Of a stretch of DNA of 32,000 nucleotides, positions 1 through 32,000 are shown piece by piece (positions within the stretch are counted from its first letter, which is position 1; each line of letters starts with the position of its first letter). Source of the stretch: Bacteroides thetaiotaomicron VPI-5482 (GTDB lineage: Bacteria; Bacteroidota; Bacteroidia; Bacteroidales; Bacteroidaceae); the NCBI RefSeq assembly GCF_000011065.1, contig NC_004663.1:2877412-2909411 (forward strand), written 5' to 3'. The notes under the pieces are model-generated. The model made no database searches, was not told where the DNA came from, and saw nothing but the letters and a program-made list of their open reading frames with translations. Both the position numbers and the translations under genes were made by a program.

Positions 1-6
1 CATAGC

Positions 7-765
7 CTACTTCCTGATAATGGACAACAGCTCTTCCGTAATCTCTTTCAGGTTGCTGCCTTTGACCAGCGTACCGTCTGCGGGGAACAGCGTGGAACGG
101 AACAATGCCCTATGTCCCCCTGTCAGCTCACGGCGGAACCGTTTGCTGTCCGGCAGGAAGGTCTTCAGCACTTTCAGTCCCAGCTCGCCGATCACCTGTT
201 CATACACTTTGTACAGTTCCGATTTCTCCCGGCCGTCCACCATGTTCCACAGCAGGTACAGCCCTTTGATATTCGTCTTGCCCGTAGCGATCAGCGTGTC
301 ATTCAGCCGGCTCGCAAAGCGGAGTGTGCTTTCCATCACCACCCTGTCAGCGGCAATGGGGGAAAAGACATAGTCCATGTTCACCAGCGTGTTCAACACG
401 CCCGTACTGTTTACCGTGCCCGGCAAGTCGAAGAACACGATGTCTGTTTCCGGCATCTTTTCCAGCAGTTCGTCCGCTTTCGTGACAGCGTCCTCAGCCG
501 TACTCTCCGCTACCGGATAGGCTTTCTTCCTTATCCGTTGCAGTTGTCTGTACGCCATCAGCTTGTAATGCTCGTCCTCCATGACCGTTTTCAGGTCACG
601 TTTTCTCATCTCGGCAATGCTGTGTTGCGGGTAGTCGCAATCCACCACCGCCACATTCATCCCTTTCACATAGTGCAGGTAACTTGCCACCAGCACGGTC
701 AGCGTTGTTTTTCCCGCTCCGCCTTTTTGCGTGGAAAAGGCGATAAAGAGTGTTTCTTTTTCCAT
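7..765 (-). CDS. ParA/Soj-family ATPase, conjugative-transposon TraA-like
   Basis: 252-aa ORF with a deviant Walker A near the N-terminus (FSTQKGGAGKTTLTV). It is divergent from the mob operon across a repeat-rich intergenic region. A further minus-strand ATG sits at 1-3 (next gene runs off the window). Confidence 0.85.
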   Translation of the reverse strand: MEKETLFIAFSTQKGGAGKTTLTVLVASYLHYVKGMNVAVVDCDYPQHSIAEMRKRDLKTVMEDEHYKLMAYRQLQRIRKKAYPVAESTAEDAVTKADELLEKMPETDIVFFDLPGTVNSTGVLNTLVNMDYVFSPIAADRVVMESTLRFASRLNDTLIATGKTNIKGLYLLWNMVDGREKSELYKVYEQVIGELGLKVLKTFLPDSKRFRRELTGGHRALFRSTLFPADGTLVKGSNLKEITEELLSIIRK

Positions 766-1564
766 GATGCAGTTTGTTTACAAATGATACTTTTGAATCA
801 ACGCCGCAAATAAAGAAGGAAAAAGAAGGGAAATTCATGGTTTGGGAACGGCGGAGTTCAAGTGGCCGGCTCCTGACGTGGAATGGCTGACTGAACAGCC
901 AACCGACCGAAGTATTGTCCGTCTGATTGGCCGACCGACGGTCTGACCATACATGACACAATCCGGCGGACTGCATAGCCTGTCGGACAAACAGGAAGAT
1001 AATCGGTTGCCTAATCATCCCGCCGGACAGACAGCCTTTTATCCGCTTGGTTGGCTGGTCAGCCAGCCGACCGCACCAACGTTGCAACGGCTGACCGTCT
1101 GGTTGGTTATCTGACCGGTTGGTCATTCAGTCCGTCATTACGCATCCCATTCAGGCACATCCTCAACCGCTGATTCAGCCATCATCGGCCGCCCGTTTTT
1201 CCTCCTGTTCCACCCGTGTGCACAAGTGGCTTCCATTTGGCATAATGTGGCTAATGTTAGTGATATACAACTGATTATATCACTTCCTAACTTTGCGCCA
1301 TCCAACCGGGAATGGGCAGTTTGCCTTCCGTCGGTCACCAATCCCCGCTTTCCCCGAAAGCGCTCTTTCCTCTCCAAAGAGGAAAGATTTATGTTCGCCA
1401 GAACATAGCAAGCTGTGTTTTTTGCAGCACCACTCCGTTTTGCAGCAAAAAACGCTTGCCCTTGCAGGGGGGCTGCAATTTGCTCCGAAGTCGCAAATTG
1501 TGGGAGGGGGAGCTGACGGAGGCAATTCCACCCGGTGGAATTGTACCACATAAAAAACGTATAT
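766..1564. other. Candidate oriT / relaxosome assembly region between the tra-side ParA gene and the mob operon
   Basis: 800-bp non-coding gap between divergent transfer genes. It holds iteron-like short repeats (about 860-1135) followed by a run of inverted repeats. These are 1261-1282, 1365-1386, 1391-1406, 1417-1425/1445-1453, 1462-1478, 1476-1483/1493-1500, and a perfect 21-nt palindrome at 1523-1543. Confidence 0.55.
860..1135. repeat. Iteron-like array of short GACCG / GGTTGG (CCAACC) motifs
   Basis: CCGACCG occurs at 903-909, 931-937 and 1067-1073. CTGACCG occurs at 1091-1097 and 1111-1117. GGTTGG occurs at 1049-1054, 1101-1106 and 1117-1122, with CCAACC at 899-904. Small palindromes are ggctg..cagcc (near 886-900 and 1053-1064) and gaccgacggtc (933-943). 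Confidence 0.6.
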
Positions 1565-2011
1565 ATGAACAACGAGAAAAAGCGTCCCCGCACACGGGGA
1601 AAAGGGGGCAGGTTACCCAAGCCGAACCCGGCCATCCGCCGTGAGACGGTCAATCTGGACGAAGCCGGCCATGCACGGTTTCTCACCATGTTTGAGCAGT
1701 CCGGTCTGTTGTCCAAATCCAAGTTCATCGCAGCACGGATCTTCAACGAAGAGTTCAGGGTGATCCGGACAGACCGTGCCACAATGGAGTATGTAGTCAA
1801 GCTCACGGAACTGTTCCGGCAGTTCCGTGCCATAGGAGTGAATTACAATCAGGCAGTCAAGGAATTGCACATCCATTTCACTGAAAAGAAAGCATTGGCA
1901 CTGCTCTACAGACTTGAAAAGCTCACCCTTGAACTCGTAGAGCTGAACCGCCGGATTGTCGAACTTTCCCAAAAACTCGCCTCACATGGTAGCCAGGATC
2001 AGCGTGGGTAA
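1565..2011 (+). CDS. Mobilization relaxosome accessory protein (MobA/MobC-like small basic protein)
   Basis: The ORF track begins at 1535 with a non-ATG start; ATG at 1565 gives MNNEKKRPRTRGKGGRLPKP, a basic N-terminus. It lies immediately upstream of the relaxase ORF and overlaps it by 26 nt. Confidence 0.7.
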   Translation: MNNEKKRPRTRGKGGRLPKPNPAIRRETVNLDEAGHARFLTMFEQSGLLSKSKFIAARIFNEEFRVIRTDRATMEYVVKLTELFRQFRAIGVNYNQAVKELHIHFTEKKALALLYRLEKLTLELVELNRRIVELSQKLASHGSQDQRG

Positions 2012-3212
2012 GAACTTGTACGGTGCATTGGCCTACAACCAGAACAAGGTCGATGAAGGCGGTGCGAAAGTCCTTTCGGCACATCTCCTCCGTTATCCCG
2101 AAGACGGGCGTTTCCGTCCGGATGAATCCGTGAGGCAGTTTCTCGAATGGATGCCGAACCATTACCGCACCGAGAAGCCGGTCATACACATCTCCCTCAA
2201 CCCGCATCCCGACGATGTGCTGACCGACGGGCAGCTGGCGGAAATCGGCAGGGAATACATGCAGCGGCTCGGTTACGGCAACCAGCCCTATCTTGTCTTT
2301 AAGCACGAGGACATCGGCCGGCATCATATCCACATCGTTTCCCTGCGTGTCGATAGTGAGGGAAGGAAAGTATCCGACAAGTTCGAATACCGTCGCAGCA
2401 AGGAGATTACCGAACTTCTGGAGCAGAAATACGGCCTGCATCCGGCGGAAGGCCGGAAGAAAGGCGAAGAGTGGCAGCTGAAGCCGGTAGATGTTGCAAA
2501 AGGGGACATCAAACGGCAGATCGCCTGTACCCTCAAACCCCTGCTCGAGCTTTACAGCTTCCGCACAATGGGCGAACTCCGTGCCCTGCTTTCCCTGTAT
2601 AATATAGGAGTGGAAGAAGTGAAGGGGGAAATTGGCGGACGCACCTATCACGGCATACTCTATACCGCTTTGGACGGCAACGGCGAAACGGCGGCCACTC
2701 CCATAAAGTCCTCCCGGCTGGGAAGAACGGCCGGTGCACAGCAGTTGGATAGGAAGATGCGGGAATCCGCCGCAAGAATCAAGTCCGCCCCGTGCCGTGA
2801 ACGGCTTCGACCGTTAGTGGCCGACGCTTTGCGCCAGTCCGTGGACGAACGGGATTTCCGTGACCGCCTGGCGAAAGAACAGATAGACTTGGTTCTCCGC
2901 CGCAACGGAACCGACAGGATTTACGGCGTTACCTTTATAGACCACCGCAGCCGCACCGTACTTAACGGCTCACGTCTGGGCAAGGAATTCTCGGCGAACA
3001 TGCTCAACGGACACTTTCAGGAACAGCCGCCAAATTCCCTGTCGCCACTTCTGCCGCCCGTTCCGTCCGCTGTGGCTTCCGGAAACGGGGAAAAAATTCC
3101 GGGAGGGTTGCTTTCCGATATGGAGCCGGAGCTGAACTATGTTCCCCGGTATCCCAAGCTCCTGAAGCCCGACAAAAAGAAACGCCGCCGGCGTTACGGC
3201 CGTCAGGACTGA
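1986..3212 (+). CDS. Relaxase / mobilization nuclease domain protein
   Basis: Histidine-triad region HEDIGRHHIHIVSLRVD, with HISLNPHPDD upstream. The likely start is MVARISVGKNLYGALAYNQNKV (ATG at 1986) rather than the ORF-track start at 1956. The C-terminal tail is basic. Confidence 0.85.
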   Translation: MVARISVGKNLYGALAYNQNKVDEGGAKVLSAHLLRYPEDGRFRPDESVRQFLEWMPNHYRTEKPVIHISLNPHPDDVLTDGQLAEIGREYMQRLGYGNQPYLVFKHEDIGRHHIHIVSLRVDSEGRKVSDKFEYRRSKEITELLEQKYGLHPAEGRKKGEEWQLKPVDVAKGDIKRQIACTLKPLLELYSFRTMGELRALLSLYNIGVEEVKGEIGGRTYHGILYTALDGNGETAATPIKSSRLGRTAGAQQLDRKMRESAARIKSAPCRERLRPLVADALRQSVDERDFRDRLAKEQIDLVLRRNGTDRIYGVTFIDHRSRTVLNGSRLGKEFSANMLNGHFQEQPPNSLSPLLPPVPSAVASGNGEKIPGGLLSDMEPELNYVPRYPKLLKPDKKKRRRRYGRQD

Positions 3213-3261
3213 ACCCGTATTACATAAGTATCAAGATGATAACTTTTTAAAATTCAGTATT

Positions 3262-5271
3262 ATGTCACAAGAAGATGATCTCAGGGGACTGGCGAAAGTC
3301 ATGGACTTTATGCGTGCCCTCAGCGTATTATTCGTAGTTGTCAATATCTATTGGTTCTGCTATCCGTCCATCCGGGAATGGAACGTCAATATCGGAGTGG
3401 TGGACAGGATTCTGCTGAACTTCCAGCGCACGACCGGATTGTTCGGCTCCATCCTTTGGACAAAGCTTTTCTCCGTTACCTTCCTTGCCCTCTCGTGTCT
3501 GGGCACGAAGGGTGTAAAGGAGGAAAAAATCAAATGGGTGCATATCTGGACAGCCCTTTCCGCAGGTGTCGTCCTCTTCTTTTTCAACTGGTGGCTGCTC
3601 TGCCTGCCCGTACCGTTATTGGCACGCACCGCCTTTTATATATTCACTCTTGCTGTCGGCTATCTCTGCCTGCTCGCCGCCGGTGTATGGATTTCCCGCC
3701 TGCTCAAACAGAACCTCATGGACGATGTGTTCAACAACGAGAACGAAAGTTTCATGCAGGAAACAAGGCTTATCGAAAATGAATATTCCGTAAATCTGCC
3801 GACACGGTTCTATTATGGCAAGAAGTGGAACGACGGATGGATCAATGTCGTGAACCCTTTCCGTGCCTCCATCGTGCTGGGAACGCCCGGTTCGGGCAAG
3901 TCCTTTGCGGTGGTGAACTCCTACATCAAACAGCAGATAGAGAAAGGCTATGCCGCCTATATCTACGATTTCAAGTTTCCCGACCTCTCCACCATTGCTT
4001 ACAACCACCTGATCGGTCATTTGGAGGGGTATAAAGTGCCGCCGAAGTTCTATGTCATAAACTTCGACGATCCCTCACGCAGCCACCGCTGCAATCCCCT
4101 CAATCCGAAGTTCATGACCGACATCTCCGATGCTTACGAGAGTTCATACAGCATCATGCTCAACCTCAACCGGTCGTGGGCGGCGAAGCAGGGCGATTTC
4201 TTCGTCGAGTCGCCCACCATTCTCTTTGCCGCCATCATCTGGTTCCTGCGGGTGTATAAGGACGGCAGGTATTGTACCTTCCCCCATGCCGTCGAGTTCC
4301 TTAACAAGCCCTACGAGCAGATTTTTCCCATCATGTCCTCCTATCCCGAACTGGAGAACTACCTCAGCCCCTTCCTCGATGCGTGGCTGGCGGGAGCTGC
4401 CGACCAGCTCATGGGCCAGATCGCCAGTGCGAAGATTCCCCTGTCCCGCATGATCTCGCCGGCACTCTATTGGGTGATGTCCGCCGACGAGTTCTCTTTG
4501 GACATCAACAATCCCGACGAGCCGAAAATCCTCTGCATAGGCAACAATCCCGACCGGCAGGCGATCTACGGTGCTGCGCTCGGCCTGTACAACAGCCGTA
4601 TTGTAAAGATTGTCAACAAGAAGGGCAGGTTGAAGAGTTCCATCATCATCGACGAGCTACCCACCATCTTCATCAAGGGACTGGACAACCTGATAGCCAC
4701 CGCACGCAGCAACAAGGTCGCTGTGCTGCTCGGCTTTCAGGATTTCAGCCAGCTTATCCGTGACTATACCGACAAGGAGGCGAAGGTGATCATCAACACG
4801 GTAGGCAACATATTTTCAGGACAGGTCGTAGGGGAAACGGCCAAAACCCTCAGCGAGAGGTTCGGCAAGATACTTCAGAAACGCCACTCCATCTCCATCA
4901 ACCGGCAGGACGTTTCCACCTCCATATCCACCCAAATGGACAGTCTCATTCCACCCAGCAAGATCAGCGGACTGACACAGGGAATGTTCGTCGGCTCCGT
5001 AGCCGACAACTTCGGGGAGAGGATTGAACAGAAAATCTTCCACTGCGAGATTGTCGTCGATGCCAAGAAAATAGCCGAAGAGGAAAAGGCATATCAGAAG
5101 ATACCCGTTATCACCGGCTTCGTGGACGGTGAAGGGGTGAATCACATGAAGGAAATGGTACAGGAAAACTACAACCGGATCAAGGAGGATGTCAGACGGA
5201 TCGTGGCCGACGAGCTGGAGCGCATCGCCGCAGATCCCAACCTCAGACATCTTCTGGAACTGAACAAATAA
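3262..5271 (+). CDS. Type IV secretion coupling protein (TraG/TraD/VirD4 family)
   Basis: 669 aa. The N-terminus has hydrophobic helices. Walker A is LGTPGSGKSF and a Walker-B-like IIIDELPT is present. It follows the relaxase in the same operon. Confidence 0.88.
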   Translation: MSQEDDLRGLAKVMDFMRALSVLFVVVNIYWFCYPSIREWNVNIGVVDRILLNFQRTTGLFGSILWTKLFSVTFLALSCLGTKGVKEEKIKWVHIWTALSAGVVLFFFNWWLLCLPVPLLARTAFYIFTLAVGYLCLLAAGVWISRLLKQNLMDDVFNNENESFMQETRLIENEYSVNLPTRFYYGKKWNDGWINVVNPFRASIVLGTPGSGKSFAVVNSYIKQQIEKGYAAYIYDFKFPDLSTIAYNHLIGHLEGYKVPPKFYVINFDDPSRSHRCNPLNPKFMTDISDAYESSYSIMLNLNRSWAAKQGDFFVESPTILFAAIIWFLRVYKDGRYCTFPHAVEFLNKPYEQIFPIMSSYPELENYLSPFLDAWLAGAADQLMGQIASAKIPLSRMISPALYWVMSADEFSLDINNPDEPKILCIGNNPDRQAIYGAALGLYNSRIVKIVNKKGRLKSSIIIDELPTIFIKGLDNLIATARSNKVAVLLGFQDFSQLIRDYTDKEAKVIINTVGNIFSGQVVGETAKTLSERFGKILQKRHSISINRQDVSTSISTQMDSLIPPSKISGLTQGMFVGSVADNFGERIEQKIFHCEIVVDAKKIAEEEKAYQKIPVITGFVDGEGVNHMKEMVQENYNRIKEDVRRIVADELERIAADPNLRHLLELNK

Positions 5272-5288
5272 CCGTAAATGCAAGGCCT

Positions 5289-5314
5289 TCACACACGTGG
5301 AGAACCGTGTGTGA
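5289..5314. terminator. Hairpin between convergent coupling-protein and rteC-like genes
   Basis: 9-bp perfect stem tcacacacg / cgtgtgtga with an 8-nt loop, extendable with a bulge. It has no clear T-tract, so it is only a candidate bidirectional terminator. Confidence 0.4.
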
Positions 5315-5327
5315 AAGGGTCCGCATT

Positions 5328-5948
5328 TCATCGGTTGCGTCTCCTGTGCCCCTCGTCATCGTCTTCCATCCGTTTGAGCAGAACTTCACGCAGGCGGTCG
5401 ATGAAGTAGGTTCTGTCTCCCGCCTTACGCCGCCGCATCCGCGCGTAGTAGCTCGAGGCATTCTTCACGTTCACCCCCAGCACATGGCAGACGTATTCCA
5501 CCACACGCCCGAGTGTCACCTCACCGCCGTTGAACATCTTCAGCTCGTGGCAGGCATACAGCAGTTCCATCAGGCAGATGACCTCTGCCGTCCAGCAGAC
5601 CGGGGGATCACCCTCTGTAGTCGGCAGACATGCCGGAGCGATGGCGGAACCGCACTTATGAATGAACCTGCATCTGTCCAGCAGACCTTTCAGGTACTCC
5701 AGCGTACCAATGATATAGGCATAGCAGGGCAAGTGCTCTTTTTGTGCTGTGCGGTAATGCTCACGCAGAATGACCAGTTTGCAACTTAGATATTGCAGCT
5801 GGAAAAAGACGAGCGTAACATCCTTTTCCACACGTTGCAGCTCATAGACCTCACGGATGAACTCGGTGTTGGCGTTTGCCAGTGTATTCCTGTCACTCTC
5901 TTCTCGCTCCAGTAACAGGAAATAAGGGATAAAAGTAAACAGTTCCAT
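5328..5948 (-). CDS. rteC: RteC-domain regulatory protein
   Basis: The C-terminal half (WTAEVICLMELLYACHELKMFNGGEVTLGRVVEYVCHVLGV...YYARMRRRK) matches my recollection of the RteC family of CTnDOT-type elements. The likely start is MELFTFIPY (5948) rather than 5996. Confidence 0.65.
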   Translation of the reverse strand: MELFTFIPYFLLLEREESDRNTLANANTEFIREVYELQRVEKDVTLVFFQLQYLSCKLVILREHYRTAQKEHLPCYAYIIGTLEYLKGLLDRCRFIHKCGSAIAPACLPTTEGDPPVCWTAEVICLMELLYACHELKMFNGGEVTLGRVVEYVCHVLGVNVKNASSYYARMRRRKAGDRTYFIDRLREVLLKRMEDDDEGHRRRNR

Positions 5949-6052
5949 GCTGTTCGGGATTTTAATTAAACACCGGCAAGATAGCGAAACGAGCACTGAT
6001 AGCCGTTACGCTTTTTATTTGAAATAAGCTCTACATCAAGCCTGATGAATTT

Positions 6053-6889
6053 TTATTTGCTCCGCCACCGGTGAGCCAGTGCCTGCTTCAGCCTCCCCGG
6101 AGTGCATCCCATGTTTCTTTTACAGAATTCACACAGACGGCTTGCTGATGAAAATCCGTTCCTCTCCGATATTTCTCCCAGTGAAAGTCCATGATTATAT
6201 TTTATATCCAGACATATGCGTTTTATTCGCCGATTCCTTAGCCAACGTCCCGGGGGTAACCCGTAAACAGACAGGAACCTGTTTCTGAAGGCCGAATAAC
6301 TCATACGGCACAGCAGGGAGAGTGTACCGACGGAATACACGCCGGGGCTGTAAAAAATCACTTTCAGACGAAATACGGCGACGGACAATATCCTCAACCG
6401 CCTTTCTGCGAACTGAAAGTCCAGTTCACTGACACAAGTGGAATATCCCCGGAGCTGTTTCCTCCGTTCCAGATAGAAATACAAGCAAACCTCCCTGCAA
6501 ATATCATGCAGGGAAACAGATGGGCCTATAGCATACAAAATCTCACAAAGCCAAAGCATTTCCTCCGTGCGTCCCCTCTTGCGGCATGGCAGGACGGCAT
6601 TTGCCCGCAACCTGCACAAAACATCCCTGTCCCGTGAAAGGGAGAGCAATACCAGAACGGCCCTGTATGCAGGACAAGCCATGCCGGGGAGTTCCGGCAG
6701 CATCTCCAGCACACGGAGCACATGACCGCAGAGTTCGGAGTTCCCTGCGTACCTTCCCAACACGAGCAGCCTCTTTATCTTCTTCGTCCGGGAGAGTCTT
6801 CTCACATCATTGCAAAACAGGCTGACCATCTCTTTCTGCCCATCCTGCGCATGCTTTCTGAACAGTTCCAGAAGATCAGGCTCCGCCAT
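6053..6889 (-). CDS. AraC/XylS-family transcriptional regulator
   Basis: 278 aa with a C-terminal double-HTH-like region (LSLGEISERNGFSSASRLCEFCKRNMGCTPGRLKQA). Confidence 0.75.
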   Translation of the reverse strand: MAEPDLLELFRKHAQDGQKEMVSLFCNDVRRLSRTKKIKRLLVLGRYAGNSELCGHVLRVLEMLPELPGMACPAYRAVLVLLSLSRDRDVLCRLRANAVLPCRKRGRTEEMLWLCEILYAIGPSVSLHDICREVCLYFYLERRKQLRGYSTCVSELDFQFAERRLRILSVAVFRLKVIFYSPGVYSVGTLSLLCRMSYSAFRNRFLSVYGLPPGRWLRNRRIKRICLDIKYNHGLSLGEISERNGFSSASRLCEFCKRNMGCTPGRLKQALAHRWRSK

Positions 6890-6929
6890 TCCCGCCCATA
6901 CCCGTTTACTTCATACCGTGCCTTATCAT

Positions 6930-7211
6930 TCACAGCACACCCATTATTCTGATACAATCGTCATCAACCAGACACGGGTATTGCGCCAGTCGTTCCAGCA
7001 CCGGTTCCAATGCGAATCCCTGTATAATTCTGTGACGTTTGCTGTCACTACAAAACACACTTTCCATCTCCATTTCAGGAAAGTAACACAGAAGATGGGC
7101 GGCAGAGGCGTCAAAAGCCACAGGGCCGTCCTCGTGAAGAAAAATGTAAATATCCGACACATTTGCACTTTCCATTCCCTTGATCAGATCTGTTATCTCC
7201 ATCTTGCACAT
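6930..7211 (-). CDS. Hypothetical protein
   Basis: 93-aa ORF co-oriented with its neighbours and fitting the gap between them. No motif recognised. Confidence 0.4.
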   Translation of the reverse strand: MCKMEITDLIKGMESANVSDIYIFLHEDGPVAFDASAAHLLCYFPEMEMESVFCSDSKRHRIIQGFALEPVLERLAQYPCLVDDDCIRIMGVL

Positions 7212-7287
7212 TTTATAATATTTTTACATTTTTTCTTATTTCCCGAATACTCCGAGCATACGAATTTTCGGTTTTATGCCAAACATC

Positions 7288-7833
7288 CTATTCTACGGCC
7301 TTACGGAATTCCTTATCCGCAAAAAGCTCCGCCAGTCCCGATATCTGCTTCAGGCGCAGCAACTCATCCTTGTCCATACCCAGGTTCCTGCGTATCCACG
7401 AATCCGACATGCCCGACCTCGTAAGTTCCCCGACAAGCCGTGTCATAAGCTCGATCTTATGCATTCCACGGGCACGGTTATGGCGGATGGTAGAGGCCAT
7501 ACGCTCGGCCAGATCCTTACGGATGACGGTAACGGGTAACAGTCCGTTCTCCCGCTTGTATATTCTGGGCGAGGTCATCATGACCTTATACCTGTGATAG
7601 CCGTCCACAAGCTCGTACACATCCTCTTTCTCAATGTAATAACACACGCACGGCATCGTGTACCCATCCTCCCAAATCGAGAGTTCCAAAAGCCGCATCT
7701 CAGGAGGGGCCGTCACGTTGGGATTATAGGAATTCGCCCTGATCCTTTCCACCGGTACAGCCTTGACGCCATACACGGGACTGGTAAATTCATTGTCCAT
7801 CTTTTCATTCATTAAAATAAGATCTATATTCAT
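7288..7833 (-). CDS. ParB-like nuclease domain protein (IbrB-like)
   Basis: 181 aa. The N-terminal ParB-type core is VPVERIRANSYNPN...VDGYHRYKV. It overlaps the 3' end of the upstream PAPS-reductase-like gene. Alternative starts are at 7812 and 7800. Confidence 0.75.
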   Translation of the reverse strand: MNIDLILMNEKMDNEFTSPVYGVKAVPVERIRANSYNPNVTAPPEMRLLELSIWEDGYTMPCVCYYIEKEDVYELVDGYHRYKVMMTSPRIYKRENGLLPVTVIRKDLAERMASTIRHNRARGMHKIELMTRLVGELTRSGMSDSWIRRNLGMDKDELLRLKQISGLAELFADKEFRKAVE

Positions 7834-9079
7834 CCATCATCTTCCGTCTTCTTTCCTGTTCCTGTTTATTTGGTGAAAAGCCCATGTACTTGCAACAGTG
7901 GTCGTTTTTCAGGATACAGATGCACATCCGCTTGTACGAGGGCAATTCACGGAATTCAGGCAGGTCTATGTCATCAAGGTATTCCATCCTGACCGGGAGC
8001 TTGTGCATCCTGTATCCCGATGTCCCGCCAAGTTCGAAAGGGATATTCAACCTCTTGAGTTTCATGATAGTTTCTTTTGCCAGACAGCCGCCCTTCTCCC
8101 GCCAGAACCGCACGCTTACCTCCAGTTTATCCAGATAGTTGTTCCTGGCATCCTCAGGAAGGGTGTCCAGAAGGAAAAAAAGATATTTTTTCCAGGTCAT
8201 TCCCTCAGGCAGCCTGACACCCCGCCATCCCATCGCTACAGAGTTACCGTACCCCCCGGCAAAATTAACACCGTTCACACGTCCCAGCATCTTGCCCCAC
8301 ATCTCCGGCTCGATCACCCTGTACAGATGCAGCGACGGGATGGCCTGGGAAATGAACGGGCTCGCAACACGCTGGCTGTTCAGAGGAACACCCGCCTGAT
8401 AATAGAGGTCATACAACCTGTTGTATTTCCAACGGAAACGGCCATTGGCAGTCCATATATCCGTAGTATGCCAGTCATACAACGGATACACGTTGTCTAT
8501 GCCCTCATCGACAGGACATATCCAGTCGGCTGAAGGGCCCGGAGTGCTACGATAGATCGTTCTCCAACGGTTAAAGCTTTCCTGGGTACGTATTCCAACC
8601 AGACATGCCACTTTTTGCACTCCAAGTTGCTTGCGGAGCCAAAAGGAAAAACATTCCTGGAACTCGTAATCCCACATCTGCGGAGTATAAAAATCAAATG
8701 CTTCCGTACCCAGGTATTCCACAGGCATCTCCCTGACCCAACGGACACAAGGGTCCCAGGGCCGCCAGAATCTCTGGTACATGGATGCAGCCGAACCGAC
8801 CTTGAAAGGCACGCAACAGCGGTAAACATCCAGAATATCCCGGTTCGAAGACAGCATCTCATCCACATACTCCGTGGTCAGGGAATACTGCACTTCGTAA
8901 TCCATATGGAATACTCCCATCCGACCTCCATATTGCCTGATATGCTCCACACAGGCATTCAGCAGCACACCGCTGTCCTTACCCCCCGAAAAAGAAAGGT
9001 ACACATAATCATACTCGCCGAAGATTCTTCTGATCCTCTCCCGCAACGCCTGATATACATTCATCCGAGTTCCTCCCAT
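7805..9079 (-). CDS. PAPS reductase-family PP-loop protein with C-terminal extension (IbrA-like / DUF3440-like)
   Basis: 424 aa. PP-loop motif LSFSGGKDSG. The long C-terminal extension ends in PSYKRMCICILKNDHCCKYMGF. It is paired with a ParB-like gene as in IbrA/IbrB. An alternative start is at 9064. Confidence 0.8.
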   Translation of the reverse strand: MGGTRMNVYQALRERIRRIFGEYDYVYLSFSGGKDSGVLLNACVEHIRQYGGRMGVFHMDYEVQYSLTTEYVDEMLSSNRDILDVYRCCVPFKVGSAASMYQRFWRPWDPCVRWVREMPVEYLGTEAFDFYTPQMWDYEFQECFSFWLRKQLGVQKVACLVGIRTQESFNRWRTIYRSTPGPSADWICPVDEGIDNVYPLYDWHTTDIWTANGRFRWKYNRLYDLYYQAGVPLNSQRVASPFISQAIPSLHLYRVIEPEMWGKMLGRVNGVNFAGGYGNSVAMGWRGVRLPEGMTWKKYLFFLLDTLPEDARNNYLDKLEVSVRFWREKGGCLAKETIMKLKRLNIPFELGGTSGYRMHKLPVRMEYLDDIDLPEFRELPSYKRMCICILKNDHCCKYMGFSPNKQEQERRRKMMDEYRSYFNE

Positions 9080-9085
9080 TCTCTT

Positions 9086-9541
9086 TCAGCCATCCTGTTT
9101 CCCACTGTCGGAACCCATACGTACCAATTCCATCATAACATATAACTTGGTTTCCCGGATCGTGATGAAATTCATGTATTTGAAAATTCCGGCATCCCGT
9201 TTCTGAACGGTCGCCCGCAAAGGGGAAGTCTCATCGCCCGACTCCTTGATCACGCTCTTCAACAGCTTCAGCAACTGATTCCCCCTCTCCCTATCGGGAG
9301 TGGCATAATAATTATCAATTTTATAACCACCATCGAGTTTTCTCTCAACAGGCATGAAAGCCACTACCTGGTCTTCATGGTAGAGAACATGCCAGGTAAA
9401 CATCCGGGAGGATTTATAAGGGTAGTTGTTATTCTCCCGCAGACATGCAGGACTAAGTACAAAGTGCCCTACGGCCAGATAAAGTTCGGGAGATTTTCCC
9501 TCAAATATTCGTACCTTCAGTTTCATAGGCATACATTTCAT
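9086..9541 (-). CDS. Hypothetical protein, possibly GNAT-like fold
   Basis: 151-aa ORF packed 14 nt after the RT stop and 6 nt before the next start. The weak resemblance to GNAT motif A (ATPDRERGNQLLKLLKSVIKE) is by eye only. Confidence 0.45.
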   Translation of the reverse strand: MKCMPMKLKVRIFEGKSPELYLAVGHFVLSPACLRENNNYPYKSSRMFTWHVLYHEDQVVAFMPVERKLDGGYKIDNYYATPDRERGNQLLKLLKSVIKESGDETSPLRATVQKRDAGIFKYMNFITIRETKLYVMMELVRMGSDSGKQDG

Positions 9542-9555
9542 ACATATACTGGTGC

Positions 9556-10740
9556 TTATTTACTATTCCTGTCCCCGCTATCTTCACGATGTACGCTATT
9601 ATCCATAATCCGCCCCCCGGTTTCAGGAAAAGTTTCGGGTTCTTTTCCTCTCCCGTACGTATCTTTTATAGGGATCAGAAAACGACTCCTAATACCGGCT
9701 TTTCTATAACCTCCCGTAAAATAGAAATATTCTTTCAAAGGTGAATTACGCAAGAACCTATCCAGCAGAGCGTATGATCTGAAATGCTTCAAATGCCCCT
9801 GGTAGGAGTTTAGCACAGCCAACATCTTTCGCAGTCTTTCCGGAGCGGGTTTTCCTTTGGAACTCTCTTTTTCCAGCCTGTGTACCGCTTCCCGAAAAAA
9901 TCCTGCGGTACGTTTTGACGGATATTTCCTGTACGGTCTCACATACGCTCCCAGAAAAGCCGCACCACGACTGTAATGCTGCAATTCGATTTTATCCGGA
10001 TGCAACTCCAACTCCAATTCTTCCTTCAAGAATTCCCGTATCCATGGAATCAGTTCCTTTAGATAGCGTTTGCTTGGATGGACAATAAAAAAATCATCCA
10101 CATAACGCCCGTAATGTTTACAGCGTAAAACACGCTTCACATATCCATCCAACTCCCCCAAATAGATGTTACTGAACAGCTGGGATGTCAAATCTCCTAT
10201 GGGAAGTCCCACACCTTCCGGAGAATTGAACAAACTTTTCGTGGGTGGAAGTCCTTCCCAATCTTCCGCGCTACCCCGTATCCGGCAATCCCGCTGGGGA
10301 TTTCTGAATATAATCTGTCTTAGCAGGAAATCTATCAGTTCCATATCCGGGCATTCTTTTTGTTTCCGGCTTCTTCTATATCGTTCCAGTCCCTTGCAGA
10401 TAAGATCGTACAGACGATCCTTCCTGATACTCATGAAATACCCCCTTAAGTCCAGTTTTAATATATAGGCACTATAACGATAATTTTGCGTACAACTGCG
10501 TATGTGGTGTTCCAGGCGTGCTATTCCCTGACTTGTCCCCTTTCCTCGGCGACATGAATAACTGTCAAAAATCATTCTGCCCTCAAACATAGGAGAAATA
10601 TAATTATACAACAGATGATGCACTACCCTGTCCCTGAAATCCGAGGCAAAAATTTCTCGCTTCACTGGCCTGTTAACCACGAAACATACCCCAGGTGAAG
10701 GAGTGTAGTTCCTATCCCTTATCTGTTCATACAACTCCAT
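9556..10740 (-). CDS. Diversity-generating retroelement reverse transcriptase
   Basis: 394 aa. The catalytic box is YVDDFFIV. The DGR-diagnostic LPIGDLTSQLFSN replaces the QGxxxSP of retron and group II RTs. The N-terminus has DRVVHHLL...DSYSCRRGKG. A template repeat lies 175 nt upstream. Confidence 0.93.
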   Translation of the reverse strand: MELYEQIRDRNYTPSPGVCFVVNRPVKREIFASDFRDRVVHHLLYNYISPMFEGRMIFDSYSCRRGKGTSQGIARLEHHIRSCTQNYRYSAYILKLDLRGYFMSIRKDRLYDLICKGLERYRRSRKQKECPDMELIDFLLRQIIFRNPQRDCRIRGSAEDWEGLPPTKSLFNSPEGVGLPIGDLTSQLFSNIYLGELDGYVKRVLRCKHYGRYVDDFFIVHPSKRYLKELIPWIREFLKEELELELHPDKIELQHYSRGAAFLGAYVRPYRKYPSKRTAGFFREAVHRLEKESSKGKPAPERLRKMLAVLNSYQGHLKHFRSYALLDRFLRNSPLKEYFYFTGGYRKAGIRSRFLIPIKDTYGRGKEPETFPETGGRIMDNSVHREDSGDRNSK

Positions 10741-10914
10741 AAGATTATGTTCCAGATCAATCTCAAACGCAAGCTGGCTCGCAGTATTTCTCTTTTCTTC
10801 TTCCTCGCCTCGTAATAGGCATGAAAAAGATCCGTAAGCAAATCCTGTCTCTTATAACATTCAGCCATTTCTGTAATTTACATTCAAAGGATTCCCTGCC
10901 TCGTACAAGGATAA

Positions 10915-11104
10915 ATTCTTGGGAAGAACGCACCCCAAACCCGTACGCCCGATTGTTGTTGTTCAACGGGTTCACGTTCGACGAGTTGAAGTTCAGGTTG
11001 CGACCGTTGTTCTGGTTGTTCGGAACCGCCGACCAACAGTAGCCGTAGCTGCCAACGTTGTTCGCCCCGCCATTGGAATAGTTGCGATACCCCGACGCAG
11101 GGAA
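10915..11104 (-). repeat. DGR template repeat (TR)
   Basis: It aligns without gaps to 12325-12514 at a constant offset of 1410. The coding-sense frame is Asn/AAC-rich (..PNNQNNGRNLNFNSSNVNPLNNNNRAYGFG..). 26 of 30 mismatches fall on TR adenines (T on the + strand). Confidence 0.9.
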
Positions 11105-11337
11105 ATATAACCACTTATTGTATATATCGGAGGACCTTTCGGAACCCCGATATAAAACTGTCCATTACTGCCCGCAACATGGCTTCGGATACATCTATCC
11201 GCCATGACCGTTTTTACACGGACAGTGGGTTACTGAATTTATCTGGCACTCTCTCGCAAGTCTTGGCTATACGAAATGCTGGCCTTATCCTGTTTTGTGT
11301 AGGCAAAGGAATCCTTTTTATTTATATCTTTTCTTGT

Positions 11338-11709
11338 TTATATTTTTTCTTGACTCTTTGCGTCCTGTCTCCGTGCATAATCATGCCAAGCCGACAATTG
11401 CTTCGACAGCAACTCCACCTGTTGGGCAAACGCCGCATACTGCTTCACACTGATATGCCGCATATCTTGCAACAGTCTTAAACGGACCTTGACTCCTACA
11501 ACCAGATCTCTTGCCCGTTCAATATACGGAAGTTTTCCAGTCGTAGCATTAGCCCTGTATATCATTACCATAATCTCGGTCAGATCCTTTTTCAACACCT
11601 CCACCAGTGTATATTTCACATCTCGGGGAATCTTTCCCGTCTTCTCATACACACTCCTTAACAAGTCATATGCAGCCTTATACACAGGCAAATTATCATA
11701 AACTGCCAC
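11338..11709 (-). CDS. avd: Avd-like accessory variability determinant (four-helix-bundle / 23S rRNA intervening-sequence protein family)
   Basis: 123 aa and predicted helical. The N-terminus YDNLPVYKAAYDLLRSVYEKTGKIPRDVKYTL is typical of this family. It sits between the target gene and the TR. Confidence 0.8.
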   Translation of the reverse strand: MAVYDNLPVYKAAYDLLRSVYEKTGKIPRDVKYTLVEVLKKDLTEIMVMIYRANATTGKLPYIERARDLVVGVKVRLRLLQDMRHISVKQYAAFAQQVELLSKQLSAWHDYARRQDAKSQEKI

Positions 11710-11726
11710 TTCTCATTCATTGTATA

Positions 11727-12209
11727 TTAGAGCATCTTTTTCAACTCATTTACAAATAACATACAATCCATCGGAGTACTTTCCGCCAGATTGAACATCC
11801 GGATTCGCATGATTAACTCTCCATGCGGAATATTACTCCGTGACAGATTCTGCACACACGCATCTCTCCTCCCTACAACTGAATGCTCCGATGAAAGTTC
11901 CTGTTTCCATTCTTCAAACCTCTGTCCGTCTATAGGTTTTAACGTTCGCAACACAAGACGGTCAGGCATAGTCTCCATATGCTCCAAAGAACCTATATAC
12001 TTTTGTTCATGCTTACATGGAAATCCCACTGAAACTATCTCACCGCCACCGAGTGACTTTAACCTTCTTTTTATAGCCTTCAAAGGCTTGATCTGCGTAC
12101 AGACAGCGTAAGCAGACTTTTCATAAGCTTTCCAGAAAAGCCCCTCACGATAAAGAATGATACTTCCGTTATTACCTGCTTCAGCTTCTATAAAATCCTT
12201 GCTGGTCAT
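11727..12209 (-). CDS. DGR-linked accessory protein with MutS domain-I-like N-terminus (MSL-like)
   Basis: 160 aa. GSIILYREGLFWKAYEKSAYAVC...GGGEIVSVGFPCKHEQKYI resembles the MutS mismatch-binding domain pattern (LFYRMGDFYE...PMAGVP). It lies 17 nt upstream of avd. Confidence 0.5.
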   Translation of the reverse strand: MTSKDFIEAEAGNNGSIILYREGLFWKAYEKSAYAVCTQIKPLKAIKRRLKSLGGGEIVSVGFPCKHEQKYIGSLEHMETMPDRLVLRTLKPIDGQRFEEWKQELSSEHSVVGRRDACVQNLSRSNIPHGELIMRIRMFNLAESTPMDCMLFVNELKKML

Positions 12210-12240
12210 AATTATTTAATTTTAATATCTATAAAAATCG

Positions 12241-12284
12241 ACCGGCTTCGCCGGTACTATCCCTACGGCCTTAAAGCCGTAGGG
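12241..12284 (-). promoter_or_regulatory. Two hairpins immediately 3' of the VR (candidate DGR target-recognition structure and/or terminator)
   Basis: accggc-ttc-gccggt (12241-12255) and a 9-bp stem ccctacggc / gccgtaggg with a 6-nt loop (12261-12284). The second ends 40 nt from the VR/stop codon. Confidence 0.5.
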
Positions 12285-12322
12285 AAAATAATCCAATGAA
12301 ACGGATACGGTCGCTACGCTCC

Positions 12323-14989
12323 CTATTCTTGGGAAGAACGCAACCCAAACCCGCACGCCCGAGAGTAGTAGAGCAACGGGTACACGGACGACGAGGAGAA
12401 GTCCAGGGTGCAACCGTGGTACTGGCTGTACGGAACCGCCGACCAACAGACGCCGTAGAAGCCAACGCTGTTCGCCCCGCCACCGGAACAGTCGCGAGAC
12501 CCCGACGCAGGGAAGAAGTTGGGTTTACTCTTTGAGGGATCAGTGTAGAAATTCCATCCCTTCGAGGAGTCGTCCCACGTTCCGTTGATTTCAGAAGGAT
12601 TATCTGTATTGCCTCCGGTTGTTGTGAATCCAGTGAAAACATTACTGGGAGGAAGTTTGAAGCCCACAGGAGAGGGATCATAGACCGTTTTTACAACAGA
12701 ATTGTCATTGGCGGTATAAACATTGTTATCGGCACTCCATAGATTTGCATATGTACAATCGCCATAATCTGGACTCTGCATCACATCCGGTTTGAGAATA
12801 TAATTCGTGATACAAGGGGCGCCGATAGAAAAGTCCTCCGTTTTAGGACTTCCCGTGTGAGCATTGCCGTCTTTGTCGTACCAGGTTTTATTGATATCGC
12901 GTAATCCATTCGAAGGCAGGAAAGGATCCTTGCGTCCCCATTGATAGTAAGGATGATTACCACCGACAACGATTGATTTAGAGGCCTGTCTGATAGTTAT
13001 TGTCTGACTCTCTCCTCCGGCTGTGAACTTGACCTTGCAACTACGCTCTGCATAATTCGTGGTACTTCCATCGCACCAGCCGAGATTGACAGACATCAAT
13101 TTATACTTCTTACCCTGGAAATTGGTAATTTCAATGGCATTATTGATATCTTCATCGGTAACCCAGATATGCCAGGACCACAGGACATTGTCGCCGGCAT
13201 CCTTGATGGCAATGATGGCATTACCCTGTCGGATGGTATTCTTGTCCACCGTGAAAGATATATTGCCGTTGCCCGTATTGTTGTATTTTATATCGGTAAC
13301 CAAATTCGGTGCGTCCTGCCATACCAGTTCTGCTTTAGCAGGCGTGCAGTCAGCGTTGTTGCGTATATAGGGGTCAGTGATCGCGTTACCAGCATGGTTG
13401 ATGAAATGACTCAGAATAGTGGTTCCGTACGGATCCGTACCGGACGGAGCCGTAGAGGTATATGCGGACGTATTGGTCGTACCACCTTTGATGGCATTTC
13501 CATATACCAGAGGGAAAGAGTAATATCCCGGAGCACCGACAACGTAGCAGTTGGCGGTGTTTTCATCCACTGTGCCACCATTAGTCTGGTTGGCAAGATT
13601 ATATGGGACAGTTTCAGTACCTTTGACCGAAGCATTCTGTAGAGCAGCCGTATGTTGAGGATTAGCCTCTACGCCAGTCTGTGCGATGACAGTTGCATTG
13701 TATGATTGTGGAGTATCTCCACCATTTCCGGATACGGTAAACGCATCCAGCCAGCCGGGTCTGGTATTGCTCCATGATGCCCCGCCATCTTCTGAATATT
13801 GTGCGGTCCATGTGACAGCCTCTTTAACCCCTTTGGTGTTCTGCCGGTAACTGGTCACATTGTATTGCTGCGTACCGCCTTCATAGGTAAAGTCGGCCGG
13901 GGAGGTAACGGCAAGTGTGTAGGTCCAGTTTATGGAACTGCTGGAAATCTTATAAGTGACGGTCTTGCCAACAGGCCAGACCGTGCCTTTGAGATCGGCA
14001 GTCAGCGTGTGGTCCATGCTGGAGTTATCAGTGAATACGACTTCAAGTTGCGCGCCGTCGGGAAGGGTCTGCGGAACCATCATGAAGGTCTGCGCATCGA
14101 CAGTAAGGGGTTCGTCCGGGATTCCCGTAATGGATCTGTCCAATGTCTGCGGGAAAGTGGCGGGAGTACCTACACCGCTCCATGTCTGCGTTCCCATGTT
14201 GTAGGCCCCACTGGAATATACATTTTTCAAACTGACGCTCTTTACGGTACCTCCCTGCATGTCAGCTCCGCACACGAACCTGATGGCGGTCAGGGCATGC
14301 CTGAAGGTGAGCGGCACGGCAGCGTTGGTGTTCCCGTCCAGTTCATCCGTCTTTGCCACGAGAAGGTCTTCCTGCTCATTGACATCGACCGGAACGGTCA
14401 CACTGATGACAGGAGAACCGGCATATGCGCTGCCGGAAAGCACATAATGCCCGTTGTCTTTCGGAGCGTATGCGAAGAACCTCATTTTGTATGAAGCCCC
14501 GGGCCAATAATAGGCGGAGGAAAGGACATAGTCACTGCCGGACTTGCTGGCAGTGGCATTATAGAAGTAGTCGGGGGTTCTGCTTTCGCTCCACGAACCG
14601 GTGTAGGAGTAAGCGGAGACACCGAAACTGTTGTACATATTGTCATTCTTGATGGGAGTGGCACGGGTAAGAGCTGCCGTGTCCGGACGATCGTCCGAAG
14701 AGGGTGAAGCAATGCTGTCTGTGTAAAGCGTGTGCAGGTAAAGAGGAGTGCTGCCTCCCTGCAGGGCGATGACAGTACCTTGCGGAACATCAGCATCGGT
14801 AGTGGAACGGGTTGACGGAGTCCAGGAGGAGCTGATCTCGGAGGTGAAAGATACATGCGGGGAAAGTGAAGGACGATCCATGTCATCCTCACAAGAGAAA
14901 AGGCAAATACTGCCCGAAACAAGCGCCGAAAACAGATGACGCCAAAAGGCGTACCTGCCGGGAAATGATGTAAAACGGGAAAATTTCAT
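12323..14989 (-). CDS. DGR target: large fimbrillin-operon lipoprotein with a C-terminal variable lectin-fold-like domain (candidate pilus tip adhesin)
   Basis: 888 aa. Signal peptide plus lipobox (SICLFSCEDD). The C-terminal region has YYQWGRKDPF and GVCWSA motifs. Its last ~63 codons are the VR. It is the last gene of the fimbrial-type operon. Confidence 0.88.
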   Translation of the reverse strand: MKFSRFTSFPGRYAFWRHLFSALVSGSICLFSCEDDMDRPSLSPHVSFTSEISSSWTPSTRSTTDADVPQGTVIALQGGSTPLYLHTLYTDSIASPSSDDRPDTAALTRATPIKNDNMYNSFGVSAYSYTGSWSESRTPDYFYNATASKSGSDYVLSSAYYWPGASYKMRFFAYAPKDNGHYVLSGSAYAGSPVISVTVPVDVNEQEDLLVAKTDELDGNTNAAVPLTFRHALTAIRFVCGADMQGGTVKSVSLKNVYSSGAYNMGTQTWSGVGTPATFPQTLDRSITGIPDEPLTVDAQTFMMVPQTLPDGAQLEVVFTDNSSMDHTLTADLKGTVWPVGKTVTYKISSSSINWTYTLAVTSPADFTYEGGTQQYNVTSYRQNTKGVKEAVTWTAQYSEDGGASWSNTRPGWLDAFTVSGNGGDTPQSYNATVIAQTGVEANPQHTAALQNASVKGTETVPYNLANQTNGGTVDENTANCYVVGAPGYYSFPLVYGNAIKGGTTNTSAYTSTAPSGTDPYGTTILSHFINHAGNAITDPYIRNNADCTPAKAELVWQDAPNLVTDIKYNNTGNGNISFTVDKNTIRQGNAIIAIKDAGDNVLWSWHIWVTDEDINNAIEITNFQGKKYKLMSVNLGWCDGSTTNYAERSCKVKFTAGGESQTITIRQASKSIVVGGNHPYYQWGRKDPFLPSNGLRDINKTWYDKDGNAHTGSPKTEDFSIGAPCITNYILKPDVMQSPDYGDCTYANLWSADNNVYTANDNSVVKTVYDPSPVGFKLPPSNVFTGFTTTGGNTDNPSEINGTWDDSSKGWNFYTDPSKSKPNFFPASGSRDCSGGGANSVGFYGVCWSAVPYSQYHGCTLDFSSSSVYPLLYYSRACGFGLRSSQE
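12325..12514 (-). repeat. DGR variable repeat (VR), 3' end of the target gene
   Basis: 190 bp homologous to the TR, with mismatches concentrated at TR-adenine positions. It encodes FPASGSRDCSGGGANSVGFYGVCWSAVPYSQYHGCTLDFSSSSVYPLLYYSRACGFGLRSSQE and ends at the stop codon. Confidence 0.9.
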
Positions 14990-15236
14990 ATCTGTTACTT
15001 TAATGAATTAATCGTACCGGTAATAAAAATCATACAAACGTTAAAAAAGGATTTCCGACATGGATACCCCTTGAAAGAAAATGTCCGGAATACCTCTGGT
15101 AAAAAGTGCCTGGAAAGGAACAGACAGGGCGAAGATAGTAAAATCCGGCCCTGTCCCTCGCGGGGTAATGCAAGTCCAATCCCGTCCAGGCTGATTGTTA
15201 AATTACAATCAAAAATGAAACAAAATACTTTAGATT

Positions 15237-16385
15237 TTACATCGCGACATCTACTGGCTGGTCGGTCCACTCGTCAACAGTTACAGTAAACTTGATGGGG
15301 TTGCCCAGAACAGGATCACCACCGTTACCACCGGGTACCGGATCCGGATCAATGGTCGGATCGGTGGGATTCGTCGGATCAGTGGGGTTCGGATCAATCT
15401 CACCAGTACCACCGCCGTTGCCGCAGAAGTTCAGCGTGTAGGTATATTTCTTACCAGGTTCCCAGTTGGTGTTGATACCTACGGCAGAGAATGCGTATTT
15501 GCCGTCCTTGGCATCACCTGCTGCCGGTTGCGGGTAAAGCAGTATTTCATTGGCGCCGTCCAGGCTGTATATGCGACAGAGCACGGACAGGTAAGCACCA
15601 GTAGTTGCAGTAGTACCGTCCCATGCCGTTAGCTGCTGTGGAATAAGCATGAAGTTGTCGTCACCGAACATGATGCGTTGGGCATCAGCTGTCAGGATGA
15701 CGGGCGCCCCACCCTTGATCATGTAGGCCTTTGTAGGATCGTCTTTTTCACTCCAGTTAGACCATTGGCTTTGCTGCAGGACATAGCTGGACTTGGTTTC
15801 CGTTTCCGGAAAGGCAAACTCGGCCTTTGCGGCGGCATTCACCAGTTTAACGCCCATGATCTCAATCTTTATCTTGTCATTGGAACATTTGGCCTTGACC
15901 TCGATCTGGGAGAGGGCGTGCTTGAAGTTCATGGCAACACCGGGACCCTCGTTGACAGCCTTAGTTCCCGTATTGTAAGAGATCACAAGATCCTTTTGAT
16001 CTGCAACGGCCTGTGCGGGAGAGAAACCGGTTATCTTCTTTGACGCATTGTCTATACTCACTGTGCCGGCGGGAGCTTGGGGAGCATAGGCGAAGAAGGC
16101 AAGCTCATAACCCGGCCAGTAGTAAGTGGAAGCGGTTGTCCAGTTTACACCGTTATCAGCAGAACTGACACCCAGGTCCGTGAAATAATTCTTGCCATCA
16201 CCGATGGCGGTCACATTGAATGCCGCCAGATTCTGCAGGCTTGTTACATTGGTACGGGTAACGGCCCTGTCCAAAGAAGCACGGAAGGAAATGCCACCGC
16301 CATTGTTCACGTCAACGACATCATCGTTGGAACAAGAGGCCAACGCTGTTACAGCCATAGCTGCGAATAAAAGATTCTTTTTCAT
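15237..16385 (-). CDS. Fimbrillin-family lipoprotein (type V pilus stalk-like subunit)
   Basis: MKKNLLFAAMAVTALASCSNDD lipoprotein signal (ORF-track start 16397; ATG at 16385 preferred). It has a Pro/Thr/Asp linker and the C-terminal motif TVDEWTDQPVDVAM, which is shared with the upstream gene. Confidence 0.75.
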   Translation of the reverse strand: MKKNLLFAAMAVTALASCSNDDVVDVNNGGGISFRASLDRAVTRTNVTSLQNLAAFNVTAIGDGKNYFTDLGVSSADNGVNWTTASTYYWPGYELAFFAYAPQAPAGTVSIDNASKKITGFSPAQAVADQKDLVISYNTGTKAVNEGPGVAMNFKHALSQIEVKAKCSNDKIKIEIMGVKLVNAAAKAEFAFPETETKSSYVLQQSQWSNWSEKDDPTKAYMIKGGAPVILTADAQRIMFGDDNFMLIPQQLTAWDGTTATTGAYLSVLCRIYSLDGANEILLYPQPAAGDAKDGKYAFSAVGINTNWEPGKKYTYTLNFCGNGGGTGEIDPNPTDPTNPTDPTIDPDPVPGGNGGDPVLGNPIKFTVTVDEWTDQPVDVAM

Positions 16386-16478
16386 ACAGTAAAACATTAA
16401 AATTAAAAATATATTAAACAGATAAACTATTCATTCTTTACCTCCGTATCGTGAGGCATGGAGAGCACGGTCCGCAAA

Positions 16479-25901: not shown

Positions 25902-28900
25902 TAAAAAGGCGCATCTCAGGGACAATATAGAGGCAATCCGGCTGATGTTCCGTTTGGAGAAGGAACAGCGCACCGCCACACCGGAGGAAGCGGGCATACT
26001 CGCCGCCTACTCCGGGTTCGGAGGTATCAAGGCGGTTCTTTCCCCTTTCGGGAAACTCACCGACATACTCCGCTGGACACAGGCCGACCGTGAACTGTTC
26101 CCCCTGATTACGGAACTTCACAACGTCCTGCGTGACGGAGCAGCTGACGAGCGTGAGTACAGGAGGCTGGTGGAAAGCGTGAAGGCATCCACCTTTACCG
26201 CTTTCTACACGCCGCCGGCGATTGTCAATGCCATTGCCTCTTCTTTGGGCGAACACGGAGTGTCGCCCGGCCGTTTTCTCGATCCTTCATCGGGAACCGG
26301 CAATTTTGTCTCGGCCTTCCGATCGCAATGCCACTCCGCATCCGGCAACACTCCCGAAATTGTTGCCTATGAAAAGGATTTGCTTACCGGCCGCATCCTT
26401 GCCCGGCTCCATCCCGAAGCGCAGGTCAATATCAAGGGCTTCGAGGAGTTGCCCCCGCACCGTAACGGCTATTTCGACGTGGTGAGCAGCAACATCCCCT
26501 TCGGTGACATACGTGTTTTCGATCCCTCCTTCGACAACGGCACGGCCAGGCGTTTTGCGCTGAACAGCCTGCACAACTATTTCTTCGCCAAAGGGCTGGA
26601 TGCCGTCCGTGAGGGAGGAGTCCTCGCCTTCATCACCTCACAGGGGGTGATGAACTCCGCTATGGCCTATCCCGTAAGGCAATACCTGATGAACCGATCC
26701 CGGCTGTTATCGGCTGTCCGCCTGCCCAACAACCTCTTTACCGACTATGCCGGTACGGAGGTGGGCAGCGACCTGATCATCTTGCAGAAGGACACGCTTT
26801 CCCAAAGGGAATATACGTCACTCGAACGGTCTTTCGTGGAAGTCGGCACGCAGACCGACGGGACGACGCAGAACGAGTATTTCGAGCATACCGCCGCCAT
26901 CGTGCATACACGTGGCCATGTCGGTACCGATCCCTACGGCAAGCCGGCACGCATCTACCTGCATGACGGGGGTATGGAAGCCATCGCCGCCGACATGAAG
27001 TATTTCCTTGACCGCAACCTCTCGGAACAGCTCGATCTGGACTTGTATCTCCGCCATTCACCCGTGCAGGAGTTCCGCAATCTGGTGAGCCGTCCGGCGG
27101 AAACCATGCAGCAACGCATCGCACAGGTGCGGGAAATCAACCGGTCCGGTAACATGAACGGACATTCCACTTCTACGGATCGACAGACGATACAGGTGGA
27201 GCGTCGGACTTCCACGCCGGAGCAGCCCTCAACGGATGCCCGGCCAACCGCCGCAAAGACCACGCCGGAGCCGGTCATGTCCCTGTACGACCTTTTCGGC
27301 TTCACACAAGAGGAGCGTTCACAGGTCAGGAAAAGGAAAACAAGGAGCACGAAGAAGGACTCCGGGCAGTTGTCCCTTTTCGATATGCCACCGTTGGAGC
27401 AACATCCCGCCCCGGCCGAACCGACTCCCCAAGAGAAAGAGCGGCAGGAGCGGGAACGGCAGGAACAGGAACGCCGCCGGCAGGAGGAAGAGGCCGCACG
27501 GCAGGAACGCATGAAGCCCCGTCCTTATCCGGCCGGCCTGCATGGACACCACCGCAACGGCTCCCTTGTGGACGATGACGGGCAGATAGGCTACCTCTCC
27601 GCCATTGGCGGGGCTGCACCGGTATTCAACCCGTTGGATCTGCCCGAACGCCAGCGACGCCGTGCGTCGCTCTACATCGAGATACGTGACACCTACCATC
27701 ACCTGTACGAGAACGAGGCGGCCGCCCATGCCGCAAATCCGGCGTTGCGCACCATGCTCAACACTCTTTACGATGACTTCATCCGTCAGTTCGGCAATCT
27801 GAACGACAGGAAGAACATCGACCTGTTCCGCATGGATGCGGGCAACCGTGAGATATTGTCGCTGGAACGTTACATCGACGGCCGGGCGGTCAAGGCCGAC
27901 ATCTTCGACCATCCCGTTTCGTACAACATCAACGAGATCACCCATACCGATGACGTGCACGAGGCGCTCACCGCCTCGCTCAACAAGTACGGCAACGTGG
28001 ACATGGCGTACATGGAGTCCCTGACCGACAAATCGCAATCTGACTTGTTGGAGGAACTGCGTGGACGGATATTTTACAATCCCCTCTCGAAGAACTACGA
28101 GATTGCCGACCGTTTCATTTCCGGCAACGTCATGGCCAAGGCCGAACACATCGAGGAATATTTGCAGTCGCATCCCGACAACGGCGAGGCACGTATTTCC
28201 CTCGAAGCCCTGCGGCAGTCGCTTCCCGCGCCCATACCTTTCGAGGATCTGGATTTCAATTTCGGCGAGCGTTGGATACCGGCGGGAGTGTACAGCCGCT
28301 ACGCCTCATGGCTGTTCGACACGGACGTGTCCGTCCGTTATACCGCCAGCAGTGACGAATACAGCATCAGGGCCGACATGACCTCCCCACGCATCATGAA
28401 CCAATATTCGGTGCGTTCGGAAAGCCGCATCTTCAACGGCATCGCCCTTATGCGCCATGCCATCCACAACACCACGCCCAACATCACCAAGACCGTATTG
28501 GACAAGACGGGCAAGGAAATGAAGATACGTGATCCGGAGGTTACCCTGCTTGCCAACAGCAAGATTGACGAGATCCGTAACGGCTTCTCCGACTGGCTCA
28601 TGGAACAGTCGCCGGAGTTCAAGCGGAAAATGGCGGACATGTACAACCGCAAGTTCAACTGCTTCGTCCGTCCCAAGTACGACGGATCGCACCAGAGCTT
28701 TCCCGGTCTTGACCTCAAGGGGCTGGGCATTCCCGACCTGTATCCCAGCCAGAAGGACTGCATCTGGATGCTCAAGCAGAACGGAGGGGGGATCGCCGAT
28801 CACGAGGTGGGTGGCGGCAAGACGCTCATCATGTGCTGTGCCGCCTACGAGATGAAGCGTCTGGGACTGGCGAACAAGCCCCTTATCACCGGCCTGAAGG

Positions 28901-31617
28901 CGAACATCCACGAGATCGCACAGACCTTCGCCACCGCCTACCCGAACGCCAAAGTCCTCTATCCCGGCAAGGAGGACTTCACGCCGGAGCGCCGTGTCGA
29001 GATTTTCCACCGGATGAAGAACAACGACTGGGACGCCATCATCCTCTCGCACGAGCAGTTCGGCATGATACCGCAGTCCCCCGAAATCCAGCGTGACATC
29101 CTGCAACAGGAACTGGACAGTGTGGAAGAGAACCTCGAAGTCCTCTACCAGCAGGGTGCGGAAGTGAGCAACGCACAGATCAAGGGCATGGAGAAACGCA
29201 AGATGAACCTTGAGGTCAGGCTGAAAGAGCTGCTCCACGAGATCGAAACCCGCAAGGACGATGTGGCGGACTTCAAGCGCATGGGCATCGACCACCTCTT
29301 TGTCGATGAGAGCCACCGGTTCAAGAACCTGATGTTCACCACCCGGCACGACCGTGTGGCAGGTCTGGGCAACAGCGAGGGCAGCCAGCGTGCGCTCAAC
29401 ATGCTCTTCGCCCTGCGCACCATCCAGCAGCGCACCGGCAAGGATCTGGGAGCCACCTTCCTGTCGGGAACCACCATTTCCAACTCGCTGACCGAGCTGT
29501 ACCTGCTCTTCAAGTACCTGCGCCCCCGGGAATTGGAGCGTCAGGGGATCAACTCCTTTGACGCATGGGCGGCGGTGTTTGCCCGGAAGTCCGTCGATTA
29601 CGAGTTCTCCGTCACCAACGAGGTGGTGCAGAAAGAGCGTTTCCGCTACTTCATCAAGGTTCCGGAACTCGCTTCGTTCTATTCCGAGATCACCGACTTC
29701 CGTACCGCAGCCGACATCGGCATCGACCGTCCGGAGAAGAACGAGATACTGCACAACATACCCCCGACGCCCGACCAGAGGGAGTTCATACAGAAGCTCA
29801 TCGAGTTCGCCAAGACCGGCAATGCCACCGTACTGGGCCGCCCGCCACTGAACGAGAGGGAAGAGAAGGCGAAGATGCTCATCGCCACCGACTACGCCCG
29901 GAAGATGTCGCTCGACATGCGGCTCATCGATCCGCTCTCCTACGGCGACGACAAGGACAACAAGGCCACCCATTGCGCCGATATGATTGCGAAGTATTAC
30001 AATAAATACGCCGGGCATAAAGGCACTCAGTTCGTTTTCTCGGACTTGGGAACCTACAAGCCCGACCAGTGGAATCCGTACAGCGAGATCAAGCGCAAGC
30101 TGGTGGAGGATCACGGCATCCCCGAAGACCAGATACGTTTCATTCAGGAAGCCAAGACCGAGAAGAAGCGCAAGGCGATGATCGAGGCGATGAACGAGGG
30201 AAAGATACGTGTTCTCTTCGGCTCTACTGAAATGCTGGGCACGGGAGTCAACGCCCAGAAGCGGTGTGTAGCCATCCATCATCTCGACGCACCGTGGCGG
30301 CCTTCGGACTTGCAGCAGCGGGACGGCCGGGGCATCCGAAAGGGCAACGAGGTGGCCAAACTCTATGCGGACAACAAGGTGGACGTGATAATCTACGCCG
30401 TGGAGAAGTCGCTTGACAGCTACAAGTTCAACCTGCTTTACAACAAGCAGCTTTTCATCACCCAGCTCAAGCAGAACAACATGGGTTGCCGTACCATCGA
30501 CGAGGGAGGCATGGACGAGAAGGGAGGCATACCTTTCTCAGAGTACGTAGCGGTGCTTTCCGGAAATACCGACCTGCTCGACAAGGCACGGTTGGAGAAG
30601 CGGATTGCCGGCATGGAAGGGGAGCGCAAGGCCTTCCAGCGTGGCAAGGGGGAATCACGCATCAAACTGGAAACTTTCCTGGCGAACCGGGCAAGCAACG
30701 ATGACATCATCGCCCGTGTCAGGAAGGACAAGGCCGCCATCGAGAGCCGTATGCAGTACGACAAGGAGGGCAACAGGCTCAACCCCTTGAAGATTGACGG
30801 CGTGGCAGGCGATGATCCGAAAGTGATTGCCGCCAAGCTCCACGAGATAGAGGACAGGGAACGCACGCACGGCCAGCCGAAAGTCATCGGCTCGCTCTAT
30901 GGCTTCGACATCGTTGTCAAGACCGACACCACCGTCAAGGACGGTCTGGACTTCTGCGAGAACCGTTTCTTCGTGCGAGGTGAAGGCAACTTCCTCTACA
31001 ACTATAACAACGGCCGCTTGGCGGTCGATCCGAAAACCGCCTGCCAGAACTTCATCAACGCCTTCGACAGCATCCCCCGCCTGATAGAGAAATACACGAG
31101 GGACAACGAAGCCATTGAGAAGGAACTCCCCGTCCTGGAACAGGTCGTCGGGGAAGTCTGGAAAAAGGAGGACGAGCTGAAGCAGCTCAAGGCCGACCTT
31201 GCCGCTCTCGACCGCAAGATCCTGCTCTCCCTCAAATCAGTGGATGCGCAGGAAAAAAGCACCGACGGAGTAATCGAAGTCGTGCCCTCCCAACCGGTAA
31301 CGCCCGACGGACAGGATAACGCCCCCGCCGCCGGCATACCCGTCGCCGATGCTCCGCCCGGCAGTTCCTCACCGGGCAGTGTCCCCACACAGGACACGCC
31401 CCCTGCCGAGCCTTATGTCCACCGGATGCCCGACTTCCTCGCCGACAGGCAGCGCACTCCGCCCAAACTAAGCGGAATGCCCAAAAGCATCAGCATCAAA
31501 GAGGCAATGGGAGCGCCCGGCGGCAAGCTCGTCATCGGAGGCGTCCCCAAGTCCGGCAACAAGGACGATCCCGATCCTGACCGGCCCGAAAAGCCCAAAC
31601 CCAAGCTGAAGTTATAG
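25891..31617 (+). CDS. N6-adenine DNA methyltransferase fused to an SNF2/DEAD-like helicase (giant CTn protein)
   Basis: 1908 aa. MTase motif I is [10 protein letters not shown] and motif IV-like is SNIPFGD. A charged linker reads [27 protein letters not shown]. Helicase motifs are [13 protein letters not shown] and QQRDGRGIR. The C-terminal tail is Pro/Lys-rich. Confidence 0.85.
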
Positions 31618-31644
31618 CTCCTGTAACCGAAGCCATAAAAACAA

Positions 31645-31690
31645 CCCCACTCCGCCGGCTTCCCATGAAACAGCGGAGTGGGGTTTTATA
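31645..31690 (+). terminator. Rho-independent terminator of the methylase/helicase gene
   Basis: 11-bp stem ccccactccgc / gcggagtgggg with a 17-nt loop, followed by ttttata. It begins 28 nt after the stop codon. Confidence 0.7.
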
Positions 31691-31703
31691 CTATACAGAC
31701 AAC

Positions 31704-31744
31704 CGACATTTTACCGCCGTAAAATTTACGGCGGTAAAATGTCG
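31704..31744. repeat. Perfect 41-nt palindrome (20-bp arms)
   Basis: cgacattttaccgccgtaaa-a-tttacggcggtaaaatgtcg. All 20 arm positions pair, checked by hand. Confidence 0.9.
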
Positions 31745-31819
31745 ATTTCCCTGAAGTTAAAAAAACATATATTATTCCTTATATATACTCAAATCCTTGT
31801 TTAAAACAAAAGAAGTATC

Positions 31820-31890
31820 TATATTTGCAGTGTCATCGCTCGAAGAACGAAGGACTTGGTTGCCCGCATTACCGTAAATGCGGTTTTTTT
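31820..31890 (+). ncRNA. Candidate short transcript: Bacteroides-type -7 box followed by a hairpin and T7 terminator
   Basis: TATATTTG (31820-31827) fits the TAnnTTTG consensus, with cTTGt about 20 nt upstream. The stem ccgcatt / aatgcgg (31864-31883) is followed by ttttttt (31884-31890). There is no ORF. Confidence 0.3.
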
Positions 31891-32000
31891 ATGCCCTTAT
31901 TTTTCCCTGTTTATATATTTGTTTTGGTAATAAGGTTGATTATCGCAATCAACACAAAATCCTGTAATTAATGCGTAATCCGGTTGTATGTATTCAACTA

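Follow-up and report, generated by a model that had tools for sequence, protein, structure and literature searches.

Does the DGR of Bacteroides thetaiotaomicron VPI-5482 still rewrite its target gene, and which RNA would start the copying of its template? A complete DGR cassette had been described from the sequence alone in the 32,000-nucleotide stretch analysed here (the window). All parts of the cassette are present, but the frame of the reverse transcriptase (RT) gene is broken by a 2-bp duplication, so that "complete" holds only in part, and a structured RNA, RT-7, had gone unnoticed. The whole is very likely a DGR carried as cargo on a CTnDOT-like ICE, with a frameshifted, probably defective rt, a frozen variable region and RT-7 as the proposed scaffold and primer RNA.

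The locus is the DGR already published from VPI-5482 and probed experimentally. The target protein is an exact match to AAO77423.1 of B. thetaiotaomicron ATCC 29148/VPI-5482 (exact-sequence look-up). A sequence search placed the forward site of the VR primers reported for "Bth" (Macadangdang et al., bioRxiv 10.1101/2024.11.15.621889) at 12517-12537, and the 3' part of the reverse primer, GATACGGTCGCTACGCTCC, was read at about 12304-12322, on the other side of the VR. Target protein, primer sites, ICE context, pilus operon and msl-avd-TR-rt order are shared with the published Bth DGR, with no structural difference. As a DGR the locus brings nothing new; according to the available text of that preprint, its VR was deep-sequenced in vitro and in mice. 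Four further assemblies (L032-L035) match the window at 99.98-100% identity over 14.7 kb.

The repeat pair and its surroundings

10915..11104, minus strand: template repeat (TR), 190 nt with 45 adenines (repeat search, mismatch count)
12325..12514, minus strand: variable region (VR), the last 63 codons and the first base of the stop codon (repeat search, mismatch count)
12323..14989, minus strand: target gene bthT (AAO77423.1, "fimbrillin family protein"), 888 aa (ORF, exact-sequence look-up)
11727..12209, minus strand: msl, MutS-like accessory gene, 160 aa (Pfam MutS_I, structure match, gene position)
11338..11709, minus strand: avd, accessory variability determinant, 123 aa (NF033474, Pfam bAvd)

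TR and VR form a direct repeat of 190 nt at an offset of 1410, with 84% identity and no gaps, and are the sole long repeat of the window. The recount reproduced exactly the gap-free alignment and the 30 mismatches of the sequence-only reading. Twenty-six of these lie at template adenines (T on the plus strand), which were replaced on that strand by A (11), C (8) or G (7), as had been claimed. The earlier estimate of about 45 template adenines, more than half of them altered, was also accurate (26 of exactly 45, 58%). For at least 26 of the 30 mismatches to hit 45 positions out of 190, the hypergeometric probability is 5.7e-16; this bias excludes mismatches spread evenly over the template bases, which had been named as refuting. 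Four mismatches lie outside the adenines; in 0-based minus-strand numbering they are 55 G>T, 63 T>G, 102 C>T and 171 G>T. The TR is non-coding, and 46 nt separate it from the RT ATG downstream. Its adenines occupy codon positions 1 (18), 2 (25) and 3 (2), and its frame is indeed packed with AAC (15) and AAT (2) codons; both translations quoted earlier were correct. The placement of the VR at the C-terminus of the 888-aa ORF also held.

When 10 distinct VRs from gut metagenomes were compared with the TR, 192 of 450 adenine cells were changed, versus 10 of 1450 other cells, with the TR invariant. Among 18 TR-bearing contigs read from other assemblies, 16 had an identical TR (partial in two of these). 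Contigs with identical 300-nt upstream flanks differed at 20-27 VR positions. The adenines at TR index 184-188 were constant in all 10 VRs and the last variable adenine was index 160, an IMH-like 3' boundary. Judged from these comparisons, the DGR family is active in nature. A plain duplication or a tract of gene conversion, with no retroelement, has nothing for it besides the repeat itself and was rejected as having a negligible probability: the mismatches are adenine-specific (p = 6e-16), the same bias recurs in 10 independent VRs while the TR is invariant, and a DGR-clade RT, avd, msl and RT-7 adjoin the repeat.

The gene order target(VR)-msl-avd-TR-RT had been read correctly. The Avd-like gene stands by family and position, but its scores are under the curated cut-offs, with NF033474 DivGenRetAVD at 48.6 bits (E 8e-13, cut-off 80) and Pfam bAvd at 29.6 bits (E 1e-6, cut-off 40). 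Msl is weakly assigned as MutS-domain-I-like. Its Pfam MutS_I match (E 0.039, residues 6-75) is below the cut-off, and a profile search against PDB sequences gave no match. The AF2 model (pLDDT 83.8) had only MutS among its top Foldseek PDB matches, with probabilities of 0.96-0.99 but E values of 0.04-0.1. Sixty-four Msl homologues were found, with the same locus position in 10 of the 10 loci read. F25-W26-K27 is invariant in the list of invariant columns, which were not aligned to MutS; F-x-E is the MutS motif. The Bth accessory protein is named Msl in the part of Macadangdang et al. that was available.

15237-16397, minus strand: Mfa-like fimbrillin (Pfam)
16479-17420, minus strand: DUF5119 pilus gene (Pfam)
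17417-18745, minus strand: DUF3575 pilus gene (Pfam)
12261-12284, minus strand: hairpin 3' of the VR, CCCTACGGC..GCCGTAGGG (folding)
12241-12255, minus strand: hairpin 3' of the VR, ACCGGC-GAA-GCCGGT plus a T-run (folding, terminator-like match)

The target gene bthT comes last in a type V pilus (Mfa-like) operon, an arrangement described for Bfr, Bth and Bun in the accessible text of Macadangdang et al., where BthT is a pilus tip adhesin with a variant C-Lec fold. Residues 30-33 read LFSC, which resembles a lipobox. Pfam gave only a weak BACON match on BthT and no pilin domain. The model of its last 249 aa (AF2, pLDDT 85) had no significant Foldseek match in PDB and BFVD; the best was a phage "Fibrobacter succinogenes major paralogous domain" protein (E 0.088). 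The two-hairpin region 3' of the VR (12241..12284) has a fold z-score of -4.6 and a terminator-like match. These hairpins are a candidate terminator and/or a candidate cruciform like the one beside other DGR VRs.

ICE genes identified in the window by Pfam encode ParA, a relaxase, a coupling protein, RteC, AraC, a topoisomerase and a methylase-helicase. The gene set of a CTnDOT-like Bacteroidales ICE (relaxase, coupling protein, RteC/AraC, integrase, topoisomerase) was found with Pfam. No tRNA was found in the 32-kb window; the ICE ends and the tRNA-Lys attachment site lie outside it.

The frameshift in the reverse transcriptase gene

9556..10868, minus strand: RT gene, frameshifted, with ATG 10868, 26 correct codons and then a 2-bp AG duplication (alignment to the intact allele)
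10789..10793, minus strand: AG duplication site, AAGAAGAAAAGAGAAA here and AAGAAGAAAAGAAA in intact alleles (alignment to B. hominis locus L001)

The RT gene had been taken for a simple ORF at 9556-10740, which is not the case, as the true start is ATG 10868 and the frame is shifted. The short N-terminal ORF stops at 10719. The residual frame is open from ATG 10740 (M43) to the stop at 9556, and the ORF list holds no in-frame start upstream of M43. The intact RT of L001 has 436 aa versus 394 aa here, the first 42 residues being split off. A 394-aa product from M43 could be made. The 16-nt tract was found in 3 of 16 sequences (the window, L013 and L024), the remaining 13 having a 14-nt tract; it was also present in all four of the near-identical assemblies L032-L035. 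Among the other complete RT regions, 7 of 9 keep an open frame of 427-439 codons and the two exceptions are broken elsewhere.

The claim of an RT with DGR-type motifs was borne out, since IGDLTSQ and YVDD (DGR signature [I/L]GxxxSQ and YxDD) are both found in the RT ORF and the catalytic motifs are intact. The best solved relative is the Bordetella bRT (E 3.3e-34; group II intron RTs, 1e-10; PDB). The intact RT aligns to bRT from residue 13, spanning the break, and the segment lost here has its homologue in bRT residues 17-46, which include Lys29. According to the Bordetella cryo-EM structure, Avd is bound by the N-terminal extension of bRT, within which Lys29 touches the template. The AG duplication strips the first part of this extension, including the Lys29 equivalent, and the VPI-5482 rt copy is thus probably defective, or has very weak activity at most.

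No sign of recent homing was seen in the VPI-5482 copy. The target protein, VR included, is identical on 657 contigs, much of this sampling probably being of one laboratory strain; a single variant carries 2 point changes. Polymorphism at TR-adenine columns, proposed earlier as a check, was found in the family but not in the VPI-5482 lineage. An invariant VR with disrupted RT motifs had been named as refuting; the locus comes close to this, with the identical protein on 657 contigs but intact catalytic motifs. The VPI-5482 VR is probably the frozen product of earlier homing. VRs free of non-adenine changes occurred at none of the 3 frameshifted loci versus 6 of the 10 loci with an intact 14-nt tract. 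However, intact-RT loci such as L001 also hold decayed VRs, so non-adenine mismatches do not discriminate.

In the available text of Macadangdang et al., Bth activity is 100- to 10,000-fold under that of active strains, low but not zero, with Bfr and Bun equally low; low activity goes alongside low avd/TR/rt transcripts in all three, and for Bth it is put down to regulation. A word search of that text for frameshift, pseudogene, truncated and inactive gave no hit. A functional cassette silenced by transcriptional regulation is accordingly one alternative, which we consider unlikely. On this view the 394-aa protein from M43 would be active and the frameshift without effect, or full-length RT would arise at low level by +2 re-pairing, or by reversion. 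The shared low activity and transcripts of Bfr, Bth and Bun and the intact catalytic motifs fit this account. So does the linkage of the frameshifted allele to three different VRs (window, L013, L024), from which it follows that homing went on after the lesion, that the allele spread by recombination, or that it had multiple origins. Re-pairing is conceivable since AGA occurs at offsets 0 and +2 in AGAGA; a +2 shift of tRNA-Arg would restore the exact wild-type sequence. Against this, +2 frameshifting is rare, and the lost segment corresponds to the Avd interface and the template-contacting Lys29 of the cryo-EM structure. The 14-nt tract is also kept in 13 of 15 other sequences, as is the 427-439-codon frame in 7 of 9 complete RT regions.

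Diversification of the VR in trans, by a second intact DGR RT elsewhere in the genome, appears very improbable. More than one DGR occurs in about a quarter of Bacteroides isolates (Macadangdang et al., available text), but Bordetella DGR RNAs act in cis with their cognate RT-Avd, a second DGR is absent from the 32-kb window, and the VR is identical on hundreds of contigs.

RT-7 RNA and the proposed priming of the template

11100..11283, minus strand: RT-7 RNA (Rfam RF03028), multi-stem, ending in the first TR bases (132.4 bits)
11235..11243, minus strand: RT-7 junction strand GAUAAAUUC, family consensus GUAAAUUC (Rfam model)
10910..10918, minus strand: GAAUUUAUC, spanning the exact 3' end of TR/VR homology, candidate template strand of a primer:template duplex (complementarity)

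The RT-7 match is full-length (model positions 1-191 of 191) and above the gathering score (132.4 versus 116.8 bits, E 2.6e-31). In the original description (Weinberg et al. 2017, PMC5737381), RT-7, among the motifs RT-1 to RT-19, is reported only as near RT genes; only RT-10 was linked to a DGR, with the speculation that others might be. Here, RT-7 was located immediately 5' of the TR in 12 DGRs, this one and 11 other divergent loci, and tied to the TR 3' end by complementarity. No structured RNA upstream of the TR was seen in the available text of Macadangdang et al.

In the Rfam model, the junction strand is unpaired and directly adjoins the RT-7 outer helix. It is perfectly complementary to 10910-10918. 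The GUAAAUUC strand was complementary to the TR 3' end in 12 of 12 divergent msl-type DGRs, always at the same place, and 97.9% of cells were paired over the 12 loci versus 18-51% when the strand was slid. Covariation consisted of one compensatory G-C to A-U change, with 46 of 500 in the shuffle control. A U x C mismatch lies beside the presumed priming end in two of the 12 loci.

We propose that in msl-type Bacteroidales DGRs RT-7 acts in cis as scaffold and primer RNA. 5'-GUAAAUUC-3' would form a primer:template duplex with the last TR bases, and the adjoining outer helix would close the TR 5' end, with the duplex stacked directly on it. This helix may be the counterpart of the Bordetella cPRT-stop duplex. 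Priming of cDNA synthesis would occur in cis, from the upstream side of the template, with cDNA 5' ends expected near the boundary between CCAA and GAAUUUAC. By the Bordetella and Bacteroides literature, RNA spanning RT-7 and TR would be reverse-transcribed by RT with Avd, adenines would be copied unfaithfully during cDNA synthesis, and the cDNA would replace the VR at the C-terminus of the type V pilus tip adhesin. What the sequences themselves show of this is the adenine-only footprint, in the window and in gut metagenomes.

Comparison with known DGRs and implications

The DGR of Bordetella phage BPP-1 (mtd-avd-TR-Sp-brt; 8ub7) shares with Bth the RT clade (E 3e-34), Avd, adenine-specific TR-to-VR transfer, a VR at the C-terminus of a ligand-binding protein and, as proposed here for Bth, a TR bracketed by two adjacent RNA duplexes. 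Unlike Bth, it is phage-borne, has a tail-fibre target and lacks msl. In BPP-1 the structured RNA is the 140-nt Sp (Rfam RT-10), located 3' of the TR and before brt, whereas in Bth the 184-nt RT-7 lies 5' of the TR and just those 46 nt separate TR and RT start codon. In topology, the proposed pairing equals the Bordetella spacer:TR and spacer:avd duplexes, except that the RNA lies on the opposite side of the TR. The complementarity to the TR 3' end suggests that RT-7 is a circularly permuted counterpart of the spacer RNA from which cDNA synthesis is primed in Bordetella. For each TR, the RNA survey of the Bordetella cryo-EM paper extended 40 nt upstream and 100 nt downstream; all of its putative Avd-binding stem-loops were downstream.

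The architecture D (MSL-containing) DGRs, including that of Legionella (Wu et al. 2018, PMC5758913), share avd and msl, with every gene on one strand. Sixteen were described, with no RNA element; unlike these, Bth lies on a Bacteroidales ICE, behind pilus genes.

The full combination, in which RT-7 is the RNA of msl-type Bacteroidales DGRs, a permuted Bordetella spacer that primes in cis from upstream, and the VPI-5482 rt is crippled as well, is tentative, and we judge it somewhat likelier to fail in some part than to hold throughout. What matters for VPI-5482 as a DGR model is the 2-bp duplication in the Avd-binding N-terminal extension, which sets its rt apart from the intact allele of sister elements. 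If this allele is crippled, what has been called a "tightly regulated" DGR would be at least partly a genetic lesion, reversible by a two-base repair. The proposed RT-7/TR pairing offers a concrete, mutable 8-bp target for priming outside the Bordetella system. Its layout suggests that a large group of gut DGRs may bracket the TR with two duplexes as Bordetella does, but form them from RNA on its opposite side.

Adenine footprint and identity with the published Bth element

A repeat search of the 32,000-nt window detected only one long direct repeat, at 10915-11104 and 12325-12514, which was 190 nt long, ungapped and 84% identical at a spacing of 1410 nt. The sequence-only reading had described this pair as the template repeat (TR) and variable region (VR) of a diversity-generating retroelement (DGR) with adenine-restricted mismatches. 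The recount bore this out, with 26 of the 30 mismatches located where the TR has T on the plus strand, i.e., A on the minus strand. The TR contains exactly 45 adenines on the coding minus strand, and the concentration of mismatches at these positions was highly significant (hypergeometric P = 5.7e-16). The four non-adenine exceptions are G55T, T63G, C102T and G171T (minus strand, 0-based). The 888-aa ORF ends with the VR, which makes up its final 63 codons, and 43 of the 45 TR adenines fall at codon positions 1 and 2, with 15 AAC and 2 AAT codons in the TR. The observation is confirmed as written, and the DGR reading is correct. The list of DGR parts in that reading also stood, except that an RNA between avd and the TR had been overlooked. 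This RT-7 RNA occupies the avd-TR gap, and its end coincides with the first bases of the TR. The DGR and pilus genes are all on the minus strand.

Features of the DGR region
Upstream of the target, minus strand: pilus operon encoding an Mfa-like fimbrillin, a DUF5119 protein and a DUF3575 protein (Pfam)
12323-14989, minus strand: bthT, 888-aa target gene ending in the VR
11727-12209, minus strand: msl, following the target gene; encodes 160 aa that weakly match MutS_I (E 0.039)
11338-11709, minus strand: avd, after msl; 123-aa Avd-like protein (NF033474 E 8e-13, bAvd 1e-6, both under the curated cut-offs)
11100-11283, minus strand: RT-7 RNA (Rfam RF03028), full length, 132.4 bits (gathering score 116.8)
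10915-11104, minus strand: TR
9556-10868, minus strand: rt, after the TR; reverse transcriptase (RT) with IGDLTSQ and YVDD motifs

The 888-aa target is identical at every residue to AAO77423.1 of Bacteroides thetaiotaomicron ATCC 29148/VPI-5482, a protein recorded on 657 contigs, and the window was 99.98-100% identical to four assemblies across 14.7 kb. Macadangdang et al. (bioRxiv 10.1101/2024.11.15.621889) examined five Bacteroides DGRs, among them "Bth" of VPI-5482. The published forward primer for deep sequencing of the B. thetaiotaomicron VR, CCTCAAAGAGTAAACCCAACT, corresponds to 12517-12537 of the window, and the 3' part of the reverse primer, GATACGGTCGCTACGCTCC, is found just below the VR. 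The layout described there for Bth (an ICE with a pilus operon, tip-adhesin target, msl, avd, TR and rt) is the layout observed in the window. Because the same locus, primers and layout have been published, this DGR is already known and experimentally characterized. The same source reports horizontal transfer of the ICE and a Bth mutagenesis 100- to 10,000-fold lower than that of the B. ovatus and B. finegoldii elements, whose activity is constitutive; it attributes this difference to transcriptional control. It also reports a C-type lectin fold for BthT; our model of the VR domain (pLDDT 85) gave no significant Foldseek match, and the C-type lectin fold was not recovered.

The remainder of the window is a CTnDOT-like conjugative element encoding ParA, a relaxase, a coupling protein, RteC, AraC regulators, ParB-like and PAPS-reductase/DUF3440 proteins, topoisomerase III, DUF1896 and a 1908-aa methylase-helicase. 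The tyrosine integrase gene adjoining the pilus operon (20041-21243, minus strand) carries a premature stop at 20245, which leaves pieces of 332 and 64 aa. At this stop the related assembly L034 carries G in place of A, and its gene is intact (400 aa). Judged from its position, this gene is probably int1 of Macadangdang et al., which that preprint reports as not needed for excision in B. fragilis. Directly downstream of the RT gene, a 151-aa ORF (9086-9541, minus strand) is without a family match; gene calls of 146 or 151 aa exist for it in each of the four VPI-5482-like assemblies, and its region is also conserved in related ICE loci reaching that far. Two hairpins follow the VR (fold z = -4.6), one of them terminator-like.

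The AlphaFold model of the msl product (pLDDT 83.8) had MutS proteins as its top structural matches, with probabilities of 0.96-0.99 and weak E-values. Residues 25-27 of Msl (encoded within 11727-12209, minus strand) are F-W-K and invariant across the homologues aligned in A1. The mismatch-recognition motif of MutS is F-x-E. Placed by eye, F-W-K would lie opposite this motif, in which case the phenylalanine is retained and the glutamate replaced by lysine. PDB sequence searches with the target C-terminus, Msl, Avd and the profiles A1 and A2 gave no useful match.

Lesion in the RT gene and diversification in related loci

Both motifs named for the RT in the sequence-only reading were found, and the closest solved relative is the Bordetella RT, bRT (E 3.3e-34). 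The cassette had also been called complete. All its parts are present, but the frameshift in the RT of this strain means that the term needs qualification. The start of the ORF at 9556-10740 is an internal methionine, and the true RT start is the ATG at 10868, in a different frame. In the homologous B. hominis locus (L001), whose DNA is 95% identical and whose TR is identical, the RT is uninterrupted at 436 aa; a scan of genome contigs with RT peptides matched B. hominis alone. The sole relevant RT difference is AAGAAGAAAAGAAAT in L001 versus AAGAAGAAAAGAGAAAT in the window, a 2-bp AG duplication after codon 26. The resulting 16-nt tract is a real allele and not a read error, because the window shares it with each of the four VPI-5482-like assemblies and with two further contigs from gut metagenomes. 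The 14-nt tract was found in 13 other sequences.

The alignment of the 436-aa RT to bRT begins at residue 13 (bRT residue 17) and spans the frameshift site. In the cryo-EM structure of bRT-Avd-RNA, the N-terminal extension contacts Avd extensively and the conserved Lys29 touches a template phosphate. This residue aligns with Lys25 of the 436-aa RT, one residue ahead of the shift. Reading of the window ORF revealed no in-frame alternative start upstream of Met43, and no canonical -1 slippery heptamer was present at the frameshift site. To judge from its sequence, the RT of VPI-5482 is probably defective. Some leaky expression could come from a +2 shift with re-pairing on AGAGA, or from reversion that removes the duplicated AG. 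The purine tract containing the frameshift (10787-10802, minus strand; GGAAGAA) is complementary over 7 nt to the pyrimidine tract UUCUUCC close to the TR 3' end (10926-10932, minus strand), with about 0.5 such matches expected by chance, and this complementarity is probably meaningless.

Metagenome contigs were scanned with a TR-derived pattern having N at every adenine, which retrieved 30 human-gut contigs. Of 18 TR-bearing contigs read from other assemblies, 16 have the identical TR, with partial coverage of it in two. One of the remaining two has a single non-adenine difference, and the other is a corrupted TR in gut contig L009 (11245-11434), with 10 adenine substitutions and 2 others; the L009 RT has indels. 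This TR looks as if it had once been overwritten by mutagenized cDNA or VR sequence.

Among 10 distinct VRs, each with no more than 4 non-adenine mismatches, changes from the TR were found in 192 of 450 adenine cells versus 10 of 1450 other cells. The TR adenines at index 184-188 were unchanged in all 10. The VRs differed at 20-27 positions among contigs with an identical 300-nt upstream flank. The population polymorphism at TR-adenine columns that the sequence-only reading had proposed to look for was thus seen, at the family level, in gut metagenome contigs. The lineage of the window strain yielded only the identical target protein and one variant with two point changes, a sample probably drawn largely from one laboratory strain. 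None of 3 frameshifted loci had a VR free of non-adenine changes, compared with 6 of 10 loci that retain the 14-nt tract; the association was not significant (hypergeometric P ~ 0.12). Decayed VRs bearing a 3-nt insertion also occur in loci with an intact RT, such as L001.

A second VR class (L001, L002, L024, L025 and partly L020) shares a common 3-nt insertion and the same non-adenine differences. Where a TR is in the locus, it equals the window TR except for one adenine change in L024. The class-specific differences are limited to the 5' half in L020 and to the 3' half in L002, which suggests partial-length replacement or recombination between VRs. In L012, a truncated msl runs into a degenerate RT-7 and TR (7990-8400), which share 75% identity with the window; avd and RT are both absent, and this segment is a decayed relic.

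RT-7 RNA and its complementarity to the TR 3' end

Weinberg et al. (2017; PMC5737381) described RT-1 to RT-19 solely by their location close to RT genes; they linked RT-10 with the Bordetella spacer and raised the possibility that others are part of DGRs. Beyond this speculation, nothing in the literature searched linked RT-7/RF03028 to DGRs. The window was compared with ten divergent loci obtained via Msl homologues (35-60% identical) and one via a scan of viral contigs; L044 was left out, being without avd, TR and RT. The order target-msl-avd-RT-7-TR-RT was found in 11 of the 12 loci (the window, the viral contig and nine Msl-derived loci). The msl-type locus L038 has RT-7 and TR copies but no recognizable RT. 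RT-7 ended no more than a few nucleotides from the TR start in all 12. TR/VR mismatches in divergent loci again followed the adenine-only pattern (adenine/other counts of 23/0, 21/0, 16/0, 19/0, 21/1, 15/1, 17/2 and 14/4). In L038, four tandem TR-like copies follow RT-7 (4970-5957), the RT was not recognized in the 7.6 kb read, and mismatches between the VR and the first of these copies involve all four bases.

The Rfam RT-7 model has an 11-nt unpaired strand, uuuGUAAAUUC, between the first hairpin and the outer helix. All 12 divergent msl-type DGRs have conserved, single-stranded GUAAAUUC complementary to the precise 3' end of their TR. The best complement of the 8-mer in this strand within 450 nt downstream started 3-4 nt before the end of TR/VR homology in the 12 loci, where measured. 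The duplex is a perfect 8 bp with TR GAAUUUAC in four loci and G.U-compatible with GAAUUUGC or GGAUUUAC in five; TR GCAUUUAC gives one U x C mismatch in two loci. The window has RT-7 G to A and TR C to U at paired positions, in sequence terms a compensatory change, and its duplex extends to 9 bp (11235-11243 with 10910-10918, minus strand). Overall, 97.9% of cells were paired versus 18-51% with the partner slid. The shuffle control (46/500) was weak because there is only one double change. When RNAduplex was used without bias to look for partners of the TR 3' end, the energies fell inside the range of shuffled sequences; the program chose spurious GC-rich duplexes and missed the AU-rich 9-mer, which emerged solely from a comparison of the Rfam consensus and the sequence flanking the TR. 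At the level of base complementarity, these comparisons show pairing of RT-7 with the TR 3' end.

The 8-mer directly adjoins the 5' strand of the RT-7 outer helix, whose other strand ends 2-6 nt before the TR. Because the 8-mer abuts a helix that ends just before the TR, the TR would form a loop of ~185 nt closed by two stacked duplexes. The pairing may have a role in priming, in which case cDNA would be initiated at CCAA just 5' of GAAUUUAUC, with the RNA-cDNA linkage at the C or A ending GAUAAAUUC-A.

In the Bordetella RNP, Sp 47-56 pairs with TR 118-129 to form the primer:template duplex, and the adjacent Sp 59-70 pairs with an avd segment just upstream of the TR, forming the cPRT stop. The TR of RT-7 DGRs is similarly bracketed by two adjoining duplexes, here as predicted pairings. 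In contrast to Bordetella, where the pairing strand is 3' of the TR, it is 5' of the TR in the window, and the window TR and the RT start codon are only 46 nt apart. The survey in the Bordetella cryo-EM paper looked at the 40 nt preceding and the 100 nt following each TR; the stem-loops it reported were downstream of the TR.

For a locus that is already known, these results add the rt lesion in a model strain and RT-7, which is probably a permuted DGR RNA positioned upstream of the TR. Both the lesion and the role of RT-7 are directly testable and of moderate specialist interest.
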